Notes under the pieces: model-generated
The model's input: the letters and a program-made list of their open reading frames with translations, nothing else
Databases searched by the model: none
What the model was told of the DNA's origin: nothing
Shown: piece after piece, positions 1-64,000 of the stretch
How the letters are laid out: each line of letters begins with the position of its first letter
Position numbering within the stretch: position 1 is the first letter of the stretch
Position numbers and translations under genes: made by a program
DNA from: Octopus sinensis
Taxonomy: Eukaryota
Direction of reading: 5' to 3'
Assembly: GCF_006345805.1 (NCBI RefSeq)
Contig: NC_043013.1
Span: forward strand, 22,878,001 to 22,942,000
DNA length: 64,000 nt

Positions 1-372
1 CTTTATTGAATTACATGGAGGTAGCCTTCAAAATGGGATGTCATAAACTTATCGGTGTTTCATGCCAAGCTCTTGGTATCATCAATCCCTTCTGCGGTTC
101 GTGTTTTGCGAGCCAAGAATCCATGCGCTGTCTTTTCAGTGAGCTTCTCCATTTTCCTTTTCTATTTTCTTCTGATAAATAGATTTTACTAATGCTACTT
201 GGGAATGCCTGTATCAGCTGTTATTTCATATTTTTCCTCAAGTTCATTAGCCACCTTAATTATGTTATTGATTTCATGGGACGCAAACTTGGGCAAAACG
301 TGGTTACCGGTACCTCCCCTCTGCAGCGGGTGGTGTTCCAGTGTTACAATACGTGCATCACATGGCATCAAC
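1..372 (-). mobile_element. Degenerate R4/Dong-clade non-LTR retrotransposon fragment (post-RT region), runs off the window start
   Basis: Minus-strand translation with stops gives ...EKTAHGFLARKTRTAEGIDDTKSLA*NTDKFMTSHFEGYLHVIQ, matching the K..HG...R....D...S..W......EG.I.A.Q block seen intact in the 24215-24952 element; 5' truncation abuts (CATA)n. Confidence 0.7.
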
Positions 373-473
373 GTACATGTATGTATGTTTGTATGTATGT
401 ATGCACGCATGCCTGTATGTTTGCAATGTATGCATATGTACGTCTATGTGTGTGCATGTGCATGTTTGCGCGC

Positions 474-512
<39 letters not shown>

Positions 513-759
513 TGTGTGTCATGATTGGTTAAAATGAAAACTAAATCCCATCTTCGTCTCGCATTATTCCCTGACTCACAAGTCTCAGAATATTTAGGGA
601 TGGTAAAGAAAATTTTATGTACGAGAGTGTGAATTTTTGGAAATCGAATTGATTTTCTTTCTTTCCGAAGCTTTGCAAAATTTATTTTACGTGATAAAAA
701 TAATTATTGTTTTGTTATTTTTAAACTCTTGCAAACTGCTTCACTCACATGTCGTGTAT

Positions 760-798
<39 letters not shown>

Positions 799-1175
799 TG
801 TCTAAATATATATATATATATTCACACACATACATATATATATATGCATGTGTATGTGTGCGTGTGTAACCTCGTTTAAAAAGCAATACAAGTTATCTTT
901 ATGATCAATCATCGTTGTCGTCATGTTAATACAAATTTATCATCATCAGCAGCAGCAGCAACATCATCATCATCATCATTTCTCAATTCGTTTCTTCTTA
1001 TTCTCCCCCTTTCCTTCCTCCTACTCCTCCTCCCTCCCATTCTTCTCCTCTCATACTTTGCTCTTTCCTTCTCTCCTCCTCCTCCTTCTCCTTCTGCCAC
1101 TACACTTCCTCTTTCTTCTTGTAGTTTACTGCCATTGCATGCTCTTATCGTGCCTTGGTCAAGTCTTATGATTTC

Positions 1176-1219
<44 letters not shown>

Positions 1220-1589
1220 GTAAAGATGTCCGCATTCTACTTTATGCAGTCAGGGCCATTTCTCTCACAACATCTATTTTCCTATGTTATTCAGCCATAA
1301 CTCAACTCAGCTGAGCTGTGCCCATACGACTATAACGTAACGTGAGTTGAGGTGTGCTTGCTTTTGTAAAACGAAGAGCTCAATTATAAATATGCTTTCT
1401 TAATCATGAATCTATTATTACGAAAATTATGCATTCTGGTTGAGAGGTTTGCATCGCAACCACGTGATTTTGCGTACGATGCCCAGGCATGCCATATTTG
1501 GAAAGTATAATGTTCTACATAACTGAGAAATAAATTATATGTGGGTGAGAGTAAGTTATATATTTATATGAATGTATGTGTACGTATGC

Positions 1590-1700
1590 AAGCTGATGCC
1601 ATAATTTGGTCTAAACTTTTCATGTACATATATATTTGAACTTCTAGGTACATCATGACCAAGTTGGCATATATTGGGGCAACCTTTGTTACCATGGAGG
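1590..1700 (-). mobile_element. Penelope-like element RT fragment
   Basis: Translation TSMVTKVAPIYANLVMMYLE resembles the PLE RT motif G(T)AMGt.mAP.YANlfM..lE; embedded between microsatellites. Confidence 0.65.
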
Positions 1701-1780
1701 TTAGATATACGGACACACACCCACACACACATATATGTTCATGTATATATCTATCTATATCTATGTCAATGTGTGTGTGT

Positions 1781-1975
1781 GTACACCTGGATGGCATGCC
1801 GATCTGTCGTGAGAATACTTGTTTTTGTCAGCTGAATGCGCTGGAGCAAAGGGAAGTGGAGGTCTTTTGCTCAAAAACACAACTCCACGCCTCTTCGAGG
1901 AATTGAAAACACGATCTTATGCTCATGAGTACGATTATGAGAATTGAGCCCAACCACTAAGTTCGCGCCTCTACA
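1781..1975 (-). mobile_element. Old tRNA-derived SINE (Meta/V-domain-like), degenerate
   Basis: Reverse-complement similarity to 43381-43655 (ctggatggcatgcc..., cagctga.t..ctgg.gcaa, gtcttttgctcaaaaacacaa); tRNA-like head at the high-coordinate end. Confidence 0.55.
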
Positions 1976-3201
1976 CTTACATATATATTTGCGCATGTGT
2001 GTATGTGTGTATATGTGTACGTATGATGGCATGTGTGTGTATGTGCGTGTGTGCACGTGTACATCAGTGAGGTGTAAGATGATTAGAACTGATGTATAGA
2101 ACCAAAATATGTTGCGATATTTTCGCTGTTCATTTGCAACCAGCGTCCGTATAAAACCCAAAGAATTGGGTTCGATACAGATACATAAAGAACTTTTGAA
2201 GGTAATATTCCAGCAGAGCCTAAGTTCAGTGACTGAAACTAGTAAAAGAATTAAAGTAATCAGCTTCCATTTCTGTATATTTAACGAGCTCCTCCATTTC
2301 TTTTACCTTCACATTCCATTAAGACTGATTTGACGATGTCGTGAAGATTTACCTGAAGCTCTAAATCGGCGAATTTACTGTTTTTCACTCTCTTTGATCC
2401 GCAGAACATAAAGATTATCCCAGATTATAGCCATGATCTTTTCATTTCTCGAGATTTAATTTAATGTATGATTTACTTCCTGTATTTATAAACTTCATTT
2501 TGATTACGTACGGCAGTTTGAACCTGTGCCGATTGCTTCTTTTTTGTTTTTTTTTTTTGCTTTTTGTTTTTTTTCTTTTTCGGTGCCTCTTATCTTTTAT
2601 TTTTCATTTAAATTTATTTGTTTCACATCTTATATTTTATATTCTACTTTTAATTTTATTTTCTATTTTATGTTTTATTTTATCCTGTACCTCATTATTT
2701 TTGGTAGCTTCTCAGGGAAAACGCTTTGGTTTTCTGTTGTGATTATTTGTTGCGGCCTTGAAAGCAGAACTTCTCAGTCCATACCTTACTCGATCTTGTC
2801 GAATATTAGCAATAACAGTTATTTCCTTCTATTTATTCTCTGTTCAAATTTGGCATTTGTAAGCTTCCCTTAAGATGAAATCGGTATTTTTTAATCAATA
2901 TGTAGTTTATTGCTATTTATGTAATTAGATATTTTTGTTGTCCTCCGCCATGCCAAAGAATAGACCCAAAATTTCCTCTACGTAACTAAAGGGGGTTGAG
3001 GTTGGATTTTCACACCGATTTCATAAAACCATCGCCAGCAGTGAGTACCTAAAACAGACCCATAGGTTGTCGCCCGAGTGCTGCAAAGATGTCATCCGCC
3101 AAAGACTAGCAGGGAATCACCAACAAATGAAGGCTGAAGCAAAGCACTGTTACAGCACATGACCCCTATACTACTACTACTAATGCTGCTGCTACTACAA
3201 C

Positions 3202-3236
<35 letters not shown>

Positions 3237-3961
3237 CTACTACTACTATATATTCTGATTAAAGAAGTCCTACTTTCACATCGACAATTTACTATCAAGT
3301 GTTGAGAAGTAACTTAATTCTAGTTGTAATTTACATAATTATAATTAATTATTAAAGCAGTTCGGGTATTAATATCTAGCACCTTATTTCGATGTTTTAA
3401 TTAAAATTTAATCAGTGTTAATAATGATAATAATAATTTAGCCCAGGTTAAGTCTGATTGAGAAAAAGCTATATTCGACTAGAGTACTTCATTCCAAACA
3501 AAGTGGAAAATTTAGCTGCCATTTCTAGCAGGTCGAAACGCCGAGTAGAATGTTCCAAGTATTAATCTGTTTTCAAATAAGCTATTGATTCACGTGTCAG
3601 TATTACACACTGTTCTGTTAATTAATTCCTGAGTATTTATAAATTTGTCCTTTGTCTAATTCCACCCCACCCCCACCCCCGTCTCTATTTCTGTTTACAA
3701 TGGGAATTAGTTTGTCCATATTTTTCTCAATTGAGATGCCTCACAATTTCTACACTAAATCCTTACAATTTACGTAACACAGCATCAAACACAGAACCTG
3801 AATTAATCTCTATCAGACTGATTAATTATCACCCTGAAGCACATATCTATATATTGATTAAAACCATCAGTTCCAGATATGAACAGAGAGGAGAGAGGGA
3901 GATCTTCCTTACAATTGTACTCTTCTCATAGACATCAGTTATTTTTACACAGCTGGTCAAA

Positions 3962-4915
<954 letters not shown>

Positions 4916-5077
4916 TTTAGAATATCGTCAAAGAAAGAGAACTTTTTCTGGGGGACTTTGAGATCAATAGTTAAGAACAGTTTCTAAAAAATGATGACCA
5001 CTCATGGCTACAACAGAGAATTGGTTGCTTGAGATAAACTCTTCAGAAGTGACCGTATTGGATTTACAAGCAACTGA

Positions 5078-5338
5078 ACCTGGACTTTGCTCACCATCTT
5101 GTCGAGATCGATAAAATAAAGTACCGGTCAAATACTGGAGACAATATAACTGACTGACCCCCTCCCCACAAAATTGCAGGCCTTATTCCTAAGTTTAAAA
5201 AGAATTCTTAAGAGTGGTGGATTGGCAAAATGTCTTGTGGTATTTGTTCCGGCTCTTTATGTACTGGCTTCAAATCCCGTCAAGATCAACATTTTTTTTC
5301 ATCCTTTCAGAATCGATAAAGTACCACTAAAGTACTGC
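5078..5338 (+). mobile_element. Two degenerate family-1 SINE remnants in tandem
   Basis: Decayed gtcgagatcgataaaataaagtacc and ttcatcctttcagaatcgataaagtacc central motifs. Confidence 0.6.
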
Positions 5339-7100
5339 TGTCCTCTTCCTCAAACTGCAACACCCCGTGTCCTCTCTGCCCCACTCAGCGCTGCTCTGTC
5401 ATCATACGTTATGTACGATGTTTTATTTTAGTTTTATTCTTCCTCTTGCACTGGACACTGTCTAATGGCGTTGTTTTCTGTAGATTATTCAGAATTTTAA
5501 GTGCTGCGATTTTGGTTTAGTATTTGCCAACAGGCTTTTTAACTATTCCCTACACACTTAAGTTTTAAAGAGATTGTTTCTGTTTTCAATCCCCATTTCT
5601 TGGTTTTATTTACAGATTTTTTTATTTGAATAGTTTCTGAATTTTTTCAACAATGTTATTGACTGTTAGGATTCGATTAACTTGCACAACCGCTCCTGAT
5701 AGTTCTTAAGACCAATATCTGGGAGATTAGCCTTCCCTTCTCCACCTACGTGTATTGATACATCACAGCGTATAAAACATTCTTCTGGTGCGTGTCGCAT
5801 GATCTCTTTTCTGACATTTCTTATCTCTAGCTTCACTTCCAGTGTTTCCATGCCCCGGCTCTTTCTTTCCTCTATAAGTATTCACTCAATCTTAAGACAA
5901 AGTAGTTCACTATTCCTTCCATCTTCTATCAGTTCCACTTTTACTCCTGTGCTTCCCACCTCCTCACTTAGCGAATTTATTGTGTCTATTGTTTTCATAT
6001 ATTTTGACTAAGAGAAAGCGATAACATTTTAAAATACAGAAAAAAACATTTAGTTCAATTGATTGGAATTTCTTTTGCTTGCTTCGCTTCTCTTTCTAGC
6101 TGAAGTTTTTGTTGTGGATAGGGTGACATTTGCATAGTTCGACTGACCCGTAAGACATTTGCTGAGCAGACAAAATGTTTAAGTCTGACAGAGTTCGACG
6201 AGTCATATCTATTTACTTGGAACTGATTTAGAAAGTAAGAAGAGACAAAATATTTTGTTGAAAGAAACACTACTGACCTCGATAATGGCGTATTAACAAA
6301 CGAAAACAAAACAGAAACGTCTGTCAAACGTTGCACGCAAAATGTAGAAAAACTTGAACCGTTTACAAAAAGTACGATTGTAAAAATATGAAATCTCAAC
6401 TTGAGGGAAGTCAGATTACAAAAGACGAAAGCACAAAACATTTGCATAAAATTTAATCTGTAACGAGCAAAAGAAAATGTTTGAAGATGCTTGTAACAAA
6501 AAGAAAAATTCCAACCAAAGAATAATCTGCTTGTATATGAGGTTCGAAGACCGTATTAAGAAAACAAAACAATTGACCGAGTTGAAGATAAAGCGATGGC
6601 GATTCACATTAAGCTGTTTAATCTGTTTTGTTCTAGATTTCAAATGGAAGTTAACCAAAAGCAAATAGAAAAAAAAAAGAGAGAAATGTTCGTCTGCACC
6701 AACCTTTTAAGCGCCGAGTGTAGAGACGATGGAGAAAACCTCACAATAAACACATCTCGAGATTTTTTCTCCCTTAGAGAAATGAGAGCTCAAATAATTC
6801 AACATTAAATAAATACATTAAAAGAAATAATCTGTTCAAAATGCTACAGGAAGGGATAAAGAGTTAGAGTTTTTATTAGGAACACTTTTAATTTTGTTTA
6901 TTTGAAGTCACTGGAAAGTTTGTAGTTTTATTTCTGGGTTGTACAAAATTTGTTGTTTTGTTGGTTTTGGCCGTATTTATGAAGAAATCTACAATTAAAT
7001 AACTGGCCAAGAAACGATAATGATATATAAATGATAATACGGAAACGATAATAGCAATAAAAAACAACAACAGCAGCACTACAACTACTACTACTACTAC

Positions 7101-7163
<63 letters not shown>

Positions 7164-7306
7164 TAATAATAATAACAACAACAATAATAATAATGACTAT
7201 AATAATTTGTATTTACTGCAGTGGCAAAATTCCAGAAAACTATGCAATTCAATGTAATATATGTGTGCGTATGAATGTGTATATCTATATATATATGTAT
7301 GAATAT

Positions 7307-7338
<32 letters not shown>

Positions 7339-7358
7339 ATGTATGTATGTGTGAATAA

Positions 7359-7403
<45 letters not shown>

Positions 7404-7537
7404 ATATGTATGTATGTGTGAATAAGTATATATATATATATATAATATATATATATATAGATATATATATATATGTATGTGTGAATAAGTATATATATAT
7501 ATATATATACTTTATTTAAAGCAGCAGAAAATTCAAC

Positions 7538-7584
7538 AAAACCTGTTACTCTGAGTTTCACGTTCCGTTCGTCGGACAGTTTTT
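7538..7584 (-). ncRNA. Minimal type I hammerhead ribozyme in a ~105 bp island (7510-7616) inside (TA)n
   Basis: Minus strand: aaaaacugu CCGACGA acg-gaa-cgu GAAA cucagag UA acagguuuu; stem I, stem II, palindromic stem III and GUA site present; U4C core change. Confidence 0.7.
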
Positions 7585-7614
7585 GCTGGAATAGAACCGA
7601 TATGTTTACTCCGG

Positions 7615-7665
<51 letters not shown>

Positions 7666-10039
7666 ATATACGTACATATATATTTATAACTATTGTCAAT
7701 GAACGTGTTTGTGTATAAATCTCTTTTCATTGCTCACTCTTTAAATATTTATGTCCGAATGTAAGGTAGTGAGTTTCAAACCCAACTAAATCAGGTTGCT
7801 CATATGTAATGGAGACTGCAAGACAGTTAGGCTGATTTGAAACCATCCATGTTTCGTTCATTTACAATCGAAAAACTATGCATTAATTCTTTCTTGCGAA
7901 GGAACAGTGAAACATTTCTTAGTTTAGTTAGAGTTATGTATTTAGATTTTTCTATTCCCTCCATCAGTATTCATTTCATTAATATCATTCTGTTCAGGTC
8001 TCCATGTGTAATAACCCTTTCACTAAGGACTAACATTTATATTATTCACAAGTTGACTAATAAACTACGGAACCAAATCGGAGACATATAAACTACCAGA
8101 GATATATCCAATATTTCATATCATTCGTAAGACAATTAACAAATATATAACTATTGCAAATTAGGTATCACACACACATGCACACACACACACACACACA
8201 AATTTTATGTCTTCACTAGTTCCAATGTCTGGCCTAATATCTTTGCAATCCGTCGATTACTAAGCATGGTGGATGGCGTTTGAGAAAGACACGAACAGCT
8301 CTGCTGCAACACCAAAAACTGGCAAGTTAAGATTAAGGTGTTCGAAGGTCAGGTACTTTTTTCCAAAAACTTTTTCTTCAACTTCGACCCGATTGCAATT
8401 GAGGTTGCTAATAAAACATTTCGATAAATTTTTAGTGTCTAACAATCAATATTCTTTTCGCTGATAGATTCCAAGTTAATCTTTTCTCCTCACTAATGTT
8501 TAATTTTAAAATTCTCAATTTTCAAAAAATGATATCAAAAATGATATCTAAGATGGGGTAAAATGAGTAATGGCTAATTTCAATAATTATTTCCATGTAA
8601 CTGCATGGTGCGTAAATATATCGGGAAGAGGGCCACACCAGCTCATCATCAAGAAGCTATAGAAAATATTCTATGTTTTGCTTTTAGATTTAGTTTCGTT
8701 AATTCCATGCCATCTGCCATTTTCCCTGATGCTCTTTTGTGGCATTTCTGAGATATTTCAAAATTTTTGTATTCCTGAAATATTAAAAATTTTTGTTTCA
8801 TTCCAGAGATATTTTAATTTTTGTTGCATTTCTGATCTTTCTGATGTCTAAGAATGGACAATGATGTGAATGCTTCCAAATGCAATTCTCGAGAATTGAA
8901 GAGGCAAATTCACCTTATCCTTTCTTACTCGTTTTGCCCCCAACAGAATTCTAATAATTTTCTGAAATAGTGTTCTGAATATGTTATAGTGTTCTTAATG
9001 CACTTGGAGAAAGTCGTTTGCTTAGCGATTTTGTTAAGGTTGTAAAAAATATAAGGTTGCAAAACATTTGTATAAAATACATTTTGTCTCAAAGTCAAAA
9101 ATGCAGAATAAACTCTTCATAGTACACCCCCCACCCCACCCGCCATGTATACATAGATATATGCTTATGTCGGTGAATGATCGCACAAACGTCATTAAAC
9201 GTTGTAGCAGCCATGTTGAAATGCTTAATATAGTTTACTCTTGAAATTTTGGATAGTAATTTTATGGTATATACACACATGCATATGCAGAAAGGAAGAT
9301 GAAGAGAGAATATGAATGTATGAATATAAATAGATATAAATATTTGTAATATATATATCGGTGTTTGTGTATATGTTTATATGTTTTTTTACATGTATAT
9401 GCGTATGTTTTACACCGAAAATCCGATGCAGAGTTTGTAAAACATAAAAACGCTATAAAATCTAATGGTAACGTTGTTTTATTTTTATTTTAATTTTCAA
9501 TAGAAATAATGGTTAGAAATAATGGATAGAGCTGCACAGTTAATGTCTGAGAGTAACTTCACTTTTTATTATTTTGGAATCGAAACAATAGAGTACCAGG
9601 GCCGGATTCTCTCTTCCTTACTCCTTCTCTCATTTTCTACAAGAATTTGGTCGTGATCGGATCTATAGCTAAATGGGATTTGCTAGATTTAGACGTCCAA
9701 AAATACACTGTCCGTCACGACTGGCATCCAGAAAACTGCACCAGGGGTAGCTCACGGCTTTATACTTTTGTGCAACCTATAGCTTTAAAGACAAGGTTCC
9801 CCGTACTACGTGTTTAATACCCAAACGCATATGAATATTAGTTAGGCATGGAGTATCAAAACCAGTGGGGAAGCAGAAAAAACATCTTACGTTTTAGTTA
9901 GGCCTTTTTATGGTCTGAATTCAATGTTTTATCAACGGTAAGTTTGTTTCGCTTACTTTTGTGGTCGTTAAATAAATAAGTACCAAGCATTCTTCACAAT
10001 GTTTGTGGTTCTGACCAGAGTCAGAAATCAGTTCTCCAG

Positions 10040-10366
10040 TACAGTAAAGAACGGTAAATAGTGCACATAGGTTGAGAGTCAGACAAAATTCTACCTATAT
10101 GTTTACGTTCTGAGTTCAAATCCCACAAAGATTTACATTACTTCTAACACCCTTGAATGACCGTGTTTGTCTCTTACAACCGCTTTTCAACCGGTGCTGG
10201 TAAGTTTATATTCCCGTAACTTAGCGTTCCGGCCAAACTGACCGTTAGAATATGTATCAGGCTTTAAAAAACACTAAACTCTGAGTTCGATTCATTCAGC
10301 TAAACATTCTTCAAGGCGTTGCTCTAGCATGGCCGCAGTCTAATGACTGAAACAAATAAAAGAGAA
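10040..10366 (+). mobile_element. Degenerate SINE with LINE-derived 3' tail (family 2)
   Basis: cccgtaacttagcgttccggc...gaccgttagaata... and tail aggcgttgctctagcatggccgcagtctaatgactgaaacaaataaaag; same family as 54095-54892. Confidence 0.7.
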
Positions 10367-11170
10367 ACGATACCCACATGTGACTGGTTCAATACGTTCT
10401 AATGTTTAATCTCACCCCAGATGGCGCCACTTGGACTTCCAAAGTCTACACGGTTATTTCTCTCGTGGACAGCCAAAATTCTAGCCAAATTTTGTTGACG
10501 ACCACCTTCCAAATATATTCTATAGAAATGCCACTTGAATGGCACCTCGTAAAAATTCTGAGAAATTACGTCTGGTCTTAGAGAAAAGCACAATCTATTA
10601 TTTTCCAACCATTAGTGAAAACATGAATATAAATATTATAAATATGGGAAAAGGAGAAGATCAATAGTTTGAAATACTTAATAGCTGGCGAATGTGAATG
10701 GAGTTCCTAATTTCACACGCGCCCAAGCACAAATCAGGATTATTGACTTTGCGTTGAGAGCATATATACATTTATACGCACGAACACACACACAGACACA
10801 CATAAATATGGACATATATGCATTCAGAAAAGAAAGACAGAGAAAAAGAGCAAGAAGACGAGAGTGAAAGGTAGAGATAGACTGAGAACGAGGTGGAGAG
10901 TGAGAATGAGAAGAGGAGAGGCACAAAGAGAATGAGAAGAGGAGAGGCACAAAGAGAGAGAGAGAGAGGAAGAGAGAGATTTGATATATTGTGGCCCTGC
11001 ATAACGGTCTAGATTGGGTGACTTATGAATATTGTATGAAAATTGCTTTTGTGATAATATTGGTATCAATCTATTGACAAAATTTACACACAGGCATATA
11101 GACACAAAGAGACATCCAGGCACACCCATATACACCCCTGAACATATATACACATATACAGAAACGGATA

Positions 11171-11250
<80 letters not shown>

Positions 11251-11555
11251 ATATATATATAAATATATATATATAAGATATAAAATACACACACAACACG
11301 GATCCACACACATACACACATATATAGGTTATCAATATAGTGTACCAGCAATCACAGATATATTTGTACAGGCGTGTGTGTATGCATGTATACGAGTATA
11401 TACAAGTCATAGACACAACACATACACATACATATTCACACGCACACACACATACACACATATATGTCTACACACGTAGGCATATGTGTATAATGTATAT
11501 CGTTTTCACAAGTGCATTACCACACATTCGTATATGTGTTTGTGAGTATATTTAC

Positions 11556-11600
<45 letters not shown>

Positions 11601-11622
11601 TGTGTGTGTGTTTGTTGTGTGT

Positions 11623-11661
<39 letters not shown>

Positions 11662-11732
11662 CGTGTGTGTGTGTAAGCCTGTTGTTTATACACCTGTCTT
11701 CGTTTTTCTGTAAATTTCAACTATATATATAT

Positions 11733-11903
11733 CCTCTGTCTTCCCTTCTCTGGATCTTTCCTTCTCCTATGTTTCCGACGAAGAGCTCCGCACGAAACGT
11801 CAAACCCTCCTTCTTCCCCTCTTCCCTGAGCGTCCAATAATACTATATTTGTTCCACGTCCTCGCGTTGTTGTGTTTTTTTGTGTTTTCTTGTTTGGATT
11901 AAC
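11733..11903 (+). mobile_element. Penelope pLTR/retrozyme-like fragment flanked by (TA)n
   Basis: Closely similar reverse-complement copy at 17984-18194; contains an HHR motif. Confidence 0.75.
11771..11805 (+). ncRNA. Minimal type I hammerhead ribozyme
   Basis: guuu CCGACGA agagc-ucc-gcac GAAA cg UC aaac; GUC site; one stem II mismatch relative to the 18088 copy. Confidence 0.7.
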
Positions 11904-11912
11904 TATATATAT

Positions 11913-11996
11913 AGGTGATTGCTGGTACCAGGTGGTGCTATTAAGTTGGACATGGCCTGGGCCAATAATGGCCGAAACCTATCAACGTATCAAAGT
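11913..11996 (+). mobile_element. Orphan 3' tail of a CR1/L2-group LINE
   Basis: caggtggtgct...gacatggcctgggccaataatggccgaaac matches the tail at 17197-17250. Confidence 0.6.
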
Positions 11997-12102
11997 ATAT
12001 ATATTATATATATATATGTATGTATGTATGTTGTTGTATGTATGTAGTATGTATGTATGTATGTATGTATGTATTATAATGTATGATATGTATGTATGTA
12101 TA

Positions 12103-12146
<44 letters not shown>

Positions 12147-12774
12147 TATATATATGTATGTATGCATGTATGTACGTTTTGCGTATATATACATAAATAT
12201 ATACATAAATACGCGTATAGGTACGTACTTACATGCATACACCCATACAGTCCAGCGCCCAGGTATGAATGTTCAAATTACGAACTTTCAGAGTGAAGTA
12301 AAACCTGTTTGCAAATCCGCATTTTGAAAGCCTCGCCTCCTGATCAGAAGTCCAAGCGCCGCACAACCGATGGCGTTAACTATACCACTCAACCTTGTAA
12401 ATTATGAGATTGTTGGGTCTGTGTGACAACATGGTATCCCTCTTCGCTATTTGTAGCTGTTACAAATATTCAGTCACATGTAAAAAAAAAAAGTCTTTGA
12501 AGCGTAAGAGAGGAAATCTTGTTGATGATAATAGCAAGAAGTGTCACCTAGCTACGTTGGAAATCAAAGTGTTGTCATTATAAAACGAAATGAAGGACGT
12601 ATTAAAATGATAAACGTAGCTTGCACACGAGAGAGAAGAAGCGTTCTGCAGTACGAATGTAACATTTGAAAGATTCTATACCCACGCATTCCACGGAAAT
12701 TAGTCCAAAACTAAGCTCGATTCCTTATACTATTTATATGAAAGTCTATAATGGAAAGTGTTCCAGACATTGAC

Positions 12775-12983
12775 TTCAAATCTTTGGGCAAGACCAGAAA
12801 TTCCTGTGCGGGGGCAGGTCAATAACATTGATCCCAGCATGCAACTGGTTCTTATTTAAGCGTCCCTGAAAGGATGAAAGGCAAAGTCAACCTCGCCGGA
12901 ATTTGAACTCAGAACATAAAGATAAGGGAAATGCCGTTAAACATTTGAGCCGGTGTGCTAACGATTCAGCCAAGTCGCTGCCT
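12775..12983 (-). mobile_element. Family-1 SINE, diverged
   Basis: gaaaggatgaaaggcaaagtcaacctcgccggaatttgaactcagaac...gtgctaacgattcagcc. Confidence 0.85.
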
Positions 12984-13356
12984 AAAGGCGTTGCAGATAT
13001 GGCAATCTCTTCGAGGTGAAGCGGAGAGGAGGGAAGGGAGTCACAAGGGAAAGCAGGAAGACATTACTTAACTCAGTGTTCTCTCAAACACGATTTGGTT
13101 CCGAATTCCAGCCGGTAGAGCAGCCAAGCAAACCCTCGGTCGGGTGGGGTGGAGATAGGGTGGGGAGTCGTTCGGAATGGAGTGGAAACAGTATTGCGCA
13201 GATGATGTTTCGTACTGATGCTGCAGTTAATGCTTTACTTTTGTTATTCTTCAAACCGAAGGCAACCTTAACTGTCAAACCAATGATAAAAGGCGTTCCA
13301 GCCGTGAGCGTTCAGCTATTTATGCATGGAGCATCAATGACAACATTATCCAGCAT

Positions 13357-13499
<143 letters not shown>

Positions 13500-14084
13500 G
13501 AGGAGATTTGGTATGATGGAAATGTGGGGGAATTCAAACCACGTTTCGTGGTTTGCTACCTCAACAGCTCCTTTTATAGGATCCAGTAGCTAAAGACATC
13601 ATCAAGAGGAAATACGTCCAGCTTTCGGCCCCAACTCCTTTACCGTTTTCGACGTGGTGGGGCCCCCACTTTCGGAGCTTTCTTCAGCTCTGGTGTTGAG
13701 TGCATTTCCTCTTTCTCCATTTTTCTTTTGTTCCCTGGCCCCTTCGATCCAGCGTCAACGAATGTCAGTGGGCGACTGACCATCCGGCCAAATTTCCCTT
13801 TAAATACTCGCTGGTAGGCTCCAGCAGCCAGCACCAGCCAGTTGTCACGTGACACTGTCTAAACTTCAACTGACCAATGGAGGGAAGGGGCGCGTAATCT
13901 TAGCCGGCGCCCTCTCTAACCTTTCCTTCGTGTCGTGTTAGTTTCAGTTCCAGCAGCCAGAGCTGTTTGGTGGTCTAAGCCTTCAAACCAGGCGGAATGG
14001 GCGCCATGAACAGACCGCTACCTGTCAATCAGCGATGCTGCTTAAGTACAGCCAGTCTCACCTAGCGATGTTATTTCCCTGGTG

Positions 14085-14612
14085 GCATGTTATGGCTTTC
14101 AAGCCATCTTTGGTCTTCTCCTTCCCATATATAGAAGCTGGCCTTTTCGACTGCCTCCTGTATTCTCCTTATTATTTTTCTCAGCTCTGAGTTTGAAAAT
14201 GCAAACCTTCTTTTGAATAACGTTGTCATCTTCCTTTCATGAAGCCCCTAGCCCCCACTGCCAGGTGGTAATACTCGACAGTCCATCCCTGTTCTCTACA
14301 CTCTTCGATTAATTTTCGTACCTCTTCTCCTTCCGTTCCTCTGCTTTAGCGATGGTCTCTTCCCATGGTACTGTCAGCTCTAGCGAAATTCCAATTCTTC
14401 GTTCTGTGTTCCATAGGACTGAGTCCGGTCTTTTTCTCGTTTTTATGAGTGGAAATATTAACAGTCGTTCCAAATCCGTGGCCAGCTCCCAGTATCCCTT
14501 CCATCTTTTGTCTGTCTCGTATATTTTATTTGAAGGCCTGGACTTATGTCCTTTTCCCTCCTTCTGGAAGTATGTTTTTTCTGCACTTTTCCACTTTGGG
14601 GCACCCTCTCCT
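14085..14612 (-). mobile_element. HERO-clade non-LTR retrotransposon restriction-like endonuclease domain, frameshifted and 5'-truncated
   Basis: Minus translation WELATDLERLLIFPLIKTRKRPDSVLWNTERRIGISLELTVPWEETIAKAEERKEKRYE/LIEECREQGW..YHLAVGARGF...EKASFYIW has the RPD, ELTVPWE and VG.RGF motifs of HERO elements. Confidence 0.8.
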
Positions 14613-14717
14613 ATTATATAACTAAAATTATATGATTTTAGTTACGAAGATGGTCGTGGTAGTTGCGGAGATGGTACTTTTGTTGTTGTTGTCGTCGTCG
14701 TTGTCGTCGTTGCTGCT

Positions 14718-14771
<54 letters not shown>

Positions 14772-15075
14772 GGTGGTGGTTGTGATGATGATGATGATGG
14801 TTGTGGTTGTGGTGTGGTGGTGGTGGTGGTGGTGGTGGTGGTGGGAGTGGGTGGTGGTGGTGGTGGTGGTGGTGGTGGTGGTGGTGGTGCTGTTGCTGGT
14901 AGTTGTGATAATCTCAGTGTTGTTCTAATCATGCTCAGCCACCCATGAGTCTTCGTCTCCATACTGCGACCCACCCCATTCGTTGTCTACCCACCCCTGC
15001 AACACTAATTGGAATTCTGTCTGTGTTGGCTGCCACATGCAGTCAGGCATACGCACACATACAAGCACATACACT

Positions 15076-15124
<49 letters not shown>

Positions 15125-15322
15125 CACCACACATGCACACACGAACACGCACGCACGCACACACATGCTGACACGCTCTTAAGCACAAATGCATGCTAAC
15201 ACAGACCAACTAATGACAGTTTCCTCAATAGATTTGTAACAAACTCCAAACAGACACACACACACACACATTGACACACATCGACACACATATACATAAG
15301 GGAAATTCATTCATTGCTGTTG

Positions 15323-15352
<30 letters not shown>

Positions 15353-15353
<1 letters not shown>

Positions 15354-15545
15354 AGGCGACGGGCTGGCAGAATTGTTAGCAGCCTGGACGAAATGCTTAG
15401 AGTTCAAATTCCGCCGAGGTCGACTTTACCTTTCATCCTTTCGGGATCGATAAATTAAGTACCAGTCGAGTACTGGGGTCGATGTAATCGACTATACCCC
15501 GCCGGCAAATTTCATACCCTCTGCCTATAATAGGGTATGAAAGGA
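15353..15545 (+). mobile_element. Family-1 SINE with internal deletion, between (TTA)n tracts
   Basis: aaggcgacgggctggcagaattgttagc...gagttcaaattccgccgaggtcgactttacctttcatcctttcgg. Confidence 0.85.
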
Positions 15546-15635
15546 TTATTATTATCGCTATTATTATTGTTGTTGTTGTTGTTATTATTATTATTGTTGT
15601 TATTATTATTGTTATTATTATAGTTGTTATTATTA

Positions 15636-15676
<41 letters not shown>

Positions 15677-15686
15677 GTTATTATTA

Positions 15687-15748
<62 letters not shown>

Positions 15749-15750
<2 letters not shown>

Positions 15751-16310
15751 GGCAGCGAGCTGGCAGAATCGTTAGCACGCCGGGCGAAATGCGTAGCCGT
15801 ATTTCGTCTGTCGTTACGTTGTGAGTTTAAATTCCGCCGAGGTCGACTTTGCAGGGTCGATAAATTAAGTACCAGTTACGCACTGGGGTCGATCTAATCG
15901 ACTTAATACTTATGTCTGTCCTTGTTTATCCCCTCTATGTTTAGCCCCTTGTGGGTAATAAAGAAATAGGTATTTCGTCTGCCGTTACGTTCTGAGTTCA
16001 AATTCCGCCGAGGTCGACTTTGCCTTTCATCCTTTCGGGGTCAATAAATTAAGTACCAGTTACCCACTGGGGTCGATATAATCGGCCTAAACCGTTTGTC
16101 TGTCCTTGTTTATCCCCTCTGTGTTTAGCCCCTTGTTGGTAGTAAAGAAACAGGTATTTCGCCCGTTGCTACGTTCTGAATTCAAATGCCGCAGGTGTCA
16201 ACTTCGACTTTCATCCTTTTCGAGAGTTGATAAATAAAGTACCATTTACACACTGGGTTCGACTGACTTAACCCTTTCCCCGAAATAACAGTGCCAAAAT
16301 TTGAAAACTT
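15749..16310 (+). mobile_element. Family-1 SINE multimer (one full head plus two head-less repeats)
   Basis: Unit restarts at ggtatttcg after each aaagaaa(t/c)ag tail (15969, 16153). Confidence 0.88.
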
Positions 16311-16917
16311 TACGATTATTATTATTATTGCTGTTGGTGGTGGTGGTGGTGGTGGTGGTGTTGTTGTTGTTGGTGTTGTTGTTGTTGTTGAGCATTTATT
16401 TGTTGTTTTTCTCGTCACTGTTTCCCATGCAAATGTTCCTCACTTGAAACAATTATTGTAAAAAAAAATCAATGTTATGCGGAGGAGGTTGACGACGGCG
16501 AGGAAAATTATCTTGAAAAATGCTAAAAATAAACATAGCACAACCACCAACACCTCCACCACCGTCACTACCACCATAGCCAACACCATCATCATCATCA
16601 TCATCATTGTCATTATTATCGACAACAGCAACTACAGTGAAATTAACAAGCGCACTAATAAATGAATTCAACAGCTGTTTGTGTGACATTGTGCTGCCTT
16701 GCTTTCTTGCCTTCCACAATAACGGTGTCAGGTGGAAGGACGGGGGAACGAAGGAAGAAATTAAACCAAACAGAACGAATTTTATATGGAATTATTGGAA
16801 TATTGGAATAAGTTATTCTGTGTTTGAGACAGGCCGTAACACTCCCTCGCAGCACGAAGCCTGAGTGTGTGTGTGTGTGTGTGTGTTGTGTGTGTGTGTG
16901 TATGTGTTTGTGTGTTT

Positions 16918-16969
<52 letters not shown>

Positions 16970-16984
16970 AAATATACTACGACA

Positions 16985-17270
16985 GAAACATTTCACCTAA
17001 CTGGCCCTGTTCTCTCCAACGTCGAGCCAACCCACACAAAGAAAGAAAATGATTTCACGGGACTAAAACGGTCCCTAGATAGTTCCCTCCAACGAATACT
17101 AGATAAACCACCCACACCCATATAAGTCTTTGTCTTTGAAAACAATAACTCTGCTCGAATGGGCTATGGTACCCAAAAGCTGACTGTGTATCTCTTCCAG
17201 GTGGGGCTAAAAAAATTAGACATGGCCCGGGCTAACTTTGGCCGAAACTTATCTAAATAATCTAAAGTAA
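16985..17270 (+). mobile_element. CR1/L2-group LINE extreme 3' end (ORF2 C-terminus plus tail)
   Basis: GPVLSNVEPTHTKKENDFTGLKRSLDSSLQRILDKPPTP...NNNS resembles GP.LFN.LP..ir...fK..LD.fL..IpD.P..P...NSl; followed by stem-loop tail. Confidence 0.6.
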
Positions 17271-17424
17271 TGTATATATGTATGTGTATATATATATATA
17301 TTATATATATATATATATAATATATATATATATATGTATATGTATGTTTGTATATATGTATGCATATATATAATATATATAATATGTATGTATATGTATG
17401 TGTGTGTGTGTGTATGTGTGTGTA

Positions 17425-17468
<44 letters not shown>

Positions 17469-17477
17469 GATGTTTAT

Positions 17478-17537
<60 letters not shown>

Positions 17538-17672
17538 TTTATATATATATAATAACCTACGCTAATTTCTTAACTCACTCTCTCTGTTTATTTTCTCTAT
17601 TTTCCGTCTGTTGAAGAGCGTCAAATTATTACACCTGCTTGTTGTTCATACACCTGTATTCGTCTTTTGCTT

Positions 17673-17704
<32 letters not shown>

Positions 17705-17983
17705 ATCAAGGAACGGAATAAAGAGAGAAAATAGAAAGCGTCTGACAATGCGGGAAGTTTCACAAAACCTTTTTATTCGAGGCACAGAGGCCGATGTACA
17801 GAAGAAAAACAGTCTGGGAAATGTCCAGTTACACAGGTTCCGTTAACCTTCACCCCCTCCCTCAACACACACCGTTATATAGCACTAACAGTCACTCTCC
17901 AAATATAGGTGTAATCGACACTGTAAGAGTTGCTTCCAACAAACTTACAACTGTTGCTGTAGACTATGTATATATATATATAT

Positions 17984-18194
17984 AAAGTTAATCCAAACAT
18001 GAAAACACAAAGAGAAAACACAACAACGCGAGGACGTGGAACAAGTATAGTATTATTGGACGCTCAGGAAAGAAGGAAAGAAGGAGGCTTTAACGTTTCG
18101 AGCGGAGCTCTTCGTCAGAAACATAGGAAAAGGAAAGATCCAAAGAAGGGAAGACGGAGGAAAAAAAAATCGCCAACGGTACACACGCGGTTAC
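17984..18194 (-). mobile_element. Penelope pLTR/retrozyme-like fragment (same family as 11733-11903)
   Basis: Reverse complement of the 11733-11903 sequence, extended ~40 nt; flanked by TA runs. Confidence 0.75.
18088..18122 (-). ncRNA. Minimal type I hammerhead ribozyme
   Basis: Minus strand: guuu CUGACGA agagc-ucc-gcuc GAAA cg UU aaag; canonical core, GUU site. Confidence 0.72.
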
Positions 18195-18569
18195 ATATAT
18201 ATCGTTGCAGTTATGTTAAACTGGCGCATGTCCAAATGCGTTTTAGTCAATATTTAATTTTGCTTGCAATAGCCGATTCTTTTGGTCACACTTTAGTATC
18301 TCCAGCTACTTCAGATGACAAGATATGGAAAATTATCAAAGTGTAGGAAAATTAATATGTGTGTGCGTGTGTACGCATATATATATACACACACACACAT
18401 ATATATATATACTAGCATTATGACCCGTCGTTGCTGGGTCATAGTGCTAGTGCATGTATATATGTGTATATATATGTGTACATATTACATGTACATCTAT
18501 ATATACATCTACACATAAAATACAAAATACAAAGTTATAGCTTGATATCGCTAGTGATAACAATACTCA

Positions 18570-18910
18570 AAATATATAACAAACTGGAATTGTAAGCCCG
18601 TCTCTTGCAATTTCGATCAATTGTATCTTGTCCTCCCTCTTGTATAGAAGTGTGGCTACAATCCAGCCTCCCTCAACTTCTGGGGAGGCATTTTTAAAGG
18701 TAAAAATAAAATATTTCCACTTTGCAAGTTCGTGTCGAGTACTCCCTTGCACACTCCGTTGACTCGAACCTTGCTTCTATTGTGGCGAATTTACCGCCTC
18801 TGGTTAGATATCATAGTCGCACCAAGACACTTTTCGATGGTGCTTTCCTCCAGGTGTTCAAATCTTTTTTATCTACATTGTATACTTTACAGACAATAGT
18901 CTTTTCTTTA
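18570..18910 (-). mobile_element. Decayed gag-like ORF1 fragment of a Tx1/L1-like element
   Basis: EKTIVCKVYNVDKKRFEHLEESTIEKCL.../YLTRGGKFATIEARFES aligns by eye with KTIISRTLSFKTKKIEIASKEDSEKAL...FMKRGKKFGTVQVKLMS of ORF 59897-60367. Confidence 0.55.
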
Positions 18911-19378
18911 ATTTAATTTTTTATTATCCATCTGGACTATTCCATTTCTGCTCGCTAATTTTATTTTTAATTTATTCCCATCCATGTGAAACCACTTATT
19001 GATGCAATTTTATACCAATTGCTATTTTTTACTTTTGTTATGTTACGATTATATTATACTTTAGTTTGATTTTAATTATTACTTACTACATATAATTCAA
19101 TTGTTATTATTTTTATTGTTAAAGTGAAAGTATCTGACATAAAATAGAGAAATGTTTTTGTTTCACATTTAACATGTAATACTGAAATAGTGGAGAAGAT
19201 ATGATATTGCTATGGGCTCGCTCTAGGCAAGAAGTTGTGTGTGTGTGCCGGTGGATCGGTGTGTGTATGGGTGTATATATGTATGTATGTGTACATGTTA
19301 CATGTACATCTATATATACATCTAGACATACATGTTTACATATACATGTATATATATACATCTATATATATACATGTA

Positions 19379-19427
<49 letters not shown>

Positions 19428-19646
19428 CATTCAAATTTTACACATGCCTTACTTAGGGTCCAAGGAGTGTCACGGGTCAAAAAATATTGTTTAACTTCTT
19501 GCCTAATAAAAACGGTAAGATAACAAAAGAAACAAGGAGACCTCGATATTACGTAAATAGAGGAAATTTATCTGTAAATATATTATGTGACAATTATTCG
19601 GTAGCCAAGATAAAACTCTGAGTTCATAGCATTTTGCCGATGGCCG

Positions 19647-19707
19647 GATAACTGAAGAGATGGTAGCGTGGATTTCCACCTCGGCATCCGAAACTCGGAG
19701 TTTTATC
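19647..19707 (+). ncRNA. Type I hammerhead ribozyme
   Basis: gauaa CUGAAGA gaug...guggauuuccac...cauc c GAAA cucggag UU uuauc. Confidence 0.68.
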
Positions 19708-19791
19708 ATGGCTACCGAATAATTGTCACATATTACATTTGCAGATATACATACATACATACATACATACATACATACATACATACATACA

Positions 19792-19822
<31 letters not shown>

Positions 19823-19889
19823 TAATATATATTTATATACATATATATATATCTGTAAATGTATTATGTGACAATTATTCGGTAGTCAT

Positions 19890-19950
19890 GATAAAACTCC
19901 GAGTTTCGGATGCCGAGGTGGAAATCCACGCCACCATCTCTTCAGTTATC
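19890..19950 (-). ncRNA. Type I hammerhead ribozyme (inverted copy)
   Basis: Reverse complement of 19647-19707. Confidence 0.68.
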
Positions 19951-20123
19951 CGGCCATCGGAAAAACGCTATGAACTCAGAGTTTTATCTAGGCTACCGAA
20001 TAATTGTCACATAATATATTTACAGATAAATTCCTCTATTTACATAATATCGAAGTCTCTTTGTTTCTTTTGTTATCTTACCGTTTTTATCAATACATAT
20101 ATATATATTATATGATATATATA

Positions 20124-20912
20124 TCTTAATAATACTAAAACTGTAGAGATGTTTATTTGTTCCTAAAATATCTCAGAAATAGTACATTTTGTCTTAATTG
20201 TTTATATATTTATTTTCATACTTACCTTCGGCAGAGCAGTACAAATGTTTGTCATATTTGGACCTTTATTTATTAATGACAACGATTAAACACAATTTTT
20301 GTTATTTCTTGAAATAAAACATGACTTCCGTAACGTCAACACACATGCACACATACTGAATACACACACATATATCATGTCGTGTCAATCAACACAAACA
20401 CACGTGCGCTGTTACATATACACGCACATGGTCTTTGCACTCACACACACACACACATACACACACATCCATTTCATATACACGTTCATACATCTTTTAC
20501 TTTCTCCTCTCTTTCACTTTAAAGCGAAATAAGAACGATTTACGGAAATTAACGAACAAGACCAGCTGATCAAATTGACAGTTCTGAGAGTCAAAACGAC
20601 AGTTCTGAGACTCAAAGCGAAAGATCGCCCCAAGGGAATACCATTACAAAATTTCTAGTACGCCCTGCTACCACGTAACAGCTATTTGCGATAAAGGACG
20701 CGAAATACCTGTTACGTGGTAGCAGAACGTGCAAGAAATGGCAGCTAAATCTTTCCTTTTCCAGGGAAAGGAGCCGTTTACGCGTGATTTCGATGTCTCA
20801 TTCGGTGAAAGTATTCGAAATAACCTGGAAAAGAAAAAATACCACGAAACGAAACTCCGTTGCCGAGAAACTAAGACTTTTAAGGCGACCCAACGGGTCA
20901 CGGGTTGTCTAA
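20124..20912 (+). mobile_element. Old non-autonomous Helitron-like element
   Basis: 5' A|TCttaataatactaaaactgtag resembles the 56091 Helitron start; 3' gacccaacgggtcacgggttgtCTAA|T hairpin end. Confidence 0.45.
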
Positions 20913-20993
20913 TATATCTATTTATATGAAGGAGTGTTAAAAGATTTTCAAAGCCATAAGAATAACAAACATAATGGTATTATTTGAATGCTT

Positions 20994-21122
20994 GAAGGCG
21001 GCAATCTGGCAGGCATTTTGTCAGCCGCTACGTCCTGAGTTCAAATTCCACCGAGGTCGACTTTGCATTTCATCCTTTCGGAGTCGATAAATTATGCACC
21101 ACTTGTGTACTGGGGTCGTTAC
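20994..21122 (+). mobile_element. Family-1 SINE, truncated
   Basis: ctgagttcaaattccaccgaggtcgactttgcatttcatcctttcggagtcgataaa. Confidence 0.8.
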
Positions 21123-21774
21123 TACGGCAACAGTCCGGATACTTATCGATCAAACGCGTGTGCATGCGCGCGCGCGCGTGCGTGTGTGTGCGTAGATTTA
21201 TCTCTGTATCCATCCGCGTAATTGGATATGGGATAATTGCATATTTCCTCAATTGCCTGATTTACAAAGCCTCGTTATTCAACGTGAAATCTATGTAAAA
21301 ATTGATCATTTACTTGTATATGTAAAGTAAATCCCCTTCAATTAATTTTAAAAGTATTTTCCAAAATTATAGCTAAAATATTTACGAAATATAGCCTTAA
21401 ACTTCATATGGAGATATTGATCGGTGAATTTGCACTTTTTCACGAGAGAAAATGCCAGAAGTCTATAATTTCCAGTGAATTAACAAGCGAAATCAAGAGA
21501 ACCAAACATATTCACATTATTCTTACCACTTAAATAAATTCAAATCATCCTAGTTCAGACTTGCGTGCAATTTTATGATATTTTAATTGGGCAATAAATT
21601 TGTTGGACAAATAAATCTTCATTTGGGGATAAGCATGTAAAAACATAATTTACATTCAAGCAGTGAATGGAGGCAAAGGTGTTTTCTGTCTTATATTAAC
21701 GAGAAACTCAAACTGTTGTTAACCTTCATGACACAGAGAAATTCTTCTTGGCCAACACCCCTCTATCTCTAATT

Positions 21775-22360
21775 ATCTATGTCTTTATTGCCCACAGGGG
21801 GCTAAACATGGAGGGGACAAACAAGGACAGACAAGGGATTAAGTCGATTAGATCGACCCCAGTACATAACTGGTACATATTTAATCGGCCCCGAAAGGAT
21901 GAAAGACAAACTCGACCTCGGCGGAATTTGAACTCAGAACGTAACGGTAGACGAAATAACTATTTCTTTACTACCCACAAGGGTCAAAACACAGAGAGGA
22001 CAAACAAACGGATCAAGTCGATTATATCGACACCAGTTCGTAACTGGTACTTATTTAATCGACCCCGGAAGGATGAAAGGCAAAGTTGACCTCAGCAGAA
22101 TTTGAACTCAGAACGTAACGGTAGACGAAATACCTATTTCTTTACTACTCACAAGGGGCAAAACACAGAGGACAAACAAGGACAAACGGATCAAATTGAT
22201 TATATCGACCCCAGTGCGTAACTGGTACTTATTTAATCGACCCCGAAAGGATGAAAAGCAAAGTCGACCTCGGCGGAATTTGAACTCAGAACGTAGCGGC
22301 AGACGAAATACCGCTAAGCATTTCGCCCGGCGTGCTAACGTTTCTGCCAGCTCGCCGCCT
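21775..22360 (-). mobile_element. Family-1 SINE trimer
   Basis: Three successive tail plus central units with a single tRNA-like head at ~22310-22360. Confidence 0.88.
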
Positions 22361-24040
22361 AATTATCGAGTAAATGAAAGTATAGAAAAGTTATGCATGG
22401 ATCTGACAAAGCTTAATTGAGGAATACGAGCGGGAAAATAAATCAAACAATTGTCCTGTCAATACACACGTACATAAGCACGCATATTATAGTGTATATA
22501 TTTATGTATATAATATATATATATATAATATATATATATATATAATATATTCTATTTTGCACATGACACATGAATAAAAGAAGATAAGGGACGTAATGCA
22601 CACCGCAAACTTATGCATGAATAATTTAACAGTAAGCAAGTTTGCTGCTTCCAACGAAAGAATACCTCATGTTTTTTCGCAATATTTCTAGCCCCAAATG
22701 GCTTACTTTTTTTATATCTAGCCCTATGTCTTTCTCCATTTCTAAGTTAATAAAGCAACCCTGCAAAACACAACTGATCTTTACACACAGACGCACAAAT
22801 AATGACAGCGGAGTGCACATCAAACGTGAGCGATCTGACTGTCGCCTATACTCTTGACAAGAGGTGTCTGTTAGTCCTTTGCACCTTACCAGGCTTGTTC
22901 GTATTAGCTCGGGTTACTATTGTATAACAGAAATCATATAATGAAAGCAGAGTGCACAATAAGCATTACCGATCTGACTGTCGACTGTACTCTTGACAAG
23001 AAATGTCAGTCCTTTTCACCCAAGATGCACGATAATTTTTCGTTCTTTTAAGAATATTGTAGAACGCAAACTTTTCATAGATTGGAATTTAAATCCTAAT
23101 CTCTATAGAAATTTACTATTTCAAGAAAACACTGAAATTGAATTACTTTAAATTTTTACGATTATAGATAACAACACGGACTGTAACTTCTGAGCCCGAG
23201 TCAGGCGCGTGTGAACGATGTCGAGAGCAAACGTCTACTACGAATGATATTTCTTGACACAGGACACTTCTAAGACGACTGCCAGACGCCGAAGGAAAAT
23301 AAATGAACTGCGACCAGGTTCAATAAAAGGAGCCTGAGTTATTGGTTGCAATTACATACTTGAAGTCAGTGTTGGCAGAAATTAAATCACCTTAAAAGTA
23401 CACATTGTTCACTTTATTAAATTTTAACTCGGGCTAAACCCGAAAAGCCCGAGTGCCGGAGTCCATATATATATATGGAAACATGGCATAAAATAGAATC
23501 TGTTGGAACCTTGGAGATGATGGCAACGATGAGTTGCAACCGGGAAATATTGGAAATACTCGAAAAGTTTCAATTGACTCTACGTCGCCATATTATTGGT
23601 GAGGTTGAGTTAATGGAGACCTTCCACTTGAAGTGTTTGGCTTTTAGTTTTCTACTCAAGTGAACGAGACCGAAGCTTGAAGGCATGGCAGTGTGGCCAA
23701 TAAATCTCACGCACGAGTTTTTGTGTCAAATACACAACTTGCAAGCCTTGGGCGTCTCGATATCCCTGGGTCGTCTGCAAGTGAAACATGCTACACGGAA
23801 GGTATGTGGTAAAACAATCAATCGATTGTTTATTAGTCAAAGTCCTTCCCAGTAACTTGCTCCGTCTCTCTCCGGAGCTTGCTCGTTAAACCAATTGATT
23901 GTTTAACAAGCCTATTAAACAAACGATCATTTAACAATAGAGAAGTGATATTAAACCATTGCATGTTGTTGTTGTTATCATTATCATCATTATTATTATC
24001 ATTATTATCATCATTATCATCATCATTATCATTATTATTA

Positions 24041-25414
24041 TTTTTTTTTTCTTCTTTCAAATTTGCTTCCATTTCTTGCCGAGTGTCTTCCCGACTCCTA
24101 GGGCAAAGAAACTCATAGTATACATTGGTAGGCCATTAAACCAAACTCAATAGTTCGTTCATTTTTTTATTTTTTTTTTTAAGTTAAATTAAAATACATG
24201 AGCAGCAACAGTTCTCACATCGACAATGCTCTTCTCAATACGTGTGATGTACCAGTTAAGACAATCTTTTGCACTTCTTGCAGGGATGGTAAGCCAGGGA
24301 TCATTCTCATATAATTTTCGGTTCCCTTCTTGATCATTCCTAGTGCTCCTACGATCACTGGTATTGTAACCGCCTTGAGATGCCACATTTTCTCAATTTC
24401 AATGAGTAGGTCTTTATATTTTCTGAGCTTGTCAAACTCTTTCGCTGAGATATTATGATCACAGGGAATGCTCATGTCGATCAATAAGAAAACTTTATTG
24501 TTTTGGTCTTTCACAACAATATCTGGTTTATTGGCCTTGATGGTTCGGTCTGTATGTACTGGAAAGTCCCACAGAATGGTTACATTTTCTCCTTCAGTTA
24601 CAGCCTCAGGGTGGTGATTATAGCACTTGTCGGCAGTTTTGATATTGTAATGCCGACTTATTAGCCAGTGGAGATATTGGCCAACTCTGTCATGTCTTAA
24701 TTTATACTCCACTGGTGCTAAGACTTTACATCCAGAGATTAGGTGGTCCACTGTTTCAATCATGTCGTTGCAGAATCGGCGGCATTTTGGGTCTGCTCCA
24801 TTTTTCATCACATTGGCCTGGTAGTTCCGGGTTAATAGGCTTTGATCTTGAGCAGCCAGGATGAAACCTTCGCTCTCTGCTTTTAGCCCTGAGCTCCGTA
24901 GCCACTGATGGTTTTGCTTCTGGTCAACATCAGCTTGTTTGCTGCGGGCCACATTTGCCGTGCAGAGGTTTCTCCTCCCAACTATCAGCCAATTGCTCGT
25001 GCGCTTTTTTCATTGCCATCATTTTCACCTTCTTTGCAACAATAGTTGCCGTACTTCCCTCGGGTTGTTCAGTTTGGGTATCCTGCCGAGATCAATAGCA
25101 AATTTTTTGCTTTCCTTTATGATAGAATGAAGCTTCTTCGTCTCTCGTGATTTTCCACGAGCTTTAGCATCCAGTCATTCGATATTCGAGATATTTGGCC
25201 AGTCCAATTGTGGTTGTTTTGTAAGCTAGTTCAAATTGGATCAGCCTCGACCTCCTTGGGCTCTGGGAAGGTAAAGGCGATCTACGTCTGCCTTTGGGTG
25301 GTGCATCCTATTACAACTCAGCAGCTTGCGTATTTTCCTATCTATATTCTTTACTTCACTCATATTCCAGTTCAACACATTGTAGCTATAAGTAACAACT
25401 GGAACTGCTAAGGA

Positions 25415-25418
<4 letters not shown>
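24041..25418 (-). mobile_element. R4/Dong-clade LINE, 5'-truncated, inserted in a (TAA)n microsatellite
   Basis: Thumb region NSLAVPVVTYSYNVLNW...HHPKADVDRLYLPRAQGGRG, C-terminal ORF, 3' UTR, A10 tail at 24041-24050; (TAA)n-type repeats on both flanks. Confidence 0.92.
24215..24952 (-). pseudogene. R4/Dong ORF C-terminus: CCHC zinc knuckle plus restriction-like endonuclease
   Basis: CRRFC...ETVDHLISGC, RHD, KPDIVV...LIDMSIP, K..KY.DL, VIVGALG motifs. Confidence 0.92.
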
Positions 25419-25465
<47 letters not shown>

Positions 25466-25469
25466 CATC

Positions 25470-25500
<31 letters not shown>

Positions 25501-25717
25501 ATTATTATTATTGGTGTGATGACCCTACCAAGACATGAATTCACCTTAGGAATCTTGCAAACCAGATGCATAAATAAAATTAACAGACATTGTTCATTCC
25601 TATATTTGTTTTCCTCTCTCATTACTGCTAATCCAATTATTCAGAACTATTAATAACATTTTCATTTCCCTCAGATGAGAATTTTTTCTGGGGTCCATTG
25701 ACTTCTTTCATCTTCGA

Positions 25718-26022
25718 CAAAATAATTTATTCCACCTTTAATTTATGAATAGTTTATTCATATCTGCAAATGAAACAAGTGGAACACGAGGAAACTATCG
25801 ATGGTTTATCACGGGGAGTATTAAGTATAAAAAGTCCTTAGAAATGAATAAATTCCTGATGGCAAAATAATTTATTCCACCTTTAATTTATGAATAGTTT
25901 ATTCATATCTGCAAATGAAACAAGTGGAACTCGAGGAAACTATCGATGGTTTATCACGGGGAGTATTAAGTATAAAAAGTCCTTAGAAATGAATAAATTC
26001 CTGATGGCAAAATAATTTATTC
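25718..26022. repeat. 145-bp tandem duplication
   Basis: Units start at 25718 and 25863 (one substitution seen); caaaataatttattc recurs at 26008. Confidence 0.95.
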
Positions 26023-27142
26023 TTCTTTGTGAACTAAGTATAGTTGACTTACGCCGCTGACTGTTCATGTACATGGATTCGAGAGGGTTTTTTCGAAGCA
26101 GTTATGTATTTCTTTTCTCATTGTTATATTTGTACGTAAGATTGTATGAACACAAATATGTGTTTAAAAATTTTTATGCATTCATTTATGCCTATTAGTG
26201 ACTGTTTGTGTAATGATGTAGACCAGTTTTCGTTTGTATGTGTATGAGAATACAAAAGTGTGGTGTTTGTGAATCTATTACATGCTTTTCTGTATATATT
26301 TTGGACTGATTTTTGGACTGGGGTTGTCTACATTTATGAAAGTATTTTCAATAAAGTATGTAATTGGATGAATATTTATCCAAGTAGACGTGTGTGGCTT
26401 TACATTAGACGAGCAATTTTTATAAACGCTTTTATACTGTTTTCTTCCGCAAATTGAATCATTTTTTTTTTATATAAGGAAAGAGATGAATCATTTTAAA
26501 TATATGTTTCCCAGACATTGGTTTTTTTTTCCTTTTTCTTCTTTTGTAGCATTTTAAAAACATTACTTTCTCGTTATTTGGTGCAGAGGCCTATATTTTC
26601 AGTGAAGATGGTAAATGGAATATCGTGAAAAGGAAAAGATAAAGTGCAGCTATACAAGACTTTCTCTCTCTCAACACCCCCCTCTCTCTCTCTCTCTCTG
26701 TTAACATTCGTCCATATTGTTGCAGCAAACACGTAACTCCTTTTCCAACCATTTTCTTCATCACATCCCTGTCTCTATTTTTAGAAGCATCCACCTAAGC
26801 TAATGAATTCAAGATTTATTCTCTGTCAAAAACTAACTGGCCACTTTCTGTATGCCTACATCAAACCCATGTCAGAAGACCTCGTTCCTATTTTTAATCA
26901 GCACTCTAGTGTTTTTGAAGAATATGCATCATTATTAAAGGCAAACCTGTCAATTACACTGGAAGGGTTCACATTGATTATAAACCCAGCGGGATTTGTC
27001 AATCAATTAGCTCTGCATGAATATCAGATTCGTATGACATTGTGGTTAAGAAGTTCAAAATGGCGTGGTTCTGATTCTGGTCACTTGGCGAGTAATAGTC
27101 TTGGGCTATAACTTCAGGTCAGCCAAAACGGTCAAACTAAAG

Positions 27143-27520
27143 GGTTTGACCCGAGCAAAAAAAAAAAGAAAAGAAAGAAAAATGTAAAACAACTTGCTCT
27201 AAATGAATATGAAAAACAATGCGTGCTCGCGAACGGGGGTGGGACAGGCCTCGGAAAATTCACATCGTCAGACCTTGACCTTTAAACTCTAGTGTTTGAC
27301 CCGAGCAAAAACAAAAAAAATAGTGTAATAGGTGTAAAACAACATGTACTAAACGAATATGAAAAAATTGCGCGCTGGCGAAGGGGGGTGGATCGGAAAA
27401 TTCACATCGTGAATGGTCCGAGTTGTCTCACCACAGTCAAAAAAAAATTTAAATAGTATAATAGGTGTACAAAAACATGTAGTAAACGAATATGAAAAAA
27501 AAAAGCGCTGGCGAACGTGG
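27143..27520. repeat. Diverged tandem repeat, ~3 units of ~125-150 bp
   Basis: Recurring aaa(c/t)gaatatgaaaaa...gcg.gct.gcgaa.ggggg...cggaaaattcacatcgt. Confidence 0.7.
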
Positions 27521-27613
27521 GGTGTATATGCATAAACACACACGTCTGTGGGATTTGCATACAATGTATGTATAGAGAGAGAGTGGGCTAAAAGAATTAT
27601 ATATATACATACA

Positions 27614-27920
27614 CAACGGAACAGCCTGCTCGTGAAATTAACGTGCAAGTGGCTGAGCACTCCACAGACAAGTATACCCTTTACGTAGGGAGATTCAGCT
27701 GGTCCTTTGAAATACAGGTACAGCAGAAACAGGAAGAAAGACTGAGAGAAAGTTTTGGTGCAAGTGTACAGTAGGGTTCGCTAGCACCCCTTGCCGGAGC
27801 CTCGTGGAGCTTTGGGTGTTTTCGCTCAATAAACACTCACAAAGCCTGCTCTGGGAATCAAAACCACGATGCTACGACCGCGAATCCGCTGCCCTAACCA
27901 CTGAGCCATTGTGCCTCCAC
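27614..27920 (-). mobile_element. tRNA-derived SINE family 3 (Ceph-SINE-like), partial
   Basis: Same sequence as 55086-55467 with deletions. Confidence 0.85.
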
Positions 27921-28210
27921 AACATACATATATATATATAGTTATGGTTTAATCAGCTAAGAACGTTGTAGAGTACAGACCTCACCCTGTACTAACCAGT
28001 AGTAGTAGTAGTGTTATACGTAATTCTAGATTTACATTTGGGGTTCTGTCGTGTGTGAATAAATAATTGAAAATATTTAGAGTCAACAAGAAGGAGCACG
28101 GTTGGACATTTATTTTCTATCACGCAGAAACGTTGCGTAGAAACAATTGTAGTGACTGAAAATAAATGTCCAGCCCTACTACTTCTTGTTGACTCCAACT
28201 TTTTTCAATT

Positions 28211-28288
<78 letters not shown>

Positions 28289-28404
28289 ATATATATATAT
28301 GTGTATGTATGTATGTATGTATGTATTATGTATGTAGGTATGTATGTATATATTATATGTATGTATATATTATATGTATGTATATATATATATGTATGTA
28401 TATA

Positions 28405-28435
<31 letters not shown>

Positions 28436-28436
28436 G

Positions 28437-28523
<87 letters not shown>

Positions 28524-28665
28524 AATACATATTCAGTAAATATTATTAATACTATTAATTATTAATAGGGTTTGGCCTATTTACTGAATCTCAGTTTTTT
28601 ACGCGCTAAACCATTGGTGTTAAACTGATATTATTAAATTAATATACAATTGTTCACCCTCATTT

Positions 28666-28712
<47 letters not shown>

Positions 28713-28775
28713 CAAGTAGATAGATATACATAACACATATGTGTGTATATGTATATATGTATATGCATATATATG

Positions 28776-28831
<56 letters not shown>

Positions 28832-29404
28832 TGTATATATATATATAAGCCTGTTTATACACCTGTTTTCGTTTTACTGTAAATTTCAACTATATATATA
28901 TATATATATATATATATTCTTAAATCATCTAGTATGGTTTTTAAGAGTCACCCACGCAGACGAATCTAAATCTAGCCCGATTAAGAGGCCCTGGTGTGAC
29001 TACTGGTGCAACAGTCTCTCGAGATTAAAATTTCTATGTTCGAGTGGAGAAATGTTGCTTAACGCTGAATAACGACAACTAAGTGGATTTATAGGTTTAT
29101 ATTTAAATCGATAAGTTTTACGCTTCATTATAATCTTATTGGTTACATCTAATTCATCTAATGTTTAGAAATCAGACAGTCCAGTGGGCATTTTGTTTTT
29201 CAATTTAATAGAGCAGTATCGATTTGGCTTTCGGTCGAGTAGGAAACCTCAAGTGAAATCGTGCAAGAAGTTAGAAAGAAAAGGAATTTTATCGGAAAAT
29301 GTCGGCTTGGTTCCACATTCGTAAGGAAGAGGTATTGTCGATCTGTCTTGCTCTGTCAGGAGGGAGGGCGTGTTTAAGAACCTGCCAGGGCCTGCCATCT
29401 TATA

Positions 29405-30202
29405 GGAGGAAAGAACATTGGTAGTGTTCCCCACATGCTGATGGATGACAAACGATAAACCAAACAGCCAATACCACTAGCATATCCCGAGAGAGAGAGA
29501 GAGTTAAAGATATTCTGCGCAATGAACTTTCGATGATGAAGATTTCTGCTCGGCGAGTGTCACGTCTTCTGACACGTGATCAGAAGCGCACCAGCCAGGG
29601 TGAGTGTTGCGTTCAACACTTTGAGCCAGAGACAAAGAGATACCCTTGCTCATCTGCTCCAAAAGAAGGCCAAGCTCGTTTCATCTGGAGGGAAGGTGGC
29701 GGCCTCAGTTTTCTAGGATGCAAAAGGCATCGTGTTTATTGACTATCTTCCAAATGGAGAGTACTACGCAAATTAGCTGAGGCAATTGCAAAAGTTTATG
29801 AAGAGACTAAACGGCCCAGAAAACTGACAAAAGGGTCTTGTTTCTTCAGGACAATGCACCTGCACACAAGTCCTTTGTTTTAATGGTTGCTGTGAGTGAC
29901 TGTGACTTTGAGCTGGTTGATCACCCTCTCCGTCCTTCTGATTTAGACCCGTCTGACTACCATGTGTTCCCAGCATAAAGAAACGTTTGGCTGGGAACCA
30001 GTAACGCGGTGATGATGACGTCATACCGGCTGTTGACCACTTTTTGACCAACATGATGAGCAATCACCAATAGGATCCAAGCACTGAAACACCGAAAGAA
30101 AACGTGTGTGGACCGCAATGTGGACTAAGTTGCAAAGTAAACCTCATCTAGTCACCTTTTAAGAGAGTAGTTTGGTCAGCCTATGAACTTTTCAGCCGAT
30201 CG
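29405..30202 (+). mobile_element. Degenerate mariner (irritans/Himar-like) with internal deletions
   Basis: Fragments MMKISARRVSRLLTRDQK, HFEPETKR, GGKVAASVF*DAKGIVFIDYL, FLQDNAPAHKS, DLDPSDYHVFP; decayed TIR-like end cagcctatgaacttttcagccg. Confidence 0.85.
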
Positions 30203-30302
30203 TTGGAGTCTAACCATGACCCAATAATAGAATGCAAAATATCTCATCTTGATCTGACTACCACCTCCTCAAGCTTGTCATCAGTGACTCTACTCTTCAA
30301 TA

Positions 30303-30684
30303 TCGTAATATATAAAACGGTATCTATGTCCCAAGGTGCAACAAGGGGTATGAAATTTGTAAAGAAGCAATTTTTTTTAGGAAAAGACCAAGGTCATGTG
30401 ACATTTCACTCACATTTCCTCTTTTTAGAGAAAATGAATAAGAATACGATACTTCATCCCCCCCCTGCATCCCCATGAATTTGAGCAGTTTTGGAAAATA
30501 AACATAAAAGTAAAATGTTAGTTTATACCGCTGGTGTTGCATCATTCGAAGAATTGTCTGCGTGCAACAATTGTGAGTGAATCAGCAATCCCAGACCAAC
30601 TGAACATTGTCAGCATCATTTTAAAACAATTTGTGTTTATTTTAGGCATTAATTAGCCCGGACAAGGCCGGCTGCTGTTGCTAG
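30303..30684 (+). mobile_element. Non-autonomous Helitron-like element
   Basis: A|TCgtaatatataaaac start; 3' hairpin gcccggacaaggccggc followed by CTAG|T. Confidence 0.6.
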
Positions 30685-30819
30685 TCCGGCTATAAACCTT
30701 GGCTTTCATTTCACTCTACAAATAAATACAATCAAAAGAACTAATGATCACTTTAGTCATTTGATTCGAGCAACATCAACGCTGCTCAATTATACACAGA
30801 TACAAACATATATATACAC

Positions 30820-30892
<73 letters not shown>

Positions 30893-30917
30893 CATGTGTG
30901 TGTGTGTGTGCATGTGT

Positions 30918-30963
<46 letters not shown>

Positions 30964-31262
30964 TGTGTGTGTGTGTGTGTGTGCGTATCAATTAGTGTTG
31001 CAAAATCAATAATCGAAAAATTACAGCGTATATTGGCTGAAATTAGAGAAAATTAATTTCAGAATGTGTTTGAAAATGATTTTATTTTTCCCCATTTTAT
31101 GTTTCTCTCTGCCTCATTGTTTCACTCTTTCACTCTGTCTTCCTTTCTATCAGCTTCTTCCTCCCTCTCTCGCTCTCCTTCCCTCTCTCCCTCTCGCTAT
31201 ATATATATATATATATATATATACATAATGATAGATACATGTTTGTGCGTGTGTATATATAC

Positions 31263-31339
<77 letters not shown>

Positions 31340-31349
31340 CATACATACA

Positions 31350-31385
<36 letters not shown>

Positions 31386-31387
31386 TA

Positions 31388-31433
<46 letters not shown>

Positions 31434-33469
31434 ACGCACAAAGGCTGAACTCTGCCATACTTACCTCCCATTAAAGCACCAAATAAAGATGTACTCTCCA
31501 TTTGGGGCTCCTGCAACCTAAATTGTTACGGAGCATATTTATAAACAATTTATAAGAGGAGCCAGTAGGATTACAGATCTGCACAGCTAATAGCCGACAT
31601 GAAGCTAATAACAACATTTTACTTGATAATGAATAAATTATAAACATTAATTACTAAATTTTTGTTTGATTAAACATGAGGCCATTGTATTAAGAGAATT
31701 AAGAGGTTGTGTCATACAAGTATTCGCCCAAGGACATTAGGAAAGTGAAATGAAAGATCTGTAACTCACGTCGTCAGAACTGACTTGCAAATCACAGTCG
31801 TTCTCAGATTCACACAGAAGAATTGCAAAAAGATATCTCGACAGTTTCATTGCCGTGAACAATGAAAAGTCTAACGTTTCGTGAACTTGTTCTTGGGTCT
31901 CCTTTATGAAGATTCCTTGTTACCGACGCTTACCAAGACCAATATCTGCAAGCAGAGATTCCACCCACATTATTCCACTCCATGCTGTTTTCTGTGCGTT
32001 TATTCTTACTCATGCGATCAGAACTGCCATGAGTTTTAAATTTGCATTTTAAGCTGATTTGTGAATGATTTCGGTGTCCTTTCTTTACTCTTGATAACAA
32101 TAATTTCTTAATTTTATATTTTAGTATTTTTTATATTTTTATATTTTAGTATTTAGTATTTTTTTAAATGTCTTTATTCTAGGACCAATAAATACAATTG
32201 AAAATGTTCCGAATGAGAATTAACAGATGTTAGCCAGGGAATATGGTACAGGTTATTCCAAACATCTTCGGTAACATTAGCGTTAATGTTGTTGTTGTAT
32301 AGCTCCAAATCGGCACTGAATGATCGAATTCTGATCGAAGGTGCTTCTGTTGTAATTATGCTATTTTCTGAGACATCATTCAATGTCTTACCTCGTTTTT
32401 AAGACAGCGGCGTTTGATGGGAGATGTTCATGATCGTCATCATCATCATCACCTTACTGTCCCAAGCGCATTTCTCCACGGGAATCGGTGCTGACCAAAA
32501 AGGGACACATTTACGTACGGTGGATAGTGGAGTGGCCTCCATATATGGCAGATTGCAGCAAATAGCTCTTAAGCAAATAAGCAATCGTGGACCAACGACA
32601 ACGGATTTACTGAAGGGAGGGGACTCACCAGGTAACATTGCTAATTCGTGAAAACTCTCAACCCCAACGCTGAGCTTGTGATGAAGCCTTGAGGGGTTGC
32701 ATCTTTAAAGAAGCCTAGTCTTTGTACGGGATGGGCAGAAGAAGCACCCATATCTGTAGTTGGCAGAAAAGCCGAACTTTCTGGCCAGCGATAGCCACAG
32801 AACAACAGCAAGTGCAATTATGTAATCTTGATTTTGACCCCTGTGCTGCAGTATTTACGGGTGGACTGGCAGCAAAGCGACATTCAACAGAGTGCTGGGT
32901 ACAGTTGATACTACTCCTACCATCGCAAAATTAATCTTGGCCATTGAAATAAGCCGGGATCTGTCAAGTTATTGGGTTTAGGAAACCACAGATGGCAGCC
33001 GCCAACTTTAATTTCTCTGTGGTCTTAACTATGTGAAGTCCAGATGCCACACAAATTTCCTTGTGAATGAACCCTGCATATACCCACCCTTTCGTTTATC
33101 TCCAAATCTAAACACATGTATCATACAATTATTATGATAGCTGCTGCCTGAGATGTGAGACTGTACTAAGTTGTCTGTCAATATTAGCACAGTTTCCAAT
33201 ACAAATATTTATCAACTGTGCCGTGTCGATTTATTAATATCTTTATGCAACTTGAGAGAATGTACTTTAATCTTTCTCTGTTTGCATTGTCTACAGTCAT
33301 TGTGTGACAATTATTTGCAGTCGGTTCTTTGGATGGTAGACAATGGTATTGCGTTAAACTTTAGCTGCATCTTCAGGCAGGATGTGGTTTCTCTTGATTT
33401 CCATTTACCTTTTCGACCTACTCTAGTCTTAACTATGTGAAGCTTTTCCTTGATGTAGGTTTTACTATA

Positions 33470-33850
33470 AGCATTATTAAATCTCAGAATGAGATTCGAG
33501 CGATTACTGTTTCAATCTCATTCTGAGATTTAATAATGCTTACTGTCAGTTTTTCGAAATCAGTGGCAGACGTCACTAGAAAACTCTTATATATTTGCAA
33601 GGCGGCCTTCTCTTTCATCGCGACCTGGTGGTTACCGCCCGTTGACAAGGGACAAAAATCCCGAAACTAGTCCGAGCGTATTACTCAGGCTTGCGAGGAA
33701 GGGATGGCTTCCCTTTGCAAATACTTCAAGGGCACTGAAATGGTGTCTAAAGCCAGCTAGAGACGACGATCTCCTAGGGCTATAAAGCTACAGTAACACC
33801 CCCTCCCCTATGTGGTAAGCCATGTTAAGATGGCTTCTATACTTTACAGA
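33470..33850 (+). mobile_element. ~380 bp structured HHR-bearing insertion (retrozyme-like monomer)
   Basis: Flanked by direct repeat ttttactata (33460-33469, 33851-33860); 29-bp perfect hairpin arms at ~33468-33542; long rod 33592-33723 enclosing the HHR. Confidence 0.7.
33633..33680 (+). ncRNA. Type I hammerhead ribozyme, U3-A8 core variant
   Basis: uac-cgcccg UUGACAA ggga-caaaaa-uccc GAAA cuag UC cgagcg-ua; palindromic stem III, GUC site. Confidence 0.68.
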
Positions 33851-34867
33851 TTTTACTATAGTTTCATCGAAACGATTTCACTTTGCTCTTCACCGAAATA
33901 CAACTTTCCTTTCCTCTCCTTTTCCTCTCCTTCTCCTCTCCAATACTAAACACTCGGTTCTATGTCAGGTTAACTTTTAACCGGAGAACACTTTAAGTTG
34001 ATTCGTTTTTGTTGATCATCCTTCATCCAGTAGGTTTATAAACTCAGTACAATCTCACATCTCAGGCAGCGACTATTACAATAATTGAATAATACATGTG
34101 TCTAGATTTGGATATAAACGAAAGGGTAGGTATACGCAGAGTGAAATCACAAGGACCCATGTTCGATTTATCGTCAATCGCCTGTCATCCATCAGTATGT
34201 GGTGAATATGACCAATCGTAACTATCCAATCTATTATTCGGACACTCTCTCTTACATGCACGCGCACTCACACACTCACACACAAACACATTCTCACTCA
34301 CATCCTCATAAATATGAACATAGAATCTGTAAACTAGGAGGCTGTTAATCCTGGATTAAGCAGAGCATGTCATTGATGATGTCGTGAATGGCAACGAAAG
34401 GACTCTGACGAACCTAGTTGGCTGATTGACGGATCGATCAATCGAACTATCGTTATGTCGATAATGAACGATCAATCAAACTATTAGTTAAACGGTTAAC
34501 TAATTGATTAATAAGAATAAAAGAAGTGAATAGTACCAGTGCATGTGTCTATTTCTGGCATAATGACCCTCCCACGATATCACTAAATCTATTTCAACAA
34601 ACACGTTTATAATAAGAACCCTGAAAGGCAAATACAAAAACTCAAAATAAACATACATTCCACTCTTCCTTTCTCTTTCTTCCCACATGCATACATAAAT
34701 ACCGACATACATACATAGATACATACATACATACATAGATACATACATACATACATACATGCATGTATATATACCTATATACACACATGCTCATATATAC
34801 TTACATATATACGTTCATACATATATACATGTATTTGCGTGTGTATTGCGTGTTTGTTTGTATAGAA

Positions 34868-34933
<66 letters not shown>

Positions 34934-35449
34934 CATATATGATCGTGTGCACGTGTATATCTGTTTCATATCCTTTTCGTTTCCCCGGTATAGTTTTGTA
35001 TGTCGTTTGTTTTCAGTTCGTTCCCTTTATAAACATTTACCCCCAAAGTCGTTTTTTTTTTTGCTACTTTTAAATGTAGAGAACCTCTTAGACATGTTTC
35101 ATACAAGTACACGTAATACGAGGTATATAATTGTACGCCTGTCCGTGCATGTATTCACACGCCTGTCCGTGCATGTATTCACACGCCTGTCCGTGCATGT
35201 ATTATTTTTTTTACATGAACTTCTCTACTGAAAGAAAACCTTTCCTTTCTCATTAGAAAAGCTGGTTGCTTGAGAAGGACACGGTTACAGCTATTGTTGT
35301 TTGATGTATAGTAATTACAAACAGGCTCCTCTCTCGATCGATCGATCGAACTAAATAATGTTGATATTTATGTATGCATACACAAACGTTTATAAATAGA
35401 TGCACATACATACATGTACACACACATATATATATAAGCTTACACATAC

Positions 35450-35526
<77 letters not shown>

Positions 35527-35537
35527 TAATGTATATA

Positions 35538-36791
35538 TTGGGTCATCTATAAATAATGTGGATGTTTATACTTCTTTTATTTTCCAAAATTATGATAAAC
35601 GAAGTTTTTTTTAATCTAAAATATACTCTCCTTCATTTCCTACAATGTTCTTCAATCTATCTGGTAGACTTGCAAGGCCCCTCTTCCAAAATTCATTTAT
35701 CCGTCACTAAAAATACTCTTCCAGTATTGTTCTGACCTCGTCTACAGAATTCATATTTTTCTCGTCCAAATGATTTTGAAGATTGCGGAATAAATGATAA
35801 TCAGTTGGGACAATGTCCGGCGAATATGGTGGATGGGGCAGCGTTTCCCATTCAAACTGTTCCAGCCTTTGGAATGTCATCCTCGCTGTATGTGGCCAAG
35901 CATTATCCTGATGGAAGAACACCTTTCGTCTTGAAACCAGAAATGGTCGTTTTTCTTCTAGTGCTGACTTAAGCCACTCAAGCTGCTCGCAGCAGATCTC
36001 CTTTGCTATCATTCGGTTTGGGTTTAAAAGTTCAATGCGGACTAAACCTTTTATATTCCACCAAACAGATAACAACACCTCACATGGGTGAAGACCTTTA
36101 GCCTTGGGTGCCGGTTTTTCCCCTCTCGGCGCTTGACATTTTTTATAGAGAACCTATTTCTCGTCATCAGTCACTATTCGGTGAAAAAAAAAAGGTCCAT
36201 TAGTGAGACGAGACAACAGAGAAGAGCATACATTCACTCTCTGCGCGCGATTAGAGTCGGAAAGTTTGTGAGGCACTCTTTGACTCGGTCTGCTGACTTT
36301 TCCGATGGCAGGCAGGTGTCGATGAATGGTTGAATGGCCAAATCCAAGCCTCTCTGCTAGTTCCTCAACAGTTACAATGGGATTTTGTTCCAGCGGGCTT
36401 TGCAGGACGTCTTCGTCGAACTCTACAGACCTTCCAGGACGAGGCTCGTCTTCTAGGCTCGGAATTCCTGGAACCACTATTGACACTGGCTTACACTTCT
36501 TGTCCGATCCCCAAACACTGCATTAATATTCCTCGCACTTTCCGTTGCGTTGTTGCCTTTATTGAACTCATAAAGTAAAATATGCAGAATGTGCTCCTTT
36601 GTCACTTCCATTATAGCTTCGAAAGAATAACAGTTAAAATCTGCACTCTTCAAACCTTTCACTAAGAATAAGTACAAGGTGAAATTACTACCTGCTTTTG
36701 TAGCAAGTCGATACGGGTAGTTTATCCCGTCTCCCTCTAACATTTAGTTCATGCAATTGAAAAGAACCGCATTATTCATGGGATGACCAAA
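35538..36791 (-). mobile_element. Full-length (~1.25 kb) but frameshifted mariner with TIRs and TA target duplication
   Basis: TIRs ttgggtcatctataaataatgtgg / ccgcattattcatgggatgaccaaa flanked by TA; ORF pieces 36477-36743, 36154-36486 and 35707-36078 give HTH, IVTDDEK, HQDNA and PYSPDIVPTDYHLF (D,D34D). Confidence 0.95.
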
Positions 36792-36794
36792 TAT

Positions 36795-36831
<37 letters not shown>

Positions 36832-37099
36832 GATACATATATGTGTGTATACTAATGTATGTTTTTATATTTGGCTATAATAAAAACAATTTTTACATTA
36901 ATCTGATGGGTTACCCTATACTTTTGTAGAGAACGAATTTATCATTCTTAAATAAGAATATTATTGACAGTGAATTTTTAGTCACTGTTGTCACTGTTAA
37001 CAGTATTATAGATCCATTACAGCCGATTCTATTAAGCGGTTTCGCACTGAATATCATGTAATTAGAAATCTATCTAAAACACGTGCTCTTAGTGCCATC

Positions 37100-37290
37100 C
37101 CCGAAGAGCCCTATATTTGATGTGACAATATGACGACAAAAATCAATCCTCCATACTCTACCAACATGGAGGCACACCGGGTCAACATGACATCCGTATT
37201 CTATCCAAGCAGCCAAAGGACCCAGCACTCAGGCAAGTACAAGAATACATCCGCATTAATGAAATATCCCCAGTACTAAATAGGAAATAT
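37100..37290 (+). mobile_element. Possible Penelope GIY-YIG endonuclease C-terminal fragment
   Basis: HGGTPGQHDIRILSKQPKDPALRQVQEYIRINEISPVLNRK fits the H.....IL......R...E...I....P.LN pattern. Confidence 0.5.
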
Positions 37291-38149
37291 ACATAGGTGT
37301 CATACCCCAATACCCACAGTTTTTATATACACAGACAGTGTTGTTAGTAGGCCGTTATGCAGGCGTGTGTGTGTGTCTATGTATATATGTGTGTATATAT
37401 ATGTAGGTAAATGGATATGTATATGTAGATAAATGGATAGATATATGGACAGGTAGATATACAGATAGATAGGTATGTAGGTAATATGAACAGACGGGCA
37501 CACACACATACATACATACATACATATATGCATACATACATAACAGACGCATATACATAATCACACAAACATGCACACACAGGGAGACACAAATACACAC
37601 ACACATTCAAACACAAACACAAAAATACACACATAAACAGGAACACACAAGCACATGGATATGCAGAACACATACATACAAACGTGCGCACATGCATACA
37701 TATATACATACATATGCGTATGCGCACGCATACTGACGCACACGCATGCGCACAAACAAGCAAACAAAAAAGAAACTCAGTTTCAATAACGACTATTGAA
37801 AAGGTTACAAGACGGAACGAAAACTTTAGTAAAAATAAATAAGTAAATGAGTGGAAATCGGACCGGTGAGTGTGTTAAGTAATAAGACACTAAAACACGC
37901 GAATTCACATAAAGAATCTTGCAAACCGAATACAAAAAAGAAATATATATATATATATATTAGAGGGAAACTACAATGTGGACACCCTTATGCTAGAAAT
38001 AGATCCGCCATGATCTTACCATTAAGAAATGTTCTCAAGAAAAATTTAACAAAACAACCAAAACGTAATCGAGCAAGACAAAAGAAAAAGCAATATTTTT
38101 ATTGCTTTTTCTTTTGTCTTGCTCGATTACATTTTTACTGAATATAATA

Positions 38150-38330
38150 CAATTTTACTGAACCTTCAGTCTTTTTATATGCTAGACCACTGGTGTGAAA
38201 TCGATGTGAAACTGAGCCCGTATGGGAGGATCTGCAAACAGATCTCTGACTTGTTTTGGAGAATTTGTTGCAACTGCTTCCTCCAGAATCGTATCCCAAT
38301 GGGTTCCGGATTCGGCCAGGAATGATTTTA
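38150..38330 (-). mobile_element. Helitron Rep/helicase linker fragment
   Basis: LAESGTHWDTILEEAVATNSPKQVRDLFA resembles Helitron LL..D..W...L.EA.....P.QLR.LFA. Confidence 0.55.
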
Positions 38331-38449
38331 ATTTACTCACGGAGTCAGCCTGATTCCAAAATGGCACGACATGTTGGGCTACGGCCTCTAGGAGTAAAGT
38401 TGAAAAAGTGTGACACACTGACTTTCACATTTATTATATTATATTATTA

Positions 38450-38672
38450 TAAGTCCTCGAGCTGGCAGAACCGTTAGCACGCCGGGCGAAATGCTTGGCA
38501 GTATTCCGTCTTGTCTTTACGTTGTGAGTTCAAATTCCGCCGAGATCGATTTTATCTTTCATCCTTTCGGGCTCGATAAAATTAGCACCAGTTATGTACT
38601 GGTGTTGATGTAATCAACTTAATTCCTTCCCCAAAAATTTGAGGCCTTGTGCTTCCAGTAGAAAGGAATTAT
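38450..38672 (+). mobile_element. Family-1 SINE
   Basis: cgagctggcagaaccgttagcacgccgggcgaaatgc...gagttcaaattccgccgag...tttcatcctttcgggctcgataaa. Confidence 0.88.
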
Positions 38673-40211
38673 TAAAGTTGAAAACATGTGACATACTGCA
38701 TTCACATTTATTATATTAGATATGTTTAATTTGGGTGAAACTTTATTTCTTTAATTAAAGTGTATTTTTTGCTCTCTATAAATTTCTCGGTAAAACAGAA
38801 ACATTTGTTACAAGAGTAGAAATTCTTGCACTTCGTTCAAAATTTCTTTAACTTTATATTTATTATAAAATAAAACTCGTAATCCCGGGTCTCGTAAAGC
38901 GGGCCCTCGTAAGGTGATGTATTACTGCATATTATTTTAGTTATCTCCAGGTAGATTTCAAGGCAGAGCATGGCTAATTTATCATCAATTAATATCGGTA
39001 AATGATCGTTCGAGTAAATATTACTTGAACGAAACCCAGACAACTATAGAGACAATTATGTTCCGCGTTGCGAAAAATATTGATCAACGATTGGATTTAT
39101 ATCTAATTGATTTCTATCTTCGTTTTTCGTCGCAGTCACGCGATCGTCAAATGGTGTAATTGAGCTGCACCAATTTGTTTTGCGATTGATTTCTTTTTAA
39201 CTTTGTAAGAGATCGAATGACGAGAGTTCCTAGGTTTGGTGTCTTTATTCTTTTGTCTATGATGAACTTAAAGAACATTGGTTGTTAGCCTTTTGTGTGA
39301 TACATGATCTTTATGTGCCGAAGAAAAAATTGGTACAAGGCAATGCATTGTCTGTAAAGCATACCACCAATTAATTTTGGCCCCAGCATTTGATTAGTGC
39401 ATTTTTTTTTTACTTTATTTTAACAATTACGGAAGATTTGAGGACAAAGTTAACTTTGAAAGGATTCGAGAATCAGATCATAAAGTAGTTTAATGATAAA
39501 AAAACAACAACTGCTGCAGAGAATTTTGTCCGCAACTTTCACGATTCTGCCAAACCGCTGCGCTCTTTGCCGAGATAAAAATGTTATCAGCCATTACGAG
39601 AAAGATTTCGCAATTCAAATGAAGTTTATTGTTTTTGCTGCTGTTTATTTATTCCCATTTTGTTGTAGTTGATTCCTGGCGGGCATTAACATATATTATA
39701 GCATCGTTGATGCAAAGAGATCAAAAGGAAGCAACACCATTTCGGATAATTTCCTTCAATTGTAAAGTACAAGAGGATTATAATCTTCCTATAATTTGGC
39801 TGAAATATTCCGGGGATCCAACTACACATTTTTAGATGCATCGATCTTGATTTATTATCATTTTATATGTATATGTAAGCTTTACAATCGATATTTCTAT
39901 CAATAAATCTTCTTAGATGTTTTAGGTAACCGCTGTTATGAGATGACGTGGGAAGTCGTTTAATGGGGGAGGGGCACGGTTATTTTATGCTTACTTCAAT
40001 TCCTCGACCCATTAAAATTGCATAACACTTTGTCAATGTGTTACATAACATGGGTGTCCCCTGTGTGTGCGTGCACACACACATGTATGTATATATATAC
40101 GAGTGTGCGTATGTACACGTGCACACATATATATATATATGATGTATACATTGTGCATCTATGTATGTATGTGTACATATATATACATATGTCTATATAT
40201 GTGTATACATG

Positions 40212-40251
<40 letters not shown>

Positions 40252-40710
40252 AATATATAAATATCATTTATGTTGCTGCTGCTGTCGTTGTTGATTAATC
40301 TGACGGTCTGCACTGATCGAGCAGATTTATAATCACAGTCTTTCCAACCGTGACTATCCGTCTTTTGGGCATTTCAAAGTGTTGCCCAAAACCAATATGA
40401 GCATTTTCCCAATAACAAAGTGAAATCTTCAGGAAGACCATGAGAAATTCAAATGACAAACTGGCCATCCTCAGTGGATGTTGGATCAAAGAATCTATGC
40501 TCAATAATTAGGAATTCTTTTAGGCGATCTTGTGAAGATACAAGGCAAGACGCAGCAGAACAAGTCTACCTCTCAAACATAGATGTATCATCATTCAGTA
40601 ATGTTATGTTATCAAGACATAAAACTTAGCAGCGATTTAAGCAATTGAGGAATCATTTACACTTTAATACAAGGGGCTCTATAACAAAAATATTACCAGA
40701 CATAATGTAT

Positions 40711-40935
40711 GTTTGTTGTTTAAACGCCAGAAACTGTGGTTTTTGCCCGGGTAAAAATCCCTTTAAAGACCTAGTTTTAAAGAACACAATATGCTTCAGA
40801 GCTAGAGGAAACGAAATCTGGAGCGATTTGATTTCACCGAAACCTAAAGTATATTGTATTCTTTTTAAGAATTTACGTCTGTAAAGAGTTGTTTCCCGGC
40901 CGAAAACTGTAGTTTCTGGCGTTTAAACAACACAC
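40711..40935. mobile_element. MITE-like element with ~60 bp imperfect terminal inverted repeats
   Basis: gttgtttaaacgccagaaact...tttaaagac versus gtctgtaaag...agtttctggcgtttaaacaac. Confidence 0.65.
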
Positions 40936-43380
40936 ATACTTAAGCAGTGTTGTATTGGTAATGTTTTTATTTACTTTGTAATGAACTCTCTCTCTCTCTC
41001 TCCTTGTCTACTAATGTACTTCATATTGCAATATGCACACACTACGTACAGCCACAAACTTACACACACACATGCACGGACTGAATGCTCCTGCATAAGA
41101 AACAGAAAGCATCGACCGAAAATAATTATAGGCAAAACCAAAACTGAAGACATTAATTTTTGCCATTTGTGCCATTTGTGAGGGAATCTCTTTAAGATAT
41201 TATGTTCCCATAATGCACGAAGTGGTCGTCAGAGCAAGCTGGAATAGATTACAATAGCGCCCATTTTGAACATTGTGGCCTCAGATAAAAGCCTGCAAAA
41301 CTTTGGGGTTGGAGAGGTGAAATGTGTAATGCAGTTAAGATAACGTTTGATTTGCGTTTAGAAAATATCATAATAAGTCAAAATAAACCATAATGAATCA
41401 TAATAATTTATAATTCAGAATAAAAATAAAAGCTGTGCAGACTCACTCGACTCAGATTCAATGGGAGGACATTAGAAAGATTATTTTGTGTTTTAAAGGT
41501 TAATTTATGACGCTATAAATCTGAAAGGGTTAAAATATTAAAGTTTTCGGGTTAGAATAATAACATCCCGAATTTCCTCTGGGAAAATATCTTGTGTTCT
41601 AAGCCCAACAATAGCAAACTACAAACGAAGTTAATTATTCTTGATGGTTCTTCTTTATCGACTGTTGAAATAAAAGCGTTCTCTTCAATCAATTTACTTC
41701 ACTGCTTTTGAATTCATTCCTTGTGACCAAATCCAATGCTTTGTTTGTTGTTTTTAGTTTCTATGCAAAAGAGAACAAAAATTCAAAACTGTAGCGTGTT
41801 TAAGATAGAGAAAACGCGTTTTTAATAAAAGGATTTTGTAACTGGAAAAAAATATAATTCTTCAGTACTTTGGGCAACAACATTTCTCTGAATAGCACCA
41901 TTCTTCTACTGAAATAGAAGTGTTGGTTCCTAAATGTCAGAAAATTTAGAGATGAAACTTCAAGAAAACATAGAAAAAAGTCGTAAATTCATGATAAAAG
42001 TTAGTGGGTATTTGCACTTGACAAAGAATGGCCATACTAGAAAATGTTGAAGAACCATCTAATTATTCAGAACATTTAAGAATAAAAGGTGATTTCTATC
42101 TTCCGGAATGGTTCGATAAGTTGGCACAGATATATACCTTAGTGACTATTTTTAAAAAATTGGTTCTGATCTCTGACGATTAACCTTATAAAGCATGGGC
42201 AAGATGAAATAAACACAAACATTTTTGAGAGACAAAAAGGTTTAATATTTGTTGCATTTGTTGGTATAGCCCAGCTTTTGGACATCAGGTGCTTTGTGGC
42301 CATAGCTTTCACATAATACGAGTACATTTTTTCTTACCATTTATAATATCTAGTGATATTGCCTTATCTGCAACGGGTATTCTTTTGCTGGAGGATTTTG
42401 AATGGGTAATCGATCGTCACCTTGATGCTTTGTTGAACAGAGTTTCCGATATGATATTTTCTATATTATTGTTTACCATTCCTTGGGTGTTATCTGGGGT
42501 GTTTACCATTCTTTGAGTGTCATCTTGGGTTATTTTAATTTCAATGTTTATGTCATCGACATAATAAAAGTGTAGTAACAGAGTGAGACTTCTCAATTAG
42601 GTATAGTTTGGGCTTCTTACCACACATTTGAAATGCTTGACCGCGATTCCGGAAACACCAACACCAATAGCTGCATCCTTCTCTTGGTAATATCTATAAC
42701 TAAATTTGACTATGAGCGTGTTCTTTTGATATCGTTTGTATACGGGTCACATTGCTAGTATCCCCTTTATTTGGTCGTAAACTGTTGGAGTCTGGGTAGG
42801 TTCAGTCCATTCTTCCAACGTTCAATAGGGGACTTTATAGGTGGGTAATGTGGACTGGTCAATATTGTTGTGGTCTGGAGAGGCGCCAGGATTGTTTAAA
42901 TATTTATTGTCACATGAAGGTTTTATCAAAAGTTGGTATCAACAAAACGAAACATTATATTACTTTCGTAAATTATCTACAGACACTTTTCTACAGCAAA
43001 ATCAATATTAATTGACAGATCTATAGATCTCTTGATGTTACATTTATGCTACATGTAATATAATCTTGGCGGTCGAAGGATTTTCTTTCCTGGTAGGTAA
43101 TAGTGATTGGCTTCCTAGTTCCGGTCAGACAGGACAAAAGGTCTTTCAGATCGTGTTCAAGTATCTGTTATCGCGAAACATTATACCACTTTCACAAATT
43201 ATCTGCACACGCTTTTCTACACCAAAATCAATATCATTCGGTTGCACTTAGAAGGTTTTCAGAGCAGAGAAGGACGTATAAGAAATATTTCTATTTGTGG
43301 GATTCAGTGAGAGGATGAGGAGCAGATTTATGGACGTGTGGAGGGGGGGGCGATTCTAGCTTCATACGTTGAGAAGAGAA

Positions 43381-43655
43381 GGTATGCGCCTAGTAGTTCG
43401 GATGTGTTGCACTCACGAATGTAATTCCGTTGTTTCGGTCTCCGGACCGAGCACCGCATTGTACTCTTCTGAAAAACACCTCGTTCCTCATTGCCCCAGG
43501 CCACTCAGCTGCAAATGAGTTCCAGTGATATCTAGAAAGTTAAGCCTGGGATGGACTGGCATCTCATCCAGAGTGATGGGTGTGTTGTCATCTCAATCAC
43601 GGAAACTGAGTTACTTTACGGCCTTATGAATCCTCGGGCTCATAACACGCCTCAA
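43381..43655 (+). mobile_element. Old tRNA-derived SINE (Meta/V-domain-like)
   Basis: Decayed A/B boxes, ccactcagctgcaaatgagt, gatggactggcatctcatccag, cggaaactg. Confidence 0.6.
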
Positions 43656-44000
43656 CCTTCTTCATTCACTGATGTGTGTCATTGCTTGTGATCCGGAAGT
43701 CGTTTGCAGTATGTCGCCATTTTGAATGAACAAAGTTCCACCACATTTTTATATAAAAAGTTTAGCGATGTTGTCGTGATTTTGTGTTATTATTTTCCTC
43801 ATGTCGTACATTGAGTGGCCATATTTGAACAAACTCTTTAGTTTCATTCTACAAGACTTATTTGTAAAGAAGCTTACAGTGTCCATATTTTTGTTGAACG
43901 TCTCTGACTCCGATACCAGAGCGGTTCACACACTCACTTTTTATGTACTCCAATGTCTTAAAGCCTCTTCATCTGTGTTGTGGTGAAATCCTGACATCTC

Positions 44001-44800
44001 TGTGGGATAGCAAGTTAATTGTCCTAAACCTTATAAAGGCGCATGCGTACTGACCTTATAAAGGCGCATGCGAGGTACAGTGTGGTGTGTGCAGTCGCAT
44101 TTGTGAAGGCAGTCGTAGAAGTCGTTGAGAAGAAATATAAGTTTGTTGTGTGTTCGTTACTGATTTAGTGTTTGTAGTGTTATAACACTGTTACAGTGTA
44201 GTCTATATCCAAAGCCGAGGATATAAGAGTGACAACAAGACATTCGAAGCTCACTATGGACGTTCTTAGCATGGAAGACCTATTAGCTTCCGTGGTACAG
44301 TTGGAACGGTAACTATAACAAGAAGAACAACAGCAGCAACAGTTGCAACGGCAACTACAACAGCAACAACAAGAACAACAGCTACAACAACAACAACAAC
44401 AACAACAACAACAGCAACAACAACAACAACAACAACAACAGGAAAAATCAACAGTTGTTGGAATTATTGTTGCTGTCCAAAAAACAAATCAGGTTCTTTT
44501 TCTGCTAATTCGATCGAAGAATTTACTTATAATCCAGAAGAAGGGATTACGTTTTCTGCCTACTTCAGAAGATATGAAGGAATCTTCAAAGAAGAATGAA
44601 GAAACGGGACAGACGAAAAGAAGGTATGACTTATTTTAAGGAAATTATCACCTGCAGAACATAAAAAGTATTGTAATTACATCCCGCAGAGAAAACCATC
44701 CGAAATTTGTTTCGAGGAAACAATTAACCTGTTATCTAAAACATTCAGTGAAATAAGTTCATTATTCAATCTCCGTTGGGAGTGTCTGAATTTGTAAACA
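44001..44800 (+). mobile_element. Gypsy (Mag-type) LTR retrotransposon 5' end: LTR, decayed PBS, polyQ-containing gag pseudogene
   Basis: TG-initiated LTR ~44001-44228; tgacaacaag resembles PBS tggcgacgag; gag SIEEFTYNPEEGITFSAYFRRYEGIF...LILRKLSPAEHKKYCNYI...ETINLLSKTFSEISSLFNLRWECLNL with stops. Confidence 0.8.
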
Positions 44801-44812
44801 AAGAGAGAAACG

Positions 44813-45010
<198 letters not shown>

Positions 45011-45205
45011 AAAGAGTGAAATAAAAAAGATGGGATTGACGAATATGTTTCCAATCAAAATTATTAAAAATTAATTCAATCTTAATATCCAACTTAAAGT
45101 AGACATCTTGTTAGAACAGCGAATAATGCATCATTAGCCCTGAGAAACCATCTCATGTTGGTGCATTAAAGCACACACAAAGATCGTCTGTTCTGGTCAT
45201 CCGAA

Positions 45206-45251
45206 CTTCCATATAACATGGTTTCAGTCTACTGGGCATCATCAGTGGAAG
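45206..45251 (-). ncRNA. Degenerate type I hammerhead ribozyme
   Basis: Minus strand: cuucca CUGAUGA ugcccaguagacu GAAA ccauguua UA uggaag. Confidence 0.5.
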
Positions 45252-45557
45252 GCGTCCGGTCGACGCACAATAGGCAAATCTCGCTGCTATGATAAACAGA
45301 ATATTAGCTTTTTTCAGACACGGGTTAGCCGGCGGTTCTCGTTTGCTATTATCTATGTGTGTACGTTTATACACTAAGACCCTATGTGAGAGGCTCTCTC
45401 ACGGCTAATAACGAAGTATTCGGTGTTCTAGCAAGACATCCACGTTACATTGGGTATAAATATTGCCATTTGCTACTTGTACAGCTTCCGTCGCTAATAA
45501 TTAAGTTTTAATAAGTCTGTTACCTATTTGTAATATCAGTGTCTGAAAAGATGCAAA

Positions 45558-45696
45558 TGTCCAATATATTGTGGCAGCGAGATTTGTCCAATATATTGTG
45601 GCAGCGAGATTTGTCCAATATATTGTGGCAGCGAGATTTGTCCAATATATTGTGGCAGCGAGATTTGTCCAATATATTGTGGCAGCGAGATTTGTC
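45558..45696. repeat. 27-bp minisatellite, 5 copies
   Basis: (gtccaatatattgtggcagcgagattt)5. Confidence 0.95.
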
Positions 45697-45717
45697 TGTT
45701 ATGCGATGACTGGATGC

Positions 45718-45763
45718 CTCCCACTGATGATGTCTAGTAGACTGAAATTATGTGATATGAGAG
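45718..45763 (+). ncRNA. Type I hammerhead ribozyme, partly decayed
   Basis: cuccca CUGAUGA u-gucu-agu-agac-u GAAA uuauguga UA ugagag; AUA site. Confidence 0.55.
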
Positions 45764-46423
45764 TTCAGGCACCCATAACAGATGAATCTCCTCTGCTACG
45801 TTCTATGTGTGTGTGTTTTATGTACCAAGTGCTTATAAGAGAGGTTCTCTCAAGGCTACAGATGCAAAATTCCTATGTTGCTGCTTGAAAGAGTGGAAGG
45901 AGATGATTATGATGCTCCGAACATTGTGTTATATGGAATATAAACTCTGAGTGGGAAGAGAAGAAGAAAAGACGATCAACAATAGAAAGGAAAAGTCCAG
46001 TAGGAATGCACAAGTGTATTGTTGGTTTACATCGTTGGCGTGGACCGATTGAAAGTAACGAACCGACCTTGAGTGATATTCAAGAACAGAAGAAGGATGC
46101 GGGGGTGACGTGTAGTAGAACAGTGCTTGTGTGTGTGTATGAGTGTGAATGTATACATCAGTGTGTGGGAAAGTGTACACTCATCTGTGGGTGTGTGTCT
46201 GTATGTCAGTATCTGTGTGTCTGTGTGATTCTGTACGTATCGTATTGTTTGTGCGTAAGTCGTAAGTATATACCTGTTAAATCGTATTGCGATGGCGGGT
46301 TTGCGTGGTAGTGTCGATGTGTCTGTCTACGCACATACATATTCCCCCCATATATATATATATATATATGTATGTATGCTATATATACATTTATAGATTC
46401 ATACATATGTGTGTCTATGTGTG

Positions 46424-46510
<87 letters not shown>

Positions 46511-46524
46511 GTGTGTGTGTGTGT

Positions 46525-46591
<67 letters not shown>

Positions 46592-47859
46592 ACATATGTA
46601 AAATCATTGTAATGGAAATATATACTTCATGAAATTTTATAGTCGCTTTCAGATGCTTCTAAAACTTCGTCTAGCATTTAATGTAATTACCGAAGATTGG
46701 TTCTTTCGAAATATTCCAAAGATATTAACTGAAATGCCAGGAACAATATCTTAAATAATGAACTTATTTTAGATAAGAAATTTCTCGATAAATTCTTTAG
46801 ACTTGAAATACTTGTCATTATGGCGAATAATTTCCTTCCAGCTGTGTACCGTAGTTGTTGGCTTTCAATATTGGAGTTTCTTTCAAAATACACATAAATT
46901 CACAAAATTTTCAACGTTTCAAACACACATACACACACACACACACACACGTAAATTGTGACCGGCCACCTACTTGCTAGCAAGGTTCTAAAGGAAAGCA
47001 ACGGATTTTGTTTATAATCATTTAAATCTTAAGGCCTTGCAGAAGATGTTATGAGAAATTACCAACGAGAAACATCTGTATTCACTCTATCCCTGGTAAC
47101 GTCTTTCCCTGTATATATATATATATATGCAGGGAAAATGTGATTTTTTAAACAAATGAACCGCACTTCATATTTGAGGCCCTGTTATTCAGGCACTCAG
47201 ATGTAAGGCAAGAGAATAATGTCACATCTCATTTTTTCCAGAGCGCATGAATGTTGGTCAGTATTTCCATGAAGGTACAGATTTTTAGGGAAAATCCCAA
47301 GTAAACGCAGACAGTATTTTGAATGTTATATTCATATTGTAAATGAGTATATTGAGCGGGAAAATATGGTGGACATAAATGGGTTTAGTGGGTGGGTGGG
47401 TGGGTGGTGTATGAGAGAGAGGAGGGTGGAAAGAGAGAGAGGGGAAAATAATAAAAGAATAAGATAGTGGTAAAAGGGTAAAAAAGGTAAGAGGGTAAAA
47501 GTATAAATGAAAATAAAATATAAATAGTAATAAAAATAATAAGATAAAAGTAAAGATAATGATGGATATATCATAAATGTGTTTTGTGAGTGAGTGTGAG
47601 TGGGAGAGAGGAGAAAGTGAGAGAGAGGGAGAGAGGAGAAAAGGAATAAAAATAAAATAAGATAGAGATAATAGGGTAAAAAAAATATAAATAAATAACA
47701 GTAAAGGTGATGATATAGATATGTGAGTATTGTATGGGGCTTAGAGGTCAAACGTTAAAGTTTCAGTAGAGTGGGGCTGGAAATTCAATCTAGGTCCGGT
47801 TATAAGGACAATAGTTTAGTGCAGATATTGAAAATTGCATTTCAAGTTTAATAGCAATT

Positions 47860-48130
47860 AAATTATACCATAAACCTAATCAATACCTCAGATATTTTAG
47901 CATAGACACTACAATAAGCCTAATCAATACCCCAGAGGCATTAACAAAGACTCCAATTACCATAAATCTACCTTCGATAGTGTAATAAAAGGCATATCTA
48001 TCCGGATATCTGATCTCTTGGCCACAGAGGAAATCTTCAATAACCACGCTACATACTATAACCAGGCGCTCTCTGGCAGCGGCTTCCCCCAGCAAATTGA
48101 ATTCATGGCAAGCACCAGGCTTAAAAAAAC
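47860..48130 (+). mobile_element. Penelope-like RT thumb fragment
   Basis: HYNKPNQYPRGINKDSNYHKSTFDSVIKGISIRISDLLATEEIFNNHATYYNQALSGSGF resembles PLE Y.KP....YI...SNH......I...IS.RIS.LS...EIF......YN.AL..SG. Confidence 0.7.
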
Positions 48131-48339
48131 ACACTGCTAAACTCAGTCCCCAAGTGTCACGCCCCACTACTGGGCAAATAAGCCATTCCACTATACATAG
48201 ACAAACTAAAACACCCGCTAGAAACTTGGAAGGACTTCGGGTAAGACACTCTCGTCAGCCCTATGCCCACCCGTATAACACCCGACCGAAACTTGTCAAG
48301 TTTTGGCACACGGCCAGCAAATTTGGGGACGGGGCTAGG

Positions 48340-48505
48340 TGACACCCCTCCCTCCCAATAATCATGTGGTACTGCTTTTATCAATTCCAAAAGGATGAAA
48401 GGCAAAGTTGACCTCAGTAGAATTTGAACTCAGAACATATAGATGGATAAAATACTTCTAAGCATTTTGCCTGGTGCAGTTACAATCCTGCTAGCTTGCC
48501 ACATT
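48340..48505 (-). mobile_element. Family-1 SINE, diverged
   Basis: aaaggatgaaaggcaaagttgacctcagtagaatttgaactcagaac. Confidence 0.8.
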
Positions 48506-48928
48506 AAGAACACCAATAAGATTAAGCAGAATTATTATATCCTGTGTTTCTTAAGGTTGTTGGATGTGAATTGAAGGAGATTTAGCTATAAAGTAAATCT
48601 GACCCCATAAAAACAAAGAAATCAGTGACAGGCAAAGTCTGTAACAATGTATATCTTCTTGAAAAGCTTAGTAACTACTATGCAGGAGCAAGAACTGAAT
48701 GTTCTTTGTCTATCTCCTTAACTTCTTGGAGATTTTAGGTATAATTATAGTAATGTGTCCATCTGTTCTAATTTAATTAAATTCTATGTTTTTGAGAAGC
48801 TGAAGATTGCTCTGCATCTTAAACTGATGTAATGATTGCATTGTTCAATTAAATGGAGTTGCATGAAATGATCGTACTGCATTACCTCTAGATATCTTTG
48901 TTGCTTATTTTGATTTTAATCATATATA

Positions 48929-48981
<53 letters not shown>

Positions 48982-49191
48982 GGCAAAAAAAAAAATTTTG
49001 TAGAATTTTTTGCCACCAGCGGCCTAGTGGGAAAAATTAAATAGTCATAGACCATTTTTAAGTTCAACATCAACAATCAAGGAACGGCCATAATAGGCCA
49101 TTCACCCACTAGAAATAACAGCCAAAGCTTCAACCGCAAATAAAAGTCAATTCCGTAAACAGGAGAAAATTTAAAAAACATTTACCCTGTA

Positions 49192-49298
49192 ATTTCTTAT
49201 ACGATGCACCGTTTCATCTGCTGTTTAATGGTAAACTAATCTGATTAAATTAAATCAAGCCAATCTTCCATAGGCCCTCAGATTCTTCAGTAAGAAAT
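49192..49298 (-). ncRNA. Type I hammerhead ribozyme A (long stem II), inverted copy
   Basis: Reverse complement of 49339-49445 with one substitution. Confidence 0.85.
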
Positions 49299-49338
49299 AG
49301 CCACAAGTCGGAACAGATATCTGTTCCGACTTGTGGCT

Positions 49339-49445
49339 ATTTCTTACTGAAGAATCTGAGGGCCTATGGAAGATTGGCTTGATTTAATTTAATCAGGTTA
49401 GTTTACCATTAAACAGCAGATGAAACGGTGCATCGTATAAGAAAT
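49339..49445 (+). ncRNA. Type I hammerhead ribozyme A (long stem II)
   Basis: auuucuua CUGAAGA aucug[long hairpin]cagau GAAA cggugcaucg UA uaagaaau; predicted cut after A49437. Confidence 0.88.
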
Positions 49446-49830
49446 TACAGGGTAAATGTTTTTTAAATTTTCTCCTGTTTACGGAATTGACTTTTATTTG
49501 CGGTTGAAGCTTTGGCTGTTATTTCTAGTGGGTGAATGGCCTATTATGGCCGTTCCTTGATTGTTGATGTTGAACTTAAAAATGGTCTATGACTATTTAA
49601 TTTTTCCCACTAGGCCGCTGGTGGCAAAAAAATTCTACAAAATTTTTTTTTGCCACCCTATATTGATTAATTATGAATTTTCTGGTTAATTCCGTAATGG
49701 AATCGACGGCTTATATTTATTTGCTGCCGATAAATTTGGCGCGAGTGCGATGATTTGAAAATTTTAGGTCAGATATTACCTTGGCAGGGTCGGAGATGCC
49801 TCGTGAAAATATATGTTCCGACTTGTGGCT

Positions 49831-49937
49831 ATTTCTTACTGAAGAATCTGAGGGCCTATGGAAGATTGGCTTGATTTAATTTAATCAGGTTAGTTTACCA
49901 TTAAACAGCAGATGAAACGGTGCATCGTATAAGAAAT
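49831..49937 (+). ncRNA. Type I hammerhead ribozyme A, second tandem copy
   Basis: Same sequence as 49339-49445, 492 bp downstream; predicted cut after A49929. Confidence 0.88.
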
Positions 49938-50056
49938 TACAGGGTAAATGTTTTTTAAATTTTCTCCTGTTTACGGAATTGACTTTTATTTGCGGTTGAA
50001 GCTTTGGCTGTTATTTCTAGTGGGTGAATGGCCTATTATGGCCGTTCCTTGATTGT

Positions 50057-50124
<68 letters not shown>

Positions 50125-50350
50125 GTATAATTAATCAGTTTAGGGTAGCAAAAAATTCAGTAAAAATTTATCGCTACCAGCGGCCTAGTGGAAAAGAGAA
50201 AATAGTCAAAGACTAAATATGTATAAATATAACAATTTAGGAATGGCCTAAACAGGCCATTCGTCCACCAGAAAGAGCAGCCAGAACTCCAACCGCCAAG
50301 TAGTGTAATTCGGAAATAAGGTGAAAATTTAAAAACATTTACCTAATTCA

Positions 50351-50451
50351 TCTTTTATACGATGCATCGTTTCAGTGTCTTTAATGATAGACCAGCTTAA
50401 TTAAATTAAATTAAGCTAGTCTACCATAGGTCACACTTCATCAGTAAAAGA
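50351..50451 (-). ncRNA. Type I hammerhead ribozyme B, inverted copy
   Basis: Reverse complement of 51207-51307. Confidence 0.87.
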
Positions 50452-50732
50452 AACCTGGGAGAGACGGATATACACGAGGCAACTGTATCAATGCCTCGGG
50501 AATATCTGTCTTAAAATTTTCAAGACCAACGCATTCGCGCCAAACTTATCGGCAGCAAATATAAACTGCCGATTCAATCTCAGAATTAGTCAGAAAATTA
50601 TCAATTAATCAATTTAGGGTAGCAAAAAATTCAGTAAAAATTTATCGCTACCAGCGGCCTAGTGGAAAAGAGAAAATAGTCAAAGACTAAATATGTATAA
50701 ATATAACAATTTAGGAATGGCCTAAACAGGTT

Positions 50733-50833
50733 TCTTTAACTGATGAAGTGTGACCTATGGTAGACTAGCTTAATTTAATTTAATTAAGCTGGTCTATCAT
50801 TAAAGACACTGAAACGATGCATCGTATAAAAGA
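50733..50833 (+). ncRNA. Type I hammerhead ribozyme B
   Basis: ucuuuaa CUGAUGA agugu[long hairpin]acacu GAAA cgaugcaucg UA uaaaaga; one stem I mismatch; predicted cut after A50826. Confidence 0.83.
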
Positions 50834-51206
50834 TGAATTAGGGTAAATGTTTTTAAATTTTCACCTTATTTCCGAATTACACTACTTGGCGGTTGGAGTT
50901 CTGGCTGCTCTTTCTGGTGGACGAATGGCCTGTTTAGGCCATTCCTAAATTGTTATATTTATACATATTTAGTCTTTGACTATTTTCTCTTTTCCACTAG
51001 GCCGCTGGTAGCGATAAATTTTTACTGAATTTTTTGCTACCCTAAATTGATTAATTGATAATTTTCTGACTAATTCTGAGATTGAATCGGCAGTTTATAT
51101 TTGCTGCCGATAAGTTTGGCGCGAATGCGTTGGTCTTGAAAATTTTAAGACAGATATTCCCGAGGCATTGATACAGTCGCCTCGTGTATATCCGTCTCTC
51201 CCAGGT

Positions 51207-51307
51207 TCTTTTACTGATGAAGTGTGACCTATGGTAGACTAGCTTAATTTAATTTAATTAAGCTGGTCTATCATTAAAGACACTGAAACGATGCATCGTA
51301 TAAAAGA
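51207..51307 (+). ncRNA. Type I hammerhead ribozyme B, second tandem copy
   Basis: ucuuuua CUGAUGA agugu...acacu GAAA cgaugcaucg UA uaaaaga; predicted cut after A51300. Confidence 0.88.
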
Positions 51308-51425
51308 TGAATTAGGGTAAATGTTTTTAATTTTCACCTTATTTCCGAATTACACTACTTGGCGGTTGGAGTTCTGGCTGCTCTTTCTGGTGGACGAATG
51401 GCCTGTTTAGGCCATTCCTAAATTG

Positions 51426-51473
<48 letters not shown>

Positions 51474-51951
51474 ATATACATACACACACACACACACACA
51501 CACACACCATACATACATATAAAGAAATATACAGAATTATCTGTAAGTGGAACAGTAAAAATATGCAATGCTTTTATTAAGTTTAAAATGTGACTGCGTT
51601 TCTGTAATCTCCATTCCAACGGTGAGGCTTTGTGTCTTTGTTTGAAACCCGCTTCTTCCTGAGAGGAAGAATTTAAATAATTGAAAACAGAAGAGATCAT
51701 CCATCCATAAATACATACATACTGACGTGCACACACACACAACACACACACCACACACATGGGTGCGGGCGCGTACACACCCACATATGTGAATATATCG
51801 CCTTCTGTTGAGAATAATTACCAAAACTCTCAGGAGACTAAAAAATATACAAACTTATTTAGATGTGCAGAAGCATATATAATAATGCTCAGGCGTGTGT
51901 GTTTTCTGGTTTTGTATGTATTTCTACGCATATATACATGTGTGTTTGTAT

Positions 51952-51989
<38 letters not shown>

Positions 51990-52016
51990 TCAAACGCAAA
52001 CTCACGCTTATGTATA

Positions 52017-52063
<47 letters not shown>

Positions 52064-52245
52064 ATATATATTATATATATTATATATTATATATATATTA
52101 TATATATATTATATATATATATTATATATATATATATGTATATATATTATTATATATATATGTATATATATTATTATATATATCTATATATATTATATAT
52201 ATATATATATATACTCATATGCATAAATAAACACGAGTTTATAGA

Positions 52246-52320
<75 letters not shown>

Positions 52321-52704
52321 TAATGTGTATGTGTGTGTCTTCAGAGTTACTCGTAATTATTCTCAAGAATCTATGATATTGATGTATATTATATATGCAC
52401 GTGTGTGTCTAAGTGTATGGACGTATGTAGATATCCATGTCTGTATTCGTTCGATGTTATGAGCATGAGGTTATGCATAGGCGTGGGTGTATTCGTGCCT
52501 GCATCGTATTTATAATTAATGAAGTGTTAAATTTATAGGTCTAGTAATCAAGCTTCTAATTCCTATCTGATATTGATTTTTCTGTATCGTTATTTATTTG
52601 GGAAGAAGCATTAATGTTCAAAAAACATTCTTATGATACTCGGCGTGGATGTGACGAAACATGCACCACACACACATATATGCACAAACATATTTTCTGT
52701 CTGC

Positions 52705-52767
<63 letters not shown>

Positions 52768-53377
52768 TGTGTGTGCATGGGAGGATGGATGGATATGTAT
52801 TTATATAATTATATTTATCATAATGGCTGCAGTCAAATGACTGCAACAAATAAAGAATACATTTAGAACTTACTAGTATATTAAGCTGTGTTGATATCAA
52901 TACCCATTCCTAAATAACTGGGTTTTATTTGCTTTCTGGTTCTTAGCTTCTTCACTTTGAGCATAATTTATCATTGAACACGACGAGACAGACCCTTCCC
53001 CAACATTTGATATTATGGACCTATCTAAAGGCAGTTAAATATTCGCCATAAACTCCTGTACGTCCTTACCGAAGAAGATTAAAAACCAAATAGTCTGAGG
53101 TATTTATCTCCATTGATATTGAAGCGAGAGAAATAGACAGCGGGGACTTATAAAATAATTTAGATAGTAAAAGTATATATTAATTCACTCCTATAACATA
53201 TTTACTGCAGAACTATTCTGGGTAAATAAGCACATGGTTGAAATAGGCGCTCAGATTTCAGTTCGTGAATACGTGCGAAATACATGTACATTATTTGCGC
53301 TTATGGCGGTATGTATAATGTAATTTTCATTTCTTTACGTTCGGTGTGTTGCCACTGATGTGTTGACACTATTCAAA

Positions 53378-53785
53378 TCTTTATATATAAAAGTGAGGTT
53401 GTGTGCTGTCTGTCTCCTACGATTTAGATTCCTAACTACTCCCACATTTTGCGGTACAGTTTAACCAAAACCGGGTATCTTATAGTCGTGATTCATATCG
53501 AGCCCTTCTGGGTATTAGCGCGCGTCTACAATGAGTCTACAATGAGTCTACGATTTAAAAAAGAATTACCATCAATTTTTCCCATTTTTAATGCATTTTT
53601 GGCATATATAAGGGAAGTAACTCTCTAAAAATTTATTATTAAATCTCAGAACGTAAAAAGCTACAGTAACACCCCCCCCCTTTGTGGTTAGCCATATTGA
53701 GATGGCTATTATACTTTACATCTCTAAAAATTCTTATATAGTTATTTCCCTTACAAACCCGAGCAACGCCGGGCGATACTGCTAG
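53378..53785 (+). mobile_element. Non-autonomous Helitron
   Basis: A|TC start, subterminal hairpin cccgagcaacgccggg, CTAG|T end, no TSD; second copy at 56091. Confidence 0.9.
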
Positions 53786-54094
53786 TTATTTTATATATAT
53801 CCTCGCTGTCTATTTTCCTCGCTAACAACATTGCGTAGCGGAGTAATAATCTAAGTGGTTCATAGACCATTTGGGGTCTATTTCTAGCAGACTGGTTTTG
53901 TAATCATTCAACACCCTCATTATACTTTCAATGTAAATTAACCATTATGGTATTTTCAGTATGTTTGCCTAATTACGTCTCTCCATTGATATAAATATTC
54001 GGAATGGTTTTCCAGTTTTGGAACATTATTCTTGGATGTTGCATGAAGAACAGAATGACATGTGTCATAGGTTTGTTTATTCTTATGATGCGTC

Positions 54095-54302
54095 TTTTAT
54101 TTGTTTCAGTCATACTTATTCTGTCGGTATGTTTCGGTGAACCGCTGAGTTACGGGGACGTAAACACACCAACACCAGTTGCCAAGCAATGGAGGGGAAC
54201 AAACACACACACAAAGACAGGCAGACACGCACACATGCACATACACGCTCATAATTATAGATAGAGATAGATAGCGATAGATAGATAGATAGATAGATAG
54301 AT

Positions 54303-54367
<65 letters not shown>

Positions 54368-54453
54368 CAGATAGATAGAGAGAGAGAGAGGGGGGGGAGA
54401 GGGGGGATGATAGAGATAGATAGAGGAGAGAGGGAGTAGATAGATAGATAGAT

Positions 54454-54516
<63 letters not shown>

Positions 54517-54549
54517 TAGATAGATAGATAGATATAGATAGATAGATAG

Positions 54550-54608
<59 letters not shown>

Positions 54609-54704
54609 AGAGATAGATAGATAGATAGATAGATATAGATAGATAGATAGATAGATAGAGAGATAGATAGATAGATATAGATAGATAGATATAGATAGAT
54701 AGAT

Positions 54705-54775
<71 letters not shown>

Positions 54776-54892
54776 TAGATAGAGATAGATAGATAGATAG
54801 AGATAGATAGATACGACGGGTTTCTTTCAGTTTCCGACTACCAAATGCACTGACAAGGCTGTAGTAGAAGACACTTGCCCAACGTGCCACGT
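54095..54892 (-). mobile_element. Family-2 SINE whose internal microsatellite has expanded to ~550 bp of (GATA)n
   Basis: Tail part tttgtttcagtca...gaaccgctgagttacggggacgtaaacacacc (54095-54200) and body acgacggg.ttctttcagtttccg...agaagacacttgccca (54812-54892) bracket the repeat. Confidence 0.7.
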
Positions 54893-55085
54893 TGGTTAAT
54901 CCTATTGACCCAATTCTCATGTCAGTTTATTCTCCTATATGTGTTTATTAATGAGTTGCGTTATGATCGCAGCTCATTAGCCACATCGGTTTTCTTTTTT
55001 AATTATTTTAAACCAGTGGAAACACCAACAGAGAGAAACACAAACGCACACACACGTCTCTATAGATAGATGGATGGGTAGATAG

Positions 55086-55467
55086 GAAGCACTCCGTCGG
55101 TTACGGCGATGAGGGTTCCGGTTGATCCGATCAACGAAACAGCCTGCTCGTGAAATTAACGTGTAAGTGGCTGAGCACTCCACAGACACGTGTACCCTTA
55201 ACGTAGTTCTCAGGGTGATTCAGCGTGACACAGAGAGTGACAAGGCCGGCCCTTTGAAATACAGGTACAACAGAAACAGGAAGTAAGAGTGAGAGAAAGT
55301 TGTAGTGAAAGAGTACAGCAGGGATCACCACCATCCCCTGCCGGAGCCTCGTGGAGCTTTAGGTGTTTTCGCTCAATAAACACTCACAACGCCCGGTCTG
55401 GGAATCGAAACCGCGATCCTACGACCGCGAGTCCGCTGCCCTAACCACTGGGCCATTGCGCCTCCAC
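55086..55467 (-). mobile_element. Full-length tRNA-derived SINE family 3 (Ceph-SINE-like) with 14-bp TSD
   Basis: Head ggaggcgcaatggcccagtggttagg...ggtttcgattccc (A/B boxes); TSD ggatgggtagatag at 55072-55085 and 55468-55481. Confidence 0.92.
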
Positions 55468-56090
55468 GGATGGGTAGATAGACAGACGGGCATATAGACA
55501 GACAGATACATACATACATGCATATATACATAGTGTAAAATAGAAGTGTGCACTCTTGAAGAATAGCAGGTAGAGAAAAGGAATGGAACAAATTCGACTT
55601 ACCCCCAATCAAACCAATTTAAAACACAGATTATGCAAAACTATGATTTAGACATCGTTGCCAGTCGTTTCCCCGTTTCCCCAAAAGTTATGACTTGGAC
55701 TGCATCATCTGATGTGTCCTTTCCTGTTTTAAGACGGTGCAATGTAATTTGAGAGAAACACGACGGCTATTTCTAGCATATCAAATGGCCACATAGAGTT
55801 TCCAACGCTGGCTCTTAAAATCTCTGGTTGTTTTTGTTGTTTGGTTCCAAGTAAGATCTAGTGAAGAAGACCTATGATTACAAGCATTCTAATCATGGAC
55901 AACCAGCTAGCGCTTAAGGGTCACGTGGTCACACATTATCTAATGTGGCCTTCCGTATTTTAGAAATCAGGTTGTCATTTGAGGTAGATTTGCTTGCTAT
56001 TTTCCAAGTCCAGTGACCGTGTAGAGACCCACTGGAAGCTTACATACGTGGCAACTTATTCTATTTTGTTTTAATACAAGAAGGACACCA

Positions 56091-56603
56091 TCTATATATA
56101 TAAAACTGTAGTTGTGTGAGTGTCTGTCCCCTTCGATTTAGATTCCTAACTACTCCCACATTTTGCGGTGCAGTTTAACCAAATTCGGATATCTTATAGT
56201 CGTGATTCATATCGAGCCCGTCTGTGTACTAGCGCGCGTCTACGATGAGTCTACGATTTTAAAAATAATTTAACATCATTTTTTATTCCATTTTAATGCA
56301 TAATTTTTCGTGTGTCGATGGCGGCGGAGTTGGCGTCCATGGTTACACCTGCACCTGTTTGCTTCTCCCCCTTCTTCCCTCCCTCGTGAAGCTGTGGGGA
56401 AGTGAGTGTAAGGAAATCAACGTCGTAAAGCGTTGTCAAGGAGACCAGCGTTCTTTTAGAACAACGACTTCATGGCTTGAAGACACCAAAACAGAAATGG
56501 CTAAGAAAGCCCGAATTGGCATCTATAAGGGAAGTAACTCTCTAAAAATGCTTATATAGTTATTTCCCTTACAAACCCGAGCAACGCCGGGCGATACTGC
56601 TTG
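56091..56603 (+). mobile_element. Non-autonomous Helitron, same family as 53378 but different interior
   Basis: Shared 5' ~200 bp and 3' hairpin; ends CTTG|T; extra ~220 bp segment 56299-56518. Confidence 0.88.
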
Positions 56604-57294
56604 TTTTTTATAAGTGAAAGGCAAAAGCAGGCGAGAGAGTAAACAGAAGCAGTGTTTTGTTTTGAAGCTTTACATTCCCAACAACGCGCGGGTCTTAGCT
56701 GCAAAGAAAACTCTAATCTGTTTAGGAGGAAAATACGAAAAGAAAAGCAAGCGGTTATAAAATAAAAGAGGAAATAAACTTGAAATGTGTTCCGAGAAAA
56801 CATAGTTGTAATCACATGCTGTAAGAGATAATGAATAAAGAGGAAGCTAAGATTGTAATCTCTGGCTATCAGAACAATTGATATCATGGAATCTCGTACA
56901 TCAAATATTACAACATCAAGTTATAAAATGGTCGTGAATGACATGTTTTGTTCTAATCTGTGATTACGCGAAATCGTGATTAGAAGACAAGGCTAAGATC
57001 TCCCTTGCTTATTTTCTCCTGTTGCATTAATAAATCCCGAGGAATATAGATAGCAACGCAAAAAAAATGAGATGTGGAAATGAAAAAATTAAAACTAAAA
57101 CTAACATAAAATCAAGCTTCTATGAAATATCTCGGAAATAACTTGATTTTCAGTAGCATAAATAATTTTGGCCGAGCAACTTGTCTCAGAATTTCTGCTA
57201 GAGAGAGCAAAAGATAATTTGTTCGATCGTTTGTATTGCTGTAGTTTCGGGAAAATTTGTTTCTTCTAAATATGAAGCACGTACATTGTTAAAT

Positions 57295-57730
57295 GGAGAG
57301 GATAAAGGAATGATGAAGAAGAGGAAGAGGTGAGGTGGGGAATGGGGAATAGGGGGAGGATGAAGAAAAAGAGGTGGGGGAAGAGAAGGAAGATGATGGG
57401 GTGGAAAAGGAAGGAGAAAAGGGGAGGAGGAAGGGAGGAGAAAGAGGTGGAGGAAGAAGAGGAAGAAGACGTGGGGAAGCGGAGGTGGGTGATGAGGTGG
57501 AGGAGGAGGAAGAAGAAAAAGAGGAGGAGAAGGAGGTGGAGGAAGGAGATGAAAGAGATGTGGAGAAGAAGGAGGAGGAGGAGGAGGAGGAGAAAGAAGA
57601 AGAAGAAGAAGAAGAAGAGGAGGAGGAGGTGGAGGAGAAGGCGGAGGAAGGGGATGTGAAAGAGGAGAAGGAGGAGGAAAGGGAGGAGGAGGAGGAGGAG
57701 CAGCAGCAGCAGCAGCAGGAGGTGGGGCAG
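57295..57730. repeat. Polypurine (GAG/GAA)n low-complexity tract
   Basis: Direct reading. Confidence 0.9.
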
Positions 57731-57969
57731 GTGTATAATAACCTCTGAAAAAAGTTGTATCCTTCATACATACCTTCATCGGTTGGCGATGTTTTTGTCA
57801 CTGAAATTCAATTTGAAAATCCACTTTTGTTGGAACTGTGAATCGAAGACTTTCCAAACGGTTGAAGATGCAGAGCCAAAAGACTGAAAGAAATCTGCAG
57901 TGCGGGTTTCAAGGTGAAAAAACAATAAAAATGATGGTAGAAAAAGGCAAATCAACCAAGGTGGACATA

Positions 57970-58600
57970 TCAGGTCATCCCATAAGTTTTGTTCGAATTT
58001 TAAATACAGAAAACAACTGATCAAATGTTATATTTAATTGAAATTTAATCATCAATGTACTTTCCCTGATTATCTATGACTTCCTTCCATCTATTTACAA
58101 GCTTTTTAATCCCATCAATGTAAAACTCATTTGGTTTCAAAGCGAAGAACTCTGAAATGTCGGTTTCGACCTTCTCCTGGCTTGAGAAAGTTATGTCTCC
58201 CAAATGATTCTGTAAACTACGAAACAAATGGTAGTCTGAAGGAGCAAGGTCGGGAGAATAAGGTGGATGAGGGATTTTTTCCCAACCAAGCTCTTCGATC
58301 TTCTGTGATGTGATCTCTGCAGTGTGGGGTCGCGCATTGTCCTGATGAAATACCACTCCTTTTCAATTCACTAAAGTGGGTCTTTTCTTCTTCAAAGCTT
58401 GGTTCAAACGCTCTAATTGCTGACAGTAGACTTAAGCATTGATTGTTGCATTTGGTGGTAATAATTCAAAGGGAATTACTCCTTTGTAATCCCACCAGAT
58501 AGAGAGAAGAGCCTTTTTTTCCCCTGAAGTTACCTTCTCGGTTGTGGTTGAGCTTTTCCCTTTTACCAAGTCACTGTTTACGACGTTTAACATTTGGATA
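57970..58600 (-). mobile_element. Mariner 3' half with one TIR, truncated by the adjacent retroelement
   Basis: TA|tcaggtcatcccataag TIR; ORF 58045-58356 FHQDNARPH...HPPYSPDLAPSDYHLF; upstream YPNVKRRKQ* and SIWWDYKG motifs. Confidence 0.92.
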
Positions 58601-58664
58601 GGTGAGAAATGGGCTTCTCCACTACTAATAAACAGTGGATTGATACAGTCAGTAGGGAGAGGGA

Positions 58665-59674
58665 CAGTTAGCGGCGAGGTACGCCTTTGAGTTCCGGTTG
58701 GTCATTTCTTGTTTGACATCGTTTTGTTACAGATGTCAAGGAGGGGTGCAATCAAGGAGAGGATGACAGTGCAAACATTCGAGAACAAAAAAGTGCAGAA
58801 CTGGTGTGGTGGGAGTTTTCGAACAACAATTCAAGCCACACCAGCGGAACTGGAGGAAATTCCTGACTTTAAAATTCTGCTTGATGAGGCAAAACTGAGA
58901 TTCTCGGTCCAGGGAAGAATCCTAACATGTTTCGAGTGTAGACTGAAAGGGAACATAAGGAAAATGTGCCCCCAGACCCTTGTGCATGAAGCACAAGGAA
59001 AAAACAGGTTGAATCAAAGGAGCAGCAAGAGAAGCCTAAACAGGAAGCTCCAGGTGAGGAGTTAGAGAAGCAGGAAGAGGCGGAGAAGACAGTGGAGAAG
59101 GAGAATTGCCCACCGGAGGAAACTGGACCGTCCACATCTACCGAGGTAAGTGAAGAGGAATTGATCAGTTGCAAGGAGGAAAAGGAAAGCAAAAGTTGTT
59201 CTCTTCCTCCAATAAACACAAGATGCTTAAAAACGAATGCACGAGAACAAATACGAACGCAGATAAAAGACATTACAAATGCAGACAACAAAATGGAAAA
59301 AGATACCCCAAAAAAGAACGCTGAATATACAACACACAACAGGAACAAAAATAAACGCACAAGAACAGATACGAGCGCAAACAAAATCATTACAAACACA
59401 GACAGCAAAAAAACTTACCCCCAAAAATAACACTGAATATACAACACAAGCACAGCAAGAAGAAAGAGACAAAAATAACATAACTGTTTAAAAACTCTTT
59501 CTAAAAATGTTCAATGACGTTATCTGGAGTGTGGGGTTCGAGTTAACGTCGTTCTCCCTTGCCATTTATCATTACTATTTTTTTCATTCGATTTAATTTC
59601 CCCCAACTATTGTGTTTTGTCTGTCCTCCTTCGTTCCATCTATATTAGATCTTGTGTGGCCAAATAAAGAAATA
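58665..59674 (+). mobile_element. ORF1/gag-only (HAL1-like) retroelement copy 1, internally deleted
   Basis: Zinc-knuckle-like CFECRLKGNIRKMCP after V.GR, low-complexity E/K/T-rich C-terminus, 3' end aataaagaaata; no RT seen. Confidence 0.6.
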
Positions 59675-60340
59675 CAGTCAGCGAGCTACGCCTTCGAGTT
59701 GGCTATTTATTGTTTGATGTCGCTTTGTTGCAGTTGATCCTCTTTTGACTACAACGTCTTTAAAATCTGTTAGTGTCTTTTGACACATTGATCGCTTGAA
59801 CAGGGTTGGTTTCATGTTGTTCCCCCGTTAGGGGCGAATTGTTGGCATTTTGAGTGGGAATTGTGCCCGCACAAAATGATTTGTGATTTGTATTAAGTGT
59901 TGGAGCTCCTGGAGAGCGTCGACGCGGAGTACGAAAGCGACTCGGAAGAAAGGGTTGAAAGTTATGTAGCAGCAGTCGGTAAAAAGCAAAGAAGGTACAA
60001 CATCAGGCCAGAGGCAATGGAGAAATTTGATCCAATTCTGCGGGGGGGGGGAGGCAAACCTGAGATTAACTCCCCCACCCCTCACAAAGGAAGCCACAGA
60101 AGAAACAAGAAAAAAACGATAATTTCTAGAACACTATCTTTTAAAACAAAGAAAATAGAGATAGCGTCTAAGGAAGACAGTGAAAAGGCCCTAAAGCCTA
60201 TTTTGTTCACGGTGGCATTCATGAAAAGGGGAAAGAAATTCGGTACCGTGCAGGTAAAATTGATGTCAGAATACAACGCTGGAGGTGATTCCGCTGTCCC
60301 CCTACAGACGAAGGAGCTGGCTCTTTTACCATCATACTTC
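59675..60340 (+). mobile_element. ORF1/gag-like retroelement copy 2 (5' leader plus ORF1 N-terminal half)
   Basis: Leader cagtcagcgagctacgccttcgagttggctatttattgtttgatgtcgctttgttgcag repeats the 58665-58735 leader; ORF 59897-60367. Confidence 0.6.
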
Positions 60341-60881
60341 ATAAAGTATACATTTATTATACTTTAGCATGTACAATGCTGACAGTGACTTCCAAGGTCT
60401 CGACCACCTTACCTTTCATATATATTGTCACTGAAGACAATCCTATTAACCGATGCTTTTGTACGGTGTTGAGAAAAGATTCGAAAGAATTCGATACAAG
60501 TGATTCCATCGTAGATTTCGGAGAGCAGAAAAACCAGATACAACAGAAGATGAGGTTAAAATAGGGTTAGAAGACAGAGAGGGCCTTGGATATTAACGGA
60601 AGGAGTTGGTGACAACAGATGTACTGAGGATGATGAAGATGACGATTCGTTGTTCACGAAATCCAAACTTGTTGACACGCGAGAATCTCTTGATAATGCA
60701 TCCGAATGTGCAGAATGTGTAAATGCATCGCAAAGTGAAGAATGTGCACATCCACATCCACATATGTATGTGGCGTAATTCTTTGCATGTCATTTTATAT
60801 ATGTAGGCATATAGTTATGTGCGTAGTGTGTGTGTATGTGTGTGTCTGTATGTAAATATATATATATATATATATATATCT

Positions 60882-60924
<43 letters not shown>

Positions 60925-62500
60925 TTATTTATTTATTAGTGAACACATCGTATACCATGTATGTATACATTCTTTCCTTTATGTTTGTGTACGTCACTGT
61001 TTTGTGTGTGTGTGCGTCGTTATTTGTAAGTTCCCCCTCTGGCGCTACTACTACACTCCAAACCTTTCCTCCCATGGACTAATTTACTCAACAATATCAA
61101 ATCTTATTAAAAGATAATGCCATTGTTTCCGGACTAAAAAAAAAAAACACTTTTTCAACTCCGAGCGGCCAACTAAACCCTTTAACCTCGTTTTTATCTT
61201 TATGCTCCAATGAACTCCATTTTCACAAACAATCTTTCATGGCTGCCCGACTCCCGAACCAATGCATCCACTCAGACACCAACCTACTGAATGACAAATT
61301 TAATTTATCAACCTTCATTTTGTTTCTAATCATGGAAACAGATTCTTATCTTTACACATTCCATCGATCTGGACCCAAACTCACACACTTCCCTGCAGCA
61401 TGAATACACACACACACTCAAACACACAAACACATTCACAGAAGCACACACACATATATACACACATACACACATCCCTCAGACAGACCTACACAATATC
61501 ACTATCTTCAATAAAGAAAAACGGAAATAAAATATAAGCAATCCAACATAACACGTTCGCACACAATATTGAATCTTCAAACTTTCGATGGCGAGAAATG
61601 CAACTTTTATTTCAAAATAATAATTAATAGCGACAGAAGGAGTATTATTAATACGAAAAGGTGATATTGGCCTTGCACTTAAAATGGATGTTGTGTTAGA
61701 ACACAGAATACTGCATCGATTTCCATGAGAGGACTTCGCATATGGTGCATAAAAATAATCCATTAGCGAAGACAGCCGCCTGGAATAAAAGTCGTAGCTG
61801 CAGGGAAATATCGAACACTCAAATAACCACAACGAAATTGTTACAATTCAAATATGTAGAGTTTCCCTCTTTCTTTGAGTTAACTGAAGCAGAAAAATAT
61901 GTTTGCAGCCATGCATTAATGTATATATGTATGCATGAATGCATGGATTTATACACGCATTAATAAATACGGGCATGCATATACACTAGTATATATGTAT
62001 AAAGCAATATTTATATATTAGGGATGTTTCGGGTTAAGCTTTATGAGTGCAGTTCTTAAAACAAAATATGTTCCTGTAGACAAAAAACATATATTCGAGT
62101 GTATATGCGTCGTATATATGCTTCGCCTGATTTGTTCAGCTATTTCGGTTCATTCGCTTCAGAGAAGAAAACTTCGTCTCGCTCCTGCCTACGAATTGTG
62201 TGCGTCAGACAAACTACTGCTGTGTACGTATGTTTAAATTCCTTGTATTCATCGATGTCTGGAGCGATTTTTATGTAATTATTTAAAATATATACCAGTC
62301 CAGACTTGTGTACTTCCCTGTAATATTTCAATTTACAAATGTTTCCATATATACAAAGCTCGAGACTGTCTACATTGCTGGAATACAAAGCAGTCACGTG
62401 ACAAATTCATTTTTATAGATCGAAAAGACATTGTGTTGCAGTTTTACGTGCTCTAACTTATGATATATACTTGTGTATATACACACACACACACACACAT

Positions 62501-63685
62501 ACATCACCTCGATGATGGTGATGCTGTTGACATCGTTTTATTGGACTTTGCCAAAGCTTTTGACTCGGTAAACCACCGCCTATTACTTGTCAAGCTTCAA
62601 GCATATAGTTTCCATCCAGATATTGTACGATGGGTTGGTGCCTTCCTCTCAGATCGCTCCTTCCAAGTCCAAGTTAATGGTTCGCTGTCCGACGTCTCCA
62701 GTGCGTACAGTGGCGTGCCTCAAGGTTCAGTGCTTGGGCCCTTATTGTTCTTTGTCTTCATAAATGACTTGCCCTACGACCTCACGCAACACACCCTTCT
62801 ATTTGCCGATGATGTCAAACTGGTCGCTCCTCGCGGTGATATAGAGGATCTTTGTCGGTGCCTCCACCAAGTTTGGAGATGGTCTAACGAATGGGACCTG
62901 TGTCTGAACGTGTCAAAGTGCTGTCATCTGCCTGTTGTCTCTTCTCCTGCAACTCAACTTGATTTCGAGCCGGGTCGTCTGCTGCTGGAGAGGACCGACC
63001 AGGTAAAGGACCTGGGTATCTTGGTGGATTCTTCCTTTTCGCCTTCGGCCCAGTGCGTCTATGCTGCCAACAAAGCACGCGGAGTTCTGTTTTTGATTCG
63101 ACGGTCATTCGCGATGCTCACAGCAGCCATATTCCTACCGCTCTATGTCACGCTGGTGAGACCCATATTGGAGTACGGGATTCAAACCTCTTCTCCTTAT
63201 CTCCTCAAAGACATACAGCATCTCCAGAAGCTGGCTACCCGCATGGTTCTTGGTCTCAAGCATTTGTCTTATGAAGAAAGGCTGAAGACGCTCGACCTTT
63301 ATTCTCTAGAAAAACGACGACGCCGTGGTGATCTCATTCTTGCTCACAACATCATAAGCGGAAAGTGTAATCTCTCGAAAGAGCTGTTCTTCACTCCTGC
63401 TCCAGAGCGTCGGCTGCGGGGTCACTCCGAAAAGCTCTATCTGGGACGATTTCATCTCAATCGAAGGAGAGGAGCTTTCTCCGTCCGGGTTGCGGATCTG
63501 TGGAATAAGCTGCCGGACGAGATAGTGAAGATGCCGACGACCGCTCGGTTCAAAGTCTCCCTTGACCACAAATGGCCTGAACTCTTTGCATGATCACCAC
63601 CCTGTACATAACTCCATGTCCCCCTACATGGCCTTGCTTTTTGCTTTTTGAGCCAAAAAATTAACTAACTAACTAACTAACTAAC
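62501..63685 (+). mobile_element. CR1-clade LINE, 5'-truncated, open RT frame, (CTAA)n tail
   Basis: ORF to 63593 with LDFAKAFDSV, SGVPQGSVLGPLLF, FADD, KDLG, LVRPILEY, LSYEERL..L.L.SLE.RR.RGDLI; the ORF-track start in (CA)n is spurious. Confidence 0.95.
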
Positions 63686-63720
63686 ATACATACATACACA
63701 TACATACATACATACATACA

Positions 63721-64000
63721 CACACAAAGAGTGACTGCATTATCACCGATAAAATGCAGTATGACACAGGCATATTCCAAGGGGACAGCCTCTCTGTGAT
63801 GTTGTTAATACTCTCTGTAAACCCCTTGTCATTCATGTTAAGGAAGTCTGAAGGATGTCTCACTGGTTCACAAGGAAATAGAAATACCAAAATCACACGC
63901 TGCTTCTTTGTGGATGACGTAAAACTTTATGCAAAGAATATTCATGAGATGAAAACGAGCCTTGACCTAGTTACTACATTCTCAAGGGATGTAGGGTTGG
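63721..64000 (+). mobile_element. R4/Dong-clade reverse transcriptase fragment, 5'-truncated, runs off the window end
   Basis: Open frame ...YDTGIFQGDSLSVMLLILSVNPLSFML...KITRCFFVDDVKLYAKN...LDLVTTFSRDVGL; preceded by (CATA)n. Confidence 0.88.

Follow-up and report, generated by a model that had tools for sequence, protein, structure and literature searches.

A short insertion in octopus genomic DNA carries a hammerhead ribozyme motif whose core departs from the consensus at both partners of one base pair, with U at position 3 and A at position 8. This raises the question whether the double change was shaped by selection, as had been claimed in the original prediction, or whether it belongs to the history of a larger family of elements, and by which route the element reached its present site. 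Our analysis of the 64-kb stretch of DNA around the motif (in the following termed the window) indicates with a probability of roughly 0.7 that the element is a solo copy of an abundant metazoan non-LTR retrozyme, mobilised in a Penelope-type manner, and that its A8 is most simply a CpG-type change or the mark of a sub-lineage. Microsatellites are abundant in the window, which also contains mariner and reverse transcriptase fragments. For one fragment, a protein search gave named relatives only in marine invertebrates, namely a hydrozoan, a shrimp and a sea cucumber, with identities of 56-68%. The repeat landscape may resemble that of octopus genomes.

Characterization of the element

The family was studied in the contigs of four sequencing runs (X1, X3, X7 and X11) among 24 listed, with organism C and 19 other runs left aside. 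Part of the window is carried by 20 of the 24 listed runs, at least half of it by none. The family covers the stretch from 33496 to 33848, and in 4 out of 4 runs examined the end is joined head-to-tail to the start with three bases in between, resulting in a 356-nt unit. Contigs with this joint numbered 5 in X1, 4 in X3, 1 in X7, and 2 in X11. The locus itself represents one unit, a monomer, and has no long terminal direct repeat. Without the 5' arm of the hairpin described below, the unit is strongly self-paired (-112.9 kcal/mol, z -4.8 versus 60 shuffles). In three runs the summed depth over the core was about 800 to 2,100 times the depth of the flanks, a ratio that is not to be read as a copy number. 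Run X11 covers the element but not the flanks; that it represents RNA is only a guess, since DNA sequenced at low depth could give the same picture, and the joint, which was found in X11 too, on its own fits a circle, a multimer or tandem DNA equally well. Loose contig ends revealed sister units in which the hammerhead has a different sequence and stem III is longer. Exact-pattern scans of metagenome contigs, viral contigs and prokaryote genomes resulted in 0 matches.

Metazoan non-LTR retrozymes have been defined by a type I hammerhead in a non-coding, self-paired unit of 150-450 bp with a GC content below 50%, head-to-tail joints and target site duplications (TSDs) of more than 4 bp, and units of 350-390 bp in mussel and of 330/350 bp in axolotl are given in the same source (PMC7229834; Cervera and de la Peña 2020). 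Since size, GC content, lack of an open reading frame, self-pairing, head-to-tail arrangement and the long TSD fit this definition, we assign the element to this group. The proposed membership in a retrozyme family with a type I hammerhead is thereby sustained by the 356-nt non-coding unit, its head-to-tail joints in all four runs and the flanking TSD. A weak palindromic stem III is shared with the axolotl retrozyme motif that acts as a dimer. The octopus family differs from the metazoan retrozymes described in its U at position 3 and its G or A at position 8, and circularity and cleavage are predicted here. Solo monomers have already been described in a recent preprint, in which a row of two or more units carrying a complete hammerhead defines an 'active' retrozyme (bioRxiv 10.64898/2026.07.22.740005); our locus has one unit. 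A fixed 3' end combined with an inverted 5' piece is not described in the available text of PMC7229834 or of the preprint, where the word 'inverted' occurs 0 times and once, respectively, and 'tail' 0 times in the preprint. The accessible parts of the literature joining hammerhead ribozyme, cephalopod and Penelope contain no description of a cephalopod retrozyme, and the octopus family, U3·G8 cores or the junction structures may already have been catalogued.

Structure of the hammerhead motif

Stems I to III around the core, the A15.1-U16.1 pair, H17, and the open ends in stem I place the motif in the type I class (Table 1). The core reads UUGACAA (TTGACAA in the DNA), that is U3 U4 G5 A6 C7 A8 A9. 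It departs from the consensus C3 U4 G5 A6 N7 G8 A9 / G12 A13 A14 by U3 and A8, which form a Watson-Crick pair in this copy, and agrees with it in the remaining bases. Our data confirmed the originally reported variant core with normal geometry, including stem II, the GAA stretch, the palindromic stem III (2 bp with a 2-nt loop) and C17 of the GUC site, although a mismatched C·A pair of stem I (C33639/A33675), three pairs away from the core, had been overlooked. The cut is predicted between 33672 and 33673.

Table 1. Features of the two insertions and of their target sites (positions in the window; MFE, minimum free energy)
Feature	Position	Strand	Remark
Retrozyme monomer, 353 nt of the 356-nt unit, 45% GC, longest ATG-started ORF 44 codons	33496-33848	+	
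Left TSD; 33460-33469 exact 10 bp, 33457-33469 as 13 bp with one mismatch	33457-33469	.	
Inverted copy of unit positions 33515-33542 at the 5' junction, forms the 29-bp hairpin	33468-33495	-	absent from the family joint
Source region of the inverted 5' piece in the two insertions	33514-33542	+	putatively tail-like
Rod prolonging hammerhead stem I, 43 predicted pairs	33592-33723	+	MFE fold
Bulge GUUAC of stem I with the 5' strand of its proximal part, HH9-like	33631-33641	+	Rfam match, fold
Core positions 3-9	33642-33648	+	position 8 is G in most of the family depth in 3 of 4 runs
Stem II, 4 bp GGGA/TCCC, loop CAAAAA identical to HH9 consensus loop	33649-33662	+	Rfam match, fold
G12 A13 A14 (33663-33665), palindromic stem III (33666-33671), C17 (33672)	33663-33672	+	
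Proximal stem I, 3' strand	33673-33678	+	fold
Right TSD; 33851-33860 exact, 33848-33860 as 13-bp version	33848-33860	.	
Second, 5'-truncated insertion of the same retrozyme family	53634-53720	+	same 3' end as 33848
Exact 12-bp direct repeat around the second insertion	53622-53633 and 53721-53732	.	
Empty site, word once (11 of 12 bases), no insert	56539-56550	.	paralogous Helitron-like copy

The long imperfect stem I, for which about 45 pairs had been claimed, came close to this number in the MFE fold of the rod (z -5.6 versus 200 shuffles). In the ensemble, pairing probabilities were 0.78-1.0 for stem I (5 out of 6 pairs) and 0.85-0.99 for stem II, and according to this model both stems are preformed within the rod. 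The minus strand folds more poorly (-48.5, z -3.2) and has no hammerhead core. A cofold of two core fragments gave no dimer form, a form that energy folding does not model.

Searching Rfam with relaxed filters over 701 bases identified Hammerhead_HH9 (RF02275) at 33624-33694 over the full model length, with 31.6 bits and an E-value of 6.2e-6. This is below the gathering score of 52, and the locus is therefore no formal member of RF02275; at gathering level, a scan of the whole window resulted in zero matches. The similarity to HH9 comprises, besides the whole-model match, the bulge of stem I and the loop of stem II, both of which agree with the consensus sequence and may form a tertiary contact, whereas U3, A8, the shorter stem III and the C·A mismatch in stem I set the octopus copy apart. 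A descriptor permitting C3-G8, U3-A8 or U3·G8 found the motif shape only once on both strands of the window and gave matches in 1 of 200 simulations of the window based on dinucleotide frequencies, which has to be read with the descriptor having been devised post hoc for a motif already seen.

Insertion sites

Direct repeats of 10 bp (ttttactata) had been reported to flank the element and are exact at the positions given in Table 1; 10 or more shared bases at this spacing were observed in 11 of 3000 random window pairs. The inverted repeat 33468-33496 / 33514-33542 is perfect (29/29), which supports the 29-bp hairpin that had been described as opening the element. Its 5' arm, however, lies outside the repeat unit, because it is absent from the family joint and the arm lengths differ between the two insertions. 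Hence, the hairpin is a by-product of insertion. That the contigs of the left junction are single-copy does not establish the 5' arm as unique to this locus.

The left junction was also found in X1, derived from organism A, with 5 differences in 269 bases of flank, and the insertion is consequently not recent. Run X3 agrees with both flanks without a single difference and may come from the source organism itself. An empty-site joint of the main copy was not detected in the four runs, X1 having no cover over the right junction, and this is no proof either way.

The second insertion is made up of an inverted 17-nt piece of unit positions 33521-33537 (53635-53651) and the last 68 nt of the unit (53654-53720, 88% identical). 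The element had been called a single insertion, which holds for full-length copies in the window but not for the family, which is high-copy and also left this truncated insertion. The latter resides in an element with a TC start, a terminal hairpin and a CTAG end, located between A and T, which we take to be Helitron-like by these end hallmarks. A copy of the Helitron-like element free of the insert is located at 56091-56603, with flanks of the empty site matching at 33 of 35 and 52 of 53 bases. As the 12-bp word is present there only once, the duplication that accompanies the second insertion is proven. Given this duplication and the empty site, capture of retrozyme sequence by a Helitron was dropped. 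Variants of the second junction occur in X1, X3 and X7, suggesting that the filled Helitron spread afterwards. Global alignment of the retrozyme and the Helitron-like element is meaningful solely in the shared 68-nt piece.

Both insertions (2 out of 2) combine an inverted 5' piece of 28 and 17 nt, respectively, with a duplication of 10-13 bp, and both share the fixed 3' end at unit position 33848. If the unit is taken as a tandem or a circle, the two inverted pieces start 50 nt (main copy) and 45 nt (second insertion) beyond this end. The inverted piece ends inside the tail region, and a near-whole repeat was not copied, a point against Penelope-type priming. Insertions of Penelope-like elements are reported, in the parts of the literature available, to have an inverted copy at the 5' side, a tail of 30-40 bp and TSDs of 8-10 bp (PMC8557442, PMC3846280). 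A Penelope-like protein was found in vitro to cut and extend both strands of AT-rich DNA, starting inside the RNA; the tail corresponds to the stretch between the two start sites, and insertion was independent of the hammerhead (PMC11167929). Because our junctions resemble such insertions in the inverted 5' piece, the scale of the TSD and the two internal starts, we infer that the retrozyme was probably mobilised in trans by a Penelope-type machinery, as judged from the junctions of two events. The AT-rich site and the 5' truncation are further features shared with insertions of endonuclease-bearing Penelope-like elements. In contrast to these, the octopus unit has no open reading frame and is in tandem with itself, the inverted piece has a length of only 17-28 nt, and the offsets of 45-50 nt in the two events exceed the published tail of 30-40 bp. 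An open reading frame of the Penelope-type reverse transcriptase/GIY-YIG kind is absent from the unit and from the 8 of 48 window ORFs scanned by Pfam or motif. Twin priming of the L1/LINE type likewise yields 5' inversions and represents an alternative origin of the inverted 5' pieces.

Variation of the core in the family

At position 8, G accounted for 67%, 76% and 72% of the contig depth in X1, X3 and X7, and for 23% in X11, while A8 made up 24-33% in the former three runs and 77% in the latter. U7 reached 11-17% in X1, X3 and X7. C3 is absent from the best 40 of 70 variant rows, each of which amounts to at least 36% in some run. Assuming that the rows are ranked by share, C3 probably does not exceed about 36%, with U3 in the majority. 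From the best 40 of 70 rows, the share of U3·G8 in the depth of three runs would then be 30-40% or more, positions 3 and 8 being unphased and contig depth a rough weight. As G8 is the majority in three runs and U3 probably so, U3·G8 appears to be common, and the check originally proposed, whether U3 and A8 stay coupled in other copies, turns out negative to the extent that the pair is visible.

U3 is probably a trait of the subfamily and not private decay. For A8 the situation is different. In G8 copies C7-G8 is a CpG, whose two decay products, A8 and U7, were both found, and G>A and C>T changes account for 11 of the 19 X1 variants that are not shown, consistent with a general CpG-type change. 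Since G8 is the majority and A8 sits at this CpG, a lone U3-A8 copy cannot demonstrate selection, and the inference drawn from the double change is unsupported. A8 is most simply explained as a CpG-type change or a sub-lineage mark that chances to restore the Watson-Crick pair. A CUGACGA consensus with independent CpG decay at both positions had been named as evidence against selection; A8 may indeed be decay of this kind, whereas U3 probably belongs to the family.

The description of U3-A8 as a tolerated variant agrees with its publication as a natural covariation in prokaryotes and phages, earlier shown to be active in vitro (PMC3088659, 2011). The additional claim that it is rarely detected does not agree with the approximately 1,300 matches reported from Penelope-like elements of Schistosoma mansoni (PMC4209133, 2014). 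Those prokaryote and phage hammerheads and the Cercyon Penelope-like elements of S. mansoni share the U3-A8 pair with our copy. However, the Cercyon hammerheads are described as minimal and located in pseudo-LTRs, whereas the octopus copy is extended, has HH9-type loops and belongs to a family seemingly dominated by U3·G8. A rate or other measurement of a U3·G8 hammerhead was not found in the literature searched, the coverage of which is incomplete.

Alternative explanations

In a refined form of the original prediction, A8 was selected as a compensatory change, giving rise to an active U3-A8 sub-lineage that descended from U3·G8 parents and was favoured in transcription or transposition. The excess of A8 over U7, which is 1.7-2.5-fold in X1, X3 and X7 and thus beyond plain symmetric decay, would be accounted for in this way, as would the high share of A8 in X11 if this run were RNA; the in vitro activity of U3-A8 (PMC3088659) is in line with it, and so is the integrity of stem II, of the HH9-type loops and of the other core bases. 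We nevertheless consider it unlikely. G8 prevails in three runs, and the X11 value derives from four contigs, one of which holds 50.5 of the 73.4 depth and also bears U7. The copy has moreover aged in place, as its left junction is present in organism A and its positions 33682, 33776 and 33817 depart from 98-100% of the family depth. In a cricket satellite hammerhead thought to be functional, C3 is changed in only 4 and G8 in only 2 of 198 sequences according to the data available from that study (PMC2837043). Somewhat less doubtful, though still not probable, is a functionally relaxed ribozyme in this subfamily, where U3·G8 would have little or no cleavage activity, uncut multimers are copied, and sister subfamilies do the cutting. 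This agrees with the preferred retrozyme reading on the origin of the element and differs in activity only. It is suggested by the apparent frequency of U3·G8, the mismatched pair of stem I, the share of U17 (85% of depth in X3 and 78% in X7), the sister units with other hammerheads among the loose ends, and the normal in vitro insertion of hammerhead mutants of a Penelope-like element (PMC11167929). On the other hand, U4, G5, A6, A9 and G12-A14 are absent from the best 40 of 70 variant rows, and the literature searched offers no measurement of a U3·G8 hammerhead.

The junction anatomy fits Penelope-like insertions (PMC8557442, PMC3846280) and U3-A8 is reported from Penelope-like hammerheads (PMC4209133), so that the copy, instead of being a retrozyme, might be a solo pseudo-LTR left by an autonomous Penelope-like element that was truncated at the 5' side. 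This is improbable, as the 3' end of the unit runs into its own 5' end in all four runs and never into an open reading frame, and in X1 the loose letters preceding 33496, seen in 11 records, belong to the end of the unit itself. Furthermore, the unit has no ORF above 44 codons, and its hammerhead belongs to the extended type, having tertiary loops, and is not minimal. That the motif arose by chance, in a DNA element of the fold-back kind or in a hairpin resembling those of microRNAs, can hardly explain the data. The missed Rfam gathering score and the many microRNA models drawn by the 29-bp hairpin (E 6e-5 to 0.6) would be in its favour, but these matches are far below their gathering scores and typical of any long hairpin, and the arm lies outside the unit. 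In addition, the low frequency of the motif in the simulations and the HH9 loop match speak against chance. A microRNA-family identity of the hairpin was rejected in view of the generic nature of these matches.

Model of amplification and insertion

By analogy with known retrozymes, tandem arrays would be transcribed and the multimers cut to monomers by hammerheads paired via the palindromic stem III, and the monomers could then circularise. Dimer-dependent cutting through a palindromic stem III has been reported (PMC4209133, PMC6765202), and the lone monomer at our locus should cut poorly without a partner. A Penelope-type reverse transcriptase/endonuclease acting in trans would nick AT-rich DNA at two sites 10-13 bp apart. 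Both target strands would prime internally on the RNA, one at the unit end 33848 and the other 45-50 nt further. The first cDNA would become the body of 353 or 68 nt and the second cDNA the inverted piece of 17-28 nt. Because the cut site is intact in the copy, the template would have been a circle or an uncut multimer. The main copy is 3 bases short of a full unit. A single round of copying on a circle would account for this, but so would an uncut multimer.

A more far-reaching scenario, which we regard as speculative and rather unlikely as a whole, is that the subfamily was amplified to many copies with a U3·G8 wobble core, midway in a change of two steps from C3-G8 to U3-A8, with A8 favoured, and that the solo copies are cDNAs of one lap around a circular RNA, generated by Penelope-type priming on two strands.

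Conclusions

The U3-A8 core in itself was already known; the new aspects are that U3·G8 probably forms the majority and that the junctions resemble those of Penelope-like elements. As the mover of animal retrozymes, Penelope-like elements are favoured in the literature available to date on the basis of co-occurrence, shared hammerheads and phylogeny. Insertion junctions provide independent evidence on the mover, and the fixed 3' end, the inverted piece at a fixed offset and the duplications of 10-13 bp allow a cheap genome-wide test. Searches demanding CUGANGA miss families of the U3·G8/U3-A8 type. A family in which most copies had U3·G8 and a minority U3-A8 would represent a natural series for the change of a catalytic base pair via a wobble. 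If the scenario of a core caught midway and of one-lap copies is true, thousands of junctions record the mobiliser of animal retrozymes and the RNA form that it used.

Hammerhead variation in the retrozyme family

The hammerhead cut-site base (position 17; C33672 in the window copy) was U in 85% and 78% of the contig depth in the sequencing runs X3 and X7, but in 2% and 7% in the two runs of organism A. This contrast between the runs may be real or may have been produced by a few heavy contigs. Loose contig ends at 33672-33702 represent sister subfamilies, which have the 3' half in common with the retrozyme unit and differ from it in their hammerhead sequences and in a longer stem III.

Repeats and mobile element relics around the retrozyme insertions

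The insertion is enclosed by an inverted repeat, which is also present in X1 (organism A), X3 and X7 at single-copy depth. An old fold-back or MITE-like relic may have been the host of the retrozyme insertion. The border of a different high-copy repeat was located at 34158-34200; this repeat was deep in X1, X3 and X7, and almost missing in X11.

Repeats and mobile element relics identified in the window
Feature	Position	Strand	Remark
Inverted repeat, 115 bp	33058-33172, 34041-34155		86% complementary
Direct repeat, 22 bp	33017-33038, 33421-33442		91% alike; spacing 404 bp; immediately left of retrozyme insertion
Helitron-like element, non-coding	53378-53785, 56091-56603		Two copies; first bears retrozyme fragment
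Mariner-type transposase	35707-36522	-	Broken
Non-LTR retrotransposon, C-terminal fragment	24215-25009	-
RVT_1 fragment	62457-63593	+
Self-complementary stretch, 586 bp	19506-20090		89%
Dispersed repeat, ~180-bp units	21771-22360, 15749-16276, 4294-4513, 38431-38627		Tandem in part

In the units of the ~180-bp dispersed repeat, a descriptor scan for C3-G8, U3-A8 and U3·G8 cores found no hammerhead. Within the Helitron-like pair, a segment of ~215 bp (56302-56515) is confined to the second copy and has no match anywhere else in the 64-kb window. Junction variants in three runs suggest that the Helitron-like form filled by the 5'-truncated retrozyme fragment has itself multiplied.

Follow-up and report, generated by a model that had tools for sequence, protein, structure and literature searches.

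Two sister families of short, hammerhead-bearing repeats, here called A and B, lie side by side in the window (the whole 64-kb stretch of DNA that was analysed), and both very probably work as passengers of Penelope-like elements (PLEs). On balance, their copies are probably independent insertions into (TA)n tracts, made by a resident Neptune-type enzyme that rolls around a monomer circle and copies it from two priming sites. A more detailed version of this reading is offered tentatively, since it falls a little short of probable. Here, a dimeric, telomerase-related Penelope reverse transcriptase (RT)/endonuclease would use two fixed sites about 100 nt apart on one ribozyme-made circle to prime the two strands of a (TA)n target, and would roll around that circle twice, independently.

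Layout and ribozymes of the two elements

Elements A and B are each a two-armed inverted insertion bounded by (TA)n tracts. Their parts are as follows, in window coordinates.

48922..48977, no strand: (TA)n target tract, left flank of element A
48973..49320, minus: element A inverted arm, monomer positions 372-492, then 1-226
49192..49298, minus: type I hammerhead, family A (strict scan), predicted cut after 49200
49317..50060, plus: element A direct arm, monomer positions 372-492, 1-492, 1-131
49339..49445, plus: type I hammerhead A1 (strict scan), predicted cut after 49437
49438..49929, plus: family A monomer, cut-to-cut, 492 nt, 36% GC, predicted circular RNA
49831..49937, plus: type I hammerhead A2 (strict scan), predicted cut after 49929
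50059..50121, no strand: (TA)n tract flanking both A and B
50126..50730, minus: element B inverted arm, positions 103-474, then 1-~232, long 3' end
50351..50451, minus: type I hammerhead, family B (strict scan), predicted cut after 50358
50727..51427, plus: element B direct arm, positions 376-474, 1-474, 1-~127
50734..50833, plus: type I hammerhead B1, canonical core with CUGA at 50741, predicted cut after 50826
50827..51300, plus: family B monomer, cut-to-cut, 474 nt, 36% GC
51207..51307, plus: type I hammerhead B2 (strict scan), predicted cut after 51300
51427..51482, no strand: (TA)n tract, right flank of element B

The two arms of element A meet head-to-head at 49318/49319, with a 4-nt overlap. 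Its direct arm has a short 3' end, at 50060, and its inverted arm a long one, which stops about 11 nt short of the usual position 237 and merges with TA. The insertion-end sites of family A are monomer positions 131 and 237, each directly preceded by a conserved hairpin. The direct arm of element B also carries the short 3' end, again merging with TA. A and B most likely lie next to each other because one (TA)n tract received two separate insertions.

The initial annotation described two non-coding monomers of 492 and 474 nt, homologous but diverged, with near-identical copies within each family and same-strand hammerheads one monomer apart. This description holds: the monomers share 367 identities over 468 aligned positions (78%; 74% over 498 columns), neither contains an ORF of 100 aa, window copies are 97.6-99.6% identical within a family, and the paired cuts fall at 49437/49929 and 50826/51300. 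The accompanying statement that each monomer is present as more than one tandem unit stands as far as the spacing of same-strand cores is concerned, but it missed the two-armed inverted form, in which each window arm holds only 0.7-1.5 monomers. Folded as circles, the monomers are predicted to be 62% paired, with z-scores of -5.1 (A) and -7.6 (B) relative to 40 shuffled sequences per family.

When the window was scanned on both strands for strict type I hammerheads, five motifs were found, every one within the A/B region; each of 20 shuffled windows gave none. The sixth of the six cores first annotated (B1, cut 50826) is canonical as well, and was missed by the scan because of an A-A mismatch in stem I adjoining the core. 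The ribozymes have a stem I of 7-8 bp (8 bp in A1), a stem II of ~65-70 nt that contains an inner hairpin, and a stem III of 4 bp closed by a palindromic loop. All these features are seen in A1, including the long stem II. The active fold is predicted to lie 1.0-1.5 kcal/mol above the minimum-energy fold. Across 17 aligned copies picked for diversity, which are related sequences and those from which the structure itself was drawn, 96.7% of cells in the hammerhead and end-proximal helices pair, against 30-51% in slid controls, and 10 of 62 pairs, three of them in stem I, show double-sided changes. Because the aligned rows are related, this covariation is counted as supportive and not as a probability. 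Rfam, whose hammerhead models the initial annotation had proposed as a check, gave no match in the 64-kb window at gathering thresholds, probably because a stem II of this length falls outside those models.

Several other features of the monomers and the window are recorded here. The most conserved block of both monomers (window 49735-49759; A 298-322, B 289-314) holds what we take to be an E2F-type site followed by a CHR-type hexamer, at a spacing longer than that of the usual CDE/CHR; it could be a cell-cycle or germline promoter. A 78-aa open stretch (47901-48134, plus strand), which presumably resembles the C-terminal segment of a Penelope/Naiad RT, gave no significant Pfam match and no tblastn match with two Neptune ORFs. 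Ordinary transposon remnants lie at 62460-63590 (plus), 24218-25009 (minus), 35707-36522 (minus) and 58045-58362 (minus). One is an RT of LINE type (Pfam RVT_1, E 8.7e-22), another is a non-LTR fragment whose zf-RVT match falls below cut-off, and the remaining two we assume to be mariner-like transposase fragments. Other short tandem repeats, at 15853-16262, 21777-22312 and 25718-26022 (units of 184, 174 and 145 nt), contained no motif in the strict hammerhead scan.

Genome-wide copies and insertion anatomy

In the 2.72 Gb of genome searched, an exact stem III motif has 3,324 matches and a second conserved motif 3,097, while controls have none. The first 72 Mb of contig C1 contain 51 loci identified by these motifs, which extrapolates to ~1,900 insertions genome-wide on the assumption of even density. 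A first look gave 797 candidates for A and 1,872 for B; the best 39 and 40, respectively, were scored. The loci fetched comprised 77 best-matching ones, biased to full monomers, a position-ordered sample from contig C1, and 11 singleton motif matches. The singletons were considered as possible ends of autonomous elements, and all 11 proved to be short non-autonomous insertions. Copies of A and B are scattered over many contigs as dimers to multimers, and not in satellite blocks. Several subfamilies are recognised because identity to the window monomers is mostly 84-100%.

The initial annotation took A and B to be recent, non-autonomous elements, and proposed a genome-wide check of whether copies stand alone or are attached to a Penelope ORF. 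Copies are indeed dispersed, and nothing besides monomer sequence was found inside the insertions at any of 118 loci. At none of these loci is an RT plus GIY-YIG ORF contiguous with an A/B repeat. The evidence supports A and B as young, dispersed, non-autonomous hammerhead elements, and not the pLTRs of an ORF-bearing copy.

Sequence of family A also occurs in sequencing runs. A stretch of A is contained in 20 of the 22 runs listed, 14 of which are RNA by guess only and none by record; these runs (X1-X20) fall under four organism codes, with shares of 0.36-0.91. In four runs, contigs reach all 29 bins and span the cut, although such contigs are blind to strand, ends and circularity, and tandem DNA yields identical joints. 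Some contigs of run X1 match the hammerhead at ~90% and then diverge, which suggests further sister families elsewhere; a motif from one divergent contig end is absent from the genome.

Insertion anatomy was read from 107 loci: 74 simple two-armed head-to-head insertions and, outside these, 25 one-armed and 8 complex ones, with two partly covered C1 loci left out. Outer 3' ends cluster at two distances from the cut: ~131 and ~237 in A, and ~127-131 and 229-234 in B. Both sites directly follow a conserved hairpin and merge with (TA)n. An apparent B short end at 142-145 in the alignment was discarded as an artefact of a TA run, since the sequence reads ~127-131. A short end is paired with a long end in 69 of the 74 two-armed loci; the remainder are two short-short, no long-long and three unclassifiable. 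Pairing of this kind in 69 of 71 classifiable loci has p ~1e-18 under independent choice. The same pairing is seen in all nine additional two-armed loci among the 11 extra loci, and a tiny inverted stub of the long end is present in 6 of 18 short-ended one-armed loci. The distance between short and long ends corresponds to a tail of ~100-106 nt, and (TA)4 occurs on both flanks in 63 of the 74. Fixed ends, inverted arms and (TA)n targets are the integration signature of Penelope.

The two arms differ freely in length. Their medians are 790 and 744 nt, the lengths are uncorrelated (rho 0.13, p 0.30, n=69), 37 of 69 loci have more than one monomer in each arm, and either arm may be the longer by several units. 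Arm sizes range from <1 to >17 units, with locus L040 crossing the cut site up to 17 times. Inner ends are spread uniformly along the monomer: 15 of 189 lie within 12 nt of the cut, against 9.7 expected, an excess that is not significant in family A or B. Bases are inserted at 26 of 74 junctions, and 48% of the other 48 show an overlap of ≥3 nt, against 11% by chance. Most junctions link unrelated monomer positions; a few are symmetric (window A at 372/372, L050 and L070).

Potential enzymes are resident in the genome. A GIY-YIG search gave 5,029 candidates, of which the best 150 were scored, and many endonuclease matches were near-identical, suggesting recent activity. Intact ORFs of 781 aa (L197) and 775 aa (L178) contain an RT, a C-x4-C-x2-C linker and a C-terminal endonuclease. 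They are called Neptune-type because of this linker, with Nematis as the alternative. Intact or near-intact Neptune-type families (L197:1032-3374, L178, L179 and L101; the 781- and 775-aa ORFs are 47% identical) target (TA)n and carry hammerhead-like cores close to their 3' ends. In the 781-aa family, the two end sites are ~40 nt apart and abut (TA)n; all 3/3 loci that show both inverted ends pair a long with a short one. Downstream of a Neptune fragment at L103 (minus strand, ~540-655) lies an unrelated hammerhead-like core, which has an AT-rich loop and a stem II of similar length. Mobilisation by a Penelope RT, as the initial annotation supposed, is supported by the Penelope signature at the insertion ends, but not by a homologous autonomous partner: 50 GIY-YIG endonuclease loci (30 + 20, by BLAST and a two-sequence profile) show no homology to A or B. 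The best match (37 nt, AT-rich, E 0.018) was taken as chance. No resident Neptune family is assigned as their source, there being no pLTR or 3'-end homology in these 50 loci, which are a small sample.

Haplotypes, template and rival explanations

Variation among units bears on the template from which the arms were copied. No count includes indels, and those of unit variants and fixed differences leave out sites next to homopolymers; the assembly is indel-rich within arrays, and some singleton variants may be errors. Substitutions per site in A amount to 0.0076 within an arm, 0.0082 between arms and 0.0258 between insertions, and in B to 0.0029, 0.0028 and 0.0180. Units of one insertion are therefore ~3-6x closer to one another than to those of other insertions, and the two arms are no further apart than units of a single arm. 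Not one fixed difference separates the arms in 30 arm pairs (8,778 sites), whereas different insertions differ by a median of 3 (A) or 6 (B). Alleles fixed in other loci occur in all units in 155 of 180 cases for A and 105 of 107 for B, and haplotypes fall into at least 17 groups in A (39 loci) and at least 14 in B (25 loci).

Not much inheritance of unit-specific variants between loci is seen beyond chance. In family A, 35 such variants are common to different insertions, against 25±5 by chance, and close pairs are not enriched in them (6/118 vs 28/623); in family B there is one, against 1.8 by chance. Arrays of 8-11 units can show 0-0.06% internal divergence, and array size is not correlated with internal divergence. 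The cut-site junction reads the commonest 8 nt in 250 of 281 cases in A and 159 of 173 in B, the others being mostly subfamily stem variants. Both start sites are downstream of the cut, but arms extend upstream across it, nearly always without a scar and with no significant pile-up. The template was therefore continuous there, either as a circle or as an uncleaved multimer. The many differing pure arrays point to a one-monomer bottleneck followed by re-multimerisation, and rolling-circle copying would supply both.

Some variants are nevertheless common to several units. This applies to 47 of 201 within-locus unit-level variants. With the duplicated loci L041, L066 and L077 excluded, doubletons are adjacent in 12 cases (8.8 expected), non-adjacent in 19 (20.0) and across arms in 10 (12.2). 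Counted from the outer ends, no more than 2 of those 10 share a register. One arm of L082 has a period-3 variant pattern. At L041, L066, L077 and L150/L152, the whole two-armed insertion is repeated nearby with an identical inner junction, which reflects either local duplication or an assembly artefact. The unit-shared variants, the period-3 arm and three whole duplications point to some DNA-level exchange or assembly cross-talk, which could be the source of part of the array purity. Nine loci (L021, L025, L029, L032, L033, L035, L045, L056 and L170) carry private variants that a single unit in each of the two inverted arms has in common, with no consistent register between arms. These may stem from gene conversion, from a modified template base that was misread repeatedly, or from cross-talk during polishing.

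A rolling-circle route would run as follows. Tandem transcripts would be cut by their hammerheads into 492- and 474-nt monomers, as structure and covariation suggest, and a host ligase would close these into circles, by analogy with coral, mussel and axolotl retrozymes. A putative GIY-YIG/RT protein would bind the region after the cut and prime one target strand at ~130 and the other at ~235, where the ends are observed; both DNA strands would be nicked. Each RT would then circle the template and stop at random, rolling being proposed to account for the observed arm lengths. Finally, the two cDNA ends would be joined head-to-head, often by microhomology, a pathway suggested by the observed junctions.

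Several observations count against a circular template. A single haplotype in both arms equally fits two RNAs from one source locus, and no A/B-homologous autonomous partner is present in the 50 endonuclease loci. The anole Poseidon protein uses unprocessed RNA in vitro, and its start site shows no strand difference (PMC11167929), and cleavage was seen in only 1/9 Xenopus retrozyme dimers (bioRxiv 10.64898/2026.07.22.740005). The variants common to several units and the L082 pattern also weigh against a circle, and speak for an uncleaved linear multimer integrated by the same chemistry, its arrays re-lengthened and homogenised later by DNA-level duplication and gene conversion. The dispensability of hammerhead cleavage for anole Poseidon in vitro (PMC11167929) and the duplicated whole insertions at L041, L066 and L077 fit that account too. 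It is nonetheless unlikely, if a serious contender: unit-specific variants are not handed between loci, doubletons are placed like random pairs with few cross-arm ones in register, array size is unrelated to internal divergence, and compensatory changes keep the hammerhead helices.

The monomer bottleneck and single-haplotype arrays would also follow from a cleaved linear monomer if the RT, on reaching the 5' end of its template, repeatedly jumped to the 3' end of that or a sister monomer. End-to-end template jumping is known for R2-type RTs. The almost always seamless cut-site junction and the lack of a significant excess of arm ends at the cut make this improbable. Fold-back self-priming of the first cDNA or of an antisense template could generate the inverted arm, would account for identical haplotypes across arms, and agrees with the few symmetric junctions; it was proposed for Penelope head-to-head repeats from junction palindromes (PMC3846280). 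It predicts tightly linked arm lengths, and is disfavoured, to the point of being very improbable, because arm lengths are independent; most junctions also link unrelated positions. Just as doubtful is the idea that A and B derive from an autonomous Penelope family, as its pLTRs or 3' fragments, or are satellite DNA with a chance ribozyme. Their geometry (ribozyme, 3' end and tail) is that of a pLTR and the locus sample is small, but 118 of 118 loci hold monomer sequence only, Neptune-like protein matches (5 of 138 locus records) all lie outside the insertions, and copies with fixed ends are dispersed across many contigs without forming satellite blocks.

Relation to known elements and significance

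A and B belong to a described class, the animal non-LTR retrozymes, and their existence is ordinary in an invertebrate genome. Cleavage and circles have been shown for metazoan retrozymes of coral, mussel and axolotl, and mobilisation by PLEs from circular RNA has been proposed (Cervera and de la Pena 2020, PMC7229834). Like these elements, A and B are non-coding tandem units of <45% GC with one type I hammerhead each, and, as in mussel and axolotl, two sister ribozyme families share one genome. The predicted self-pairing of the A/B monomer is a further likeness to elements for which a circular RNA template and PLE mobilisation are proposed. Circles are demonstrated for the retrozymes of PMC7229834 and only predicted for A and B. 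The monomers reported in that paper are 170-400 nt, whereas A and B have 474-492 nt and a stem II of ~65-70 nt. The size of A and B, which the initial annotation put above that of most described monomers, is ordinary all the same: published retrozyme families, which are related to pLTRs, span 51-972 bp (Li, Clavereau and Pollet, bioRxiv 10.64898/2026.07.22.740005). That study favours local tandem amplification.

Insertion ends, inverted arms, (TA)n targets and per-insertion haplotypes are not mapped in the available parts of PMC7229834 or bioRxiv 10.64898/2026.07.22.740005, and the word ‘inverted’ has no occurrence in the main text of the former. The available part of the octopus repeat paper PMC13282606 contains no mention of ribozymes or retrozymes. 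Neither the A/B families nor an analysis of retrozymes by insertion end and haplotype was found in a literature sample that included few subscription papers and no supplements.

In the form of their insertions, A and B resemble EN+ Penelope-like elements. Neptune-clade insertions go into microsatellites, carry a tail of 30-40 bp and have truncated arms in inverted orientation (Craig et al. 2021, PMC8557442); a tail on one of the inverted pLTRs has also been noted, and self-priming proposed (PMC3846280). The Poseidon PAc protein nicks AT-rich DNA on both strands and extends each of them; on the RNA it starts at two internal sites, which lie downstream of the hammerhead and delimit the tail (Frangieh et al. 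2024, PMC11167929). Partial tandems, an inverted 5'-truncated arm, a tail on one inverted end, an AT-rich or microsatellite target, and a hammerhead upstream of two internal start sites are likewise found in A and B. They differ in lacking an ORF, in a tail of ~100-106 nt instead of 30-40, in the absence of homology to any resident Neptune 3' region sampled, and in a near-strict short/long pairing, whereas PAc shows no strand difference in vitro (PMC11167929). Chlamys MRC1 (Craig et al. 2021) offers a parallel as a non-autonomous PLE passenger with pLTRs and multicopy head-to-tail insertions. The Chlamys elements match autonomous partners at the 3' end, while no such homology was found for A and B in the 50 loci, and most of them are without canonical hammerheads, which A and B possess.

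A and B bear on how Penelope-like tandem and inverted insertions arise, and on what the hammerheads of these elements are for. Circular templates have been proposed for PLE tandems (PMC4209133) and for retrozymes (PMC7229834), but cleavage is dispensable in the only in vitro system (PMC11167929). The A/B footprints are countable, as paired start sites, one haplotype per insertion and independent arm lengths, and the short RNA suits tests of circular against linear templates with an intact resident Neptune protein. If the tentative reading of one circle and two independent rolls is true, A and B would be direct genomic evidence that circular RNA is the real template of PLE-type retrotransposition. 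They would also be minimal passengers, ~480 nt long, for multimeric insertion into microsatellites, with no visible homology to the enzyme's own RNA needed.

Follow-up and report, generated by a model that had tools for sequence, protein, structure and literature searches.

In the window, by which we mean the whole 64,000-nt stretch of Octopus sinensis DNA analysed here, there are six complete type I hammerhead cores, carried by two families of young, non-coding tandem repeats that we call A (cores at +49347, +49839 and -49290) and B (cores at +50740, +51214 and -50444). Each repeat unit has a complete core, a palindromic stem III and a stem II of 64-68 nt, and we consider it probable that these ribozymes cut in pairs, as predicted, with the likely help of a 3-5-bp clasp between a CC in stem II and a GG in stem I. 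The element belongs to a known class, and the structural variant is new. The core, the helices and their covariation, the fixed GG and CC, and (TA)n-flanked arms with two fixed 3′ ends and no open reading frame can be read directly from the DNA. The hammerheads and their parts are as follows.

49200-49290, reverse strand: family A hammerhead, inverted copy, from core to cut site
49330-49334, forward strand: 5′ strand of the distal part of stem I (Ib) of A, predicted partner 49447-49451
49335-49338, forward strand: GGCU of A in the 5′ strand of stem I; the stem II bulge is its proposed partner
49339-49346, forward strand: 5′ strand of stem Ia of A, partner 49438-49445
49347-49353, forward strand: catalytic box CUGAAGA of A
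49354-49421, forward strand: 68-nt stem II of A, with IIa (49354-49358 with 49417-49421), internal loop and distal hairpin (49366-49409)
49361-49364, forward strand: GGCC in the stem II internal loop of A, its CC at 49363-49364
49422-49437, forward strand: GAAA box, near-palindromic stem III and GUA triplet of A; predicted cut after 49437
49447-49456, forward strand: ACAGGGUAAA of A, its GG predicted in stem Ib, not in the bulge contact
49839-49929, forward strand: second forward copy of the family A hammerhead, with its predicted cut after 49929
50358-50444, reverse strand: family B hammerhead, inverted copy
50740-50826, forward strand: family B hammerhead adjoining the inversion junction, with AGGU kept and the upstream CCC lost
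51200-51206, forward strand: CCC of B (stem Ib, predicted partner GGG at 51315-51317) and AGGU (proposed bulge partner)
51214-51300, forward strand: family B hammerhead, with core 51214-51220, 64-nt stem II 51221-51284, GACCU bulge 51226-51230 and palindromic stem III; predicted cut after 51300

All six copies have the CUGAnGA, GAAA and NUH boxes in order, together with stems I-III. The helices described in a first-pass annotation of this DNA, along with the UAAUUU loop common to both families, the CCU...UAAA internal loop and AGGGUAAAUG, are each found where it had placed them, and the extended stem II that it had put at about 65 nt is 68 nt long in A and 64 nt long in B. It had also claimed that every helix changes sequence between A and B but keeps its pairing. 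Changes on both sides of a pair are indeed seen in stem IIa (four of five pairs) and in stem Ia (two), but the distal hairpin has only one; the remaining differences among its 19 pairs, as read from the sequence, are seven one-sided changes, all through G-U, and an A-A mismatch in A. Stem II folds better than its shuffled versions in both families (z -5.40 in A and z -7.88 in B, with none of 200 shuffles as good), while its antisense has no fold excess in A (z -1.24) and still folds in B (z -5.24). The 10.1-11.1 pair in the window is A-U, not the usual G-C. An Rfam scan of the window returned no hammerhead model at the gathering score, nor at E≤10, and Craig et al. 2021 (PMC8557442) describe a permitted spacing of 7-17 nt between core boxes, which bears out the earlier expectation that searches for short stems overlook this design. 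Weak Rfam matches to miRNAs in the window were set aside, as they arise from the inversion palindrome and TA runs.

The window holds further hammerhead-like sequences. A third long-stem motif (48800-48876, forward strand), which has an altered base after GAAA and relatives at two other loci (L261 and L305), ends about 45 nt short of the (TA)n that bounds the family A insertion on its left. Another family is represented by two back-to-back 51-nt hammerheads (+19652 and -19945), whose stem III is palindromic and whose stem II is moderately long, and has a relative in L275. Tandem repeats with units of 184, 174 and 145 nt lie at 15853-16262, 21777-22312 and 25718-26022.

The units that carry the hammerheads are 492 nt long in A and 474 nt in B, and share 367 identities over 498 aligned columns. 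Their longest ATG frames encode 40 and 33 amino acids, respectively, and the units are therefore non-coding. Each insertion consists of an inverted, 5′-truncated arm and a forward tandem arm placed back-to-back, with (TA)n on the flanks.

48922-48977: (TA)n microsatellite, left end of the family A insertion
48978-49320, reverse strand: family A inverted 5′-truncated arm; 3′ end about 226 nt past the predicted cut, joined to (TA)n
49317-50060, forward strand: forward arm of family A, with about 1.5 copies of the 492-nt unit and its 3′ end 131 nt past the predicted cut
50059-50121: (TA)n between the A and B insertions
50129-50730, reverse strand: inverted arm of family B, whose 3′ end is about 230 nt past the predicted cut
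50727-51427, forward strand: forward arm of family B, made of the 474-nt unit; its 3′ end, with TA-like microhomology, is about 145 nt past the predicted cut
51427-51482: (TA)n, right end of the family B insertion

A genome search gave 908 (A) and 1332 (B) first-look candidates, numbers that are not copy numbers; the best 40 of each were scored, and nearly all are 99-100% identical. In G000:C16:42581351-42597821 there is a long unbroken tandem array of the family A unit, of about 16 kb. From 60 loci we obtained 18 distinct two-armed insertions in which both outer ends are visible, and 17 of these have one short and one long 3′ end joined to TA (short, 131 nt past the predicted cut in A and 137-145 in B; long, 226-243 nt in A and 227-234 in B). 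These 17 thus combine the inverted 5′-truncated copy, the (TA)n target and the defined 3′ ends of Penelope-like insertions, the first two of which are described for Penelope-like elements in PMC8557442. The insertion shape in (TA)n is the footprint of a Penelope-type retrozyme, and the non-coding units, which are arranged in tandem, carry one type I hammerhead apiece and have dispersed copies elsewhere, show the make-up of non-LTR retrozymes.

We searched the genome for related families with core-box patterns, using the reversed sequence as a control (695 vs 2, 235 vs 12 and 1099 vs 0 matches). One further pattern (636 vs 9 in the control) fixed GGC and GCC, so that the clade it recovered is no evidence for the conservation of these letters, and two more deliberately enriched ACC variants. 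The 327 distinct sequences at 85% form 49 clusters, 29 of which come from two or more loci; three of the 29 were left out for an absent anchor (two medoids lacking the CC and one junction copy), which leaves 26 family medoids. Covariation was scored for 21 pairs against a tree-based null with 400 simulations per pair. The scoring used anchored columns, since a MAFFT alignment does not bring the upstream GG of different lineages into register. The first-pass annotation had proposed a covariation analysis of many genomic copies as a check, and across the 26 families both stems do covary: pairs of stem I with p 0.005-0.08, and pairs 2-4 of stem IIa with p 0.002-0.057. Stem II spans 40-78 nt in all 26 families, and restricting it to 8-38 nt gave only six matches in the genome, all internal deletions of long families. 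The 10.1-11.1 pair is G-C in six families and mismatched in 12, where cleavage may be slowed; according to PMC3088659 a U-U is tolerated at this position, and many of the published Hydra hammerheads have it (PMC8557442 File S2). A search for other stem III types with 12-nt spacing (31 matches vs 6 in the control) returned mostly chance matches or mutated copies. Four loci (L169, L190, L194 and L195) hold more hammerhead-like cores, from unrelated families whose 50-65-nt stem II regions have multiple helices.

Stem III is palindromic with at most one mismatch in all 26 families, in which it takes 12 different sequences. As a hairpin it is worth -0.2 kcal/mol in A and -1.0 kcal/mol in B, and as a dimer -17.5 and -18.7 kcal/mol. 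Penelope hammerheads are described as having a stem III that is weak as a hairpin and stable as a dimer (PMC4209133; PMC6765202), and A and B have the palindromic stem III of this dimeric type. In the minimum-energy fold of the A circle the hammerhead is not formed.

The GG that we propose as the partner of the bulge CC belongs to the 5′ strand of stem I and precedes the core by 7-10 nt in the 26 families. The two strands match as GGCU/GGCC in A, AGGU/ACCU in B and UGGC/GCCA in the D families, and both strands of the match differ between B and D. The GG/CC pairs themselves are invariant through anchoring and give no covariation. Of the pairs that flank them, one is canonical in 24 of 26 families (19 C-G, 3 U-G and 2 U-A; p 0.52), its change from C-G to U-A amounting to about one event, and the other is Watson-Crick in 21 (11 A-U and 10 U-A; p 0.022, uncorrected among the 21 pairs), while the outer pairs are found in no more than 11 and 16 families. 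The inner flanking pair is also canonical in 33 of 35 representatives gathered with neither GG nor CC fixed (42 clusters, minus five that were chance matches or had cut flanks and two lacking the CC). In a larger set of 50 representatives (59 clusters at 90%, minus nine with junction-cut flanks, a shifted core or absent anchors), the upstream duplex is more stable than one with the Gs downstream of stem I in 39.

A prediction was written down before the flanks of 40 places from the 235-match search were fetched, and these gave 42 copies. The upstream GG was present 7-9 nt away in 36 copies (one of them perhaps by chance at a junction), the CC in 38 and a downstream AGG in one, and the upstream duplex was the better one in 33. 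The prediction of GGC failed for the largest new family, which has GGU instead and a five-pair AGGUG/CGCCU match with a wobble; GGU also occurs in four of the six intact ACC variants. There are further departures from a perfect match: one amplified subfamily has a G-A mismatch beside the CC, and one G of the upstream GG often lengthens stem Ib in predictions (mean unpaired probability 0.52). Contigs of four further sequencing runs list no common variant at GG or CC and added little. From these sequence comparisons, the bulge CC is likely clasped to the GG on the 5′ strand of stem I by 3-5 bp.

Conservation of the GG, the CC and the long arm could also have a cause other than base pairing. They might be a signal for binding or packaging by a helper reverse transcriptase, or stabilize a circular RNA, in which case the ribozyme would be slow, minimal and dimeric like other Penelope hammerheads, which cut poorly in vitro according to PMC4209133. 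This explanation would account for the weak covariation at the clasp, for the conservation in sequence of GGUAAA as well, and for the long stem II without GG/CC in an autonomous Hydra-type family (see below). Against it stand the paired replacement of the flanking letters (U-A/A-U; C-G/U-G/U-A; and, in two families, G-C) and the matched distances of the GG and CC from the core (Spearman 0.46, in the 50 representatives, which are related and not independent), and we regard it as less likely than the clasp. As an observation of its own, GGUAAA followed by a U-rich run is kept in sequence directly 3′ of stem I in all families, and the Hydra 3′ flanks published in PMC8557442 File S2 have a comparable A-run, GUU and U-run. 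This stretch may be a protein-binding signal, a reading that its low complexity weakens.

The distal hairpin of stem II is paired in 97.5% of 237 cells among 17 sequences of the A/B lineage, and in at most 52.6% when the strands are slid. Its covariation score was reached by nine of 500 shuffles, and one of its 14 pairs shows a double change in these 17 sequences. Across the 50 representatives, which as related sequences are not independent, we counted 91 G-U against 14 A-C in the hairpin, and the sense strand folds better than the antisense in 40. The hairpin might instead be a by-product, either of a DNA palindrome or of A-to-I editing fixed by reverse transcription, that arose without selection on RNA structure. 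Foldbacks are frequent in A/B insertions, most of the G-U pairs alternate with A-U, and double changes are few, as such an origin would predict. Nevertheless, the excess of G-U over A-C and the greater stability of the sense strand exclude a strand-neutral palindrome, and no family with a short stem has been amplified. Editing as the source of the G-U bias was considered and rejected: young copies, sampled for their resemblance to the ribozyme region, show no A>G excess (10 A>G and 15 T>C in A; 7 and 21 in B), and editing written back into DNA is thus not supported. A by-product origin is accordingly very improbable. We conclude that the distal hairpin is maintained as RNA structure, free in length and sequence, and held mostly through G-U wobbles, so that it can fold on the sense strand only; the earlier suggestion of selection on RNA structure agrees with the pairing kept on the RNA strand.

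The tertiary contact had originally been sought elsewhere, in a possible pairing of the CCU bulge with the AGG just 3′ of stem I. An AGG is present in both A and B, the two rival duplexes tie in family B at -4.6 kcal/mol, and the downstream duplex is the better one in nine of the 50 representatives, mainly ACCC variants of the B lineage (-6.7 vs -2.9 kcal/mol in the ACCC subfamily). Yet most families have CCA or no AGG, the outer pair of this contact is canonical in five of 26 families with zero covariation, and the single AGG among the 42 new copies speaks against it as well. If the register is shifted, so that the G or A of the bulge faces the U of GGU, the pair is canonical in 23 of 26 families, but it depends on an invariant U and is a wobble in 20 of the 23. 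The distance between the cut and the downstream GG varies over 9-18 nt, in contrast to the tight 7-10 nt of the upstream GG, and predictions place the downstream Gs in distal stem I, paired with the upstream strand (mean probability 0.69 in the 50 representatives, 0.67 in A and 0.99 in B). Pairing of the bulge with the downstream AGG is the least probable of the readings considered here, and the upstream GG is the better partner for the CC. The original interpretation thus stands in its hammerhead with a long, conserved stem II and falls in its CCU/AGG partner, and it had overlooked the palindromic stem III and the Penelope-type insertion.

The kind of enzyme that could mobilize A and B is suggested by an abundant autonomous Penelope family of Hydra type, a broken copy of which lies beside one locus (L304:4266-6660, in G000:C7). 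The encoded protein has DKT, LKDHK and YRDD motifs as in the alignments published in PMC8557442, and, by eye, a GIY-YIG-like region at the C terminus; Pfam RVT_1 matches it at E 0.005 only. There are 16326 first-look candidates for this family, the best 150 of which were scored, and another locus (L334) retains an open frame of at least 623 amino acids. Like A and B, the family has (TA)n at two fixed 3′ ends, about 49 or 201 nt past its cut, and its stem II is long (55 nt); otherwise it has in common with A and B only a 13-nt motif (E 2.2), and its hammerhead lacks GG/CC. We consider it a plausible kind of helper, as distinct from a demonstrated partner. A tblastn search of the window with Hydra-type proteins found no match, and a genome DNA search with the 3′ region of A found A copies only and no autonomous partner. 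A GIY-YIG fragment beside L140 and other open reading frames near the loci were rejected as mere neighbours without a link.

For one Penelope-type element tested in vitro, PMC11167929 reports that reverse transcription begins inside the RNA and that ribozyme cleavage is not needed. An internal start fits 3′ ends of A and B that do not coincide with the cut, and reverse transcription independent of cleavage calls for caution on the role of the ribozyme in A and B. In four sequencing runs that are only presumed to be RNA, contigs cover the unit and join its end to its start, a pattern that tandem DNA gives as well.

A and B resemble the metazoan non-LTR retrozymes described in PMC7229834 and bioRxiv 10.64898/2026.07.22.740005, which also consist of tandem non-coding units of a few hundred nt with low GC (36%) and one type I hammerhead per unit, and for which movement by Penelope-like elements has been proposed. 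They differ from these in the 40-78-nt stem II with an internal loop, in that the classical loop 1-loop 2 motif is not seen, and in the back-to-back arms with two fixed 3′ ends; moreover, A and B are known here from DNA. For Xenopus retrozymes, the latter source reports eight of nine dimers uncut in vitro.

The hammerheads of Penelope-like elements (PMC4209133; PMC8557442 File S2) are likewise of type I with a palindromic stem III, frequently have a mismatch at the base of stem II, and occur with (TA)n targets and an inverted 5′-truncated copy. In contrast to A and B, the Hydra hammerheads listed in PMC8557442 File S2 have stems II of 3-7 pairs with loops of 3-10 nt, and tertiary contacts were not recognised in the accounts of Penelope hammerheads in PMC4209133 and PMC8557442. 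The length has some precedent in the loops 2 of 29-35 nt listed in PMC8557442 for two spike-moss PLE-X elements, and the same source marks spacers of 35-50 nt as half cores.

The proposed clasp is closest to the pseudoknotted hammerheads of Perreault et al. 2011 (PMC3088659), in which a short helix also links stems I and II and, in the type II forms, uses the bases right after the 10.x strand, where the CC lies in A and B. As stated there, about 40% of hammerhead representatives use pseudoknots, which raise their rates. In those ribozymes a terminal loop or a free tail serves as one of the partners, whereas both partners of the putative A/B clasp are internal loops, with 3-5 pairs only, in a dimer-type ribozyme borne by a repeat. 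PMC10085705 deals with permuted forms and is not applicable here. Within the open full-text literature, outside which subscription papers lie, we found nothing on the A and B families, nor any account of a natural hammerhead whose internal loops are clasped to each other.

A mechanism consistent with these features would run as follows. The long AU/GU-rich hairpin would stand in for loop II and close an internal loop that presents the CC. The downstream GG would pair back as distal stem I, and the clasp between the CC and the GG upstream of the core would hold stem I parallel to stem II, in the manner of the pseudoknots of other hammerheads. Both clasp strands lie on the CUGAnGA side, so the clasp could survive the exchange of strands in the dimer. 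The dimer would then cleave after GUA, multimeric transcripts would be cut to units, and a Penelope-like enzyme, for which the Hydra clade is the most plausible source, would copy the units into (TA)n.

A wider proposal, which we hold only tentatively and with more doubt than confidence, is that A and B belong to a large clade of hammerheads that Penelope elements have carried for a long time, with a kissing contact of two internal loops (through the GG of stem I and the CC of stem II) and a long free hairpin in place of loop II. Such ribozymes would cut fast at the Mg2+ levels of cells and escape short-stem searches, and they may explain elements reported with half cores. The length of stem II in A and B also shows that descriptor and Rfam searches undercount the hammerheads of animal genomes when this stem is long. 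Published accounts portray Penelope-type hammerheads as minimal ribozymes that are slow in vitro and have no recognisable tertiary contacts. If the conserved clasp between internal loops is real, at least one Penelope clade would have a tertiary stabilization of its own.
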